A stretch of DNA of 64,000 nucleotides, from positions 1 through 64,000 of the IMG/VR virus record IMGVR_UViG_3300044213_000170. One strand, written 5' to 3'. The DNA is from a virus. This document shows, one piece after another, positions 1-64,000 of the stretch (the first letter of the stretch is position 1; the number at the start of each line of letters is the position of its first letter). The notes beneath the pieces were generated by a model, which saw nothing but the letters and a program-made list of their open reading frames with translations, had not been told where the DNA came from and made no database searches. Made by a program: the position numbers and the translations under genes.

Positions 1-26
1 TCATTAAACTTGCAAGGAGAAATCGA

Positions 27-281
27 ATGGAATTATTCATCATTATGGGAATTTATGTTATTATCGTCGCTGTCTGGTATTTCAAATTCAAAAAATCAGA
101 TCAAGTAACTGAAACGGCTCAAGTAACCGAACAACAACCAGATGCTAGCGTAGCTGCTGAAACACCATCGGCTACACCAGTTACCGTTGCTGAAGCAGTT
201 CAAGAAGCACCAGCTAAAAAACGTGCGCCGGCTAAAAAACGTGCGCCGGCTAAAAAGAAACCAAAAACCAATACACAGTAA
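27..281 (+). CDS. Small membrane-anchored protein with a histone H1-like PAKKRA tail
   Basis: GGAG RBS, N-terminal hydrophobic helix, Ala/Thr/Glu linker, C-terminal PAKKRA repeats. Confidence 0.7.
   Translation: MELFIIMGIYVIIVAVWYFKFKKSDQVTETAQVTEQQPDASVAAETPSATPVTVAEAVQEAPAKKRAPAKKRAPAKKKPKTNTQ
213..257 (+). repeat. 18-bp coding tandem repeat GCTAAAAAACGTGCGCCG, about 2.5 copies
   Basis: Exact copies at 213-230 and 231-248 plus a partial third copy. Confidence 0.9.
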
Positions 282-1324
282 TGTCTTTGGATACCAATTT
301 GGGTGGAGTCTTCTATTCATCAGAGGACTCCAATTTTTTTGATTTCTTACTAAGAGATTTCGCCGTTAAACGATACGATGATGTGCAAAGTCTTCTGGTC
401 AGTAATCACGAGATCAAAACAGTGTTTATACATCTTCCTTATCCTTGGACAGACAGTGCGGATAATTTGATAAAACAACATAGTCAAACATCTCTAGAAT
501 TTTGCATTGTTGTCACAGAGCTGCACGGACCAAATTATCATTTTTTTAAAAAATACGATCAAGCAAATATATCATATTTTATTAACGGCCAATTGTCTTT
601 TCCTTTGAATTATAGCCCTGTGCATTCTTATATGGATTGGTTTACAGAGACTAAAGATCATTACTCAAAATATTCATTCTTGTCCGACTATGTTTATAAA
701 TCTTATAGATTCGATGCATTGCTTGGCAGAAACAAACCGCACCGACAACAGGTATACGATCGACTAATTAGTAATTCGGCAATATACTTGAGATACAATA
801 AAAACCAATATACCATCGACTTAGACAATTGGGATCCTGGAGTAGATCATTTAGAAATACATAAAGATCTGAAACATTCGGTCGAACAAGTGACTTATGA
901 CGATAAAATAATTCGCTTAAGTCAAATTATACCTAAAAAAATTTACGATATGTGCCACTATAGTTTGATCACTGAAACACATACCGTCGACGGGATGGTT
1001 TTTCTGACAGAAAAAACTGCTAAACCATTAATCGCCAAACGATTGTTTGTGCTAGCGGGCAATCAGTACAGCTTAAAATTCTTACGCAGTCTAGGATTTA
1101 AAACATTTAACACTGTGATTGACGAATCTTATGATAGTATTCAAGCCACAGATCTAAGAATTAAAATGGCATTAGATCAAGTCGATTACCTTTGTGAACA
1201 AAATCCCAAAGATATACATCAGCAAATACAACCGATACTAGAATACAACCATTGGTTAATTATGAATACCGACTGGCAAAAAGAATTAAAAACCTATCTT
1301 TTTAGCAAATTCAAAGCTAGCTAA
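281..1324 (+). CDS. Putative glycosyltransferase-like protein; paralog of 7554..8720
   Basis: Shares the block ET..LTEK..KP..KR.F..G..L..GF.TF..IDE.YD.I with 7554..8720; resembles GT10-like C-terminal motifs. Confidence 0.45.
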   Translation: MSLDTNLGGVFYSSEDSNFFDFLLRDFAVKRYDDVQSLLVSNHEIKTVFIHLPYPWTDSADNLIKQHSQTSLEFCIVVTELHGPNYHFFKKYDQANISYFINGQLSFPLNYSPVHSYMDWFTETKDHYSKYSFLSDYVYKSYRFDALLGRNKPHRQQVYDRLISNSAIYLRYNKNQYTIDLDNWDPGVDHLEIHKDLKHSVEQVTYDDKIIRLSQIIPKKIYDMCHYSLITETHTVDGMVFLTEKTAKPLIAKRLFVLAGNQYSLKFLRSLGFKTFNTVIDESYDSIQATDLRIKMALDQVDYLCEQNPKDIHQQIQPILEYNHWLIMNTDWQKELKTYLFSKFKAS

Positions 1325-2311
1325 GTTCTTACCCTTAGACTCACACATGATGTCGGCCCACTGTGAATGACTCAATGCCCAATCATTGACCGATTGATTG
1401 GGATAGAAGTCGCTATGTGCACGAAGTTTTGCTTTTTTATGTCCGGTTGCCAATAGGGTAGTCATATCGGGCATAGAATCATGTTTGAATCCAGCAGGCA
1501 AATGTTCGCTTCTACTATAGGAATAGTGTATGACAGGGGTACAGCCACGCCAAGAATCGATTACTTGCTGGACACGATGGTCTGAAGGCAAAATATATTC
1601 GCCCTCGCGACACCAATGGTGATGGATGTCAAGCACTAATGCACAATGATCAGCTAACTCCAGGGTAGAGTTTAATCCCCAGGCATTTTCTTCATTTTCG
1701 ATAGTGATTGTATTTCGTGCCTCGGGGCTTAATCGACTCAGTGTGTCAATGATGCCTTGCGGTCCTTTGCGTCCTGCGATATGCACATTAATTTTAAAGT
1801 CTTGAAATTTTTGACCGTAGCCCATCCATCGGGCCATATCTGCGTGATACTCAAATTCTTCAATGCTTCGATCGACGACGTCTGAATTGTCAGAAGCCAA
1901 TACACAAAATTGACCAGGATGCATAGACAATCGCACATCGAACTTTTTGGCAATATCTCCTACGGACTTGAAATGTTTTTCACAGTATTCAACTACGTCC
2001 GGTTTACGCCAAAAATAACTCCAGGTAGGCTCGGTGTAGACTGGTAAAATATCACTGGATAAACGTAGCATACGTAAATGGTTATCCAATGATCCTACAC
2101 GCTCGACCAGCATTCGTACAGCCTGTATATTTTGAACCATTAGATCCCATAGTTTTTGTTCTGCTACATCAACAGTTTGACGACTTAGCCACGCAACCGT
2201 AGTAGATCCGGTATTGTATTGTTTACAGGAGTCTTTTGGTTTAATGCCGTTGACCTGTTCAGGAGTATCAATCCACTTGCAGGCAAATCCGATTCGTTTG
2301 GTAATAGTCAT
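1286..2311 (-). CDS. uvsE: UV damage endonuclease UvsE/UVDE
   Basis: IGFAC, RLSSD, RLSMHPGQF, IENEE, LDIHHH and AHSD motifs. Confidence 0.93.
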   Translation of the reverse strand: MTITKRIGFACKWIDTPEQVNGIKPKDSCKQYNTGSTTVAWLSRQTVDVAEQKLWDLMVQNIQAVRMLVERVGSLDNHLRMLRLSSDILPVYTEPTWSYFWRKPDVVEYCEKHFKSVGDIAKKFDVRLSMHPGQFCVLASDNSDVVDRSIEEFEYHADMARWMGYGQKFQDFKINVHIAGRKGPQGIIDTLSRLSPEARNTITIENEENAWGLNSTLELADHCALVLDIHHHWCREGEYILPSDHRVQQVIDSWRGCTPVIHYSYSRSEHLPAGFKHDSMPDMTTLLATGHKKAKLRAHSDFYPNQSVNDWALSHSQWADIMCESKGKNLASFEFAKKIGF

Positions 2312-2317
2312 ACGTTA

Positions 2318-2346
2318 ATTATATACGCATATTACATTTTCGTCAA
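2318..2346 (-). promoter_or_regulatory. sigma70-type promoter for uvsE (leaderless geometry)
   Basis: TTGACG-N17-TATAAT-N6-ATG. Confidence 0.75.
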
Positions 2347-2732
2347 GCTATCCACCCCTGGCCGGAAATGTCGTGATACCAAACATAAAATGGGCCAGGA
2401 ATTTCTAATACCCAAGGAGATTTGAAATCTACATAATTGCATTTTGGATTAGCAAGATGTTGATATTTGGGTAATATCTCGTAACCGTTAATTGACAGCT
2501 CTGCTATCTCTATTCCCGACGAACCTTCAATAAAATCTAATACAGATATTTCTAATTTAATAGTGTCGAATAAATCGAATGATTGAATAAGATAGTCAGA
2601 GTTTAGGATCTTGTTGTTCAATTTTATAATTGCAGAAATAGTGCCATGGCGAACTATACGCAAAATTAATTTTAGTCGGTCCGACGTATCAATAGCCGTA
2701 AGATCGTAGAAATTCTTCATACTCGGGTGCAA
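2343..2732 (-). CDS. Hypothetical protein
   Basis: 129-aa ORF in the operon. Confidence 0.6.
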   Translation of the reverse strand: MHPSMKNFYDLTAIDTSDRLKLILRIVRHGTISAIIKLNNKILNSDYLIQSFDLFDTIKLEISVLDFIEGSSGIEIAELSINGYEILPKYQHLANPKCNYVDFKSPWVLEIPGPFYVWYHDISGQGWIA

Positions 2733-4008
2733 AGTCTATTATGGAATTATTTCGAATAAGCTCAAAACTTTTTAAAAATTGTACCAATTCGTGACGGGAT
2801 TCTTCCATATCATCAGGGGAAGTATATGTCGACACAATGTTGTAATAATCAATGATAGTATTAGCTATTCCTTGTTGTATATTGTCGCGTCTTCTTATGT
2901 TTAGTAAGTCTTCTTTTTTGTTAATGTTATATTTGGAAATTAAAGTTTCTAATTTGTGTAAAATATGTTTTCTAATAGAGTCAGGCAGTAGTTCTATCCT
3001 TAAACATCTCGGTTCATTCAGCGTATTGCAACTTTCTGCTATTAGATCGTTTTCAATCATAAATTCAAATAGTTGATCTATTTCATTTACAGTAAAAATG
3101 TTAGGAGTAATTCGCAGTGATATAAACAAATTTGTTTGACTTCTTAGTTCGATAAATTTATTAATATTATCCAATACAGATTCTATTTTACTAGGATATC
3201 GAATATAATTGTTCAATGGACTAACAGATTCTATACTAATCCCCAAATGGAATTCTTTAAACTCTTTAATTAAATCTTTTAATTGATCATTGTAAATGGT
3301 GCCGTTGGTAGTAGTGCCTACTATAATATTTTTACTAATGCCCGATTCGATAAGTTTATTACATATATCATAAAATGCAGGATCATATAAAGTTTCGCCG
3401 CCAAGAAAGTGTATATATTTAATATCTGGTATGGATTTTATTTCTTCCAAAAATTTGTTTAATCTAACAGGATCTTTAGTCCACGGAGTAAACGGGTCTG
3501 ATTGTTTAAATAAGCCGGGGTTTATTTTATGAAGTTTTATGTAATCTTGAGCTAATCTGCTACTGGCATACGGGCCACACATAATACAAGCAGAGTTACA
3601 GGTATTTCCTAATTCTATTTGTAGGTCGGTGGGTTTATGGTTACTATGTCCGTTGTTAGTATAACTATGCAAAAATTCTTCGTAATGGGGACTACTTCTG
3701 AAACTTAAATTAAAATCATCGGGCCGGATTCCGCTTTTAATCAATTGTCGTTGACGACCGCTTAATTTTCCAAAATCATCCTCATAGTAGCAAGATTTGC
3801 ACAAGTCGGGGTTTTCACCGTTCAACAAAGACATTCTTAAATTTCGCATCTCATCGCCATTATAAAATTCCATAATAGAGGTGTTGGCAATATTTTTGTT
3901 ATTCCTATAGCTATGGTTTGGCTTTGGCCATCGACATTCAAGCAACGACCCGTCGTAAGTCATTCTAAGGTGGTACCAAGGACTCGAACAAAATGTTTTC
4001 GAAAACAT
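2689..4008 (-). CDS. Radical SAM protein with an N-terminal Twitch/SPASM-like domain
   Basis: CNSACIMC (CX3CX2C), GGET and TTNGT motifs; N-terminal Cys cluster CSSPW..C..CKSC. Confidence 0.88.
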   Translation of the reverse strand: MFSKTFCSSPWYHLRMTYDGSLLECRWPKPNHSYRNNKNIANTSIMEFYNGDEMRNLRMSLLNGENPDLCKSCYYEDDFGKLSGRQRQLIKSGIRPDDFNLSFRSSPHYEEFLHSYTNNGHSNHKPTDLQIELGNTCNSACIMCGPYASSRLAQDYIKLHKINPGLFKQSDPFTPWTKDPVRLNKFLEEIKSIPDIKYIHFLGGETLYDPAFYDICNKLIESGISKNIIVGTTTNGTIYNDQLKDLIKEFKEFHLGISIESVSPLNNYIRYPSKIESVLDNINKFIELRSQTNLFISLRITPNIFTVNEIDQLFEFMIENDLIAESCNTLNEPRCLRIELLPDSIRKHILHKLETLISKYNINKKEDLLNIRRRDNIQQGIANTIIDYYNIVSTYTSPDDMEESRHELVQFLKSFELIRNNSIIDFAPEYEEFLRSYGY

Positions 4009-4031
4009 AAATTTAATAAACTTGAAAACTA

Positions 4032-4745
4032 TTAGTTTTCGAATCTGATAGAAATAACGTGTTCGTAATTCTTCTTAATCAAACTCTTAAACATCAAACT
4101 TCTATGAACTAAGAAATCAGTTGCACCGGCATCTAAACAGAATTTGGCCAACTGCTTAAAATACATAGTTCTGCGATTGGAAACTGCTGAACAAACTGCA
4201 TTGTTATTTAGTGTGTAGGTAGAGGTAATAAAGCTATTTCTATCAGCCATATCCCAATTGTGTATTTCGGTGTATGCAGTTAAGCTATTATCAAATTTGA
4301 TAATAGCAGGTTGACTGTATTCGCGATCTTTGAAATCTTGATTCTTATAATCTTTAACCGTAGTTATAATTAGTTCTGTAGCAAGATTACAAAGATTTGC
4401 TACTAAATCTTTTTGGTCTTGATCTGTTTTAGCAAAGGTTAAGTATTCATCAACTGCTACTATACAGTCGACTTTCCTAATTTCTTCAAATCGTTTAATT
4501 TCCGGGCGAATATCAGTCAACCAAGAAAAAACCCTGTCAGATACTTCAGTGACGAAAATTTCTTTCGCGTTGACACTTAAAATTGCAGGATTGAACCCGA
4601 TAAACAAAAAGCTATCCGGTGACACATTATAGAATTCTGTTGTTTTATTAATAATATCTTGTTTACGATCAATAATTTCTTTATTTTTCTTATGTAAACA
4701 AAATGCATCAAAAATTACTTCGGTATACGTACTAAACTGACTCAT
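4032..4745 (-). CDS. Hypothetical protein, possibly a degenerate methyltransferase fold
   Basis: 237-aa ORF; the FLFIGF and DCIVA segments weakly resemble class I MTase strands. Confidence 0.4.
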   Translation of the reverse strand: MSQFSTYTEVIFDAFCLHKKNKEIIDRKQDIINKTTEFYNVSPDSFLFIGFNPAILSVNAKEIFVTEVSDRVFSWLTDIRPEIKRFEEIRKVDCIVAVDEYLTFAKTDQDQKDLVANLCNLATELIITTVKDYKNQDFKDREYSQPAIIKFDNSLTAYTEIHNWDMADRNSFITSTYTLNNNAVCSAVSNRRTMYFKQLAKFCLDAGATDFLVHRSLMFKSLIKKNYEHVISIRFEN

Positions 4746-4797
4746 ACTAACTATAAAACCCTTCGTTTTAATTTTTATTTAAAGTTTTATAGTGTAT

Positions 4798-5811
4798 TTA
4801 GCTAGATCGTATCAAATCTAACGTCACACAATGAAAACCGCCGCCCATAGTTCGACTATGTCGGAGTTCCAATGGCACTACAGTCTGGCCGGTTTGTTCT
4901 AATTGTTTGATCAATTGAGATTGATTTTTGTCTACAATTACCGTTTTTGGGTCTACACTTAACATATTGAGGGCAATCCACTTACTGGCGTAAGGATAGT
5001 TATAGAAAGATTGCGGGGTAACATCATTAACATAAATTTTTGTCCACCCTTTAAATAAATCAGGACAATTATTTTCGTTTACTCTGCTACCATTTAAGAC
5101 GACTAAGCCGTCTCGCAATACGCTTATTGTACTATCAATATGTGCATAGGAGTATAGATTATCGACTATATGTACTCGATATTTTTTACCGATCATTCTC
5201 TGTAACCATTGTGCACCAAGCCTGTTGCCGCTGTTACTAACTAGATACAAAAGATCATCATTATGTCTCAATATATTGGCAGCATCGAACATCGGCTCTC
5301 GTTCATTTAATATAATATTGCCATCACGTACAAAATTATCTTGAGTCAGTAATCTAGGTCTGGGCGCAGAGAACCATCTGGTTCCGTCTACTATTGCCGC
5401 ATCTTTAATCGACCAATAAGCCAGTGCTTCGTGTTGTCTACTTCGATAAACCATTGGGGCTTCGATGACCATATCATCAATTACTAATAATACATCTCTA
5501 GGACAATAGTTGTACATACCGTCCGTGGACCAATTATTTGTGGTAACGACTTGACTATGATTTAATTGATCAGGGCGATATACTGTTACCCCAAAACTTT
5601 TCAATGTATTTGCCAGAATTTCTAAATCTTCGTTGGCTTCACTGATGATATGTTCGGGAAACTTTCCGAAAGGATGCGGGGTTTCTGTCCAAGCAGTAAC
5701 ATCTTTATTATAAGCAAAAATCTTATCCAGTGTCGGGAATTGTGCATCGGTCGCATCGCCCACCACACAGCTAACTAATTTATCATATTCGTTACAACTG
5801 GATATTTTCAT
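4798..5811 (-). CDS. Amidinotransferase (glycine/inosamine-phosphate amidinotransferase family)
   Basis: YCPRD, FDAAN, HIDST and GGGFHCVTLD catalytic motifs; start re-assigned to MKISSCNE, which overlaps the upstream stop (ATGA). Confidence 0.88.
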   Translation of the reverse strand: MKISSCNEYDKLVSCVVGDATDAQFPTLDKIFAYNKDVTAWTETPHPFGKFPEHIISEANEDLEILANTLKSFGVTVYRPDQLNHSQVVTTNNWSTDGMYNYCPRDVLLVIDDMVIEAPMVYRSRQHEALAYWSIKDAAIVDGTRWFSAPRPRLLTQDNFVRDGNIILNEREPMFDAANILRHNDDLLYLVSNSGNRLGAQWLQRMIGKKYRVHIVDNLYSYAHIDSTISVLRDGLVVLNGSRVNENNCPDLFKGWTKIYVNDVTPQSFYNYPYASKWIALNMLSVDPKTVIVDKNQSQLIKQLEQTGQTVVPLELRHSRTMGGGFHCVTLDLIRSS

Positions 5812-6326
5812 GTGTGACCTGTAATTTGGAGAGTATATCTGGGTTCCAATCCCAAATTTGCTGCCATATGCGGAGTATCGTATTTCCATACCATAGTATC
5901 TCCTGCACGCCAATTTGTAAAAGGTTGGCTATTGTATTCTGCTATATGGCCCGGTTTCCAGTCTTCTAAAAATACCACAGCCCGCCATATGGTTTCTTCT
6001 TTACCCTGTAATTTAAAAATATCTATGTATTTTTTGTATAAATCACTGTGCTCGGGTAATACTACACCGGTGTCCATTCTATAATAACTAGTGCCGATAT
6101 CTTTCCATCCCTTACCGGAAAACATATCAATAAATCGATAGTTCCAACTAGGTTGCGGGCTACGCATATCGCACATAACGCCAGTAAACGGACCGGTATA
6201 TCCTTGCCCGGCCCATTTATTTAAACTATCAGCATCATTAAACTGTTCGTGAATGTAATTTAATGACTGATACTCGTCATCCCAGAATTTTTGTAAATGT
6301 ATTTTTTTAACGTCTTGAATTTCCAT
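5808..6326 (-). CDS. 2OG-Fe(II) oxygenase-like protein
   Basis: HSD..H..R pattern (LPEHSD, PHMAAN, PRYTLQIT). Confidence 0.7.
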   Translation of the reverse strand: MEIQDVKKIHLQKFWDDEYQSLNYIHEQFNDADSLNKWAGQGYTGPFTGVMCDMRSPQPSWNYRFIDMFSGKGWKDIGTSYYRMDTGVVLPEHSDLYKKYIDIFKLQGKEETIWRAVVFLEDWKPGHIAEYNSQPFTNWRAGDTMVWKYDTPHMAANLGLEPRYTLQITGHT

Positions 6327-7551
6327 AATGAATGACTTTTATGTTAGCAGTGTCTTGTAATTTGCGCCACGGATCAATAATTATACTACCCGCGACAATA
6401 TTCACATATGGTTTAGTATCTTCTTGTTGTCCAGTATATTCATATGTAATCTTTCGATTATGCGCCCAAAGATAAACTGCGGGATCATTAACTTCTGTTA
6501 CCACGTCTGTTTGATCGTCAGCCAATGGGTCTACGTAGTATACAGGTAGACCTGCTTGTTTAATATAGTGTCCTACTAACGTAGAGTAAGATCCGATACA
6601 GTATTCAACATCGGGTTTATATGCCTTACCGTGAATTACTATAGGCAGGTTTGCTTCTTTTGCAACATCTACTAAAAAGTCTGCCATATTTTTTGCTTGC
6701 ATTTCTCTGGCGTGCATTACGGTGTCGAAAATATCATAACCTACATCATATTCTTTTGCTAACCATCTAAGTGCAATATTATCTCGTGGATGGCAAGCGC
6801 CTGCATCTCCCATACCAGCAGTCATATATTTAGGACCTTGTAGTCTCATAGTTGATTTCGCTAATGCAGTTGTGACAACATCTACATTGATGTTTCCTAT
6901 ACGCATGGCAAAATCTTGAATCATATTTACAATGCCAATTTTTGTGCTGATGTAGGTATTATAGAAAATTTTAATTGCTTCGCATTCGTCCCACGTTCCA
7001 ATTTCGTAACGAGGATTATTTTGCATTACTGTGTTATACAGATCAGTTAATTCTCCGGCTAGTCCAGTTACACTACCATCTTCGGTACCGATCATGATCA
7101 TTTCAGGATTAACCATATCCCATTTTACAGAACCCATCGCAATCAAATAAGGATTGTACACAAACTGATGTTTTGGATCCAATCGGGGAACAAAATGTTT
7201 ACGAGTGGTGCCAGGCAAGACTGTTGAAATCAAAACAACCTTTTTACTTTCCTTTGCATATTTGTTGATATTGTCAATAGCGTCTAAGACTGCATCGTGT
7301 CCAAAGTCTTTTGGTTGCATATGACTGGATGGTACACTACCGTCATATCCCTCGGCGTGCGGAGTAGGAACTGCAATAAAAATCCAATCGGCATTTTCAC
7401 ATAGTTCTTCGATTCCGCAAACTTTTACTAGGTTGCTGGCTCTAGGATAAATATCATAACCCCAGACATCATGCTTTTCTGCCATAACTTCCGCGCAGTC
7501 AAGACCAAGTTTTCCAATTCCAATGAAGCCAATTTTTTGTTTATCAATCAT
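6307..7551 (-). CDS. ugd: UDP-glucose/GDP-mannose 6-dehydrogenase
   Basis: GIGKLG Rossmann motif, IAVPTP, STVLPGTT, EAIK..N, GACHPRD and AYKPD. Confidence 0.88.
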   Translation of the reverse strand: MIDKQKIGFIGIGKLGLDCAEVMAEKHDVWGYDIYPRASNLVKVCGIEELCENADWIFIAVPTPHAEGYDGSVPSSHMQPKDFGHDAVLDAIDNINKYAKESKKVVLISTVLPGTTRKHFVPRLDPKHQFVYNPYLIAMGSVKWDMVNPEMIMIGTEDGSVTGLAGELTDLYNTVMQNNPRYEIGTWDECEAIKIFYNTYISTKIGIVNMIQDFAMRIGNINVDVVTTALAKSTMRLQGPKYMTAGMGDAGACHPRDNIALRWLAKEYDVGYDIFDTVMHAREMQAKNMADFLVDVAKEANLPIVIHGKAYKPDVEYCIGSYSTLVGHYIKQAGLPVYYVDPLADDQTDVVTEVNDPAVYLWAHNRKITYEYTGQQEDTKPYVNIVAGSIIIDPWRKLQDTANIKVIHYGNSRR

Positions 7552-7553
7552 CG

Positions 7554-8720
7554 ATGTACTCTTTAAATAATTTTTATTCTATATTATATAGCAATTTGTT
7601 GAAGCCGTCAAAATTTATTTTTGAATATTTTTATCCATTCGGATCAATTAATCCATCAGACATAATAAGCACCGCATGGATATCTCCCATAGAGTCTGAA
7701 GAATTTGGTTATACCTCTCGCCCGTACTGTTTAGCATATGATCAAGAGCCTCTAAATTCTAATTTAAATGATCTAGGTAGATGGTTTGTTAGTCCCACTC
7801 GATTGAGTTTATTTGCAAATAGCGAAAAATCAAAGGTTAAAAGTAAGTATTGCAGAGATTACGGCTATATGAATTGGTATTATTTCTTTCATGGGTTCGC
7901 AGCAGCTGATTGGTATCGAGATGCAAAATATTTCAATATCGAAACAGATAATTTTACTTCACCTTTTATGTCCTTGAATAGACTTAACCTCGGCGATAGA
8001 AGCTATAGATTATATCTTGTCAGTAAACTTAAGGATAAAAACCTATTATCAAAAGGGTTAGTCAGTTTACATTTAAACAACGACGATTGGAAAAAAGAAC
8101 TAATAAGCCCGTCTTTTCAAATGTCAAAAAATGCCAGATTCACTGTTTATCATAATCTTAAGAATCAAACGGATCCCATTATTGCAGATAAACGAAACGC
8201 AGTTGGTTGGGATAGTGCAAATTATGACTATTCTTCATTTTTATTTAATAAATCTGCTTTTTGGCATTCTGTCAGCGAAACTGTATTTTATTATGACAAA
8301 CTGCATTTAACAGAAAAAATATTTAAACCAATTGTTCATAAACGTCCTTTTATGTTAGTCGGTTCGGTAGGTAACTTAGAGTATATTAAATCATACGGGT
8401 TTCAAACATTTGATAAATGGATCGACGAAGGATATGATACTATAACAAATCACGAAGAACGAATTGATGCAATAGTTGAGCAATTAAATAAAATTTGTTC
8501 TATGTCCATAGATGATTTAGTAAAAATGAAAAACGAAATGCAAGAAGTATTAGATTTTAATTTTAATCACTTCTTTGGAAAATTTCGATATATAATATCT
8601 AAAGAATTAGTGGACAATTTTAAAGCATGTATAACTGCTTGGAATCAAAATCAACGTCGAGGGTTAGTTAATATCGATCACTGCGACTTCGAGAGAACTA
8701 TACAACTATTATCGAATTAA
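7554..8720 (+). CDS. Putative glycosyltransferase-like protein; paralog of 281..1324
   Basis: SETVF..HLTEKIFKPIVHKRPF..GFQTFDKWIDEGYD block. Confidence 0.45.
   Translation: MYSLNNFYSILYSNLLKPSKFIFEYFYPFGSINPSDIISTAWISPIESEEFGYTSRPYCLAYDQEPLNSNLNDLGRWFVSPTRLSLFANSEKSKVKSKYCRDYGYMNWYYFFHGFAAADWYRDAKYFNIETDNFTSPFMSLNRLNLGDRSYRLYLVSKLKDKNLLSKGLVSLHLNNDDWKKELISPSFQMSKNARFTVYHNLKNQTDPIIADKRNAVGWDSANYDYSSFLFNKSAFWHSVSETVFYYDKLHLTEKIFKPIVHKRPFMLVGSVGNLEYIKSYGFQTFDKWIDEGYDTITNHEERIDAIVEQLNKICSMSIDDLVKMKNEMQEVLDFNFNHFFGKFRYIISKELVDNFKACITAWNQNQRRGLVNIDHCDFERTIQLLSN
7583..7611 (-). promoter_or_regulatory. sigma70 promoter for the ugd operon, located inside the divergent gene
   Basis: TTGACG (7606-7611) N17 TATAAT (7583-7588). 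Confidence 0.6.
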
Positions 8721-8726
8721 CTGATA

Positions 8727-18535: not shown

Positions 18536-18561
18536 AAAAGGAAGCTGTTACGCTTCCTTTT
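18536..18561 (-). terminator. Intrinsic terminator after hsp20
   Basis: AAAAGGAAGC-N6-GCTTCCTTTT hairpin with U-tract. Confidence 0.75.
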
Positions 18562-18602
18562 ATTTTAACATAGAGACTAATTATTGTCAACTATATTATG
18601 GA

Positions 18603-19046
18603 TTACTTTTGAAAAGTAATTTGGATTTTTTTAGGTTTTTGTGCCTCGGGAATCACTTGTTCCAACGTAACGGTTAAAATACCATTTTGTACAGTAGCAT
18701 TACGAACTTCTACATTGTCGGCCAATGTAAAGGTGCGGTCGAAACTGCGATTACTGATACCTTTGTAAATATAGTCGGTTTCCTGATCTTTCTTGGGTTG
18801 GTTACCCTTGATAGTTAGACTATTTTCTTTAAGTTCGATATCAATTTCTTCTTCCGAAAATCCCGCAACAGCTAACTCGATAACATAGTGTGTTTCGTCA
18901 AGTTTAGCAATATTATATGGGGGATATTTGTCGTCGCTGCGACTGTTGGCGAATGATCGATTCATTTCGTCGAATAAACGATTGAAACCAATTGCATGAC
19001 GAGCAAAGCTCGGAAGATCGATGGTACGAATGTCATAGTTTGTCAT
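18603..19046 (-). CDS. Small heat-shock protein Hsp20 (IbpA-like)
   Basis: IGF.RLF, YPPYNI, ELAVAGF, GIS.R.F.R.FTLAD and NGIL motifs. Confidence 0.93.
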   Translation of the reverse strand: MTNYDIRTIDLPSFARHAIGFNRLFDEMNRSFANSRSDDKYPPYNIAKLDETHYVIELAVAGFSEEEIDIELKENSLTIKGNQPKKDQETDYIYKGISNRSFDRTFTLADNVEVRNATVQNGILTVTLEQVIPEAQKPKKIQITFQK

Positions 19047-19104
19047 ATTATATTCTCCTTAAAAAGCAAGTTAATGACCTGTAGACCCCACCCGGGCATC
19101 TACA
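19047..19104 (-). promoter_or_regulatory. ROSE-like RNA thermometer in the hsp20 5' UTR
   Basis: CUUGCU-UUUU-AAGGAG hairpin that occludes the SD with a bulged G, plus an upstream hairpin. Confidence 0.6.
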
Positions 19105-19128
19105 TTAGTATTTATTATAATAAAATCA

Positions 19129-19410
19129 CTACCGACTGTCAATTGATTTGGTTACTATTTTTGGTTCCACAAATCGATAATCTTTGAGATATTCTACTAT
19201 TTTGGGAAGCGGATGTTCAGGATCCCAAGTTAAAGCAAAGAACTCGTACAGTGATTGGTTTTTGAGAAATACTCTAATAGTGAATTTTACTGGTTTAATT
19301 CTAACTATTTCAATTGAGTAGCGTTCGCCCCAAACTCGAATTTGCTCCAGAATTACTTGATGAACGTACCAAATATCTTCGATAGGTAAAGCAAATTCGA
19401 TATACATCAA
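19129..19410 (-). CDS. Hypothetical protein
   Basis: 93-aa ORF. Confidence 0.55.
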   Translation of the reverse strand: MMYIEFALPIEDIWYVHQVILEQIRVWGERYSIEIVRIKPVKFTIRVFLKNQSLYEFFALTWDPEHPLPKIVEYLKDYRFVEPKIVTKSIDSR

Positions 19411-19649
19411 TAAAGACGTTTAGGCAACTGCTGCGACCTTAGGTGCTTTTGCCAGCGATTTTTGGCCGCGGATTTTTTCTTTTTTCGTGTAATTGTCGGT
19501 TTTTCAAAAAACTCTTTATCTCGCAGAATTTGTAGCAATCCGTTGTCTGCAATTTTCTTTTTAAATTTTCTAAGAGCCTTTTCAATATTGTCGTCTTTGA
19601 CAAAAACTGCTGTTCCTCTGATTCGTTGACGTCTGTCTGGAAAACTCAT
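19407..19649 (-). CDS. rpsU: 30S ribosomal protein bS21
   Basis: IEKALRKFKKK and EFFEKPT..RKKKK.AA..R motifs. Confidence 0.9.
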   Translation of the reverse strand: MSFPDRRQRIRGTAVFVKDDNIEKALRKFKKKIADNGLLQILRDKEFFEKPTITRKKKKSAAKNRWQKHLRSQQLPKRLY

Positions 19650-19684
19650 TTTAATCCTTTAAATTAATATAGTATATATCTTTT

Positions 19685-20392
19685 TTATGATATAACAGTT
19701 AATATTTTCTGAATCCACCGAGACAAATCTTGTTGTCTCTCGGGGTGTGAATAATCGTCAGGGTTTGACGGATCTACTCCGTCGGCGGCATAACTGCGTT
19801 CTTTAAAAGTTTCGTCATTATTGCCTCCGGTAACATCGGCTCGATCATGAAATACTTCTACCGCAATATTTTTTAGTCTACCTGCTGGGGCTGTTACATT
19901 ATAAATCCACCAATCACTATGTGCAACAGGACTTATACAACCAAATGTATCAATCCAACTGCGAGGGATAATGGGAAATAATGCGAATGGATGATTCATA
20001 CTAACACAAGGCATACGCAATAATCCAAAATAGCCGTCTTGCTCGATTATTTTTTCATCCCAATTGTCGGTTAACATTAATGCATCGTCATTCCAAAACA
20101 TCAACCAATCACCAGAAGCTTTTTCACCCAAAAAGTTAACATAACGATTTAACTTTAGATATCCAAACCTTTCAGTTTCAAAAACCTTAGAGCTGGCATT
20201 TACTTGCTGGATAAACGGGAACCAAGTAGTGGAAAAAAATTCTCTACTTTCTGCATCATCATCGTCGTATGCAATTAAAATTTCAAGTTGCTCGGGATGT
20301 TTGGCCGTAGCCAATAAACTACCTATACTTTTAATAACTGCTGCAGATCGTTTTCTTGTAGGTAATAAAATTGATATTTTAGGTGTGGTCAT
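19685..20392 (-). CDS. Glycosyltransferase family 2
   Basis: ISILLPTR, ILIAYDDDD and WNDD (DXD-like) motifs. Confidence 0.8.
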   Translation of the reverse strand: MTTPKISILLPTRKRSAAVIKSIGSLLATAKHPEQLEILIAYDDDDAESREFFSTTWFPFIQQVNASSKVFETERFGYLKLNRYVNFLGEKASGDWLMFWNDDALMLTDNWDEKIIEQDGYFGLLRMPCVSMNHPFALFPIIPRSWIDTFGCISPVAHSDWWIYNVTAPAGRLKNIAVEVFHDRADVTGGNNDETFKERSYAADGVDPSNPDDYSHPERQQDLSRWIQKILTVIS

Positions 20393-21998
20393 CTGTTCCT
20401 AGACGTTTGAGTTCTTCGGCCACTAATTCCTGTTCGGTGGCACTTAATTGATCTAATTCATACTCACCCGATGTAAGTTTATCTATTAGGAAATTAATAT
20501 ATTGTTTATCGTAAGTATAGCTATCGGTTAACTCTTTGTCAACTTCTATCCACTTGAATCCATTAAATTTGAACAATTTATTTGGTATGATATCTACTCG
20601 TAGGAACATATCTCCTTTGGCTGCGGAATTCGGAAATTGCGAGCCGAAGGTTGTTGAGGTGTCGATCTGTGCCGTATTATCAGCACGTAACCCTATTTTT
20701 ACAGCTAATTCTGGATGTTCCAAAGCAAAAATGTCTGCATGCATTTTTTTACCAGCAACTTCAATATAGTCTGATTCTTGTATTCTTTTAACCGACTTGT
20801 GAATCTCGTCTTGTTTGCCATCGACTATATCAACCACCGACGTTGGATCCTCTGCTATAGGTTCGTCCTTAGGTCCAAATTTATCCCATATGGCCTGAAC
20901 ATCTGCGTAGGAAAGCTCTTGATCCTGCTGGTCGGGCGGTAAGAGATCAGGATCGGTTTCCTGAACCGTTAATGGTTCCATTGGTTCGATTTCTGCAATA
21001 GCGTTATTTGCTTGTTCTACCAATTTATTATCTTCCTCTATAGAGGAAAATGTTTCTGCAATATCCACGGTCTTGTCATCGGGTAGTTCCTCTATTACTG
21101 CGCCTGGAATAGGTTCCCCGTTGTCCAGTGCCCTGGCAATTGTTCGTCCTCGATCAAAAAATTCCTGTAGTTCCGGATCGTTTTCTAATTCTCGCTTAAA
21201 TTCTTCTTCGGATATTTTTTCTTGCTGTTCGGTTTCTTTATCTTCTTTGGCCCAACGTAAACTTTGTTGTGCAGCTAAAATTAATACCAATGCCAATGGA
21301 TCAAATACTGCAACAATAATAATAATGACAAAACGAACTGCTTTTTCTAAAATAGATGTGTCCGGGTTGTCACTATATAATAATGCCGCAATATATTTTA
21401 TTGGGCCAACTTCTGCTTCAACTTTTCTAACCTCTGATCGAATAGGCGCGGATTCGTCATTAAGAGTAGCAATAAGCTTCTGGTTGGTTTCGATGTCTTT
21501 GGCCAACGTATTCCTATCACGCGACTGTGACTTACGGATACTGTTGGCTTTGTCGGCACCTTTTTCATCTGAACTTCGTACCATGACCTGGTCGACAGCC
21601 TCATCCATCTGTTTAAGTTGCTTGCGGTCACTTTCAATATTTTCTCTTGCAGTTTTAATTTTTTCATCATAGATTGCTATCTTTCCTTGAACATCACCAC
21701 TTACTAAACTTTGATCGCTATGTGCTTTACTTAAGAAACCGAAGATACCCATAGAAGTCAGTAGCATAAGAAATGCCACTGCCGGAACCAAATACAATTT
21801 ATACGTGATTTTTGCACGATCCCAATTTAATTTTAACCATACTGCGGCCGTTACTTTACCTATTTCTAGACTAGCACCCATAATAATAATAGGAATAAGT
21901 GCCGCACTAAAGATAGCAGTTAACCCGACGATACTATAGTAAGCAGCAACACAGCTAATTACTAATGCAACAAATAATGTGAATAACCCAAATATCAT
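20379..21998 (-). CDS. Multi-TM coiled-coil protein with an acidic tail
   Basis: Three N-terminal TM helices, GIFGFLSKAH, coiled coil, EVGPIKYIA and VFDPLA. Confidence 0.7.
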   Translation of the reverse strand: MIFGLFTLFVALVISCVAAYYSIVGLTAIFSAALIPIIIMGASLEIGKVTAAVWLKLNWDRAKITYKLYLVPAVAFLMLLTSMGIFGFLSKAHSDQSLVSGDVQGKIAIYDEKIKTARENIESDRKQLKQMDEAVDQVMVRSSDEKGADKANSIRKSQSRDRNTLAKDIETNQKLIATLNDESAPIRSEVRKVEAEVGPIKYIAALLYSDNPDTSILEKAVRFVIIIIVAVFDPLALVLILAAQQSLRWAKEDKETEQQEKISEEEFKRELENDPELQEFFDRGRTIARALDNGEPIPGAVIEELPDDKTVDIAETFSSIEEDNKLVEQANNAIAEIEPMEPLTVQETDPDLLPPDQQDQELSYADVQAIWDKFGPKDEPIAEDPTSVVDIVDGKQDEIHKSVKRIQESDYIEVAGKKMHADIFALEHPELAVKIGLRADNTAQIDTSTTFGSQFPNSAAKGDMFLRVDIIPNKLFKFNGFKWIEVDKELTDSYTYDKQYINFLIDKLTSGEYELDQLSATEQELVAEELKRLGTDDHT

Positions 21999-22019
21999 AA
22001 AAAGTATTTAGTATCCTTT

Positions 22020-22370
22020 TTAAGTAATTTTAATATGCTGTTTATTGGCACGATCAGAAAATATATTTCTGCCGCGTTCTCGAATCAGATCCGCTGACCC
22101 TTGTGGATCATTGTTGAACATCTGTTTAATGTCTGTTGCGGTGATTCCATCCTCGACATCTATGGCATAAATTTCGTAATGTCTTTGAGGATTATATCTG
22201 GCTCTAAGCACTAACATATTTAGCAGACTATTTGGATTGTGTGATCTGTTGTTGTCTCCGTCGTAGGTGCCAGCTAATATATCGAAAGTTACTTGTCTAT
22301 CTGCCTCGGTGGCATTAAACACACATTCTACACCGAGTTGATCCCAACTAATAATAAAAGTCTCAGCCAT
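22020..22370 (-). CDS. Hypothetical protein
   Basis: 116-aa ORF with RBS. Confidence 0.6.
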   Translation of the reverse strand: MAETFIISWDQLGVECVFNATEADRQVTFDILAGTYDGDNNRSHNPNSLLNMLVLRARYNPQRHYEIYAIDVEDGITATDIKQMFNNDPQGSADLIRERGRNIFSDRANKQHIKIT

Positions 22371-22612
22371 AAAAATCCCCTTCAGGGACTATTATAATCT
22401 ATAAAGTCAACAAAATCAAATTATTGATAACCGTAATGTAAGGACATTTTATTAATTTCATCATCGGTCAAGTGCTCGGGCTCGGTACTCGGGCATTTCC
22501 GAAAAAGTTGTTGTTAGATACAACGAATGTAATTGTTGATTTCGTTTTCGGAATTCCGAAAACAATTGATTATTTACAAAATGAGCCATTTCAATCTCAG
22601 TAGCTAAATTAC

Positions 22613-22876
22613 TCATTTCCCCAATAGGTTTGGAACTGCTGGTTGCTTAAGCATATACATTATAACATCGGCACAATCAACTATAACAACATCCCATGGA
22701 TACTTATTACCGTCGAAAGTACAACGTTTATTACTAACTTCTTCAACCCTAAGCATCTTGGGATTAATTTTAACTATCTTTCCAATCACTAAACTATTTC
22801 TGTGCGGGAAGGCCACGCAATCGTTTAACTGTATTTCTTTGCCCAACTTGTCTAAATGAATGGGAATTTCTTTCAT
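22613..22876 (-). CDS. Small SH3/KOW-like hypothetical protein
   Basis: DKLGKEI..ND.V pattern. Confidence 0.5.
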   Translation of the reverse strand: MKEIPIHLDKLGKEIQLNDCVAFPHRNSLVIGKIVKINPKMLRVEEVSNKRCTFDGNKYPWDVVIVDCADVIMYMLKQPAVPNLLGK

Positions 22877-23445
22877 TTTCTTAATATCCCTATAATTTCA
22901 TCAAAGGTGGCATCTTTCCAGTACCATTTAATAAATTGTCTCAGACCTGCTTTGTGTGCTGTTACTGTATGAATTTGTGCCACATTAAATAGGTACAGCT
23001 CATTGGTGCTGGCTGTAAATTCATCAACATACTCTACTTGATCCCAAGTATAGACGTTCGCAGTATCTTTACCTGGATACACCGTGGGAGTTGCGTGGCC
23101 TTTTACTTTAAAAAACTGTGTAGTCGACTCGGCCGGATTAGAGTAATAATTGGCACATACAGATATACCGTGGTCAACGTGTGGGTTCAAGGAGCCTGCA
23201 CTCGCATTGTTGACCTCAGCAACTACGACCTCAGCAACCATAACGTTATCCGGGGGCAAGGCATCCCACGGCATCTCATCAGGCAACAAACTATTTAGAT
23301 AGTCCTTGTCTTTAATATCATAATATGATATCACAGGAAACGGATGATTTCCATATGACGTCAAGAATGCTCCCTTCAATCGTTCGAAATCAAGATCTTC
23401 CTTTAACTTAAAGTCAAGTTTCTGATACATTACATTTTTCGCCAT
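22873..23445 (-). CDS. 2OG-Fe(II) oxygenase-like protein
   Basis: PHVD..IHTV..R pattern. Confidence 0.55.
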   Translation of the reverse strand: MAKNVMYQKLDFKLKEDLDFERLKGAFLTSYGNHPFPVISYYDIKDKDYLNSLLPDEMPWDALPPDNVMVAEVVVAEVNNASAGSLNPHVDHGISVCANYYSNPAESTTQFFKVKGHATPTVYPGKDTANVYTWDQVEYVDEFTASTNELYLFNVAQIHTVTAHKAGLRQFIKWYWKDATFDEIIGILRK

Positions 23446-23658
23446 TTATACTCCCAGTTTTAACAACATCATAAGATACTCTGCAGGCTGCTCGGGCTTA
23501 CCGTCACGATGACTAATCTTGTTATAGCACTTGGAGCAGAAGGTGCCCGAGATTTTAAAATATCCCGAGCAGACCCACCATTGCTCACGATCACGATAGT
23601 CGTCTTCGTGAGGTTTAGTCTTACCACAGCCTCGACAAGTCGTTTTAAGTTCAAACAT
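23446..23658 (-). CDS. Small Zn-ribbon protein
   Basis: CRGC..CSKC; start re-assigned to MFELK (TAATG coupling). Confidence 0.55.
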   Translation of the reverse strand: MFELKTTCRGCGKTKPHEDDYRDREQWWVCSGYFKISGTFCSKCYNKISHRDGKPEQPAEYLMMLLKLGV

Positions 23659-23774
23659 TACATCCCCGCAATCATTGCCGCCAACACAATCCACCATCCG
23701 CTGTATGGACTTTGTATGATCTATACCGCGAATGCTAGAACTGCTAATATGCGTAGAGTTTTATTACATTCCAT
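23658..23774 (-). pseudogene. 38-codon membrane peptide gene with an internal TAG
   Basis: GAGG RBS; MECNKTLRILAVLAFAV*IIQSPYSGWWIVLAAMIAGM; the terminal TAA overlaps the next ATG. Confidence 0.5.
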
Positions 23775-23790
23775 ATTAGACCTCATTGAC

Positions 23791-23943
23791 TCAAATGTGT
23801 TTTCCAAAAATACAATAAATTACAAACCATTTTTCGGGCTTATTGTCGATCCAATATGGGTTGACACGAAAGGTAATCTCCCAATCTCTACTGAATTGAA
23901 AATGCCTCGTGCCAAACCTAATGTTAAACCAAAGATTGCTCAT
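23791..23943 (-). CDS. 50-aa hypothetical protein (not in the ORF track)
   Basis: MSNLWFNIRFG..GKHI; ATGA overlap with the upstream gene. Confidence 0.55.
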   Translation of the reverse strand: MSNLWFNIRFGTRHFQFSRDWEITFRVNPYWIDNKPEKWFVIYCIFGKHI

Positions 23944-24149
23944 AGTTCAATTCCGAAATGTGCCAACACACTATTCTTTACAGTTAACCGATCATCTGGA
24001 TGCGAATTTATAGGCATACTGATTTCAGCAATACCGGCACATTCTTTAACAATCGATTCAGAAAAATTTTCCAGAAATTTAACCTGGCCCGCCCATGTAT
24101 CATCGTTATTAATTGCTTGTTCCCATAAATGTTTGATTCGCTCGTTCAT
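23940..24149 (-). CDS. Small phage protein of the F(A/S)E.IV.EC..HFG family
   Basis: Paralog of 24467..24721 and 24929..25210. Confidence 0.65.
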   Translation of the reverse strand: MNERIKHLWEQAINNDDTWAGQVKFLENFSESIVKECAGIAEISMPINSHPDDRLTVKNSVLAHFGIEL

Positions 24150-24152
24150 ACT

Positions 24153-24470
24153 TTACCACCACTTCTCTACTTCTTCTGGATTGTTATAATCGACCCAACG
24201 ATTTGCATCACAATTCCAATGACGATTATCACTGATGCCTAGTCGGATTCCGAGTCCAAGTACTCGCAACTTAAACTTTGGTCCGGCGTGACTTTGGCCT
24301 CGCCAACGTGTGTCAATGCTTAAATCAAACCAATCCCAAGTATAGAAATCAATGCCCCACTCAAAAGTTTTGTTTTTAGTGATAGCGTGATCGGCTTGCC
24401 CGAGATCTCGCCACGGACTCGTGGTGTCATTATGCCACGGGTTCTGAATAGAAAATCCAATATAAATCAT
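24153..24470 (-). CDS. Trp-rich hypothetical protein
   Basis: 105-aa ORF, translationally coupled. Confidence 0.6.
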   Translation of the reverse strand: MIYIGFSIQNPWHNDTTSPWRDLGQADHAITKNKTFEWGIDFYTWDWFDLSIDTRWRGQSHAGPKFKLRVLGLGIRLGISDNRHWNCDANRWVDYNNPEEVEKWW

Positions 24471-24721
24471 TCTTCAACTCCGAAATGTTTTAGAATATTG
24501 GTGTGAACACGGCGCATAATAGCATCAATGTCATCACCATCTTCTACACTGTCATATCCAACTTCGGCACATTCCCTGACAATCAACTCGGCGAACTTGG
24601 CCAATTCTTCATCATAGTTGCTTGACCAGTCAATAGTGTTGCCTTTGGGTCGCCAATCTTCATCAGCCCAAAAGATAAATCCAGCCTGCTCTGCTAATTC
24701 TAAAAATCTTTCTTTGTTCAT
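24467..24721 (-). CDS. Small phage protein of the FAELIV.EC..HFGVEE family
   Basis: Paralogous motif. Confidence 0.65.
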   Translation of the reverse strand: MNKERFLELAEQAGFIFWADEDWRPKGNTIDWSSNYDEELAKFAELIVRECAEVGYDSVEDGDDIDAIMRRVHTNILKHFGVEE

Positions 24722-24810
24722 TCTTCAACTCCGAAATAAGTGTATCCCATTCCCCCGGCAGCTACGACAGGAAAACCATACTTGTTAACTAGATCAACTA
24801 CGCTATCCAT
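24718..24810 (-). CDS. 30-aa chimeric ORF (N-terminus of a 16587..16946 homolog fused to an FGVEE end)
   Basis: MDSVVDLVNKYGFPVVAAGGMGYTYFGVEE. Confidence 0.55.
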   Translation of the reverse strand: MDSVVDLVNKYGFPVVAAGGMGYTYFGVEE

Positions 24811-24928
24811 AATCCAAATCTCTTTCTAAAAATGTAGAATTTAAGCCTTAGTCTATACCAAGGATTACTCAATCTTTGTGCTTTCTCTATCTCAAACAGC
24901 CTAAGATTTTCTGCTACGGTTTGGATGT

Positions 24929-25210
24929 TCATTCTTCAACTCCGAAATGTTCTTTCACTCTACGAATAGATTCATCAATAGCACCAATGGCAAAATCCTC
25001 AATGTCTGCCATATTACGGTATGGATTGCCGCGTTCAATTTGCATTTGTTGGATACATTCCAGAACAATCAACTCGGCGAACTTTTCTCGGTCCCATACC
25101 TTTTGTTTATGAACAGATACAATCGTAGGATCTACTACAGAACTTTCGTAAGGCACTTCATAGACCACATAAGCCTGTTCATAAAGTTCGTTGATTTTTG
25201 CTTTGTTCAT
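24929..25210 (-). CDS. Small phage protein of the FAELIV.EC..HFGVEE family
   Basis: Paralogous motif. Confidence 0.65.
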   Translation of the reverse strand: MNKAKINELYEQAYVVYEVPYESSVVDPTIVSVHKQKVWDREKFAELIVLECIQQMQIERGNPYRNMADIEDFAIGAIDESIRRVKEHFGVEE

Positions 25211-25332
25211 TCCACTTCCTTCTCAAGGATAACAGCATCGTAGAGGGCACCTTTCCGGCTGGCTCGGGCCTTGGCCAGGCTATCGTAGACACCGTAGACG
25301 GTACCTTTATAGCAAACGATGTAAACGGTCAT
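25207..25332 (-). CDS. 41-aa early protein (not in the ORF track)
   Basis: Own promoter TTGATA-N17-TATAAT and AAGGAG RBS; begins MTVYIVCYKG. Confidence 0.65.
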   Translation of the reverse strand: MTVYIVCYKGTVYGVYDSLAKARASRKGALYDAVILEKEVE

Positions 25333-25367
25333 TTGTCGCTCCTTGTTGTCTTGTATGTATTATATCA

Positions 25368-25637
25368 TCAATTGTAGTCCGTATCAAGCTCATATTGATC
25401 ATCATAGCGATGATCTTCCTGCATAGCATCGCGTTCGTCCAGGATGCGCGTGATCTCGGCCACATCAACAAGGATCGTCTCACGAACTGCACCGTAGACC
25501 TTGAAGGGCTCGTCAACCTTGATAGTATGCTGGACTTGTCCGCCGTACTTAACGCGACTCTCAGTGATCAAGCCTGAGTAGGGGAACAGGCCCATGTAGA
25601 GTCCATTAACCCGATTGCCTTCCAAGTTCCAGTTCAT
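25368..25637 (-). CDS. Early hypothetical protein
   Basis: Perfect TTGACA-N17-TATAAT promoter and AAGGAG RBS upstream. Confidence 0.7.
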   Translation of the reverse strand: MNWNLEGNRVNGLYMGLFPYSGLITESRVKYGGQVQHTIKVDEPFKVYGAVRETILVDVAEITRILDERDAMQEDHRYDDQYELDTDYN

Positions 25638-25702
25638 ATCAGCTCCTTTGTTGTCTATGTCAGTATTATACGATCGTTTGGATAACCTGTCAAGTGGTAG
25701 GG

Positions 25703-25864
25703 TTATTCTTCGCAGACCTCACACTCGGCCCAATGCTGGTCCACGAAGGCATAGGCTTCGTCCACAGTGTCGAACCAAGCCACTGCCTTACCTACCCAAC
25801 GCTCAGGACCAGTGCCATCTACATCACCGCCCCACTCTACTTCTCTGACTACGAACTGGGTCAT
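25703..25864 (-). CDS. 53-aa early protein (not in the ORF track)
   Basis: TTGATC-N17-TATAAT promoter and AAGGAG RBS; begins MTQFVVREVEW. Confidence 0.65.
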   Translation of the reverse strand: MTQFVVREVEWGGDVDGTGPERWVGKAVAWFDTVDEAYAFVDQHWAECEVCEE

Positions 25865-25935
25865 AGTGTGCTCCTTTGTTGTCTATGTATGTATTATAGC
25901 AAAATACCGAATTTTGATCAAGTAATACCGAAGTA

Positions 25936-26250
25936 TTAATATTGGTTCAGTGCAGGCTGAATTTCGGCGATCACGCTGCGTTCGAATGCGTGAGCGTCCA
26001 ATCGACCACGTACCACAGCCAACACATCCATTTCAAATGCTTCGGCACCGTGTTCACGTATGCTACGGCATAAATTCCAATCCTTGCCCTCGGTCAGAGC
26101 GCGGCGGATATGCTTTTGCATACGAACTTTAAGTGCCTTTTTCAATTGTTGACCGCATACAGTAATACCTACATAAAACTCGCCTGTGTTAGTATTCGCT
26201 AACATATAGACAGCGTGTTTACGATCGTTTCTGGCTTTGCGTTTCATCAT
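25936..26250 (-). CDS. Small GIY-YIG nuclease-domain protein
   Basis: AVY..N..TGEFYVGIT..R..H..E..LN motif. Confidence 0.75.
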   Translation of the reverse strand: MMKRKARNDRKHAVYMLANTNTGEFYVGITVCGQQLKKALKVRMQKHIRRALTEGKDWNLCRSIREHGAEAFEMDVLAVVRGRLDAHAFERSVIAEIQPALNQY

Positions 26251-26301
26251 AATGTAATTATAACACCAAAATGAATAATGAGCAATACCTACCCGTATTA
26301 G

Positions 26302-26345
26302 TAAGGTAGTACTAAGGTAGTACTAAGGTAGTACTAAGGTTTTAC
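26302..26345. repeat. 11-bp tandem repeat TAAGGTAGTAC, three exact copies plus one degenerate copy
   Basis: Directly visible; intergenic, upstream of an early promoter. Confidence 0.9.
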
Positions 26346-26515
26346 TTTTTGAGCTTGATAATTGTGTCGGTTTCCGCATAATAGCTAACATAGCGGGGAC
26401 CTTGCTCTCCGTTGCGCTTCAAAAATGCTTCTGCTTCGGAGCGGCTGTTGGCCTGGACAATAACCATATTGCTGTCTGTTTGGGAATAGTCGAGACGGAA
26501 AATGTAGTATGTCAT
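26342..26515 (-). CDS. 57-aa early protein (not in the ORF track)
   Basis: Begins MTYYIFRLDY; TTGACA-N17-TATACT upstream. Confidence 0.6.
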   Translation of the reverse strand: MTYYIFRLDYSQTDSNMVIVQANSRSEAEAFLKRNGEQGPRYVSYYAETDTIIKLKK

Positions 26516-26594
26516 TTTGGACTCATTTCTTACTAGGCTTTTAGTATAAGCGATATTGAATTAAATGTCAATTAAAATTTATACTACTAAAGTG

Positions 26595-26822
26595 TTAGTT
26601 CAATAATCCAGCAATATACACTAATCCGCAAAAAATATTAAGCACCCAAACACTAGGTTGCCGCCATAACACCCCCACCCAAGTCCATAGCATACAGCCT
26701 GCTAGAAATAAGACTTTGTTAATGGGATTGACATCAAAGGCAGTAGCCAAGGTAGCCAAAATAACTACCACCATGGCTAGCCATTTTAGATAAAAATCAA
26801 GATTTTTCAAATTCTCTCGCAA
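26595..26822 (-). CDS. Small membrane protein
   Basis: Three hydrophobic segments. Confidence 0.6.
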   Translation of the reverse strand: MRENLKNLDFYLKWLAMVVVILATLATAFDVNPINKVLFLAGCMLWTWVGVLWRQPSVWVLNIFCGLVYIAGLLN

Positions 26823-27012
26823 TATAATAAGAAATCATTTTTCGATCAATGTTAGTAGGCAGATCGACATAAGGTTCTTCTACAATGAATCGAAATTTAC
26901 ATCCATCCCAACTACGGGAATTGATATATGTAAAATATGCACGACGATGCTCTTCATTTTCGGCATCAAAAATCGTATGCGGGCGAGTATGTTTTACAAA
27001 AGTTTTGAGCAT
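26797..27012 (-). CDS. Hypothetical protein
   Basis: 71-aa ORF. Confidence 0.55.
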   Translation of the reverse strand: MLKTFVKHTRPHTIFDAENEEHRRAYFTYINSRSWDGCKFRFIVEEPYVDLPTNIDRKMISYYIAREFEKS

Positions 27013-27069
27013 TTTGAATCATTAAAAAGTTATTGATGCTGCGTATTGTACAAAAATACGGTATTGTTG

Positions 27070-27285
27070 TCAATGCAAAGTGTGTGTATCATGCAACCCT
27101 ATACCAAATAGTTTCATAAGTTTCAGAATTCCATCACTGTGAACAACGGATTCATCTTCGGGACACATTAATGTTTTCAAATTGCCATCCGCATCCACTA
27201 CAAACACATAATCATTTGGATCAATTGATTCAATCGATTCTTCGTCGATACCAATCAAATCAACAATATTTGGTTCTTGTTTCAT
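27070..27285 (-). CDS. Acidic hypothetical protein
   Basis: 71-aa ORF. Confidence 0.55.
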   Translation of the reverse strand: MKQEPNIVDLIGIDEESIESIDPNDYVFVVDADGNLKTLMCPEDESVVHSDGILKLMKLFGIGLHDTHTLH

Positions 27286-27925
27286 TTTTTTGTTTCTCCA
27301 ATTTTTTAAAATATGTATTTGCTTTTCGAACCAGTTTTAAAACTACTGGGTCGTCTTTATCAAATGCATTCACATACATTTTATAAATTCTAGTAGATGT
27401 TATTTTTCTCTTATAAGGCTTAAGTTCGACTACGGCATTTGCTGCCGCCGTCCAAGCATACGCATCCACTTCATCACTATCACCTAGATAATTTTGCAGA
27501 TCACGCTTTGATTTATTTTTATGTTTGCTAACATACGGGCGATTCATATTAAAATTTCTTCGTCTGAATTGATTCATATGAATAAATTCGTGCCCGAGTA
27601 TAGTTGCAAAATCAATACAAAATTCAGCCCATCTATCTAATGAAATGTGTTTTTCATCAAATATCACTGCTTCCCACATTTTATGAATAGAAACTTCTAT
27701 ATCTATAGGGTTTTCCGATTCGGAGTCTAATTCGGCATCGTATAAACCTGCAATTTCTATTATCGACGAAGGATATACGTTTAATGTTCGATTAATTCTT
27801 ATATTGCATTCCGTGTAAGGAACAGCTTTTTTTAAAAAGTATAAAAACTGACGATCCGTTAATTGTTTATTGCGTAGTTTATCATACGCACCAAATAATC
27901 TAGTCAACAGATCAAAATAATTCAT
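27260..27925 (-). CDS. Putative zincin-like metallopeptidase
   Basis: HEFIH (HExxH) plus downstream DEVDA. Confidence 0.55.
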   Translation of the reverse strand: MNYFDLLTRLFGAYDKLRNKQLTDRQFLYFLKKAVPYTECNIRINRTLNVYPSSIIEIAGLYDAELDSESENPIDIEVSIHKMWEAVIFDEKHISLDRWAEFCIDFATILGHEFIHMNQFRRRNFNMNRPYVSKHKNKSKRDLQNYLGDSDEVDAYAWTAAANAVVELKPYKRKITSTRIYKMYVNAFDKDDPVVLKLVRKANTYFKKLEKQKNETRTKYC

Positions 27926-28239
27926 TATCTAAATAATATAAAAGCCATTAGTACTGCTTGACACATAAACCCAATGCCAACGGTAATAATATTTAAGTAA
28001 TCTTTAGAAATTATTGCTTTTCCGAATAATAATCCCAAGCTCGCATAGATAAACAACACCAGATCCACATTGGGCGGTTTATCTGCTATCCCGCTCATAT
28101 ATGCCAGCATACTAGGAACCGTACTGAAATGCAGAGTGACGGTGGCCATCCAATTTAATGTTTCTGCTGTAGTTTTTTTGAAATATCCGATGAAGTTTTG
28201 TTTTACTAAAACAATAAATTTTTTAATAGAGTAGTTCAT
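27925..28239 (-). CDS. Membrane protein
   Basis: Three hydrophobic helices. Confidence 0.6.
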   Translation of the reverse strand: MNYSIKKFIVLVKQNFIGYFKKTTAETLNWMATVTLHFSTVPSMLAYMSGIADKPPNVDLVLFIYASLGLLFGKAIISKDYLNIITVGIGFMCQAVLMAFILFR

Positions 28240-28242
28240 AAT

Positions 28243-28812
28243 TTACTTGTAAAAAATGTGTTGACCGATTTGACCTACTTTTTGTCTATCCCAATGAGGG
28301 TTTACATAAGATGCATGATAGTACATAGCATCGTTCAACCCTTGTAATCTAAAGTTTTCTAGTAGAACTTTTTTAGCAACTTCTTGACTTTCTTTATACC
28401 AGTCTTCCCTTACTGATTTTACCTTGTACGTTCCTTCACAGACCCAGCTAAATTGACAAATAACTTTTTCGTATATAATATTTTTTTGATATACAACTCC
28501 GCATATACCATTACCAAATCGTTTGGATTCTGCACGATTTAAGGTTACTTGTGCAACTGCAACCTTGCCTTCGAATGGCTCAGACGCAGCTTCCCAATAA
28601 ATATTTTTAGACAAGCAATCTAATTCTTTTTCTCGTTGGGCTGCGGTAACGATCTCAATATCATTATTTTGAAAGATCGATTGATTAAGTTTGTATTTTA
28701 CTGATTTCATGCCAACTGATACCATGATAATAGTGGCAAGTAAAATTAGAGCAACTTTTACTGATATTATGACCCCATTATAATATCGTTTCGATATAGC
28801 TGTTGAAGCCAT
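28243..28812 (-). CDS. SleB/CwlJ-like cell wall hydrolase (Hydrolase_2)
   Basis: CLSKNIYWEA..E..GKVAVAQVTLNR, CQFSW, YYHA.YVNP.W and IG.HIFY motifs. Confidence 0.9.
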   Translation of the reverse strand: MASTAISKRYYNGVIISVKVALILLATIIMVSVGMKSVKYKLNQSIFQNNDIEIVTAAQREKELDCLSKNIYWEAASEPFEGKVAVAQVTLNRAESKRFGNGICGVVYQKNIIYEKVICQFSWVCEGTYKVKSVREDWYKESQEVAKKVLLENFRLQGLNDAMYYHASYVNPHWDRQKVGQIGQHIFYK

Positions 28813-28931
28813 ATTTGTGTTCTCCTTTTTATGAGTGTTAGTTATATAATCAAAATTACAAATAGTTAACTACGCGGATAACCATATAACTGCGTATATT
28901 ATAGATGATAATTTGAATTTAATCAATGATT

Positions 28932-30749
28932 TTACACCAATCCGGTGATTTTGCCGCCAATCGACGACACCGTATTAGAATTCATTACATAGTTCATCAA
29001 ATTCTGAGCAACATTACCTGCCGCATTGGGTTGGCATAGTTGATACCAAAAATAGTCGGCGCCTACACCATTTGCATCTAATGTATACGTAGGCAAAGAT
29101 TCTGTAAAGTTCAATAGTTGTCCGTTGTCGTTATATGAAGATGCTACAAAATTTGCTTTGTTATAATTTGTGTGTTCGCTTTCTAAGTGACTGCACACAA
29201 ATGTGTAATTAGAATTGATCTTATTAACTATGGCGGCCATTTTAGGATCAGCCGCAATGGTATTTAATAATGCAAAATACGCAGATTGGCTAGCTAAACA
29301 GTTGGCCTGATCACCGATAGATAGATATCTACTGATTTCAGATAGTACTGTAGTTATTTGCGGACCGTAAGATGTTGCAGCTAACTCTGCTAATCCCTCA
29401 TTGACATTCTCTAATAGATTTGCATAATATCCGGTTGCAGTACCGATTACATTTAAAATACTAATAGGCTGATTAGAACCCACATTAGCCGGCAAAAATG
29501 TACGTAAAGCTGTGATAAATTCCGGAGATAATAAACTAGTATCGCTGTTTAATTGCTCGATTGAGTCAGCAGTAGAAGATTGTATGCTAACTATAAATTG
29601 CGAAACTTGCGACCCTAATGTAAATGTTGATCCGGGATTTTTTAGATTCATATCCGTCCCAACATCGGCTAAACTAGCAAACTTGCTATCGTTTGCTTGA
29701 CCACTGGTTATTTCTATACTTGTATAGCTTAACGGAGATTTAAACAACTTTGCAGGTACTGTTGTTTGCAATACTTCTTGAATGGTTGTTAAATCATTGG
29801 GGTCCGTAATAGTTTCCAATATCGAATCGATTTGTTTGGTCTTCTCTAAATCCCATATATTTGAATAAGATATTCCCACAGAATGCAATAGGTTACTTAA
29901 ATTACCAATAGCACCTAACCCATGATCTATCATTGACTTTGCTACAGCATTTGACGTCCCGAAGTACCCCAGTGGTATGGTTTCAACTAATACACCTAAA
30001 TTATTAAATGCCGTGATCAACGCACTACCCGATTTGTAATTACTCCATCCGTGGGTAACTAAATCATTGTAACTGCTAACCCCATGATATTGTAAATTTT
30101 GATTTTCGCTGTTCACTAATGCACTGTTATATTTGTTGGTATTATTCACCCAATTGAGTAATTGATTAAATGCATTCATTGCATAATTATTATACCAATA
30201 TTGACCGCCGGTCAATCTTGTAGTTTGCAAATCTACATAATACACAAAACTTCCTGGCATAGTATTCTGAAAACCCTCGGGTACTACACCAGTTATTGCA
30301 GGTATTGCACTATTGGCTCCAAATGTTGTTTTTTGTGGATTAGTCCAATAAGTTCTAAGATAGCCTGATAGCCAAGGCACAATTTTTGTGCCTAATGGAT
30401 ATATCGGATATTGATGCCCCGTAACTGTGTTTGTTGCAGTTCCTGTTGGTGCAACCACATTTTCATTACTGTCTATGCATTTATAATCAAATGCATTGTT
30501 TTTGTTAATTAGATAATTATCACCTAAGGCAGTTGCCACCATATTACCCAATGACGATATAGTTCCAGCATAAACACCACTATATCCTTCATGCCATTGA
30601 TTAGTTATATTGGCCAATAGTGCGGGGTCGAAAGCCAAGTTTGCATTAAAGGTGCTGTTCCAAGATTTTTGTGTTATGGTGGCAGGTTGAGGTTTAATTA
30701 CTGGACCATTGTCAAGAATATCATTTATTGTAGAAGAATAATAGCTCAT
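28932..30749 (-). CDS. Putative virion/baseplate-region structural protein
   Basis: 605 aa, N/T/S-rich, in the operon with PAAR. Confidence 0.45.
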   Translation of the reverse strand: MSYYSSTINDILDNGPVIKPQPATITQKSWNSTFNANLAFDPALLANITNQWHEGYSGVYAGTISSLGNMVATALGDNYLINKNNAFDYKCIDSNENVVAPTGTATNTVTGHQYPIYPLGTKIVPWLSGYLRTYWTNPQKTTFGANSAIPAITGVVPEGFQNTMPGSFVYYVDLQTTRLTGGQYWYNNYAMNAFNQLLNWVNNTNKYNSALVNSENQNLQYHGVSSYNDLVTHGWSNYKSGSALITAFNNLGVLVETIPLGYFGTSNAVAKSMIDHGLGAIGNLSNLLHSVGISYSNIWDLEKTKQIDSILETITDPNDLTTIQEVLQTTVPAKLFKSPLSYTSIEITSGQANDSKFASLADVGTDMNLKNPGSTFTLGSQVSQFIVSIQSSTADSIEQLNSDTSLLSPEFITALRTFLPANVGSNQPISILNVIGTATGYYANLLENVNEGLAELAATSYGPQITTVLSEISRYLSIGDQANCLASQSAYFALLNTIAADPKMAAIVNKINSNYTFVCSHLESEHTNYNKANFVASSYNDNGQLLNFTESLPTYTLDANGVGADYFWYQLCQPNAAGNVAQNLMNYVMNSNTVSSIGGKITGLV

Positions 30750-30767
30750 TGATTTTTACCTAAAATA

Positions 30768-31190
30768 TTATATGCCGGCGCCATTATTAAAATCTACATC
30801 ACTACCAGACGATACTACTCCGTTGGATACTTTTGCAGCATAATAAACCCACGTAGCAAAAGGTAATTCGGATCTTTTACCTATAAGTGCATATTCGTAT
30901 ACGCCAGGAGTCGAAGTTTGACGATAGATGTAAATATCGTCTCCTATCGCATAATATCCGAGACCAGTAATAGTTTTACTAATATCCGGTTGTCTTGGCA
31001 GACCCGATCTGGGATCGATAGTTAAAGGACTTTGCGGTATACTGTCTGAAAAGATTCTCATGGCATTTAAAAATCTTTGATTAACATCAAATGCTCGTGG
31101 GGTACCATCCACTAGATATTTCAACAATGCCAATTGCAAAGGAGATAATGTAGGGGTAACTACTGGATTAATATTAGGCACGGTTGACAT
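30768..31190 (-). CDS. Hypothetical protein
   Basis: 140-aa ORF. Confidence 0.55.
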   Translation of the reverse strand: MSTVPNINPVVTPTLSPLQLALLKYLVDGTPRAFDVNQRFLNAMRIFSDSIPQSPLTIDPRSGLPRQPDISKTITGLGYYAIGDDIYIYRQTSTPGVYEYALIGKRSELPFATWVYYAAKVSNGVVSSGSDVDFNNGAGI

Positions 31191-31196
31191 TTATGA

Positions 31197-31532
31197 TCAC
31201 CCGTTGGCTGCAGCACCGGCCACCAAGCCTAGTATGCTGCCTTTGCCAAAAATAACATTACTACTTGCAGTCATTACAGTATGACCGCATAGTCCTATAG
31301 ATCCTTTGCGTAAAGGTATTTGATTATTAACCATAACACCACAGTCAGAATCTACAGTGGGACCGAAACAATGCGTAGGCGGACAATTTGCTACTCCGCA
31401 ACAAGGATGCGGCGTATAGATACATCCCAATAATGCCACTGGTCTGCCATTTACAATCACATTGGAACTAGCAGGGGCAGTTAATAACCCCCCTGGTCCT
31501 AAAATATCACCTACTCTTGCTGCTCCTGACAT
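31197..31532 (-). CDS. PAAR-domain spike tip protein (T4 gp5.4-like)
   Basis: AARVGD, V.VNGRPVA..G, H..C, CGH and S.NV motifs. Confidence 0.85.
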   Translation of the reverse strand: MSGAARVGDILGPGGLLTAPASSNVIVNGRPVALLGCIYTPHPCCGVANCPPTHCFGPTVDSDCGVMVNNQIPLRKGSIGLCGHTVMTASSNVIFGKGSILGLVAGAAANG

Positions 31533-31539
31533 GTTAATC

Positions 31540-31857
31540 TCACTTAATAATTGAGCCGCCGTTTACTGGTGCAATACCTGTAGTAGTTTGTATATAATGA
31601 TTTTCCATCTCTTTTATCGTCACAGAATGTATCATTACATGATCGGTTCTTAGCTCTATATTTTTATTTATATCCCCAGTAAATAGGCTTTGTATTAACC
31701 CTATACCTTGAGCACTAGGCACTACAGTGCAGGGTCTATTAACGATCCAGCCTGTCATTGACGTTTCGACTATTTTAGCAATTAATTCATCACCATTTAC
31801 TAATTTAAATGAAACAACATCGTCTTTATCGTACTTAGAGTTATTGTTAAACAGCAT
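31540..31857 (-). CDS. Conserved phage protein (Sm-like)
   Basis: FKLVNGDELIAK and Y.Q.TTGI motifs. Confidence 0.55.
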   Translation of the reverse strand: MLFNNNSKYDKDDVVSFKLVNGDELIAKIVETSMTGWIVNRPCTVVPSAQGIGLIQSLFTGDINKNIELRTDHVMIHSVTIKEMENHYIQTTTGIAPVNGGSIIK

Positions 31858-32098
31858 TTGCTCGCTCCATTAATTCGCTTTCGGTTAATTTGGAAAGTCC
31901 TTGATATCCGCCCTGTACAAATAACTTGCCATCTTTATAAAGTTGCGGTACTGTTCTATGGCCTTCGTTTACGATGAATTGTCGTGCATCTGGGTTTTCA
32001 TCCACTTTAATTTCTTCGTACGAAATATTTTTTAATTTAAGAAGATTTTTTGCTTGATCGCAAAAAGGGCAATTGTTTTTTGAATAAATTGTTATCAC
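31847..32098 (-). CDS. Glutaredoxin
   Basis: CPFC, TVPQ and GGY motifs; next to nrdB. Confidence 0.92.
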   Translation of the reverse strand: MITIYSKNNCPFCDQAKNLLKLKNISYEEIKVDENPDARQFIVNEGHRTVPQLYKDGKLFVQGGYQGLSKLTESELMERANAV

Positions 32099-32142
32099 GT
32101 GTTAATTCCTTATTATGTAATTAGTGTAAAATGTCGCCGCAA

Positions 32143-33246
32143 TTAAATTTCAGGAAGTTCATCATAATTAAGTTGATCGGTCATAACACCAATTACATAA
32201 TTAGTGCTTTCATTTTCTTGCAATGCGGTTTGTTTTTTACTAGTATCACTATGTTTATTAAACCAAGGGATAGGTGTATTCTTTGGTGCAGGTAAATGAT
32301 ATTTAATACCGATTTCTTTTAATGCCGTCGCTGCAGTATAATCTACAAACTCTTTAAGAATAGACGGCCCTAATCCAATAACCGGACCTTTATGGAACAA
32401 ATAATCGGCCCACTCTTTCTCCTCACGAATAACATCTAAATACATGGCATACACTTCGTCTTTACATTCTTGTGCAACCCTAGCAAACCTAGCATCTTCT
32501 TTTACTACTTGATTAATAATATATGCCGTCCACCCCTTATGCAACATTTCATCCTGAAGAATTAAACTAATAATATTGCCATTACCGATAAAAATCTTAT
32601 TTTCTACCATTGCCAAACTTGTAGCAAATGATACCATAAATCTAAAGGCTTCTAATGCATAACTAGCATTAAGAGCCAACCAGATTGCTTTAATGTGGGA
32701 TTCCTCACTGACGGTTCTTGGAGATACTTCTTTAAAACAATTTAGTTGATGCAAGTCGTCATAATACTTACCAACACTACTAGCCATGTTTACGATTTCT
32801 TGTGTGTCATGTATAGTATTGAATACCGCTTTTGGTACATTATAAATGTTACGAATGATGTGACTATAACTGCGACTATGAATATTTGTTTCAAAGAATG
32901 TCCAATTATATACAAGTGCTTCTAATTCTGGTAAACTTACAACAGGTGTAAAGATTTGACTGGGACCGCGACCTTGCAAACTGTCTAATGCTGTTTGACG
33001 TAATAGGTTGCTAGTGAAGATATGTCTAACTGTATCACTAGCATCCTTGAAGTCGCCGGCGTCTTTAGTTAAACTGATTTCTTCCGGAACCCAAAAGAAT
33101 CCACGTGCGGTTTGTTCAAAGTCAGCGATTTTTTTATATTTCACCTCTTCAAACCTTTGTATTACCACCGGTCCTTCGGGATCCAAAAACATTTTTCTTG
33201 TTAGATAGTTTGGATTTTTTGACAAATCATATTGTGCTCTACTCAT
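32143..33246 (-). CDS. nrdB: Class Ia ribonucleotide reductase beta subunit
   Basis: FFWVPEE, LDSLQGR, ETNIHSRSY, EAFRF..SF, DEMLH and QE.E..Y motifs. Confidence 0.96.
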   Translation of the reverse strand: MSRAQYDLSKNPNYLTRKMFLDPEGPVVIQRFEEVKYKKIADFEQTARGFFWVPEEISLTKDAGDFKDASDTVRHIFTSNLLRQTALDSLQGRGPSQIFTPVVSLPELEALVYNWTFFETNIHSRSYSHIIRNIYNVPKAVFNTIHDTQEIVNMASSVGKYYDDLHQLNCFKEVSPRTVSEESHIKAIWLALNASYALEAFRFMVSFATSLAMVENKIFIGNGNIISLILQDEMLHKGWTAYIINQVVKEDARFARVAQECKDEVYAMYLDVIREEKEWADYLFHKGPVIGLGPSILKEFVDYTAATALKEIGIKYHLPAPKNTPIPWFNKHSDTSKKQTALQENESTNYVIGVMTDQLNYDELPEI

Positions 33247-33254
33247 TTATTTCC

Positions 33255-33944
33255 TTATTGATGTTTATGGAATCTAGATAATCCCATATTATTAGTTTCT
33301 TTTTGACACACTACGCAAGATACTCTGGTTCGGGCAGGATTATTATTTATAAAGTAACATTCGCCATTTTCAATCTGTTCTTTCATCCATTCTGAGTGCT
33401 TAATACCATGTTGCTTCTTCCACTCAGGATCAATGAAATGATGCGTACCTGCCTTAACTCTATCAGATGCCACACTGGTGCCGTCAGGGCGTTTTAGTAA
33501 ATTATGTTTTCCCTCCGCAACTAACCTTTTAGTTACCTTACCACCTAAGTTTGCTTTTGGAGGATCATTGACAAAATTGTGCGTCCCATTATCTATTCTT
33601 TTCTGTGCATTTTCTTTTCCAGCATCTCTCAGTTTTTCAATGGCAGATTCAGTGTGTTTATATCCAGAATTATTGCCTCTACCACCATTGGTAGAATTTC
33701 TCAGTATCCCCGTACCCAAATCTTTTCGTCCATATTGTTCAATTAGTTCCGATTCATAATCGTATGCTTCTTCTTCATACAAACAATCTCTTAGAATGAC
33801 TATTTTACTTTTATCTTTCGGCAAAAGATTAGTTCCATTCGTTCCCGTATGTGATTTCCATGCTCTATCGTTACTGCCCTTACCAATGTAATAAGGTGTT
33901 AGGTCTTCTCGTAGATATGCGTAAACATAAAATATATTTTCCAT
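33255..33944 (-). mobile_element. Free-standing GIY-YIG homing endonuclease between nrdA and nrdB
   Basis: YVYAY..PYYIGKG..R, E..LI and N...GG motifs; repeated G(T/K)H(N/H)(F/L) units; C-terminal CxxC..H. Confidence 0.82.
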
Positions 33945-34003
33945 TATTTCTCCTAATGCATAATACTATTTATCATTTACGCTTCATATCGTTGAATAGT
34001 TAC

Positions 34004-35017
34004 TCAAAGTTTGCATGCCTCACAATCTTCCATGTCGTCAAAATCAATGACTTCTGGTGGTGCTTCAATATCATCTTGTACTTTGGCTCCCTGCTTATTA
34101 ATAAGTGAGTAATAAAAAGTTTTGGTTCCGTAATAATGTGCCATCATCAAGTTTTTAGCAACCAATGTCGTTGGAACTTTTCTGTCAGGAAAATGTGCCG
34201 GATTGTAGAAAGTATTTACAGATATTGCCTGATCAACATATGCTTGTAATACAGCCGATGTTTTTAGATACCCGACACAATCTGTTTGATCCCACATCAA
34301 TTGATATTTGTTTTTCAATTTGTGATATTCTGGAACAACTTGTGTAAATGATCCTGCTTTGCTTTCTTTAACTGTAATTAAACTCATTGGCATTTCTATG
34401 CCGTTAGTGCTATTAATAACGACACTACTAGATTCTACAGGAGCAATCGCCATTTGTGTAGCATTACGGACACCATATTCTTTCATCTGAATTCTCAGTG
34501 ATTCCCAATCCAATTCCGGTGCAAAGTTTGCTAGTTCATTTACACCTGCGGCACGTACTTCCCACGGGAATGTACCTTGTCCATATCTAGTTTTGTCACT
34601 GTCTAAACATTTACCACGCTCTTTTGCTAACTCAACCGATGCCTCTGTTAAATAGTAGGCTTGATGTTCCATCCAAGTTTTTACATCTTGCAACGCATCT
34701 TTATCACCATACTTATAATCTCGCTTGGCGTGCCAATACGCTAAGTTAGTGACACCAATACCTAGCGGACGGATTTCGTCATTGCTTAATTTACTTTGGA
34801 TACTTAGAAAATCTTGATAGTCCAAAATATTATTGAGACTGCGGTGAAGAATACGACAGGCACGACGCATATCTTCCGGGTTACGGAAGGCACCCCAATT
34901 GATAGAGCCGAGTGTGCAAAGAGCCACTCTGCCCTCCGCTTCATCAATCTCAAAATATTCGTATTCATCATCTAACTCTTCGGGTAGATATTCTATTTCT
35001 TCATATAGTTCGTTCAT
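34004..35017 (-). CDS. nrdA: Ribonucleotide reductase alpha subunit, C-terminal fragment (NrdA-b)
   Basis: ALCTLG (C462 equivalent), RPLGIG, APVESSS, TFYY and terminal CEAC. Confidence 0.93.
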   Translation of the reverse strand: MNELYEEIEYLPEELDDEYEYFEIDEAEGRVALCTLGSINWGAFRNPEDMRRACRILHRSLNNILDYQDFLSIQSKLSNDEIRPLGIGVTNLAYWHAKRDYKYGDKDALQDVKTWMEHQAYYLTEASVELAKERGKCLDSDKTRYGQGTFPWEVRAAGVNELANFAPELDWESLRIQMKEYGVRNATQMAIAPVESSSVVINSTNGIEMPMSLITVKESKAGSFTQVVPEYHKLKNKYQLMWDQTDCVGYLKTSAVLQAYVDQAISVNTFYNPAHFPDRKVPTTLVAKNLMMAHYYGTKTFYYSLINKQGAKVQDDIEAPPEVIDFDDMEDCEACKL

Positions 35018-35024
35018 TATTCAT

Positions 35025-36494
35025 CTACCTTATCTTCCTGATGTTAACAATGTCATTTGATTTTGTTTTCATAAACTCGTCTACATTGGACTTTTTAACT
35101 CTAATCAACTTTCGTTCAGAATTCATTCGCTTGAAACTCTTGGTGGGCAAAAGGATTTCGCAACATAAATTCGACTGATAAATCTTATGATATTCAGGAT
35201 CAAACGGACCTTGATTCATTACATTGTCTATGAACACAAGATAGATACGTCCGGTGTCTGTACGTTCTTTTAAAATGCCGCCTTTGAATACTTCTTCTGC
35301 TGACATAACTTTTTTACGCAAGCCCGATTGTTTTTCATATTTTGTATATAATTGTTCAAACAACTGAGTATCTCTGTAAAATGCTTCGTACAAGTCAGGT
35401 ACTTCGTTGGGATCAAAGAAAGTAATATTTTCTTTATTTTTAAAGCGGCGCCAAAAGAAGGCACTTAATACAACGCCATAGTCCATATGACGTACACGTG
35501 TTTCTTCCGTACCTTGATTATTCTTTAGAACGATAAGATCATCAAATTGATGATGCCAAATTGGATAAAATACTGTGGCGCTGGCATTACGTATACCACC
35601 CTGACTACAACTTCGTAGATCGCCGAACCATTTCTTTAAGAATGGTATCATACCTGTATGCATAATTTCCCCGCCACGAATAGGACTACCAAGCGGACGT
35701 AAGCGACCAATCTCTAATCCTATGCCAGCACGTTTGCTGGCATACTTGGCCATCATTTCGCCCGAAGCAAAGATACTATCAAGATCGTCGTCACTGCGAA
35801 TGAGAACACAACTGCTAAACTGTTTAGTTGGAGTTCCAAGGCCAGCAAGCACAGGAGTAGCGAGAGTGAAAAGACCATCGGACGCCGCATGGTAATACTC
35901 TTTAATGTATCGCATCCTTGCTGTGTTAGGTTCTTCTTTGTGAAATACTGTTGCAGCCGCGACCATATATCTAATTTGGGGAGTTTCATATGTTTCCTTA
36001 GTAGCACGATTTCTAACTAGATATTTTTCAATTAACTGTTCAATCGCAGCATAGCTATATTGTTCGTCCTTCTCATGGTCCAACATGGCGTTCATTTTAT
36101 CCCAGTCTTCTTTTGTATACCACTCAAGAAGTTCAGGAGTATATAATCCTACGCTTACATTTTTTTTAACAATCTCATATATGTGTGGTACTTCGTAGTC
36201 GCCGTAGACATCTTTGCGTAACATACTAAGACGTTGTTTACCGGCCACATATTGATAATTTGTATGTCCTACTTCGGGGTTATTTTCTACGTCGATTAAA
36301 TCGACTATAGCTCGCAGTGTTATTTCATCTATTTCTCGTGTAGTGATATTATCATAAAATTGAGGATGACTTTTAATTTCGATCATACTCTGACTTACAT
36401 CTGCTACACCTCTACAAACTTTTTGAACTTGTGCTTGCCACTTTTCAACCGACAATGGTTCTTTATTGCCTGAACGTTTTACTACTTGAATCAT
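35025..36494 (-). CDS. nrdA: Ribonucleotide reductase alpha subunit, N-terminal fragment (NrdA-a)
   Basis: ATP-cone VVKRSG, TPVLAG, FSSC, SQGGIR and SNLCCE (N437/C439/E441 equivalents). Confidence 0.95.
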   Translation of the reverse strand: MIQVVKRSGNKEPLSVEKWQAQVQKVCRGVADVSQSMIEIKSHPQFYDNITTREIDEITLRAIVDLIDVENNPEVGHTNYQYVAGKQRLSMLRKDVYGDYEVPHIYEIVKKNVSVGLYTPELLEWYTKEDWDKMNAMLDHEKDEQYSYAAIEQLIEKYLVRNRATKETYETPQIRYMVAAATVFHKEEPNTARMRYIKEYYHAASDGLFTLATPVLAGLGTPTKQFSSCVLIRSDDDLDSIFASGEMMAKYASKRAGIGLEIGRLRPLGSPIRGGEIMHTGMIPFLKKWFGDLRSCSQGGIRNASATVFYPIWHHQFDDLIVLKNNQGTEETRVRHMDYGVVLSAFFWRRFKNKENITFFDPNEVPDLYEAFYRDTQLFEQLYTKYEKQSGLRKKVMSAEEVFKGGILKERTDTGRIYLVFIDNVMNQGPFDPEYHKIYQSNLCCEILLPTKSFKRMNSERKLIRVKKSNVDEFMKTKSNDIVNIRKIR

Positions 36495-36514
36495 TTATCT
36501 TGAACCTATACTTA

Positions 36515-36970
36515 TTATATTATTTTATCAAGACCCAAATCCGCTATGGTTATGGTTCTTTTTAATTTTAAGTTTTTATTGACTTGTGCTTTATTTAATA
36601 CCGTGTCATGTTCCATATTAAGAACATATAATCCTTGGTTAACAAAGACTAAATTATACTGTTCATTAGTTGATGGGTCAACAAATATTTTTATTTCTAA
36701 CTCAGGCTTATGTTCGCTTAGATATAAAGTATATACTATACCTAGTGCAATTGCAAGAGTACAGTAATAATTTTCAAAAATTAATTCCCAAGGACCGGGC
36801 CACAGGGAAATATCATCCAAGCTAAGATAATGTTTTTGATATGGAGTATAACTCCACATATGTTCGGTTTCTTTAACTGCATCAGCCAAAGATAAGCCAG
36901 AAATTTTTGTTCTAAATTCTTGCCATAACCGAAGTCGGTGGTATGGCATCTCGTTCCAAAAAGTATTCAA
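36515..36970 (-). CDS. Hypothetical protein
   Basis: 151-aa ORF. Confidence 0.6.
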   Translation of the reverse strand: MNTFWNEMPYHRLRLWQEFRTKISGLSLADAVKETEHMWSYTPYQKHYLSLDDISLWPGPWELIFENYYCTLAIALGIVYTLYLSEHKPELEIKIFVDPSTNEQYNLVFVNQGLYVLNMEHDTVLNKAQVNKNLKLKRTITIADLGLDKII

Positions 36971-36973
36971 TTT

Positions 36974-37522
36974 TTACCAGGTAAAATCAGATTTTGTAAA
37001 TTTCATATCTGCCGAATTACCGGCAGTTGTTGTTGCTACCAGCACCGCAGTGTTACCATGCATCACTGCCCCTAATATAATACCTATATTAGTGGATTCA
37101 ACATAGTCATCTCTGGTTGAAACATAAGTACCATTATGTGCAATAAAAAAATTCCCTGCTCTAAAATCAGAGTCACGTTTGATTGTATAATTTATAACTG
37201 CGGCAGGTTCATCAATCCCGAATGATACCGGTATGGTATTGACAGTCACATTGGCTAGTGTTACCCCTGCACTGATGCTATCAGTGTTTTGTTGGACATT
37301 GGCACCATAGTAAATGTTCACATTGGCATTACCGCTAGTAATATCCTGCTGTGTAATCACCTTAACTATGGACCCAGGATTAACTGCCTCAGGATCGGAC
37401 CCTACACCGATATATAATTCATGTGTATCTACACACCAGCCGAATTCGCCACCGTCTAATTGCGATAAATCGTCCTTGATACCCCTACGAGTTTTAACTT
37501 TGCTAATCTGTGTTACGGCCAT
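36974..37522 (-). CDS. Putative tail/structural protein with an Mtd_N-like N-terminus
   Basis: RRG..L..GEFGW..DT.ELYIG; TATAAATA late promoter upstream. Confidence 0.55.
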   Translation of the reverse strand: MAVTQISKVKTRRGIKDDLSQLDGGEFGWCVDTHELYIGVGSDPEAVNPGSIVKVITQQDITSGNANVNIYYGANVQQNTDSISAGVTLANVTVNTIPVSFGIDEPAAVINYTIKRDSDFRAGNFFIAHNGTYVSTRDDYVESTNIGIILGAVMHGNTAVLVATTTAGNSADMKFTKSDFTW

Positions 37523-37547
37523 TTTTTTATTACCTTAATAGTTATAT

Positions 37548-38231
37548 TTATAGTGATTGATAATACTGTTCTACTCTTGCGAGCCAGTTTTCTGTCCACA
37601 TCGAAAATTCGTCACCCTCAATGACAAATTCTTGGTAATTACAATCGGCACTGCACATTAAAATAACACCTTGATTTATAGTTGTACCATATGTTTCATT
37701 ATGCGCCAATGCATACGCAGTCAGCTGAAGAAAATAATCCTCAATCCATTCGCGTTTTTTAAGTTTATTTGTTTGTTTAAAGTCTAAAATTGCTGGGTTT
37801 CCACGCCATTCGGCAATACAATCTGTTGTGCCCGCATACAATCCTTTACAGTATAAAGGAATCTCTACCCCCCAATATTCAGTGACATTTTTGCCTAATC
37901 CGTCAAAAATGATAGTATTGGCCATACTGTGACTTTGTTTACTAAAAGGATTAGATCCGGGTTGGCCCAAGAATCCATCTTTAATATAGTCTTCAAGCCA
38001 TTTGTGCATTCTGGTGCCACGCCCGGCAGCTTCAGCTGTTATTTCTTTTGCTTTTACTTCGCCTACACGTTTACGCCACTGTTGCAACGCATCTCGTTTT
38101 TCTTGAGGTTTAGTAGCGTCTAGAATAGTTGTGACAGACGGCAAGGCTTCACCGTCCGGAGTTAGATAAACCCGTTTACCATTACGAGACTCTCGTATCA
38201 TTGATTTATATGTAAATTTATTGGTTATCAT
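37548..38231 (-). CDS. PD-(D/E)XK exonuclease
   Basis: PSVTTIL, RGT.MH, AGTTD..ILDFK and YFLQL.AY motifs. Confidence 0.85.
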   Translation of the reverse strand: MITNKFTYKSMIRESRNGKRVYLTPDGEALPSVTTILDATKPQEKRDALQQWRKRVGEVKAKEITAEAAGRGTRMHKWLEDYIKDGFLGQPGSNPFSKQSHSMANTIIFDGLGKNVTEYWGVEIPLYCKGLYAGTTDCIAEWRGNPAILDFKQTNKLKKREWIEDYFLQLTAYALAHNETYGTTINQGVILMCSADCNYQEFVIEGDEFSMWTENWLARVEQYYQSL

Positions 38232-39027
38232 AATATCTTGTATATTGAGTTAACATTTTTTGTTTAAAATATTCTTGTGTTTTTTTACCAGGATGTTGAC
38301 CATCTCTTGCCAAGTCAATTGACTGAAAAAATTCTTTCAAGCCGGCAGGAGAAGGTAGCTTTGCGTCTTCTTGATTTTTATTAAAATCTAATAACTGTTC
38401 TGCATCTTCCGAAAATACTGCCTTTACGCCATAAACGTTTGCTAATAAATTTACCATTAATTTATTTTTATGCAGCCTATGTGTGGCGTGCGGGTCGCTT
38501 AATAGATCAATTGACTCCCCTATCTTGCTCCACGGGCCCAGGAATTCGAACCTATTAAATTTTGCTCCAAAATCTCCCTTTGTTAATACTTCAAATCTCG
38601 CTGCACTCGGCCATAATATAAAAACGAATTCCGGGTTAAAGTATGGTATCGTATTTGCAGCCAGTCTGGCAATTGTATCCGAACTAGCACCAGGAAGACC
38701 GAAATTATAAATGGTATGAGTTGGAAACTCTTTTTCTAATAGCACAGGCCACGGCTCGTCTACTCCGACACCTTCAGTAAAGCTGCATCCAAAGCACAAA
38801 ATGGTGTTAGTTAACTCGACGAACTCGTGTGTTCGCCATCCATACGTATTAAATCTATATTCAAAAGAATCGGGCGTGTAGTCGGGTTCGATGCCTTTCG
38901 ATGCACAGTTAGATAGATATTTTTTAAAATTTTTAAGATTATCGGTTCCGGACCAAGTCGAAACCACAGGTTTTGATATGTGCTCTTGTTTTTTAGGTAT
39001 TACCCCTAATTCGAATTTATTTTCCAT
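38218..39027 (-). CDS. SGNH-like hydrolase/acyltransferase
   Basis: FGCSFT.G, N.G.PG.S and DGQHP motifs. Confidence 0.6.
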   Translation of the reverse strand: MENKFELGVIPKKQEHISKPVVSTWSGTDNLKNFKKYLSNCASKGIEPDYTPDSFEYRFNTYGWRTHEFVELTNTILCFGCSFTEGVGVDEPWPVLLEKEFPTHTIYNFGLPGASSDTIARLAANTIPYFNPEFVFILWPSAARFEVLTKGDFGAKFNRFEFLGPWSKIGESIDLLSDPHATHRLHKNKLMVNLLANVYGVKAVFSEDAEQLLDFNKNQEDAKLPSPAGLKEFFQSIDLARDGQHPGKKTQEYFKQKMLTQYTRYYDNQ

Positions 39028-39655
39028 TATGCTTGGTCGACTGTTTTATTTTATTTGCCGCTATCTCTTTGTTGGAGATATCATAATTCTTTAAGAATAA
39101 AAAAGGATTTAAGTTTTTAACCCATTTACTTTGCAAGAGTTGAATTTTGCTTAATAAGTTGTGTTGTTCAACAAAAAAGTCATTTGTATATTCAAGTGTA
39201 GTAGGTTTAGGTAATTCTACCCGACTGGTAATTTCTAATCCATCACGTTCAACAATTCGCAGACCAAATTTTGTTGCAAGGTGTTGAATTTTTTTGTTTT
39301 GAGTAATACAGTGCATGAATACATTATCAATGCCGTGTAACTTGGCCCAGGCAATCATATACTTCATTAATTCTCCGGCCACACCTTTGCCTTGAGATAT
39401 AGCATCTACACTTACTGCCAGTTCCCAATCATTTCCAAATTTTGCCAAATGTCCAAATCCTATTATTTCTTCGGAGTCGATCGCACAAAATAAATGGTGG
39501 TCTTGTTGGTTATACAAAATATTTAATATTAGAGCATCAATTTGATGATCGGTTATGTTGTGACAAAATCGAGTGTATTTGTCATCGGCTGGAAGATTTT
39601 TTAAATGTAAACCATACACAGCCAAAACGTCGATTGATTTATGTTGAATTTTCAT
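39017..39655 (-). CDS. GNAT acetyltransferase
   Basis: ELAVSV..QGKGVA..L and N..LA.KFG motifs. Confidence 0.85.
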   Translation of the reverse strand: MKIQHKSIDVLAVYGLHLKNLPADDKYTRFCHNITDHQIDALILNILYNQQDHHLFCAIDSEEIIGFGHLAKFGNDWELAVSVDAISQGKGVAGELMKYMIAWAKLHGIDNVFMHCITQNKKIQHLATKFGLRIVERDGLEITSRVELPKPTTLEYTNDFFVEQHNLLSKIQLLQSKWVKNLNPFLFLKNYDISNKEIAANKIKQSTKHNGK

Positions 39656-39713
39656 AGATGAAGAATATAGTGGGTACCATTGGTGCCCACTTGTGTAATT
39701 ATAAAATATTTAT

Positions 39714-40097
39714 TTAACTTTGTCTACGTTTCAAGGCGCTTTTGGCCATATTAGAAACCGTTTGTGCAGGATTATCCACAGATGTACCGGATGACTCGGA
39801 ATCCTGTGTATTACTGACATTTGAGTAACTATGAGTAACAAACACTATTTCGTTCGGAGTAATTTGTTTAATGATGTTTTTCATAGCCGGAATCTCGTCA
39901 TTCGCAGCCATTAAATCTTCTAAACTAAAACTCGATGCTCCAGTATTTTGAATAAGGCGGACAACAAATTGAACGGGCAATTTGGATTTTAATTCGCCTT
40001 GATCTATTTTACTCTTAATAAGGCTAAGAGCGGTGATAACATTACTATGTACATCACCGTCTTCATTGACTGTATCGAGGAAGTCGTTTGCTCGCAT
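39714..40097 (-). CDS. Hypothetical late protein
   Basis: 127-aa ORF. Confidence 0.6.
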   Translation of the reverse strand: MRANDFLDTVNEDGDVHSNVITALSLIKSKIDQGELKSKLPVQFVVRLIQNTGASSFSLEDLMAANDEIPAMKNIIKQITPNEIVFVTHSYSNVSNTQDSESSGTSVDNPAQTVSNMAKSALKRRQS

Positions 40098-40783
40098 TAA
40101 CGACGCTCACGACCTAATTCTTCTTCGCCGCCCGCTGCTGCGTCAGAAGTTGCAAAACCATCATCATCATGATCAAAATCGTCTTCAGGAGCAGGTAACT
40201 CACCGCCAGGTGCAGATAAGTCAGCACCCGAATCGGCACCGCCCATAGCCATCGGCTCAGCAATTTGTTCACCGGCTAATGCACGACTACCCTGATCTAA
40301 ATTGTCACGTGCGCCATTTAATGCATCCATTAAACCTTGTAATGCTGCGGTTGCTGTACCTTTAAACTGATCGGCTTGAGCTGTGCCCAATTGGTCACGG
40401 ATACTATCTAACAATGGAGGTAATTGTTCATTTAACATTTTACTAGCGTCGCTGATCATATCTTGAATGCTGTCCACCATATCTTTAGCGGCCAACACTG
40501 CTTCTGCTGTTTCCAATTCTCCTTCAGTTAAGACATTATTATCTACTAACCAAGCATCAATTCCTTCCTTGACCATGAACATTTCCATATATTTAGGATT
40601 TTGCTCAGCAGTATGAATGCCATAACTTTTACGGATTTTATTCAGACTTTCTTCTAATGCAATGCTTAAGCGTTGCGCTTTAGCATAAGTCATATTTTTA
40701 TAATCAACGGAGAATCCAAAGCGACTTTCCATTACTTTGTTCAAACGTTTTGTTGCCTTAGGGGCTAATTCTTTTAAATTCAT
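40097..40783 (-). CDS. Hypothetical late protein, possible internal head/scaffold protein
   Basis: Helical with an acidic tail; LTE-type site. Confidence 0.5.
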   Translation of the reverse strand: MNLKELAPKATKRLNKVMESRFGFSVDYKNMTYAKAQRLSIALEESLNKIRKSYGIHTAEQNPKYMEMFMVKEGIDAWLVDNNVLTEGELETAEAVLAAKDMVDSIQDMISDASKMLNEQLPPLLDSIRDQLGTAQADQFKGTATAALQGLMDALNGARDNLDQGSRALAGEQIAEPMAMGGADSGADLSAPGGELPAPEDDFDHDDDGFATSDAAAGGEEELGRERR

Positions 40784-41295
40784 ATTAAGGTATCCCAGAT
40801 TTTATTATATTTAGCCGTTGTTAGAATTTTTGTAAATTCTGATTCTGCATTTTTTAACCTATAATAAGCTAGTTGAAATTTAGCTAATCGTATGTTATGT
40901 TCGACTTCGTCAGCATTTGCGTGATTTCTAATTCTATGTGCTAATATGATATAATCGGCACGCGACTTTGCTAATTCTAAGTCGGCTGATAATAATCTAG
41001 TAGATCTGGTAAATTTATGCAGTTTTTCGTAAGCCGAGTAGTAAATTGCTATTTGTTTATTCTGAAAATGATGTACTAACTTATCATCATTATATACTTT
41101 AGCTGTGCCGTCTTGTTGGATTTTAATATCAAAATTGCCAATACCATAATGTTGTTTGGAATATTCGATGCAAAATGCTTGCGGTTTGTTTTTTATTTTT
41201 GCGAGTTCGCTTTTGGCCCAGTTTTCTACTTGTTCAACTGGCAACTTTTTTGCTATTAATTTAGTGAGTTTTTCTTTTATAAACGACACAGCCAT
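40780..41295 (-). CDS. Hypothetical protein
   Basis: 171-aa ORF. Confidence 0.55.
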   Translation of the reverse strand: MAVSFIKEKLTKLIAKKLPVEQVENWAKSELAKIKNKPQAFCIEYSKQHYGIGNFDIKIQQDGTAKVYNDDKLVHHFQNKQIAIYYSAYEKLHKFTRSTRLLSADLELAKSRADYIILAHRIRNHANADEVEHNIRLAKFQLAYYRLKNAESEFTKILTTAKYNKIWDTLI

Positions 41296-41473
41296 TTTCT
41301 TTAACCCTTGTTAGTACATTCTTATTTACTAAATTGCTGGCCATGAGTTGTTGTCTTTGATCCAAGTCGCGCTTGAGCACAACCGGAGTGTGTTCGTCAA
41401 ACTTCAATAACAGATCTGATTCTTCGTTTGTGATTGCTACAGATAAACCGTGTGTTATTTCTAATATCTTCAT
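41261..41473 (-). CDS. Hypothetical protein
   Basis: 70-aa ORF. Confidence 0.55.
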   Translation of the reverse strand: MKILEITHGLSVAITNEESDLLLKFDEHTPVVLKRDLDQRQQLMASNLVNKNVLTRVKENGCVVYKRKTH

Positions 41474-41730
41474 TTATTGACTAAATTAATTAATAATGTG
41501 ATGATTGCTGTAAACATTACCCCCAAAATTGCTGTACCAATAGTTACTAATCTGCTATCAAATCCATTTGCTTTGTTAGATACGGTATCTTTGATTTCTA
41601 ATAAATGCGATTCAACAACGACCAATCTATGATCTAGTTGTTCGAGTTTATTTTCCAATTGTTTGTACCTTTCTGCACATAACTCAACATGCGCTTCTAG
41701 GTTCTCTTTCTCAATGTTGGTGGTAGCCAT
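41470..41730 (-). CDS. Coiled-coil protein with a C-terminal TM helix
   Basis: LEAHVELCAERY coil plus hydrophobic tail. Confidence 0.65.
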   Translation of the reverse strand: MATTNIEKENLEAHVELCAERYKQLENKLEQLDHRLVVVESHLLEIKDTVSNKANGFDSRLVTIGTAILGVMFTAIITLLINLVNK

Positions 41731-41858
41731 TTAAATCTCTCTTCAATGAAAGATGCTGTGAATCCTTTGCCTGTGTGTGCCATGAAAAAGTGCCTGAATA
41801 TGCCGTGAGCATCAAATATATTTAGTTTTTGTTACTAATTGTAAAACTATGTTTTATT

Positions 41859-41893
41859 AAAAAAGTAAGGCAGCAAATGCCGCCTTACTTTTT
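41859..41893 (-). terminator. Intrinsic terminator
   Basis: AAAAGTAAGGC..GCCTTACTTTT hairpin with U-tract. Confidence 0.8.
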
Positions 41894-41911
41894 ACTAATA
41901 TTAAATGGATA

Positions 41912-42166
41912 TTAAGCGAATGCTAAACCACTTAATTGAACTTCTGTCCAACCATCTGCTGATGTAAAGTTCTCAACACCACAAGTTACACCAGCTGCTG
42001 TTGGTGTTCCGATGATTGTAATCGATACTTGTGCTTGTAAAACTTGAATAGCTGCTTCAAAGTTAGCATGTACGCTCATGTCGCCTGTGTGTTGAACCCA
42101 GTGAATGTCGCGACCTACTTGTTCCATTGGTGCTACAGCACCGTTTACTCTTGCAAATACTGCCAT
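41912..42166 (-). CDS. Small, probably highly expressed late (virion) protein
   Basis: Own TATAAATA promoter, AAGGA RBS and terminator. Confidence 0.6.
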   Translation of the reverse strand: MAVFARVNGAVAPMEQVGRDIHWVQHTGDMSVHANFEAAIQVLQAQVSITIIGTPTAAGVTCGVENFTSADGWTEVQLSGLAFA

Positions 42167-42218
42167 TTTCTTTTCCTTTAATGTTTAGCACCTAAAGTGC
42201 ATAATAATATTTATACCT

Positions 42219-43583
42219 TTAGTCTTTTTTCCACTGTTTTGTGGCGGTAAAGTTCTGCTTACTAAATTCTAATCTATCTACTAATTTTACTGCCCCGCCG
42301 TCATGACCAATGGCAACAAATCCTTCAGGTGCAGTTACTTTGTATCCGTCGTCTGTTTTAATAAACGTTCCGATACTCTCGACCTGTTGAATCTTACTGA
42401 GAATAGCTAGTTTTACTTCAATGATTCGTTTATATATAGCTAATACACCTAATAGTGTATTGCTATTATCTTCCATAAATTCTTCGTTTAAAACAATCTT
42501 TTCAATCCTGCGTAAAACTGCTACTTTAACTCCGCTGTCGACTAATGCGGTGTCCAACTGTTTTCTGGCAGAAGGCTCACGTGTGGCCATATATTGATGA
42601 ATTAAGTCTTCTTGTGGTTCTGTAAATTGACTTTGTTTCATTAGATCGTCGATGTCTTTTTCCATCTTACCACGATAATATGACATAAACTCTTGTAGGA
42701 ATTTAGTAGGCTCGCCTGTTTGTTCTCCGCCGCGAACTTTATTGTTGATGAATGGTTTAATATATTGACTGAATTCTGTGTTATTTAAAACAACATTAAA
42801 TTTTTCAGGACTAATCTTCTTTAATGTGTTGGCCGCTGCCCCCAATGTTCTGCCAATCGCACTATTTTCATCTGGGGTTAAACTTGCAATTCCCGTCAAA
42901 TCTTTATATGTTGCATCATCGAACCATACATCAGCATTGGGTTGTAATCCAGCTACACTTGCACCAAAACTGGCTCTCATTTCAGGTAAATTGGGACCTT
43001 CGTACTGGGTATGAAATATAATTCCCAATTTAGCACGAGCGATACGTTTACCTAACTCACTGGCTACAGGTACTGCGTATGTTATGGTATTGGGTTGAAA
43101 TACATGGCAGGGTTCACCATTGATGTCGACGGTTTGTAAGTCACCTTCTGTAAACATCAAATCCCCTTGTAACACATTGCCTATTCCTAATTTAGGCAAA
43201 TATTTTAGTGCTGCTTCTAATTTAGCCGCAAGACCTTCTTGTTGAGAATAAAATTTACGAATATCCGCAGATGACTTACACGCCTTGGGCTCAGTTTTAG
43301 CAAATACACTTTTTGTACCTACAAAAAACTTACCGTCCGCGGGATCTACTCCGCAAATAATTGCAGGTGCTCCGTCCCATTTAACTGTTACTTTTGTGTT
43401 AGTGCCTATGCCGTCGGCAAACATCTTACGTAGGCCTTCACAGTAGCTCAATGCTCGTTGTGCACCTTGATAGCCTTCGTTAAACACTAAATCTTCAATG
43501 TGTTCTAAGTGTACATTTTTGCCCTCTTTGCTTTCAAAGAGTTGCCATTGGGGTATTGACTTTTTAATTTCAAATAATTTCAT
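42219..43583 (-). CDS. Conserved T4-like phage protein with ligase/nucleotidyltransferase-like motifs
   Basis: HLEHIED, TVKWDG, LQGD, PEGFV and AVKLV motifs. Confidence 0.55.
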   Translation of the reverse strand: MKLFEIKKSIPQWQLFESKEGKNVHLEHIEDLVFNEGYQGAQRALSYCEGLRKMFADGIGTNTKVTVKWDGAPAIICGVDPADGKFFVGTKSVFAKTEPKACKSSADIRKFYSQQEGLAAKLEAALKYLPKLGIGNVLQGDLMFTEGDLQTVDINGEPCHVFQPNTITYAVPVASELGKRIARAKLGIIFHTQYEGPNLPEMRASFGASVAGLQPNADVWFDDATYKDLTGIASLTPDENSAIGRTLGAAANTLKKISPEKFNVVLNNTEFSQYIKPFINNKVRGGEQTGEPTKFLQEFMSYYRGKMEKDIDDLMKQSQFTEPQEDLIHQYMATREPSARKQLDTALVDSGVKVAVLRRIEKIVLNEEFMEDNSNTLLGVLAIYKRIIEVKLAILSKIQQVESIGTFIKTDDGYKVTAPEGFVAIGHDGGAVKLVDRLEFSKQNFTATKQWKKD

Positions 43584-44005
43584 AATAAATGTAAGTATTG
43601 GTTTAGTATTGCAGCCTGGCCCGAAGAAACCTTAGAGTTCGGTCTATTCAATGGATGCCATTCGTCGAAGTCGTCTAATTCAAATCGTTGTTTGTCAACT
43701 TGTAATACAATAGGATGTCTTGCCAATAGTTTAACATTTGGTGGAAGACCTTGTTGCTGTTGTGTAGCAGCGGCAGGTCTCGGAGACATGCTTTGCTGAG
43801 ATGCGGCAGACTGTGTGGCTGTCGGGGATTTATATGCTAAGTTTGTGGGTGCGTGATAAAATCGATCGCTTTCGGCTTTTTGACTAGCTAGCCAACTGGC
43901 ATTAGTTTCTCCCGCCTTTGCGTTCGGACCGGATTTTCTGGCACCACCTCGCAATTGATTTACAAAATCGCCCAACCCTTCTTTAATTACTTCATTTACT
44001 TTCAT
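43580..44005 (-). CDS. Hypothetical late protein
   Basis: 141-aa ORF. Confidence 0.55.
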   Translation of the reverse strand: MKVNEVIKEGLGDFVNQLRGGARKSGPNAKAGETNASWLASQKAESDRFYHAPTNLAYKSPTATQSAASQQSMSPRPAAATQQQQGLPPNVKLLARHPIVLQVDKQRFELDDFDEWHPLNRPNSKVSSGQAAILNQYLHLL

Positions 44006-44243
44006 TTTGAATTCGTTTAACTCCGCGACTAAATTTAGCAGGATCTTGACCTCTAATACTATTGATCAAACGACGCTCAAGTTCGTCTGCTTGATCTGCA
44101 TCATATGTTTCTCGAATAAAATTAATAAGATTAATCGCACCTTGAATAACGTGGTTGGCACGACTTTCTACTAGGTTCTCCCTGTCTCGTTGTAAACGAT
44201 AAGAGTCTAGTTCTTCCAATAAGCTACGAGTTTTTTTCTGCAA
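43992..44243 (-). CDS. Conserved hypothetical protein
   Basis: TTG start with GGAG RBS; TATAAATA upstream. Confidence 0.6.
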   Translation of the reverse strand: MQKKTRSLLEELDSYRLQRDRENLVESRANHVIQGAINLINFIRETYDADQADELERRLINSIRGQDPAKFSRGVKRIQNESK

Positions 44244-44306
44244 AATAAGGCTCCAGATTAACTATATTTATAAAATTTTTAAAAGTTCAGGTAGAGGTTT
44301 TCGGGG

Positions 44307-45752
44307 TTATTCTGTTTTCTTCAATCCTGCTAACATAGCTTTGAGCTTGGTATTATTTGCTTCACCGTGTACTGGTTTATCTAAACTCCAACCTTCCCTG
44401 GGCTGTGCTCGCTGAAACCCAGATTCAGGACTTCGATCATCATCACCGACTGTACTTTTTGGTTTAATTTGATTCATTATACTACCGACCTGTGGTTTAA
44501 TAGTACCAGGAGTTCCTTGCGCCTCTTCACCAGGATCGGTAATACGTAACGTTTCAATGTCGAAATCTAAGTCAACTTTCATACCAACACCGCTAGAACT
44601 ACGAGTTTTCATCAATTGAATCTGATATCTTCCACGTTCACGCATTGCTCTACTTGTAAAAATACCAAATACATTATCTGCGGTGTTAATTTTACTAATA
44701 CCGCCCGATATATGACTATGATCAAATTCAATTTCTTCCACTGCACTACGATTTAACTGACTGGCTGTGACCATTAAAATTTGAAATTCACGGGCCAGAT
44801 TACGCAATTCTTCAGACACATATTTGTCTTTAACAAATAAATCATTTGGACTAACTTTGGCACTAACTGGCATTACCAAATCCAAATAGTCCACCATAAT
44901 AAAGTCAGTTTTACGTCCGGTTTGTACTTCGAGTTCTTTAAGATATGCACGAATTTGATTTACGTTGCTTTGTGCTGGCATATACTTAATACGTAAATTA
45001 CCTGATTTTTTGCCTGCCATTTTCACTTTAAGTTCAACAGTTTCCATATCCTTAAATACTTCTCTTGTACTAACATTGGCTACCATACTATCCATGCGCA
45101 TAGCACACAATTCTTCACTGAGTTCTAATGTAAGAAATACCCCGTTAAGTCCTTGAGTGACCCAATTAATTGCAATATTTTGCATAAACAATGACTTGCC
45201 TGATCCTGACCCGCCTGCAAAAATATTCAATTCGCCGCGATTCATGCCGCCAAATAAACGCTTATCTAAGGTTGGCCAGCCTGTGCTAACTTGACCATTA
45301 TTATCTTTAATTTTCATTAACCTGGATCTAGGATCAGCAAAATATTCTGTACCCATATCTTTAGTTAAACTGATTTGCACTGCGTCTTTAATGAGTTTTT
45401 CCACCGGATCAAAATCGCCTTTTTCAATCATATCGGCGGCTTTGAGGATAGCTCTTTCTAATTCTTGTTTTTTAGTGAACCCTTCGAATTCACTCATAAA
45501 CCAGTCATAATGATTGTCGCCTAAGTCGGGTACCGGTTTAAGTTCAGTCCCTGTTACTGCTGCTAACTGATCCCTAGTGGGCATTGCTTTATATTGTTCT
45601 ACATGATCTTTAATAAACGTTGCCACAGGTCGTAGACTGCGATCAAAGTTTTCTGGATTGTAAATATTTTGCACTCGCAGATAACTTTCTGCATTTTGCA
45701 TCATCATTTCTAAAAATAGCTTTTGTAAGTCCTGCGAGTATTCTTTTGTCAT
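44307..45752 (-). CDS. Replicative DnaB-like helicase (T4 gp41-like)
   Basis: GGSGSGKS Walker A, MVDYLD, TASQLNR and KTR motifs. Confidence 0.93.
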   Translation of the reverse strand: MTKEYSQDLQKLFLEMMMQNAESYLRVQNIYNPENFDRSLRPVATFIKDHVEQYKAMPTRDQLAAVTGTELKPVPDLGDNHYDWFMSEFEGFTKKQELERAILKAADMIEKGDFDPVEKLIKDAVQISLTKDMGTEYFADPRSRLMKIKDNNGQVSTGWPTLDKRLFGGMNRGELNIFAGGSGSGKSLFMQNIAINWVTQGLNGVFLTLELSEELCAMRMDSMVANVSTREVFKDMETVELKVKMAGKKSGNLRIKYMPAQSNVNQIRAYLKELEVQTGRKTDFIMVDYLDLVMPVSAKVSPNDLFVKDKYVSEELRNLAREFQILMVTASQLNRSAVEEIEFDHSHISGGISKINTADNVFGIFTSRAMRERGRYQIQLMKTRSSSGVGMKVDLDFDIETLRITDPGEEAQGTPGTIKPQVGSIMNQIKPKSTVGDDDRSPESGFQRAQPREGWSLDKPVHGEANNTKLKAMLAGLKKTE

Positions 45753-46768
45753 TTATTTTTCATTAATTTAATTTTTAAAGGATTTGTTTCTGCCGCGGTT
45801 AGTATTGCCTTTAGCACAAATAATTTCCCATATTTCTGAACAGCCGAGTTAATATCCTTGCAAGTTTCTCTCCAAACAGGAAAACTCACATCCCACCCAT
45901 ATTCGATAGCATGATCGATCATTTGTTTGCCAGGTTCATCCCAGTCTGGTACTACTATTACACGTTTGCCCAATGATTCGATCAACTCTGCTTGCTGTTC
46001 GCTTATTTGGTTGCCCTGCACACTGATCCCGTCAATACTCATAGCATCTATCGGCCCTTCACATACAATAACAAATTTATTGTTTGGTAACTGTTCGTCT
46101 AAATTAAAAACAAAATCCGAAGGATGGTTGCTATAGTATTTTGGTTTTATCCCGTCAACTAATGCTCTTGCAGTATATCCCACTATCCCTTGTTTGTATT
46201 TAAACGGAATAATCACTCGATGACTTAATTTGTGTTCTACTTCGGGTGTCCAATAAAAATCATATTTTTGAGCATTTAACCCTCGATCTCGTGTAATGTA
46301 GTTTACTGAATCAGAGAACAGGGTGGGCAAATTATTATAATCGGCCAAACGGTAAAATTCTGCCAATGCCCAAAAACTTTTAGCTTCCTTGGGTAACTCT
46401 CTTATTTCAAATTCGATTTTTTCTTCGGGTTCTTTAACATCTGCGGGTTCTATTAGATCTTTAATTCTGACAGCTTCGATTACCAGTCGCTGAACTTCGT
46501 TTTGATCTGCACCCAACCATCTCAGTAATTTTCTAAATTTAAAACTTAATGGGCGCCCAGGAATATAGCTGGTTTTAAATTTACAATTGAAACAAGAATA
46601 GCTTACTCCACCGTCCGGATTGGAAATTACCCCGCCGCGTCCCCGAGTGTCCAGTGACTCGCCGTTATGTTGACAACAAACCGCGTTGAAAGAAAGCCAA
46701 CCAGATTGGCTTTTTCTTCGTTTGGCTGGCAATAAACTTAATGTGTAATCTTGAACCGCATTGAACAT
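45749..46768 (-). CDS. DNA primase (T4 gp61-like)
   Basis: Zn domain (CC.H..CFNC); TOPRIM EGPIDA and PDWD; ATG start at 46768. Confidence 0.88.
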   Translation of the reverse strand: MFNAVQDYTLSLLPAKRRKSQSGWLSFNAVCCQHNGESLDTRGRGGVISNPDGGVSYSCFNCKFKTSYIPGRPLSFKFRKLLRWLGADQNEVQRLVIEAVRIKDLIEPADVKEPEEKIEFEIRELPKEAKSFWALAEFYRLADYNNLPTLFSDSVNYITRDRGLNAQKYDFYWTPEVEHKLSHRVIIPFKYKQGIVGYTARALVDGIKPKYYSNHPSDFVFNLDEQLPNNKFVIVCEGPIDAMSIDGISVQGNQISEQQAELIESLGKRVIVVPDWDEPGKQMIDHAIEYGWDVSFPVWRETCKDINSAVQKYGKLFVLKAILTAAETNPLKIKLMKNK

Positions 46769-46824
46769 CAAAGTATTTTATACTAAATTACAGACAAAGT
46801 CAAAGAAATTATCTGTAATTTATA

Positions 46825-48939
46825 TTATAAAATTACCGCTTCGATTAGTTTTTCGCCGGTATCTTCGCTAGATTCGAGTGCGATTCCAAAAGACATAAAG
46901 CTCAATGCAGATCCCGCAATTGCGACCCCGGCGGTTTCTGAAGCAATTAAACTATCGCCTTTGTTGACTGGTCCTACTACTCTGACTGGTACACGACCTT
47001 TTAACGCCACAGCCTGACCGTCGGCTTTTTCATTCATTAAAAATGCCGGAGCTTCACTGATTACCCCGATTGGTCTGCTGCCAACTAAACTGGCCGTTAC
47101 TTCTGCGGAACCACCGACAGATACTACCGTGCCAGTAGTATAGTTAACATCAGTCAAGTATTTTTCTGCAATGTCGGCATATAGAGCATTAACTGCGGTT
47201 ACAGTTAACGTATTAGTACTTGGATTATAGTAGAATCCGCTGTTGGTGTATGCCGTTGAATTAGCTCCCTGGGTGTTCACAAACACTGGATAATAGTTCG
47301 CATTTGTTGTTTGGTTTGCCGCATTAATAGTAGTGCTTGGCCCTGTTGGTCCTTGTGGACCTTGTGGACCTGTTGACCCAGTTGGACCTTGTGGACCTTG
47401 TGGACCTTGTGGACCTGTACCCGATCCTGCAGGTCCTGCCGGGCCTGTTGGTCCTTGCGGGCCCTGTGGGCCACCTGCCGGACCTTGTGGACCTTGCGGG
47501 CCTGTTGCACCTTGTGCACCTGTTGGACCTTGAGGACCTTGCGGACCTGTACTACCAGTTGCACCTTGCGGACCTTGCGGGCCAATCGAGCCACCGCCCG
47601 AAGTAACTGCTGCATATCCGGATACTGCACTACTAAAAGTCAATACCGCTTGTGTGTTACTGACAAAGGAAACAGATGGATAATCATATCTACCCACATA
47701 TGATACACCAGTGTTATCAATTGGTTCAATATTAACATACTGAACGCCTAAATTATGGTTGATAGTCCAAGTTGTACTTGGGGTAGTTTGTGTGTGTATG
47801 TATCCGCCACCCGAATCGCCCTTAGGACCTTGTGGACCTTGTGGACCTGTCGACCCAGCTGGGCCTTGTGGCCCTTGTGGACCAGGTGAGCCCGAGCCCG
47901 ATCCTTCCGGGCCTGCCGGGCCTGTTGGTCCTTGCGGGCCCTGTGGGCCACCTGCCGGACCTTGTGGGCCTTGTGGGCCTGTTGCACCTATTGTCCCAGC
48001 TGTACCTGCTGGACCTTGTGGACCTTGCGGACCTGTCGACCCTGCTGGACCTTGTGGGCCAGCTGGTCCGCCACCCGAGGTAACAGCTGCCCACCCCGAA
48101 ACAGCACTATCAAATGTCAATACCGCTTGTGTATTACTAGCAAAGGAAACAGATGGATAATCATATCTACCCACATATGATACACCAGTGTTATCAATTG
48201 GTTCGATATTGACGTATTGTATACCTAAGTTGTGGTTAATAGTCCAAGTTGTACTAGCAGAACTTTGAGTATGGATGTATCCGCCAGTTGCCCCCGAATC
48301 GCCTTTAGGCCCTTGTGGACCTTGTGGACCTGTACCGCCCGGCGAACCCGGTAATCCTGCTGCACCGTTAGTACCAGCCGGGCCTTGTGGTCCTTGCGGA
48401 CCTGTTGCCCCAGTTGCCCCAGGTAATCCTTGTATTCCGATTGGTCCTTGTGGACCTGTTAAACCTACCGGACCTTGTGGTCCTTGTGGACCTTGTGGTC
48501 CTACTGTGCCGACTGCGCCGGCTAAACCTATCTGCCAATTATTATACGTTCCACTGCCAAGTACGCCAGATACGCTAACAATCAATTGACCATTTGCTGT
48601 AGTATAACTAGTAATATTACCAGTCATCAAATCTGAACCATCATAAGCAATAATTACTTCTTGCCCAATGGAGTATGCTAACCCTGCTTCAACAGTTAAA
48701 GTATGTGTTCCTGTGCCAATAGTTAAATTAGTGGAAGATATAGTTGTATATTTGTCGCCAAATACCCCGTCAGCTCCTTGGGGTCCTTGGGGTCCTTGGG
48801 GCCCTTGTGGGCCACTCGACCCGAGTGTTGAAGTTACATTTGCAAAATTTTTGTTTATTTTATTAAATGCATCTCGTAAATTATCTCCAGTCCCGTCGTT
48901 GGGACTGGTGCCGATATTAATATTTCCAAATGAACTCAT
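46825..48939 (-). CDS. Collagen-like tail fibre with a duplicated globular domain and a C-terminal autocleaving chaperone-like domain
   Basis: [23 protein letters not shown]-terminus; GPQ repeats; two WTINHNLG domains; ADIAEKY..GRVPV C-terminus. Confidence 0.85.
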
Positions 48940-49001
48940 GTTTTAACCCAAATAATAGTTGTATTTATTCAATTTAAATTATTCATGATATTGGGTATAC
49001 A

Positions 49002-49223
49002 TTAGTTTATTTCTTGCCGTTCGATACTTGACACCACTTTCTGATTATTGCCACTTGTACATACTTCAATCACAAACTCGTAATATTTACCATGCAACCC
49101 ATCTCGCGCCAACTGATAAGTAAATCCTGTCGGAGCTTGGGATGTTATAGAACTAGATTGATTACTTGCTATAATGTAGCTTGTTGTATTAACTCGTTGT
49201 GGGTAGCGTGGTTCTGCAGACAT
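49002..49223 (-). CDS. Hypothetical protein
   Basis: 73-aa ORF. Confidence 0.5.
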   Translation of the reverse strand: MSAEPRYPQRVNTTSYIIASNQSSSITSQAPTGFTYQLARDGLHGKYYEFVIEVCTSGNNQKVVSSIERQEIN

Positions 49224-49240
49224 TTTAATTTGCCTTCGTA

Positions 49241-49447
49241 TTATTTCCAGGGGCGTCCTTCTATTAGTCCGCCGGCATTCGGCTGCGAATCAGGTTCAAT
49301 ATTATTTCCTACATAAGGATTAGGCAATTCAGTTTTATCTAATAGATGACGACGGCCATCGGATATACGTTTAGCAGTTGCAAGTGCTAGTTTAGCATCT
49401 TGTTTTTGTTGTCGTGTGGTTAAATGTGCTATTCCATTTGCGGACAT
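49241..49447 (-). CDS. Hypothetical protein
   Basis: 68-aa ORF with GAGGAG RBS. Confidence 0.6.
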   Translation of the reverse strand: MSANGIAHLTTRQQKQDAKLALATAKRISDGRRHLLDKTELPNPYVGNNIEPDSQPNAGGLIEGRPWK

Positions 49448-49450
49448 AAT

Positions 49451-49750
49451 TTACTCCTCGGCAGAATATTTAGGATACATGCTAATACTATCACTACGCA
49501 TATCAGCAGGATTTTTACTGTGATGCATGTCTGTACCTGCAGGGAAAGCCGCGGTTATTGGAAATATCTGTTCGTTAGGTTTCGTGGTTGCACGTGCAAC
49601 ACCTGCCAATCTAGCCAACTGTTCCAATTCGCTGGTATTTTCGGGCTCTTGTTGTGCTACTATTTCAACAGTATTTACTTGCGGCATCTGTTCTGCTTGT
49701 TCGGCATCTACCAAATCTGCCAGTGTTCTTAAAAGTTCTGCTATTTTCAT
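49451..49750 (-). CDS. Hypothetical late protein
   Basis: 99-aa ORF; ATAAATA upstream. Confidence 0.6.
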   Translation of the reverse strand: MKIAELLRTLADLVDAEQAEQMPQVNTVEIVAQQEPENTSELEQLARLAGVARATTKPNEQIFPITAAFPAGTDMHHSKNPADMRSDSISMYPKYSAEE

Positions 49751-49788
49751 AAATTGTTGCCTATTAGATATTTATTGTATTCCGTATG

Positions 49789-50247
49789 TTATCGAGGGAT
49801 AGAACTAATTAATAATTGGCCACTGGCTCCATAGTTATCATCAACATAAGCCGCAACGTTAGCGGTACCGGTGTTGACCACCACTGCGTATGTATAACTT
49901 TCTCTATCTAACACCGCGACATCATTGCTACTTAATGTAACAGTACCTAATCCAGCTGCAGAGTTTACTATAGTTACATTAGCACGTAAAACTACATTAG
50001 CATCGGCATTAACATAAGCATCGACAATGTTAAATTGTAAGGCATACCCAGTAATATCAACGGCTTTTTGATCACCGTTTTGCACTTTAATTTTTAAAAT
50101 ATTATCTACACCTTTGTAGATTTGTATTGGTCGTGTATACACTACTCTATTCCTTTGCGTGATAGTGGGATCTGTAGTAACTTGTACTGTGACCCATTGA
50201 TCATATAAAAACGAATTTATTTGTTGCATTATAGAGTATTTATTCAA
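49789..50247 (-). CDS. Putative structural beta-sandwich protein (BppU-like)
   Basis: IYKGVDN..I...N.D.K.VDITG..G...V.L pattern; the true start may be MQQINSF. Confidence 0.5.
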   Translation of the reverse strand: MNKYSIMQQINSFLYDQWVTVQVTTDPTITQRNRVVYTRPIQIYKGVDNILKIKVQNGDQKAVDITGYALQFNIVDAYVNADANVVLRANVTIVNSAAGLGTVTLSSNDVAVLDRESYTYAVVVNTGTANVAAYVDDNYGASGQLLISSIPR

Positions 50248-50274
50248 AAACCATAATCAAATCACACAAAATTT

Positions 50275-50664
50275 TTGGATTATAAATACTCTGTGACTGA
50301 AATTCAAGAACTACTGGATAACTACCCCTTTTTAAGTTTCGTAACTTATGGTGGTAATGAATATATCGGGATTATACAAAACATCGATGATGTTATTACC
50401 AGCATCTACGATTTTAGTATGCTTAAAACCCCCGAGCAGAAACATCTCTATCTAGAATTAGGAGAGGCTTGGTGGTGGGAAAGTAATAGGATGGTTCCTA
50501 TTAATATTTTCTTGAAAACAGAATGGATATACTTTAAACCTTGCTTAAAAACATTCAACAGCAAAGATGTAGAAGTAAAATATGGCCCAGCATTGAGCCT
50601 TAAAGAAAATGCTCAAAAACGTTCAAAGCGACGTAGTATTACATTAGTTCGTCGGATCGTTTAA
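50275..50664 (+). CDS. Conserved hypothetical protein
   Basis: YPFLS..EY.GIIQN and WWWESNR..PINIFL; the real start is probably GTG at 50293 after TATAAATA. Confidence 0.65.
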   Translation: MDYKYSVTEIQELLDNYPFLSFVTYGGNEYIGIIQNIDDVITSIYDFSMLKTPEQKHLYLELGEAWWWESNRMVPINIFLKTEWIYFKPCLKTFNSKDVEVKYGPALSLKENAQKRSKRRSITLVRRIV

Positions 50665-51228
50665 ATTCATATTAACTACCACAAGTTGTGAATAGGCCAG
50701 ACTATGGCTCTTCTTGAAATAATAACTGTCATCAGCAGGTTTTTCCCAAATGGTTTCAGCAACTTCTTTCCACGGTTTCCCTATTAAATGCCGCTTTGCA
50801 GGCCTAATCACTGACAAAAACATGGCCAGCCTGGGAATACTGTCTATGTGCTCGGGCATTTTCATCATAGTGTCATAATGATTATTAATGTGAATTAACT
50901 GCTCACAGAATGCACGATCACGCAACTTGCTCCAGTCGGGCTCGCGAGTCATTAAATCTATTAGATGTTGCTCGCTGGTAATCCTATTATAGATATTCAC
51001 ATTAAGAAAGTCCAACTTTAAATATCCGCGAGATTCTGCAACTTGATAATCCAAGCTAGCTTGTCCAGTAAAAGGGTCTACTGGGATCTTTTGAAAATAG
51101 ACACCGGTATTGTGCTTAGTGATATTGCCATCCTTGATAATACTAGCCGGGGTATGCACTAATAAAGCAAGAATTTGATCTCTGTTAGCAAAATCTATGT
51201 CAATGTCTGAGTTAAATTTTTGATCCAT
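50644..51228 (-). CDS. Miniature DNA polymerase III alpha (DnaE)-like protein
   Basis: SDIDIDF, HNTGVY, KLDFL, IRP and FKKSHSLAY motifs in only 194 aa. Confidence 0.75.
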   Translation of the reverse strand: MDQKFNSDIDIDFANRDQILALLVHTPASIIKDGNITKHNTGVYFQKIPVDPFTGQASLDYQVAESRGYLKLDFLNVNIYNRITSEQHLIDLMTREPDWSKLRDRAFCEQLIHINNHYDTMMKMPEHIDSIPRLAMFLSVIRPAKRHLIGKPWKEVAETIWEKPADDSYYFKKSHSLAYSQLVVVNMNLNDPTN

Positions 51229-51449
51229 ATTTTAATAAAATCCAAGTTGCAATGTCATCGGTGCATTCAAATTCTACATATCTATTAGACATAGTTTGGT
51301 AAACATTGTCCCAAACAGAGGGATTGTATGTCCAACTAAAATCCTTATGGACAGTATATCCGATATTATCTAATCCTTCGAGTATTCTGTAGATCTCGCC
51401 GACGTCGTCTAATAGTATAGTAACTGTTGTCATCAAAAATATATAGATT

Positions 51450-52133
51450 TTACAATCCTGCTTCCTGTAAAATATTTTTAATATACTCAGTATCTGCAAC
51501 ATAATCTTTGAATTTTTGTTGCCAAAAATCAGGATCGATCCACGGTATGATTAATTCAATTTGTTCGTCATTGAGTTGACTTAATAAGGTAACTCCTGTG
51601 TCACAATTAAACACAATCCACGGGCTGATTCTACCATTGGATATGTGATGACATATTCTATTAACATTGCCGGCACGAAAATAGTTACTAAAATTGTTTT
51701 GTAATTGTTGACTATTTTCTGCATATTCCTGCATTTCCTTAAATGCTCGATCTAATGCGTCATCGACACTTTCTTTACGCATATATTGTTTAAGCCACTC
51801 AACGTAAAACTCATCCTTGGTCCATTGATCCAATTTTTTATTATTTTTAAGTAGCCAGTCAGCGAAACTGCTAAAATTTACACAACGAATTCCACGACAA
51901 TATCTGCCGAATTTTACAAATGCCGAATAGAAATTACTGGTGGCAAAATCCTCGTAAGTTTTTAACTTGGCACTGCCTTGAGTAATTTCGTAAAATCTTA
52001 AATACGCCTTAAATCCCAGCTGAACATCGGGATCAGACTGATTTCGTGCCCTGCGTTTAGGCTCACAAAGGTGTACAGCCAGTGTACTCTCCTTTGCATA
52101 AGTCTTTTTGCAGTATTGGCAAGTATAGTTCAA
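51450..52133 (-). CDS. Conserved protein with an N-terminal zinc finger
   Basis: CQYC..H.C. Confidence 0.6.
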   Translation of the reverse strand: MNYTCQYCKKTYAKESTLAVHLCEPKRRARNQSDPDVQLGFKAYLRFYEITQGSAKLKTYEDFATSNFYSAFVKFGRYCRGIRCVNFSSFADWLLKNNKKLDQWTKDEFYVEWLKQYMRKESVDDALDRAFKEMQEYAENSQQLQNNFSNYFRAGNVNRICHHISNGRISPWIVFNCDTGVTLLSQLNDEQIELIIPWIDPDFWQQKFKDYVADTEYIKNILQEAGL

Positions 52134-52594
52134 CCCAGTTCCTTTTTAATCTCAGCATCGGTCATACCAAGGTTTTTGGCCAATTCTTTTAACTCTTTAT
52201 CTGTGTTAATGCTAGCCAGCAATGCCGCTTCATCTTCTTTAATATGTGGAAATAATTTAATAATAAATTTAATTGCTTTGCTATTGCCGCTTTCTTTCTT
52301 TTTACTGGCTTGCCAATAATGTCTTTGTGTGCCCATGTCGGGGCTAACTGTAGTGCATAGCAACCATTGTAATTTAGGGTGGCGACCAAGGTCAAAGAAA
52401 TTTCTATTTACTTTTTCATTAGTCGAACGCAAATACCATTCTTGCAAATCTGCAGAACCTTGTACACTGGCGGCATATCTCAACATTAAATAAGGACTAA
52501 ACTTTTTGCGTTCTTCCTCATTGAGATCATCGTAAAAGTCTCTGTTTTTACGATCAAGTTGAGTCATTTCATTGTTAATTGATAGCTTATCCAT
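52130..52594 (-). CDS. Putative clamp-loader small subunit (T4 gp62-like)
   Basis: Size, replication context, and K.F.PY...R..N..N..LQW..W pattern. Confidence 0.45.
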   Translation of the reverse strand: MDKLSINNEMTQLDRKNRDFYDDLNEEERKKFSPYLMLRYAASVQGSADLQEWYLRSTNEKVNRNFFDLGRHPKLQWLLCTTVSPDMGTQRHYWQASKKKESGNSKAIKFIIKLFPHIKEDEAALLASINTDKELKELAKNLGMTDAEIKKELG

Positions 52595-52829
52595 TTTCTT
52601 TAATCAAGTGATATAGCATTATAACACGATCTACTTCTTCTTGTAAAGCCTTGTTGGTCTTTGCAGTCTGTCGAATTTTAATCCAAAGATTGTGTTCGTC
52701 TAGTTCAATTTGACTAGCAGTTCTGCCAACTTCAAATCGTTCGCTGTGTGGGGCACCGAACTCTCTGGCATAGGTAACCCCACTTGCACGTTCGTAAATA
52801 TAAGTTACACCCGGTTTAAGTTTTCCCAT
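52587..52829 (-). CDS. Hypothetical protein
   Basis: 80-aa ORF. Confidence 0.6.
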   Translation of the reverse strand: MGKLKPGVTYIYERASGVTYAREFGAPHSERFEVGRTASQIELDEHNLWIKIRQTAKTNKALQEEVDRVIMLYHLIKENG

Positions 52830-53628
52830 TTTCTGCCTCCTGTCCGGGTAATCGACTTATTTCTTTACCCGGAAAATCCCATTGTTCATAAGACTTGATT
52901 GTATCACTGTCCCACTGTTTAATAATTTCATAAAAAATATTTGCAAGATATTGCTGACTTTTTGGACTACCATGGTACCCAGGGTCTTTATTTTCTACCG
53001 GATATAACCAAGTGGCATGCTGGGGCAACATTTCGTTTTTGGTAATCAGATATTTGTCCGGAATAAATGAAGGAATGATGTTCCGTACTGTATCAGCCGA
53101 CCATAAGTTATCCGGCAATACAATAAATTTAATACCCGCCGCATAGGCCTGTACTATCCCATCACGCATGATCCAAGTGTCAATTTGCAATTTCCAGTTG
53201 CTGTCATAAAGATAACTGACATAAGATTTAACTGCCTGTTGAGTAGCACTATCTAATTTAGGACATCTGTCAGAATGTAGATAATTTTCTGCAAGACTGG
53301 CGATTGGTTCACAAATTAACGAATAAGGCTGTTTACCATAGTTTACATTTTTAATACCCAGCTCAGATTGATATCCTACGGAGTTTGATACTTTTGCAGG
53401 AATCTCCATACGATCATGGAACGTAGGGGCTATGATAGCAAAATCGGGCTTCTGGCGTATGACTTCATCAATTTGAAGCCTGATTCCGCCGTTACTACAC
53501 CCCGGTCGTGCAAGTTGTACTAATTCCCAATCGAGTTGTTGGGCTAATAACTCTCCGTAACTTGTATCGGGAAATTCTTTACTGGCAGCACTAAAACTAC
53601 ATCCACATATGACCAGTTTTTTCTTCAT
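52816..53628 (-). CDS. SGNH-like hydrolase/acyltransferase
   Basis: CGCSFS, LARPGCSN and PGYH motifs. Confidence 0.55.
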   Translation of the reverse strand: MKKKLVICGCSFSAASKEFPDTSYGELLAQQLDWELVQLARPGCSNGGIRLQIDEVIRQKPDFAIIAPTFHDRMEIPAKVSNSVGYQSELGIKNVNYGKQPYSLICEPIASLAENYLHSDRCPKLDSATQQAVKSYVSYLYDSNWKLQIDTWIMRDGIVQAYAAGIKFIVLPDNLWSADTVRNIIPSFIPDKYLITKNEMLPQHATWLYPVENKDPGYHGSPKSQQYLANIFYEIIKQWDSDTIKSYEQWDFPGKEISRLPGQEAENGKT

Positions 53629-53638
53629 ACATGAGATT

Positions 53639-54142
53639 TTACCAAACTTTGGTGTAATTTATCACTTCACATTGTCGGCTAATATCTTTAACAAAGTAAA
53701 CACATAATGGTTTTTCTTTGTCTGTTTCTAATGGAACTGCCAACATCTGACCTGGCTTCAATTTAGGAAAATACCATTTAATATCTTGATAAATGTCCAC
53801 TACTTCGATCTTAAAGAATTCAGGTCTAAAACTACCCATGGGATTAAATGCAAATGCGCTAAAACCACGATCGTTGATACTGGTTAACGGCACAACTTCC
53901 AGATCTCCCAAATCTGGTTCTCCTATTAGTATTTGCCAATCCATTGGCATCTTAATAATATTCCCGCCTATGTTTAGTACTAATGCAGGGCTATTAAATG
54001 ATTCTAAAAAGATAAGCGGTATGAAAAAATAATCGGGGTCTTTTGGATCACTGTTGTCCAGCACACAAAACCTTACGTCATCTACTTCTTCGGGTATCTC
54101 GTTAAGTTCATAGCTGGTGTTTTCTAAAGTTAAAAGTCGCAT
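53639..54142 (-). CDS. Conserved hypothetical protein
   Basis: 167-aa ORF; promoter TTGACA-N17-TATTAT-N6-ATG. Confidence 0.65.
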   Translation of the reverse strand: MRLLTLENTSYELNEIPEEVDDVRFCVLDNSDPKDPDYFFIPLIFLESFNSPALVLNIGGNIIKMPMDWQILIGEPDLGDLEVVPLTSINDRGFSAFAFNPMGSFRPEFFKIEVVDIYQDIKWYFPKLKPGQMLAVPLETDKEKPLCVYFVKDISRQCEVINYTKVW

Positions 54143-54173
54143 ATTTGTATAATATAAGATTTACATCTGTTTG

Positions 54174-55016
54174 TCAAGATTGCCAGTCTATTTTTTCCAG
54201 ACTGAATGGGTAGTTGGCTTCTTTGTAGAATGATTTTCGTTTAGTAAGATGTCGTTTGGCAAATTTACAGGTGCTTGTGATGTCCCAAATTTCAACGTGG
54301 TCCTTGTCTTGAGCTTTCCTAATACCTCGGCCAATAGATTGTATAACCCTAACAAAGCTCTTTCCGGGTTCCACAAGAACCAAATTAAAGATCCGAGGAA
54401 TATTAATCCCCACAGCGGCCACACCATAAGTCGCCACAATAACTTTCCCATCTGCGGTAGCCACCTCATCATATTCTTCCTTTCGATCCTTGGCCTTTGT
54501 TGCGCCACTAACAAATACAGCATCTTTGATTCTGCTGGTCAATTCCTTGCCCGGGCCCACTCTATCTACTAGAACTAATGTGTTACCTGACTCCGCTATC
54601 TTACTGATCATATTGCTCATATAATCAATTCGTTCTTGTGTTTCTAACAAATATCGTAGCTCTTGCTGATAGTCTTTGTATTCTACATAGTCTACCATCT
54701 GTACTATATTTACATGACAATTACTCAAGTGGCCTGCTTCTTGAAGTTCGTTGGCGCTGAGTTTTCCTACCACTGGCCCGATGCAACAAAATAATGCTTG
54801 AGCTGCATATTCTTCTTTTGGTATGGTCCCCGTTAGCCCCCAACGGATCGGTGTATTGGCAAATACGCTGGTTAACAAAGTTTTTAATGCATCTGCTTTA
54901 GCACTATGGCAATTAGATACAACTGCGCCATTAACAATATAGTTGTGATCATTTTGAATATGTAGGTTATACACCAATTCAGGTTTTGTGATTTCTGTTT
55001 TCTTTATTAATTTCAT
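54174..55016 (-). CDS. uvsW: UvsW-like SF2 helicase C-half preceded by the split-intein C-part
   Basis: 35-aa IntC (VYNLHI..HNY..NG..VSN) followed by CH, GLTGT and QSIGRGIR. Confidence 0.9.
   Translation of the reverse strand: MKLIKKTEITKPELVYNLHIQNDHNYIVNGAVVSNCHSAKADALKTLLTSVFANTPIRWGLTGTIPKEEYAAQALFCCIGPVVGKLSANELQEAGHLSNCHVNIVQMVDYVEYKDYQQELRYLLETQERIDYMSNMISKIAESGNTLVLVDRVGPGKELTSRIKDAVFVSGATKAKDRKEEYDEVATADGKVIVATYGVAAVGINIPRIFNLVLVEPGKSFVRVIQSIGRGIRKAQDKDHVEIWDITSTCKFAKRHLTKRKSFYKEANYPFSLEKIDWQS
54912..55016 (-). mobile_element. Split intein C-fragment (IntC)
   Basis: Blocks F/G ending Ser-Asn; +1 residue is Cys. Confidence 0.9.
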
Positions 55017-55912
55017 AATGTTATTAATTTCTTAATTTTTTCCTGTGTGTTAACATCAAACACAGTATAATCAATATTGCCAATTTTCTTAGCAGTTAAA
55101 CAAATCCATTCTTTGTTTACTAGGATTACATTATAACAGCTATTTTCGGCCCATTGCAACAATGCAGTATATTTTGCCATAAATTTTTGTTCGGAACATA
55201 ATTCTATCGGTTTTACTTCGATGCAAGTTTTGGTTATGTGATTTACAAAATCAACTATATAAACACGTTCTTTACTGTTATACTGATATGGTATTCTCAG
55301 AGTTTCATATAATGCATCTTTATCAAAATACTGATACAATGCCTCCCAGCTTGATCGGTAACGCTTACCATTATACTGTGCATCCCAATGAGTATTTCTA
55401 TTATTAGAGTTCGGAGTAAACTTACCTGATAAAATTAGTGATTTCATTAATTTAGAATGTGCCTCTTTTTGATCAGCTGACATTCGTTTGCCGTACATAC
55501 CGTTGTTTTTACCTTTGTTCTTTTCACTAATTTTTAATTTAGATTCTTCTGTATGCGGTGTACCCAGAAATCCTGTTTTCCCTTTGTTCCAAGGAATACC
55601 TGTATTTAAATTGTTTATTATTTTATTTTTATGAATATGCCAACAAGAATTACCACCCAATTTGGCTAATTCTGTCTTGATTTCTTTTTCTGTTTGTGCA
55701 CCGTCAAGTAAGTTATCAACGTTTTTAACCCATATATCCGTTTTTTTGTTTAGCAGGCGCCTTTTAAACTTCTGCAAATCTTTACCACTTATTAATATAC
55801 CGTTTGATAACTCAACTGTTTTATTTTTATAATCCACAATTCTGGTAATTTGACCATAATGTGTTAACAAGTTATTAATATCTACAATCCAACTATTATT
55901 TGTTTTTTTCAT
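55013..55912 (-). mobile_element. Free-standing homing endonuclease (NUMOD3 plus TnsA-like PD-(D/E)XK)
   Basis: PWNKG..HTEESKLKISE..KG..NGMYGK; YRSSWE..YE..IPY..YIVDF..IEVKP. Confidence 0.82.
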
Positions 55913-55939
55913 TAATGCATCTGCTTTAGCTGAATGTAC

Positions 55940-56956
55940 TTATGTTTTATTTATTATTTCGTGATTTTCGGTCAACTCATCGGCCCTGCACCAACCCAAG
56001 TTAGTCAAAAATTTATGGTTACCAGTTACTTCTATTATAGTCCCATTATCAAATTCTAACTTATACATTTTTTCTGACTCAGAATTTGTTAAATTTATGT
56101 GCTGTTTTACCACCGTGTCTGTTTTAAATTCTTTTGCGGTCTCAGAATAATTAATGATTACATCACCAACAGCAACATCTTTTATGGGCTTATATCCGTC
56201 CACTGTTAATACTAACGAATCGCCGGAAAAGCATTCATCGACCATAACACAAACCACATTTTCTACGAATTCACCGATAGTCATATCGGCTTCGTAATTT
56301 TTTGTATTTTTAAGTAAAGCATTGAGGCTTTGCCAAGTGCATATTGTATGTGTACGGTTATACTCTTTCCTGTCGCCGAATAATACCCCAACATCCAGCC
56401 CCATATTAATATAATCGGCTTCGGTCTGTGTCACAAGACTTTTGCTGGGCACAATAACTATGCTACGACCATATTTTTGCACACTTGCAGACAATGCCGC
56501 TGTCATAATAGTTTTACCCGCACCTGTAGCCACTTCCTGTATGCATTGAGGATTTTCTAAAAATTTATTTACAATTTCAACTTGATAATCTCTCATTAAT
56601 ATCGGTTGACCTTCTGCCGGATGTCCTTTTGGCCATTTGATATCTTGGAATGTTGTTTCTGTAACAGGGTCAAATTCAAATGTAGTGCTGTATTGCCGTA
56701 AATCATTTACTTCTATATCGTAACCCCGTTCGTCCAAAAACGGCAAAATTTCGGGCAACAAGTTAATATATGTAGTGCCTCCTAGATTAAAATAAGGAAC
56801 TTTGCCGTCCCAACGACCAAGACGTACTGCTGGCAAGTACCTTGCTCCAGGAATCTCATATTTAAACTTATCAACTAATCGTTTCCGATCAGTTAATTCT
56901 ACGTTATGAAGTTTACAATTAACTTCATCTTTAATTTCAATTATACAGGTTGTCAT
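55940..56956 (-). CDS. uvsW: UvsW-like SF2 helicase N-half fused to the split-intein N-part
   Basis: WDGK, RDYQ, TGAGKT and VMVDE, followed by the intein start CFSGDSLV. Confidence 0.9.
   Translation of the reverse strand: MTTCIIEIKDEVNCKLHNVELTDRKRLVDKFKYEIPGARYLPAVRLGRWDGKVPYFNLGGTTYINLLPEILPFLDERGYDIEVNDLRQYSTTFEFDPVTETTFQDIKWPKGHPAEGQPILMRDYQVEIVNKFLENPQCIQEVATGAGKTIMTAALSASVQKYGRSIVIVPSKSLVTQTEADYINMGLDVGVLFGDRKEYNRTHTICTWQSLNALLKNTKNYEADMTIGEFVENVVCVMVDECFSGDSLVLTVDGYKPIKDVAVGDVIINYSETAKEFKTDTVVKQHINLTNSESEKMYKLEFDNGTIIEVTGNHKFLTNLGWCRADELTENHEIINKT
55943..56233 (-). mobile_element. Split intein N-fragment (IntN, 97 aa)
   Basis: Block A CFSGDSLV, block B VTGNHKF, and GW.RADEL. Confidence 0.9.
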
Positions 56957-58008
56957 TCGATGTAAAAAATCTTTTCTGCGTTAAGCAACCAACTGGTTTT
57001 TCTAGAACCGACCATTAATGAACTTTCACTGACCATACAACGAATGGGTGTATTTGCATTTTCTGATCTTAAGTATTTAATTTCGTCGGTACTGGTCTTG
57101 GGTATTCCAGTAGCATATACATATACCGGCAAGCGGTTAGTGGATCTTGCATATTCCACTATATCGAGTAATGAAGTACTGTCTTTGGGGAAATGATATA
57201 GTCTTTTGACTGTACACATAATTTGTGCAGTGTTTAGCTCAGTGGTACTGCCCGATAAAAACTTTTGCAATATTTCATCTGCGACCTCATATCCAAGAAT
57301 CTCGGAATTATCTATCAAGGATAATAAATTATCGTACCCGAATCCGCCCAGTTTATCATTGATATATTCTTTCAATGAATCGCTGGCATTTTCTATATCA
57401 TATCCTGTACCGGTATCAACTAACTTAATAGCAAATCCACGACTTTCGACATCAAGTATTTTTTGATATAGTTCTTGAATCTCTTGATCCACTTCAATTT
57501 GTCGATTTTCTGCAATTGTGCATAGCCAATTGATTGCATTTTCAGTTAATCCTAAGATCCATACTTTCTGATCGTGATCAAATTTAACCGATCCTTGACC
57601 ATCACGACCCTGAGCTTTAATTACATTAATTAATTCGGAATCATATGGAAATCTCAATACTATCCTTTGATTTTCTATATATGCTCGTTTGCTTCTATCA
57701 ATTTGTCTAATAGGGAATCTAAAGTTATCTAGCTCGGTTTCGTCAGGCACAAGTACAGGCACTTTCAATTGACTCAATTGTTTACGATATTTACTAACAA
57801 TCTTAACTGCCAATAGTGCTTGTTTGTCAGTGTACCCGCGAGACAATTCCGAAGTTTGAATTGCTAAACTGTCAACAATTTTTACATCGTATCTGGCTAA
57901 ACTAACAGGGCAAGGTCGATAACCAAACATTCCCAGTTTTTTATTATTTTCATCTCGATATCCAGCAATGAATTCAAGATAATCTTCGACGTAATAAAAT
58001 GTGCTCAT
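56953..58008 (-). CDS. Conserved hypothetical protein upstream of uvsW
   Basis: 351-aa ORF; contains a HARP-like FPYD..I..F..K.W segment. Confidence 0.55.
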   Translation of the reverse strand: MSTFYYVEDYLEFIAGYRDENNKKLGMFGYRPCPVSLARYDVKIVDSLAIQTSELSRGYTDKQALLAVKIVSKYRKQLSQLKVPVLVPDETELDNFRFPIRQIDRSKRAYIENQRIVLRFPYDSELINVIKAQGRDGQGSVKFDHDQKVWILGLTENAINWLCTIAENRQIEVDQEIQELYQKILDVESRGFAIKLVDTGTGYDIENASDSLKEYINDKLGGFGYDNLLSLIDNSEILGYEVADEILQKFLSGSTTELNTAQIMCTVKRLYHFPKDSTSLLDIVEYARSTNRLPVYVYATGIPKTSTDEIKYLRSENANTPIRCMVSESSLMVGSRKTSWLLNAEKIFYIE

Positions 58009-58042
58009 GAATCTATTATATAGTAAACAGATCGCAAAGTCA

Positions 58043-58068
58043 AAAAAAATCCTGCATAATGCAGGATT
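58043..58068 (-). terminator. Intrinsic terminator
   Basis: AATCCTGCA-TTA-TGCAGGATT followed by a U-run. Confidence 0.8.
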
Positions 58069-58143
58069 AAAAATACCAATCGATACACGAGTTAGTTAAG
58101 AGCTGTATCGGTTGGGATTTGCAGCAAGCCGCAAATTTTTATT

Positions 58144-58575
58144 CTAGAGGGTCGGTGATATTCCAATGGATGACAACTCTGCCAAAATTTGAAATTGATC
58201 CCACGCTAATTTGGCAGCAGGATTCTTTTCAATATCCGAATCAATCAATACTGTTTCTAACCAGTAATAGGGCAAACGCTGAGGATTCGCTCCAAATTTA
58301 CGGGGCTGGTGTAGTTTGCCCATCTCAAATAGTTCTATACTGACACTGCGAAAACGGCCTTCGTCCTCGTCAGCATAGTTGCCCCACTCGGGCATACTCC
58401 AGATGCTGCCCGCACCTCCGTTGCCGCCGCCATACCCTTGCCAAATACCTTTCCATTGATCGTCATCGTGGGGATCAAAATCTGTGCGGGCAATGATCAC
58501 AAGTACATCTCGAATGCCGACCTTGCCTTCTACAATATCTCGCACACAGCGGCTATAACTTAATCCGATCCGCAT
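58144..58575 (-). CDS. Hypothetical protein
   Basis: 143-aa ORF. Confidence 0.6.
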   Translation of the reverse strand: MRIGLSYSRCVRDIVEGKVGIRDVLVIIARTDFDPHDDDQWKGIWQGYGGGNGGAGSIWSMPEWGNYADEDEGRFRSVSIELFEMGKLHQPRKFGANPQRLPYYWLETVLIDSDIEKNPAAKLAWDQFQILAELSSIGISPTL

Positions 58576-58581
58576 TTTAGT

Positions 58582-58773
58582 TTAATTCTCTGTAGGTAGC
58601 AGGTTCCACTCTTTGACGATTGCCAGCATTTCTTCTTCGGTGTTGCAAAGAATCTTACAAGTCTTCCAATCGTCGTCATAATCTCGACCACCCACTTCGA
58701 CCATCCAACCGTTGTCATAACGGTTGATGCTGATGCTTTCATTTACTTTTGATAATTTGTTTAAAAATGCCAT
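58582..58773 (-). CDS. Hypothetical protein
   Basis: 63-aa ORF with GAGG RBS. Confidence 0.6.
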   Translation of the reverse strand: MAFLNKLSKVNESISINRYDNGWMVEVGGRDYDDDWKTCKILCNTEEEMLAIVKEWNLLPTEN

Positions 58774-58898
58774 TTTATGCTTCCTCTTTCTTTGTTAATA
58801 CTGTAAATCCAGCGTCTACAGCTTCATCGGCTTCGTATTCTGTATCTACAGAATACAAAAATAAATTGCCGTCCCATACCTCGTACATAATAATACCT

Positions 58899-59294
58899 TT
58901 AGATTAATTTGTCAATTTCTTTTTCGGATTTATTTGCCAGAATAGCAAACATCTTTTTCTTTTCTTCACGCTCTTTAGCCAACCGTTGACGTTCAACTTC
59001 TTTGGCTTCGAATTTCTTACGCTTCTTGTCGTCACTCATACGCAAGAGCATATCGTATTGTTGGGCACGTGCCCAACCGGTTAAGAATATCTCTACCTGA
59101 CTAAATGTACCTATAAAAAGTTCAGCATCACGAGTGTAAACTGGCAAAGCGTCGATGTCAGGGAACACTGCGACCTCGTCCTGATCAGAGGAAGTAGAGC
59201 CCCACCCACTCTTGGGACTAGCAAGGCGAAACCCCAAGGATTTAGCTTGTTCTTCGATTCGACTCCAACGTTTATAAGTTGTATATCCGCTCAT
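58899..59294 (-). CDS. Hypothetical protein
   Basis: 131-aa ORF. Confidence 0.6.
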   Translation of the reverse strand: MSGYTTYKRWSRIEEQAKSLGFRLASPKSGWGSTSSDQDEVAVFPDIDALPVYTRDAELFIGTFSQVEIFLTGWARAQQYDMLLRMSDDKKRKKFEAKEVERQRLAKEREEKKKMFAILANKSEKEIDKLI

Positions 59295-59605
59295 TTTTTC
59301 TTCAATCCCAACAATATTTTTTCTTCATCAGTAAGTCTGGCTAGAAGTTGTGCTTTGGCTTCTTCTTTCCGTTGTTTGGCTTCTGCAGCTTCACGAGTAC
59401 GACGATCAGCTTCTTGGTGAGCGATCCACCATTCTCGAAGTTCGTCATCTTCTAACAGAAGAAAATCTTCTTGTTCATTCTCTTGTAAAGCCAAAAGGGC
59501 CTTACAAGCAATACGAGTTACTTTATCAAGTTCCCGTTTCAGACGCCGAACTTCGCCATCGCTACTACGAGTAGCCCAATCCGTATCGTAACTTTGACAA
59601 GGCAT
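59291..59605 (-). CDS. Hypothetical protein
   Basis: 104 aa; MPC..WW..H..AD pattern common in phages. Confidence 0.6.
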   Translation of the reverse strand: MPCQSYDTDWATRSSDGEVRRLKRELDKVTRIACKALLALQENEQEDFLLLEDDELREWWIAHQEADRRTREAAEAKQRKEEAKAQLLARLTDEEKILLGLKKK

Positions 59606-59715
59606 ATAACCCCTTTAGCCTATTGCTATACAAAAGATAATCAAGGCAATAATTGGGTGACCGCAAAACAATGCAAACAATGCGATCACTGATCCAAAGA
59701 ATATCCGATCATCAT

Positions 59716-59931
59716 TCATATAACTTTTCCTAGACCGGAATAGATCAATTGATCTAACTCTTTTGTAAAATCTTGGCCTGTCCTACGTTTGTGCCACACT
59801 TGCGTTAATAAGCTATGAAAAGGTTCCGGCGCAGCAGAATCCCGGAGTCCTCGACTGTCTAGTTCGTCTAGTAGATCGTCATCATCAAACATATCTAAAT
59901 CAACATTAACATCAATATTTATATAAGCCAT
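59716..59931 (-). CDS. Hypothetical protein
   Basis: 71-aa ORF. Confidence 0.55.
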   Translation of the reverse strand: MAYINIDVNVDLDMFDDDDLLDELDSRGLRDSAAPEPFHSLLTQVWHKRRTGQDFTKELDQLIYSGLGKVI

Positions 59932-60014
59932 TTTTGCTATCCTTTTATATTATCGAAACCGGACTTACATCATACGTGGTATGAATGCCGGTTACGCACA
60001 CGGCAGGGGTAATT

Positions 60015-61046
60015 TTACACGGGCTTAGTGCAAGTAGTCAATGCCATCGACTTCCAACGCAAAGGGAAACTCTTATACAAATCTGCAATTTTCAAAGCCA
60101 TACGCAAACTCATTTCGCGCAACTTGTTCTTATTCTCATCCATAAACGACAGGATCTCATCCTGACCAACTTGGCCAAATTCATAGTCTCGAAACAATTC
60201 ACCATCGTTGGCAATTTGCTTAATACGCAAGAATTTGTCACGCATGGTGTCAAGTGTCAAGTCCAAATAGTGACAACGGCTTTGCAAGGCATCCAAGTGA
60301 TCACGAAGTTTTTGGCTTCGCATAGTATCAAACTTCAAGTTCGTGATAAAGATCACACTTCCATTAAAGTTGAAACTGTCAGGGACACCTTCACGGCGCA
60401 ACATATTGCTATCACTCAACCAAGAAATCTTACGCTTCTTACCCGAGTCCAACGCACCTTTCAGCAAGTTCAAAGCAACATCATCCAACAAAATACTATC
60501 ACAGTCATCGAACACCAACACACAATTGGGATCGGAATATTTGTACAAAGTGCAATACAAACCCAATGCGGTAGCAGAACCTTTGACTACTTCTGCACGA
60601 AGGCGCTTGCCTGCAATTTGATCAAAAAGACAAGCCTTTTCGATTTCGGTTTCTACACCGTGAGATTTACCAACGCCGGGAGGTCCTGAAACAATCATTG
60701 CACGAATGTCGCCGTTGGTGGATGCTTTGGTCATCTCAGTGAGAATATCAAAACGTTCACGGATGCGTTCAATCGCTTGTTCATCTGTTTCTGTCGGGGT
60801 CAGGACTTCCGTCGATTCTTCGACAACATTATTCAAATTTTCTACTCCATTTACAAACTCATAAGCATCGGTTCCCGACACTTTAATACGAATGACATCA
60901 GGAAACCCAGGAAAAGCGTCACCGTTTTTGACTGTTACAAACCCACCAGTGGCAGTACGCTTATACTGATCTACCAACTCAAACACTTTACCTTTGATTT
61001 TTTGATTACGGTAAGTGCCTTTGGTGATGCGGATAGTTGCTGACAT
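60015..61046 (-). CDS. AAA+ ATPase (early)
   Basis: GPPGVGKS, VLVFDD, FITN and SR arginine finger; TTGACT-N17-TATAAT promoter. Confidence 0.85.
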   Translation of the reverse strand: MSATIRITKGTYRNQKIKGKVFELVDQYKRTATGGFVTVKNGDAFPGFPDVIRIKVSGTDAYEFVNGVENLNNVVEESTEVLTPTETDEQAIERIRERFDILTEMTKASTNGDIRAMIVSGPPGVGKSHGVETEIEKACLFDQIAGKRLRAEVVKGSATALGLYCTLYKYSDPNCVLVFDDCDSILLDDVALNLLKGALDSGKKRKISWLSDSNMLRREGVPDSFNFNGSVIFITNLKFDTMRSQKLRDHLDALQSRCHYLDLTLDTMRDKFLRIKQIANDGELFRDYEFGQVGQDEILSFMDENKNKLREMSLRMALKIADLYKSFPLRWKSMALTTCTKPV

Positions 61047-61100
61047 TTACTAACTCCTGTTGCGTTATTGTAAGTTTATATTATACAATGATTTGGTTTT

Positions 61101-61388
61101 TTAGTCAACCAAATCGACTTGAACTGGAACTAATACTTCGGTTTTACCGTCGGCAGTATAGCGGTAATTAAATCCGAACCCCACCGGAGCGACCGTGCGT
61201 TTCACTTGGGCAACGCTGCGTTCGTGTGCAAGATTTTGCAGAGCCATTGTCACTGCTACTTGATGTGAATGAGTACAGATGTTAGTGGTGCCGTAAACCG
61301 TAGTGTAAAAGCCAACACCGTCAACAATTACACGAATTTTTTGACTATTTTTCAAGCCTGAAATGTAAGTCGGTTTACGCATCTTCAA
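61101..61388 (-). CDS. Early hypothetical protein
   Basis: TTGACT-N17-TATAAT promoter and AGGAG RBS. Confidence 0.6.
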   Translation of the reverse strand: MKMRKPTYISGLKNSQKIRVIVDGVGFYTTVYGTTNICTHSHQVAVTMALQNLAHERSVAQVKRTVAPVGFGFNYRYTADGKTEVLVPVQVDLVD

Positions 61389-61486
61389 CTCCTGTTTTGT
61401 TACTGTATGTCATTATTATAGCAAAACACCCAATTTCAGTCAATACCCGCCAATTTGACAGGGTATTAATTTGTAATACTTAAGTA

Positions 61487-61708
61487 TTACTTTTTAGACA
61501 CTTCGTTCAAACGCTCAAGCGCCTCTGCTTTGTGCAACTCAAAATCGTATTCCAATTTGAGCAGATACACTATAAAAATGCCGCCGAGACCAGCCAAAAT
61601 TTCATTAGTGCTAAACACATTAAATGCGACCACCAACCCTGCGTAACATGCGATAACGTAGGCGATCAATTTGGTAACGCGCAAAAGCGCCGTTTGTTTT
61701 GGGGTCAT
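61487..61708 (-). CDS. Early small membrane protein
   Basis: Two TM helices; TTGCAT-N17-TATAAT promoter. Confidence 0.6.
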   Translation of the reverse strand: MTPKQTALLRVTKLIAYVIACYAGLVVAFNVFSTNEILAGLGGIFIVYLLKLEYDFELHKAEALERLNEVSKK

Positions 61709-61795
61709 AAACTTCCTTTCTTTGTATACTACATTATAACAAATATGCGAATTAAATGCAATACCCTTATAAAAACAAGGGTTAATACCTAAGTG

Positions 61796-61978
61796 TTACT
61801 CTTCAGATTTATCGTTTGCATCTAGATGCTGTTTGACTACCCGCATCAGCTTACGGCTGGTGTCGTATACATATTCCTTAGCATCGTCTTCGGTGTTGAC
61901 TACAAGGATAAAACCGTTTGCGGCTTTGCGAACTTCGAGTGATTCGAACATATTGGCTCCAAAAGTTAATTGATTCAT
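61796..61978 (-). CDS. Small hypothetical protein
   Basis: Likely start MFESL after GGAG. Confidence 0.55.
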   Translation of the reverse strand: MNQLTFGANMFESLEVRKAANGFILVVNTEDDAKEYVYDTSRKLMRVVKQHLDANDKSEE

Positions 61979-62004
61979 AATAATAGCATATTATTGAATA
62001 ATAG

Positions 62005-62373
62005 TCAAGCGATTCGGCGAAACACGGTATGTAATACTAAACTGGCACTGTCAAAATTTGATTCCATATGGGGCAAATTTGCAAAACCATATGCAATGGC
62101 GCCCATGTCTCTATAATAAGTATCACTGGGCCACCGTCTTTTCTTTAACGGATAACTGTTTATAAGTAAACACTCATCGCCTATATGTTGATAATTTCCG
62201 CCGGTTAAGAGCTGGATTGCGATGGCTTCTTCATCAATTTTTAGTTCAACAAAGTTTTTAGCAAGTAAATAGACAACATACTGTTCAACCGTATCGTCTA
62301 AGTATGTATTTGCTATACTTTCACTTTCCATTATAAGATCATACGAAGCTGTTAGGAAATTTTGCCAACTCAT
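62005..62373 (-). CDS. Hypothetical protein
   Basis: IGDECL..YY..MG..AY pattern seen in small bacterial proteins. Confidence 0.55.
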   Translation of the reverse strand: MSWQNFLTASYDLIMESESIANTYLDDTVEQYVVYLLAKNFVELKIDEEAIAIQLLTGGNYQHIGDECLLINSYPLKKRRWPSDTYYRDMGAIAYGFANLPHMESNFDSASLVLHTVFRRIA

Positions 62374-62391
62374 ACAATTATTTAGTAGCTG

Positions 62392-63123
62392 TCACAATAA
62401 ACCAATTTGGCCGGCAACTTGTTGCATCAACGCCAATCTTTGTTGGGCACCGCGACTACTGTGCCAATGAATAATATTGGCATCGCTAAACGCACATCGG
62501 TTCCATTGATCTGCGTAATGCTCGCCGCCGGGTAACATAAATGCTTGATAGGCCAGTGCAGGTCTAATCATAGCTGCTGGCGGAATTTGTTGATGCCACG
62601 CCATAGTGTTTAATATGATTTGTTCAGTATTCCAATCAGATAAATCCCAATCGTGTGCCATGGCCAGTCCAATGTCCCAAGTTTCTTTTTTCATCGACGC
62701 TGGAAAATACCTAACACCCGCATTTAAAAAAATATCAAATGATTTATTATAACGATTGGGTGCTTGAAAAACAGGAGGGTCTGTTATGTTAAACATGGAA
62801 AAATAATCAAACTTTCCAAATATCTCTGTGTGAGTTATCATTAACGTATCGGGATCAGTATATAAAATATTACAAGGTTCGCTGGACCATAAATCGTAAA
62901 TTTTAAAGAAAGTTTCTTTTAATGCTTGATGTATATTGTCGGTTTTGCCGCCGTAAAACACCAATTCCCAATCATCTTTAAGACATACTCGATGACTTAA
63001 AATGGATAAGTCGTGCATTTCTTGATACACAGGAAATATATTGTTTTCTCCGCTGCGATCAATATCAGGGCTCCATTTCGGGTCTACGACTTCGAATAAT
63101 GATTTAACTAAATAATTCTTCAT
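62392..63123 (-). CDS. Nucleotide-diphospho-sugar transferase (GT-A)
   Basis: YTDPD (DXD), LNAGV, EQ..LN and IIHW motifs. Confidence 0.7.
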   Translation of the reverse strand: MKNYLVKSLFEVVDPKWSPDIDRSGENNIFPVYQEMHDLSILSHRVCLKDDWELVFYGGKTDNIHQALKETFFKIYDLWSSEPCNILYTDPDTLMITHTEIFGKFDYFSMFNITDPPVFQAPNRYNKSFDIFLNAGVRYFPASMKKETWDIGLAMAHDWDLSDWNTEQIILNTMAWHQQIPPAAMIRPALAYQAFMLPGGEHYADQWNRCAFSDANIIHWHSSRGAQQRLALMQQVAGQIGLL

Positions 63124-63862
63124 ATATACGGGTCATTGATTTATGAATAGCGATACAAGCATCATCGTGCCTATGTAATGTGTAGCCCAAGTCTATTAGA
63201 TAGGTTTTAAGTTTCTCGGCATTATCATCCCACCAACGATTATAACTCCATAATTCGTAAACTATCGGTGGATAATCATTTCCGGCAATGGTATTAATAG
63301 CACCGTCTAATACGTGTTGCTCTAGCCCTTCGACATCTAGTTTAATTGCACGAATTCGGCCCTTGAGTCCTAATGAATCTAAGGTCTTGACTTCTACTTC
63401 AGCCATTTGTCCATACCCTTGTGCAATGTCAGACTGATCCTGAACATATGAATTTAAACTGAATGCACCTATATTGGTGGCGGTATCATAATCGGGCAAT
63501 CGAATCGATATTGTCTTGATTACATTACTCAGACCGTATGGATGTACTTGTATGTTAGTGATGTTATTTGATGTGATATTTTCGTTAATTATCGACACCA
63601 TGTGAGGTTGTACTTCAAAAGCGTGGAATTGATATTTTTTATATTTTACGGCCAAAGGTAAGGATACAGATGCCATATTAGCACCCACATCTAAAAAAAC
63701 CCCGTCGTTGAACTTTGACAACAGATAATCTAATATATCAACCACATACCATTCATATTCTCCGGTACGCAGTAATTGTTGACTGATAAGATCATCGGGA
63801 TGATGGATATTCATTAAACCGTGACGAGTTTTAACCAGTAAAGGCAGATTATTTGTATTCAT
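63104..63862 (-). CDS. FkbM-family methyltransferase
   Basis: FLDVGAN, AFE, TLDSL and IKLDVEG.E..VL.GA motifs. Confidence 0.9.
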   Translation of the reverse strand: MNTNNLPLLVKTRHGLMNIHHPDDLISQQLLRTGEYEWYVVDILDYLLSKFNDGVFLDVGANMASVSLPLAVKYKKYQFHAFEVQPHMVSIINENITSNNITNIQVHPYGLSNVIKTISIRLPDYDTATNIGAFSLNSYVQDQSDIAQGYGQMAEVEVKTLDSLGLKGRIRAIKLDVEGLEQHVLDGAINTIAGNDYPPIVYELWSYNRWWDDNAEKLKTYLIDLGYTLHRHDDACIAIHKSMTRIYEELFS

Positions 63863-64000
63863 AATTTACACTTGTTTCGTTGATGCGATAAATGGTAGCA
63901 CCATTTTTCAAATGGAATCTACGAGCCAATTCTGTCGGTGGACTTAATGTTACAAATTGTTTTACTCCGGGCATTTCAGATTTAATTTGTAATAAAACTT
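63849..64000 (-). CDS. 3' end of a gene truncated by the window edge
   Basis: ..VKQFVTLSPPTELARRFHLKNGA..NYEYK*. Confidence 0.55.
   Translation of the reverse strand, partial: VLLQIKSEMPGVKQFVTLSPPTELARRFHLKNGATIYRINETSVNYEYK

What the first reader, a model, noticed from the sequence alone, without database searches (positions are those of the whole stretch)
34004..36494. nrdA split inside the active site, with charge-complementary zipper tags and no intein or intron
The break lies between the SNLCCE loop (C439/E441 equivalents) and ALC (C462 equivalent). The two ORFs are 7 nt apart and in different frames, and the second has its own AAGG-type RBS. Fragment a gains a ~33-aa tail, MNSERKLIRVKKSNVDEFMKTKSNDIVNIRKIR (10 K/R, 4 D/E). 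Fragment b gains a head, MNELYEEIEYLPEELDDEYEYFEIDEAE (14 D/E, no K/R). RKLIRVKK and YEYFEID both alternate like pairing beta-strands. A fragmented but active NrdA is known from Aeromonas phage Aeh1, where mobE sits in the gap; here the gap is empty. Inference: the tags form a non-splicing electrostatic heterodimerisation module that rebuilds the active site. The split might also protect against endonucleases that target intact nrdA.
Basis: partly seen in the sequence, partly recalled or inferred. Interest (0 to 1): 0.82.

Follow-up and report, generated by a model that had tools for sequence, protein, structure and literature searches.

The report
Endonuclease-free split ribonucleotide reductase gene
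This uncultured large phage makes the big subunit of ribonucleotide reductase as two separate proteins with a basic and an acidic peptide extension; it is a member of the split-nrdA family known from Aeromonas phage Aeh1 that no longer carries the selfish endonuclease gene between the halves.

Summary
nrdA lies on the minus strand as nrdA-a (35025-36494) and nrdA-b (34004-35017). They are 7 nt apart, and stop codons close all three frames at the junction. No intron, intein or recoding signal was found.

Crona et al. 2011 (PMC3045599) showed that Aeh1 NrdA-a has a basic tail and NrdA-b an acidic tail, and that both are essential for activity.

The window's a-tail is homologous to the Aeh1 tail (shuffle test, p about 1e-4), although the enzyme cores are only about 41% identical. 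The acidic head shares a motif but is not significant alone.

More than 100 metagenomic protein clusters carry the same head. Tail and head are under strong purifying selection (dN/dS about 0.09 and 0.04).

Nearly all split relatives hold a homing-endonuclease gene, mostly GIY-YIG, in the gap (0.6-1.6 kb). Closely related unsplit and split-intein alleles also exist. Split and unsplit alleles interleave on the tree, as expected for a mobile cassette.

AlphaFold2 on a read-through relative predicts the tail as strand-helix-strand and the head as strand-loop-strand (pLDDT about 90).

Only the empty gap is unusual. This scan has already found the same cassette family on other DNA. Verdict: a new member of a known kind, moderate interest.

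The parts
35127..36494 (-). nrdA-a core: ATP-cone, all-alpha domain and first half of the class Ia RNR barrel. It holds the C225-equivalent (FSSCVL) and NLCCE (N437/C439/E441 equivalents).
   Evidence: Pfam PF03477, PF00317 and PF02867 positions 1-222; translation.
35028..35126 (-). Basic C-terminal tail of NrdA-a: 33 aa, 10 K/R, 30% GC. It replaces the LDDxx loop of unsplit relatives.
   Evidence: Homologous to the Aeh1 NrdA-a tail. dN/dS 0.085. Predicted strand-helix-strand in a homologous allele.
35025..35032 (-). TAAGGTAG: Shine-Dalgarno-like sequence for nrdA-b, overlapping the nrdA-a stop codon TAG (35025-35027).
   Evidence: Sequence read directly. Its function is inferred.
35018..35024 (-). 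7-nt gap (ATGAATA) between the two genes. The same position holds 45-1632 nt in relatives, mostly with a homing-endonuclease gene.
34934..35017 (-). Acidic N-terminal head of NrdA-b: 28 aa, 14 D/E, no K/R.
   Evidence: dN/dS 0.038. Predicted strand-loop-strand.
34004..34933 (-). nrdA-b core: second half of the barrel with ALC (C462 equivalent), FYY (Y730/Y731 equivalents) and the C-terminal CxxC.
   Evidence: Pfam PF02867 positions 215-522; translation.
33255..33944 (-). Free-standing GIY-YIG-type homing-endonuclease-like gene between nrdA-b and nrdB. It is not in the split.
   Evidence: Pfam GIY-YIG E 0.0035, below the curated cutoff. phrog_314 'homing endonuclease' E 1.8e-10.
32143..33246 (-). 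nrdB, the RNR small subunit, intact.
   Evidence: Pfam PF00268 E 4.6e-41.

Best explanation
The window carries a functional 'gene in pieces' class Ia ribonucleotide reductase of the Aeh1 type.

How it works:
- The two polypeptides assemble without covalent joining into a normal NrdA fold.
- The basic a-tail (strand-helix-strand) and the acidic b-head (strand-loop-strand) probably pack together as a small sheet at the broken loop, between the C439/E441 strand and the C462 strand.
- By homology with Aeh1, this module is needed for activity, mainly by allowing the (a/b)2 dimer of heterodimers and the holoenzyme to form.

Where it comes from: tail, head and the intervening space form a mobile cassette family that normally carries a homing-endonuclease gene. 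In this allele that gene is absent, either lost or never acquired. What remains is a fixed, selected split that cannot easily revert.

Shown here: the anatomy, conservation, purifying selection, a-tail homology to Aeh1, endonuclease genes in relatives' gaps, and the predicted secondary structure.

Inferred: separate translation, tail-head contact, the need for the tails, and the history of the endonuclease gene.
For: - Anatomy and closed frames at the junction.
- All catalytic motifs are intact.
- More than 100 protein clusters at 79-86% identity keep the head over 100% of the query.
- dN/dS is 0.085 for the tail and 0.038 for the head, with pS 0.6-0.7.
- Unsplit relatives read KSFKR-LDDxx-GRIALC at exactly this point.
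- The a-tail aligns with the Aeh1 tail: score 48 against shuffles 20.5 +/- 4.1, p about 1e-4.
- The motifs [KR]x[IL][KR]VKK and EEYxYxExD recur in further divergent split NrdAs with other gap genes.
- Homing-endonuclease genes of three families (two with GIY-YIG matches; the third matches only an HNH-endonuclease PHROG family) fill relatives' gaps.
- Split and unsplit alleles interleave on the NrdA-b tree. Well-supported branches force at least 4-5 changes.
- AlphaFold2 on a read-through of allele L120 gives pLDDT 89-95 for tail strands 459-467 and 482-488 and head strand 581-589.
- The whole model matches E. coli NrdA at TM 0.98, rmsd 2.0 A.
- Aeh1 biochemistry: PMC3045599.
Against: - Nothing here shows expression, assembly or activity for this phage.
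- The acidic head is not significantly similar to the Aeh1 head once composition is controlled (p 0.2).
- The fold is a single chain with an artificial 72-residue linker, from a sister allele with the second tail type. I could not inspect the contacts.
- The Shine-Dalgarno-like sequence is imperfect.
- The tree is a quick tree, and recombination inside nrdA-b could also cause the interleaving.
Confidence: 0.85

Rival explanations
1. Convergent origin. The tails arose independently in this lineage and only resemble the Aeh1 tails because any split NrdA selects for oppositely charged amphipathic peptides.
For: Head similarity to Aeh1 is not significant after shuffling (p 0.2). The enzyme cores are only about 41% identical. 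An earlier scan note on a related freshwater allele called it apparently independent.
Against: The a-tail matches at the same position with the same order of elements: ExxLxxVKKSxVDxF, p about 1e-4. The second tail type shares the PTVxMG start with Aeh1. The same motifs recur in several other divergent lineages.
Confidence: 0.08
2. Sequencing or assembly artefact, or a decaying pseudogene. The real gene is one ORF with a loop insertion, or nrdA is no longer used.
For: The two ORFs are only 7 nt apart and in different frames, which at first sight looks like a frameshift.
Against: All three frames are closed at the junction. A separately listed contig has the identical junction. Dozens of relatives have the same stop and start separated by 45-1632 nt. 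Both extensions are under purifying selection. All catalytic residues are kept. No protein over 590 aa carrying the head was found, which is weak evidence.
Confidence: 0.03
3. One polypeptide is restored by recoding or splicing: programmed frameshift, ribosome bypass as in T4 gene 60, a small intron, or protein trans-splicing.
For: T4 gene 60 bypassing also follows a basic nascent peptide and a stop codon. Relatives of this very gene carry a true split intein at NLC|CE.
Against: No Rfam family matches in 33000-37000. The junction RNA folds no better than shuffles (z -0.97). I saw no matching take-off and landing codons. The tail does not start with Cys/Ser, and the head does not end in HN plus a nucleophile. 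Pfam finds no intein domain. In relatives the halves are up to 1.6 kb apart with other genes between them. In Aeh1 both tails are present on the mature separate proteins (PMC3045599).
Confidence: 0.03

Closest known systems
Aeromonas phage Aeh1 nrdA-a / mobE / nrdA-b 'genes-in-pieces' RNR (cited and extended in Crona et al. 2011, PMC3045599)
   Same: Same enzyme and the same loop, between the C439/E441 and C462 equivalents. Two independently translated ORFs. Basic AT-rich C-tail on fragment a and acidic AT-rich N-head on fragment b. The a-tail is sequence-homologous.
   Different: Aeh1 has the HNH endonuclease gene mobE in the gap, overlapping nrdA-b. The window has 7 nt and no gene. The enzyme cores are only about 41% identical. 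The head here is longer, with an extra LPEELDD segment.
Metagenomic freshwater split-nrdA alleles with endonuclease genes in the gap
   Same: 79-86% identical proteins with the same tail and head.
   Different: Their gaps are 597-1632 nt and hold one of three homing-endonuclease families, plus small ORFs ending in the FGVEE joint. The window lacks all of this, including the GGAGTTGAAGA ribosome-binding joint.
Fractured genes with split inteins and a free-standing endonuclease (Dassa et al. 2009, PMC2677866, seen in the search list only; alleles P0101, P0118, L020 here)
   Same: Same layout of N-fragment, extension, stop, endonuclease gene, start, extension, C-fragment. It occurs in the same gene of the same phage group, 11 codons upstream.
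   Different: Those extensions are intein halves ending in HN before Cys, and they splice. The window's extensions lack every intein motif and stay on the proteins.
T4 gp39 / mobA / gp60 split topoisomerase, compared in the discussion of PMC3045599
   Same: A phage enzyme split by a free-standing endonuclease, with tail-like extensions of opposite charge.
   Different: Different enzyme. Gene 60 also needs ribosome bypassing, for which there is no sign here.

Membership tests
Aeh1-type split NrdA with assembly tails | Class Ia nrdA broken between the C439/E441 strand and the C462 strand into two ORFs. | tested here: met
Aeh1-type split NrdA with assembly tails | Basic C-terminal tail on NrdA-a and acidic N-terminal tail on NrdA-b, both absent from unsplit NrdA. 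| tested here: met
   unsplit relatives have only LDDxx at this point.
Aeh1-type split NrdA with assembly tails | Tail sequences related to those of Aeh1. | tested here: inconclusive
   a-tail: yes, p about 1e-4. Head: shared EEYxYxExD-like motif, but p 0.2 by shuffling.
Aeh1-type split NrdA with assembly tails | Homing-endonuclease gene between the fragments. | tested here: not met
   The window's gap is 7 nt. The feature is met in most relatives. This feature defines the mobile cassette, not the assembly mechanism.
Aeh1-type split NrdA with assembly tails | Tails required for activity and for (a/b)2 formation. | not testable with these tools
   Shown only for Aeh1 (PMC3045599). Here the support is indirect: dN/dS 0.04-0.09.
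Split intein (fractured gene) | The N-extension starts with Cys/Ser and has intein blocks A/B. The C-extension ends in HN followed by Cys/Ser/Thr. | tested here: not met
   The tail starts with Met after KSFKR. The head ends in AEGRVA. Pfam finds no intein domain. True split-intein alleles look different.
Group I/II intron | A structured RNA of 200 nt or more interrupting the ORF. | tested here: not met
   No Rfam match. The gap is 7 nt.
Gene 60-type translational bypass or programmed frameshift | Matched take-off and landing codons, a stop-codon hairpin or a slippery site, with one product. | tested here: not met
   Three closed frames. No significant structure. nrdA-b has its own ATG and ribosome-binding sequence.

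The most novel reading that the evidence does not exclude
The tail and head may be the two halves of one small strand-helix-strand / strand-loop-strand domain that also exists as an uninterrupted loop insertion in a few phage NrdAs (P0134, P0207, perhaps P0157). On this reading they are not random DNA brought in by an endonuclease.

Endonuclease genes would then land in, or leave, a hairpin of this domain. The window would show the end state: the domain stays cut and charge-optimised after the endonuclease gene has gone, and the allele is immune to re-invasion of the intact site. Such a self-associating pair could serve as a natural, portable split-protein tag.
Probability: 0.3. Interest if true: 0.55.

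Novelty: new member of a known kind. Interest (0 to 1): 0.38.

Why it matters
- It shows that an enzyme cut through its active site can stay cut, under selection, without the selfish gene that normally occupies the gap. The fragmentation then behaves like a ratchet rather than a passing stage of the homing cycle.
- With its relatives, it shows that the Aeh1 tails had no database match in 2010 only because of sampling. They belong to a widespread conserved module.
- The minimal 7-nt junction is a simple natural construct for testing what the tails do, without any endonuclease effects.
- The basic idea is published, and this scan has met the same cassette family several times, so the gain is incremental.

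Tried and rejected
- Megablast of the locus and tblastn of the a-tail against cultured phages found nothing. tblastn of NrdA-b found only hits below 60% identity that start after the head.
- A search for proteins over 590 aa that carry the head found none. A search for relatives of the P0134 insertion found only P0134 itself.
- Pairwise shuffle tests of the continuous insertions (P0134, P0207) against the tails gave only p 0.02-0.13. That link stays a hypothesis.
- The first AlphaFold2 run used an alignment in which MAFFT placed tails over the core. It gave low confidence at the tails.
- An alignment made only of fragments was unusable, because the b fragments aligned onto the a half. It was not folded.
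- A read-through of the window's own junction was not possible. It needs a +1 shift, and the four-letter words that could give it also occur in frame elsewhere in both genes. I used a sister allele with an in-frame gap instead.
- I looked for the deletion path of the endonuclease gene. The window reads TAG-ATGAATA-ATGAAC, and L103 reads endonuclease stop TAG-GATGAACA-ATGAAC. This is suggestive but not decisive.

Full report
**1. What is in the sequence**

On the minus strand the window encodes this run of genes:
- nrdA-a, 35025-36494, 489 aa
- nrdA-b, 34004-35017, 337 aa
- a GIY-YIG-like free-standing endonuclease gene, 33255-33944
- nrdB, 32143-33246
- a glutaredoxin-like gene, 31847-32098

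Pfam puts the ATP-cone, the all-alpha domain and barrel positions 1-222 on fragment a. Barrel positions 215-522 are on fragment b.

Fragment a keeps FSSCVL and NLCCE. Fragment b keeps ALCTL, FYY and the C-terminal CxxC. No catalytic residue is missing.

The two ORFs are 7 nt apart and in different frames. At the junction all three frames carry stop codons: TAG in the a-frame, TGA in the b-frame, and TAA and TGA in the third. One indel therefore cannot join the ORFs.

A separately listed Logan contig is identical over 4865 nt, including the junction.

Tail and head are AT-rich: 30% and 33% GC against 39% in the core.

**2. No splicing or recoding**

- Rfam finds nothing in 33000-37000.
- The junction RNA folds no better than shuffled sequence (z -0.97).
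- The extensions have no intein motifs, and Pfam finds no intein domain.
- nrdA-b has its own ATG. It is preceded by TAAGGTAG, which overlaps the nrdA-a stop codon.

**3. The idea is already published**

Crona et al. 2011 (PMC3045599) studied the Aeh1 enzyme, which is split in the same loop by the HNH endonuclease gene mobE. They reported:
- AT-rich extensions, basic (pI 10.4) on NrdA-a and acidic (pI 3.8) on NrdA-b
- both extensions are present on the mature proteins
- deleting both lowers activity about 2000-fold
- deleting both does not prevent a/b pairing, but it impairs formation of the (a/b)2 dimer of heterodimers and of the holoenzyme
- they found no database match for the tails

**4. 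The window's tails belong to the same family**

I aligned the window, a second tail type from relatives, and Aeh1. The a-tails are collinear: E-[KR]-x-L-[IF]-[KR]-VKKS-x-VD-x-F.

With composition-preserving shuffles the window-Aeh1 a-tail score is 48 against 20.5 +/- 4.1 (p about 1e-4). The enzyme cores are only about 41% identical.

The heads share [DE]EY-x-[YT]-x-E-x-[DE]. Being low-complexity, they are not significant on their own (p 0.2).

I then searched 1.84 billion cluster representatives with a profile of the last 75 residues of NrdA-a. It found the same tail motif at the C-termini of several more divergent NrdA-a proteins.

Two of their loci show a matching acidic head with EEYVY-type strands. 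Their gap genes differ: a GIY-YIG gene in L135 and a 594-aa DUF7487 ORF in L136.

**5. Population picture**

More than 100 protein clusters at 79-86% identity keep the head across the full length of the query.

In IMG/VR most close relatives are unsplit. They read KSFKR-LDDxx-GRIALC, so tail, gap and head together replace five codons.

Other relatives carry a true split intein 11 codons upstream, with the C-intein ending in HN before CEILLPT.

Among about 45 split loci the gap sizes are 45, 216, 597, 800-801, 987, 1047, 1073, 1204, 1298, 1372, 1418, 1466, 1503 and 1632 nt.

The gaps hold one of three homing-endonuclease families. Two have GIY-YIG and phrog_314 'homing endonuclease' matches. 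The third matches only an HNH-endonuclease PHROG family. Small ORFs often accompany them.

The right border of most gaps is the joint TTYGGAGTTGAAGA-ATG. The same joint links a small-gene array elsewhere in the window, at 24468-24946.

Three more relatives taken from the big protein database include two with occupied gaps.

Gaps without an endonuclease gene are rare:
- the window, 7 nt, the shortest seen
- the second tail type, 45 nt, on three contigs
- L120, 216 nt
- L093 and L094, 597 nt, with one small ORF only

**6. Selection and mobility**

Across 13 alleles of the window's tail type:
- a-tail: pN 0.138, pS 0.68, dN/dS 0.085
- b-head: pN 0.046, pS 0.61, dN/dS 0.038

On a quick maximum-likelihood tree of NrdA-b cores, split and unsplit alleles interleave. 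Well-supported branches force at least 4-5 changes of state. This fits a cassette that moves between alleles. It also fits frequent recombination inside the gene.

The two tail types go with two versions of the end of the head: EAEGRV and EDAARI. These residues sit next to the start of the tail at the base of the loop.

**7. Predicted structure**

The window's own junction cannot be read through by reference. I therefore used allele L120, which has the second tail type and an in-frame gap of 216 nt. Reading TAA as Gly makes the gap a 72-residue linker.

The alignment for the fold (A7) contained nine other read-through alleles, so tail and head columns were correctly aligned.

AlphaFold2 results, mean pLDDT 87.5:

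| Element | Residues | pLDDT |
|---|---|---|
| a-tail strand | 459-467 | about 95 |
| a-tail helix | 468-476 | about 92 |
| a-tail strand | 482-488 | about 89 |
| linker | 496-543, 555-563 | below 50 |
| b-head short strand | 568-570 | about 70 |
| b-head loop | 571-580 | about 90 |
| b-head strand | 581-589 | about 95 |

The last head strand leads into the barrel strand that carries the C462 equivalent.

An earlier run with a misaligned alignment gave only about 50-80 over these segments.

The whole model superposes on E. coli NrdA with target TM 0.98 and rmsd 2.0 A.

I could not inspect coordinates, so their pairing is inferred from the DSSP strand assignment and the high confidence.

**8. 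Best reading**

This is an endonuclease-free member of the Aeh1-type split-NrdA cassette family. Two proteins are made, and they rebuild a normal alpha subunit.

Tail and head probably form a small shared sheet at the broken loop. By homology with Aeh1, they are needed for activity, mainly through formation of the (a/b)2 form.

I cannot say whether the endonuclease gene was lost or never present. The window's junction TAG-ATGAATA-ATGAAC resembles the endonuclease-stop to nrdA-b-start junction TAG-GATGAACA-ATGAAC of L103. That hints at loss, but the path is not resolved.

Three different endonuclease families, each with its own left border in the same gap, fit equally well with repeated colonisation of an older empty split.

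**9. A more novel possibility**

Two full-length phage NrdAs, P0134 (828 aa) and P0207 (806 aa), both next to nrdB, carry an uninterrupted 54-residue insertion in the same loop.
- The two insertions are related to each other (p 0.0006).
- MAFFT and HMMER align them collinearly with the tail.
- Pairwise significance against the tails is only p 0.02-0.13.

If the relation is real, the tails are the two halves of a pre-existing insertion domain.

**10. Novelty**

The mechanism and the family are known. This scan has already reported the same cassette family in coliphages and in a freshwater phage.

What this window adds:
- the endonuclease-free minimal junction
- evidence that the freshwater tails are homologous to the Aeh1 tails rather than independent
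- strong purifying selection on tail and head
- a confident predicted fold for the tail and head segments

Noticed in passing
P0101, P0118; L020 around 1950-2030: Close relatives (83-85% identical core) carry a split-intein C-fragment ending in HN directly before CEILLPT. This is a fractured nrdA at the NLC|CE site, 11 codons upstream of the tail split.
   Followed up: partly
L086:330-3500: One relative appears to have nrdA in three or more pieces. An intein-like ORF and an HNH-like 311-aa ORF interrupt nrdA-a, and a further endonuclease-like ORF sits in the tail gap.
   Followed up: no
L007, L109 and L110 (L109:1290-2868): The alleles with the 45-nt gap have a separate insertion of about 1.6 kb inside nrdA-a near residue 295. 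Its nature was not examined.
   Followed up: no
window 24468-24946 (minus strand); relatives' gaps, e.g. L001:3985-4003: The 17-nt joint TTCGGAGTTGAAGAATG occurs three times in a small-gene array of the window (none expected by chance). The same joint forms the right border of the nrdA gap in most split relatives. It looks like a recombination joint that moves small ORFs between loci.
   Followed up: partly
window 33255-33944 (minus strand); L089:369-959: A fourth family of GIY-YIG-like free-standing endonuclease genes (N-terminus ..FYVYAYLRED..YYIGKG) sits between nrdA-b and nrdB in the window, and upstream of nrdA-a in a relative.
   Followed up: partly
P0147, P0157, P0200, P0184 (alignment A7): Other full-length phage NrdAs have unrelated or weakly related insertions of 10-75 residues in the same loop. 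The loop tolerates insertions in general.
   Followed up: no
window 8727-17245 and 54174-56956: Earlier first-reader notes mention a curli-like secretion cluster and a uvsW gene fractured by a split intein in this window. I did not examine either. The window is from a large phage, with a DnaB-like helicase and a tail-fibre protein.
   Followed up: no

Follow-up and report, generated by a model that had tools for sequence, protein, structure and literature searches.

The fractured uvsW locus

The stretch of DNA analysed here, referred to as the window, comprises 64,000 nucleotides (positions 1 to 64,000 of the IMG/VR virus record IMGVR_UViG_3300044213_000170). Its uvsW gene is divided by a split intein and a free-standing endonuclease gene, and the ORFs of the region are all located on the minus strand (56956-55940, 55912-55013 and 55016-54174). 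In the order of the genes, the following features are found:

56234..56956, minus strand: UvsW N-extein, 241 aa, ending with VMVDE of helicase motif II (Pfam ResIII, DEAD and UvsW_N)
55940..56233, minus strand: IntN half of the intein, 97 aa with Cys as first residue, plus the TAA stop at 55942-55940 (Pfam and homology)
55948..55955, minus strand: AATAAATA, a box resembling T4-type late promoters in the final IntN codons (read from the sequence; putative promoter)
55937..55944, minus strand: CATAAGTA, a degenerate version of the family-invariant CATAAATA box, spanning the IntN stop and the first spacer codon
55913..55939, minus strand: 27-nt spacer VHSAKADAL, a half-homing-site copy serving as the endonuclease gene's 5' leader
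55013..55912, minus strand: free-standing homing endonuclease gene, 299 aa (Pfam NUMOD3, PHROG, AlphaFold)
54912..55016, minus strand: IntC half of the intein, 35 aa, ending in SN (ORF list and sequence)
54885..54911, minus strand: start of the C-extein, nine codons reading CHSAKADAL; resident homing-site half and second member of a direct repeat
54174..54884, minus strand: rest of the UvsW C-extein with the helicase C-terminal domain (Pfam Helicase_C)

In tblastn searches the N-extein was 55-82% identical to the uvsW products of many uncultured phages. The IntN half, whose Cys directly follows VMVDE, matched the Pfam families Hint, Intein_splicing and PT-HINT (residues 236-335) and is homologous to the IntN halves in the fractured uvsW genes of the phages S16 and PM2. 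The ATG of the IntC ORF overlaps the endonuclease stop codon by 4 nt (ATGA). This ORF encodes 35 aa ending in Asn, then the +1 Cys and CHSAK..., and then the Helicase_C domain; the motif ...HNY...N/CH (the slash marks the intein boundary here and below) is conserved throughout the family. The remainder of the C-extein is 82-83% identical to that of L005 and L007, the nearest intein-less relatives. Judged from the sequence, the exteins joined by the predicted trans-splicing would recreate motif II as DECH, and uninterrupted UvsW orthologues carry DE[VATC]H as motif II. The locus has the fractured-gene layout, i.e. a split intein with a free-standing endonuclease gene, described by Dassa et al. 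2009 (PMC2677866), and its two intein halves (97 + 35 aa, Cys/Cys) add another candidate trans-splicing pair, of which many natural variants are available.

The endonuclease consists of an N-terminal domain, NUMOD3 motifs and a C-terminal PD-(D/E)xK nuclease domain, and matched phrog_22417 and phrog_15427, both annotated as 'endonuclease'. A search of the PDB sequences with the endonuclease profile gave no match, and Foldseek with the AlphaFold model (pLDDT 88.7) gave nothing at E <=0.001. In a second structural comparison (VIA), the modelled residues 150-295 resembled TnsA (Z 8.2), Vsr (Z 6.1) and the catalytic domain of I-Bth0305I (Z 5.6). Residues D221, E232 and K234 show little or no variation among 37 endonuclease sequences. 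The middle ORF is a free-standing PD-(D/E)xK homing endonuclease, with its activity predicted on the basis of the model and these residues. It is present as a single copy, as no further ones were found in the 145-kb record of the phage. Close relatives of the complete cassette were not found in viral and metagenome collections, where the best endonuclease identity was 52% over the full length and 58% for partial sequences; the distant homologues L109-L116 are not clearly located within fractured genes.

The spacer and the leader family to which it belongs

The 27 nt from the IntN TAA to the endonuclease ATG (55912-55910) read exactly VHSAKADAL, in frame with both ORFs, as the original prediction had described. 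The spacer had also been described as a copy of the C-extein start CHSAKADAL (from 54911). Indeed, 24 of 27 positions are identical, with the mismatches confined to codon 1 (GTA versus TGC) and codon 3 (TCA versus AGT), and the 19-bp exact direct repeat (54884-54902 and 55912-55930) could be confirmed and ranks first among the repeat families of the 4-kb region. The direct repeats (19-24 bp at these positions) flank precisely the endonuclease gene plus IntC. If the repeats recombined with each other, the endonuclease gene and IntC would be lost, and the remaining IntN, stop codon and extein would constitute a uvsW-null allele. As judged from its sequence, the repeat is a predictable instability of the uvsW locus of the window phage.

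Protein-guided scans of IMG/VR and JGI metagenomes yielded about 87 fractured uvsW loci. About 70 of these (46 distinct variants), all of them on contigs of uncultured freshwater and saline phages, have a homologous leader of some 35 nt in front of the endonuclease gene. For pairs of loci whose endonucleases share <60% of their residues, the leader is 84% identical and the 4-fold degenerate sites 33.5%, so that the leader is under strong purifying selection. The spacer is thus retained in related fractured uvsW loci, the point on which a check had been proposed; this holds for the approximately 70 loci and not for the more distant fractured uvsW loci of S16 and PM2, which lack a spacer.

The leader consensus, taken from alignment A4 and its per-column conservation table, consists of a CATAAATA box (TATAAATA in some loci) over the IntN stop, a stretch reading I-H-x-A/T-K-A/G-D/E-V-F, and the ATG. 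All 39 canonical variants carry CATAAATA or TATAAATA. From the IntN stop to the ATG there are 27 or 28 nt if the TAA is part of the box, or 13 nt if it lies within the leader in another frame. Among the relatives of the window locus the gap between IntN and endonuclease gene measures 13, 28, 29, 30 or 33 nt in differing frames. Due to this variation in length and frame the leader is not conserved as a coding sequence, and read-through or an N-terminal extension of the endonuclease was rejected as its general role. One leader (L175) is a 33-nt copy in which the similarity reaches two codons further. In L148, L170, L180 and L192 copy codon 3 is an ATG in frame with the endonuclease; these loci may have a 7-residue N-terminal extension with a start outside the predicted hairpin control (see below).

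About 100 intein-less uvsW alleles reading DE/VH[MQS]AKADAL allowed us to trace the leader. Family-wide, leaders and C-exteins are 79% identical at codon positions 1 and 2 and 31% at wobble positions. Codon 1 of the leader is ATA or GTA, never the TGY required by an intein-bearing allele, which means that the template of the leader was an intein-less allele, copied from the very insertion point onward. The copy is old, since the wobble positions of the target have drifted since copying. The origin from an intein-less DE-V-H allele that had been proposed for the window spacer agrees with these findings: codon 1 always encodes Val or Ile in the family and never Cys, and VHS alleles with the TCA serine codon exist. 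Overall, if the homing site is taken to be the intein insertion site, we show by comparison of the sequences that the family leader descends from the C-extein-proximal half of the intein-less homing site. Leaders built from half of the endonuclease gene's own homing site are thus widespread and apparently have not been described before. The individual parts are of known kinds (fractured genes, late-promoter hairpins, I-TevI-type operators); their combination, the traceable origin and the evidence for re-copying given below are new.

Concerted evolution of each leader with its own C-extein was considered for the whole family and rejected. Own pairs share 15.2 of 24 identities and non-own pairs 15.0 (p = 0.036), and the wobble identity is the 31% mentioned above. 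One lineage differs. In L150, L197/L216 and L202/L233, phages whose targets read H-[GM]-V-K-D, the leaders have changed at seven positions in codons 2-6, and five of the seven changes are toward their own target. This V-K-D lineage is a second hint, from the sequences, that leaders follow targets.

A predicted control unit, not recognised in the original prediction, explains most of the conservation of the leader. In nearly all members of the family the start codon lies within GTATTTATG, whose exact reverse complement is the 9-nt sequence CATAAATAC. The leaders of the relatives are predicted to fold into a 9-bp stem with a 17-nt loop containing AAGGAG or GAGG as Shine-Dalgarno sequence (-6.4 kcal/mol, z about -3). 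Across 40 variants 94% of the stem cells are paired, and changes from U-A to U-G, of which there are nine, are the commonest type. Double-sided compensatory changes do not occur in the hairpin because its 5' arm is the invariant box. A search against Rfam matched no family, and neither sigma-70 promoters nor intrinsic terminators were found near the junction above the expectation from shuffled sequences. In the window, ATAAATA shows the strongest enrichment of all 7-mers in the regions upstream of ORFs (6 observed versus 0.58 expected), which indicates that the phage uses T4-type late promoters; TATAAATA counted over the whole window is not enriched, and of the two tests the one on upstream regions was informative. 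By analogy to T4 and Aeh1, the canonical leader would be a late promoter set in a hairpin: early and middle transcripts reading through from upstream would hide the AUG in the stem, and late transcripts would start inside the stem and be translated. These promoter and hairpin functions are inferred from the sequences and from that analogy. Three point changes separate a raw copy of the target from this predicted late-promoter-plus-hairpin unit.

A probably re-copied leader in the window and its competing explanations

The leader of the window departs from this consensus at six A4 columns (8, 14, 15, 28, 30 and 34), and all six differences match the sequence of natural VHS alleles. At column 8 the window has a G, which breaks the box, in place of the A found in all 39 of the other variants. 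Two of the nine stem pairs are disrupted by the changes at columns 30 and 34; the window leader folds with -3.5 kcal/mol (z -0.3). Neither version of the Shine-Dalgarno sequence is left. At the same time, the DNA of the spacer is identical at 26 of 27 positions to a natural intein-less DE/VHSAKADAL allele (L095). When 41 different spacers with the canonical length of 27 nt were compared with the intein-less alleles, the window reached 26/27 with its closest allele, and the best scores of the remaining spacers were at most 22 (median 20). The longest exact run in register with the own C-extein is 18 nt in the window and <=7 elsewhere, and 7 of 8 wobble positions match the own C-extein as compared to <=5 in all other cases, a match that is inflated in the window by AT-biased codon use. 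Identity that extends to the wobble positions points to copying of DNA and not to slow selection.

The age of the window state was assessed from the intein and endonuclease sequences. Maximum likelihood trees of the endonuclease and of IntN plus IntC both nest the window in clade II, one of two deep clades. AU tests did not reject the window as sister to all other loci (p 0.40 and 0.37), so that an ancestral window state preserved by selection is formally possible. As the AU tests did not settle the position, clade-wise intein identities were used. The window intein is 73% identical to clade II (mean within clades 74.5%) and 61% to clade I (mean between clades 60.5%), as is typical of a clade II member. 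Since both clades carry the canonical leader, the canonical leader is the older form and the window state is secondary.

We therefore consider the window spacer to be the conserved leader of a lodged homing endonuclease gene that was secondarily overwritten by extein-type sequence, most likely through conversion by an intein-less allele, and assign this reading a probability of about 0.6. The canonical leader would have been replaced over the whole 27 nt by real extein-type sequence, most likely in one short and recent gene-conversion event with an intein-less DE/VHSAKADAL allele met in a mixed infection as template. Alternatively, the phage's own C-extein, 1 kb away, may have served for a partial conversion. 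This C-extein accounts for spacer codons 4-9 only and not for codons 1 and 3. The clade of the window itself (L005, L007-L009) uses AGY serine codons, as does the window C-extein, and the TCA serine codon of the spacer is typical of another uvsW clade; it could also have arisen by drift, as L175 has TCA as well. Codon 4 is GCA in all 11 VHS alleles and GCT in the spacer, and no single known allele explains every base. The conversion would have cost the leader the invariant A of its promoter box, the G of its Shine-Dalgarno sequence and two of nine stem pairs. With these signals removed, expression of the window endonuclease would have to use the upstream AATAAATA and/or translational coupling to IntN. 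The AATAAATA box sits 11 nt upstream of CATAAGTA, the box at the canonical position, and is a possible substitute promoter for the endonuclease gene.

The original prediction had offered two functions or histories for the spacer, i.e. an operator for autorepression of the endonuclease as in I-TevI or a fossil of the invasion that split the intein. The operator idea is reasonable by analogy and somewhat strengthened by our data. As the copy overlaps the promoter, the leader may also bind the endonuclease in the manner of an I-TevI-type operator. According to this reading the spacer is a selected operator: the endonuclease would bind the copy through its N-terminal domain and NUMOD3 helices, block the late promoter and thereby repress itself, and selection for binding, rather than recombination, would keep the copy similar to the target and perfect in the window. 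The copy would stay uncut because the IntN tail replaces the sequence on the cleavage side. Such a role is compatible with the description of the leader given above and differs only in what maintains the likeness to the target. The precedent is the I-TevI operator, which is identical to the homing site at 15 of 20 positions and overlaps a late promoter (PMC2988022). In the family the copy begins within the promoter box, codon 1 being the last 3 nt of the box, and the endonuclease is modular with NUMOD3 elements. In both clades the loop positions C18, T19, A20, A21 and G23 vary little or not at all. Since the two clades place the Shine-Dalgarno sequence differently, some of this conservation is explained neither by box, stem nor Shine-Dalgarno sequence. 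Conservation is lower at the wobble-equivalent positions, which would be expected if the enzyme reads the constrained codon positions, and the V-K-D leaders shift with their target. On the other hand, canonical leaders do not track their own C-extein (15.2 versus 15.0 identities), and selection for binding is not expected to fix wobble-equivalent positions, seven of eight of which match in the window. Moreover, the canonical promoter that should be controlled is itself broken there by the mutated box, and T4 showed no visible change in viability when the I-TevI operator was deleted (PMC2988022). As an account of the window spacer, an operator kept by selection is therefore possible but, in our view, doubtful.

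A neutral and functionless fossil, i.e. target DNA that entered together with the endonuclease gene as it split the intein and has survived untouched by chance, would be in keeping with a register that starts exactly at the insertion point, with the Val codon shared with intein-less alleles and with the basal placement tolerated by the AU tests. Yet neutral sites are near saturation (39% identity at 4-fold sites between the window endonuclease and all its relatives), for which reason a neutral 27-mer could not have remained 26/27 identical to a living allele. The placement of the window in clade II by the intein identities also makes the canonical leader older than the window state. The window copy is thus not a preserved fossil as had been suggested, and we rate this explanation as very unlikely. 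The spacer might instead be a stranded relic of a resident extein start that was displaced by an incoming endonuclease gene together with IntC and a recoded extein start, similar to endonuclease-mediated replacement of gene ends. Direct repeats flanking exactly the endonuclease gene and IntC and the recoding of codons 1 and 3 between the two copies would fit such an event, but its precursor (IntN, stop and extein, lacking IntC) would be non-functional, and IntN directly followed by an intact C-extein was not seen among about 190 uvsW loci. Furthermore, the leader is homologous across about 70 loci in two deep clades, and the copy was therefore not created in this phage, so that we give this scenario still less credence. 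Last, the frame shared with both window ORFs would be compatible with a translated read-through linker. Such a linker, a chance repeat and an assembly chimera, the last having been raised as a caveat for the spacer, are practically negligible in view of the same junction architecture in >70 independently assembled contigs, of a 19-bp repeat that is by far the strongest in the region and of the variable gap lengths and frames in relatives.

Beyond the single overwriting that we prefer for the window, the leader may in general be a rewritable copy of the homing site that is re-templated by broken target alleles during homing encounters, which would update the operator of an autorepressor. We consider this extension speculative and rather improbable. 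If it were true, the window and the V-K-D lineage would represent two rewrites of the leader, the promoter-operator region would be repeatedly matched to the allele pool currently attacked, and the homology would also yield defective by-products in the form of IntN-only or endonuclease-plus-IntC-only insertions.

Relation to known systems and further uvsW loci

Knowledge of how free-standing homing endonuclease genes enter inteins and introns and are then kept silent derives mainly from a handful of T4 examples. In the about 87 loci described here, the predicted control region of the endonuclease is made from the target site itself. The leader preserves a concrete trace of the kind of invasion that both Dassa et al. 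and the collaborative-homing model propose, and it extends the operator layout of I-TevI to split inteins and to a different class of nuclease. The window amounts to a natural experiment in which the copy has probably been rewritten back to target sequence, with loss of the control signals; the operator hypothesis can be tested directly on it, as can the hazard of recombination at the repeat.

In the systems of Dassa et al. 2009 (PMC2677866), too, split-intein halves flank a free-standing endonuclease gene, the 3' end of this gene overlaps the IntC start, and hairpins containing TATAAATA are associated with the endonuclease genes of the fractured loci. As in our loci, a box of the TATAAATA type lies in a hairpin just before the endonuclease start, with two motifs that pair. 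The host gene is different, as uvsW is absent from the text of PMC2677866, and a leader that copies the C-extein start is not reported in that text. In contrast to their hairpins, the window copy lacks the canonical box and most of the stem. For the nuclease, which combines NUMOD3 with a canonical D...ExK domain, we do not claim membership in the Vsr-like family of these authors.

I-TevI binds a sequence over its own late promoter that resembles its homing site at 15 of 20 positions, and thereby represses itself (Edgell et al. [quoted passage not shown] Common to I-TevI and our loci are a homing-site-like sequence directly upstream of the ORF that overlaps a T4-type late promoter, a putative one in the uvsW loci, the lack of the context on the cleavage side, and a modular endonuclease with NUMOD3-type elements. 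However, I-TevI is a GIY-YIG enzyme of a group I intron and not a PD-(D/E)xK enzyme in a split intein, and its binding and repression have been demonstrated, whereas they are putative in our loci. In our case the copy stands in exact codon register from the insertion point and is traceable to intein-less alleles.

Hairpins that sequester the ribosome binding site and contain late promoters are listed in PMC2988022 for I-TevI, I-TevII, I-TevIII, segB and Aeh1 nrdA mobE (Gibb and Edgell 2007, 2009, as reviewed there). The predicted hairpin of the uvsW leaders would share with those of mobE, I-TevI and segB the late promoter in the 5' arm and a translation start that is hidden on longer transcripts. 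In contrast, its stem pairs the box with the AUG itself and keeps the Shine-Dalgarno sequence in the loop, and it is short (9 bp, about -6 kcal/mol).

The fractured uvsW genes of Salmonella phage S16 (gp114/gp114.1/gp115) and Proteus phage PM2 are likewise interrupted at DE/CH by a homologous split intein, and their endonucleases are homologous to that of the window (30-32% identity). In these phages the IntN stop overlaps the endonuclease ATG, so that neither a leader nor a homing-site copy is present, the N-terminal domain of the endonuclease is a different, Cys-rich one, and the C-extein reads CHLATG.... S16 gp114.1 (L001:2623-3498) and the middle ORF of PM2 (L002:2608-3483) are annotated as 'hypothetical protein', their homology to the window endonuclease notwithstanding.

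Several loci in the collection deviate from the common arrangement. Behind a canonical leader the endonuclease ORF has a premature stop in L144:2445-2620 and is truncated in L189:1105-1530. From their sequences, both endonuclease genes seem to be degenerating while the control elements in front of them are intact. In L032:3850-4070 and L035:450-730 a contiguous uvsW mini-intein is present, the linker of which aligns with the canonical IntN tail plus leader ('ACATACAGC-AAAG...'). This looks like a fractured gene that has lost the endonuclease gene and was re-fused in frame, comparable to step IIIa of Dassa et al. In L048:150-400 the split-intein halves of uvsW lie ~50 nt apart with neither an endonuclease gene nor a recognisable leader between them. 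The UvsW N-extein is interrupted a second time between residues 148 and 149 (window numbering, near Walker A) in L110:427-2469 and L032:1755-3362; this insertion comprises ~1.1 kb in L110, where it is in frame within one ORF, and ~1.6 kb in L032, and is probably another intein at a second site. Finally, L217-L222 (around position 2501 in each) are intein-less uvsW alleles with Cys at +1 (DE-C-H), and their C-extein DNA is identical at 29 of 30 nt to the fractured allele of L197/L216. They are either a natural Cys variant pre-adapted to the intein or alleles that have lost the cassette.
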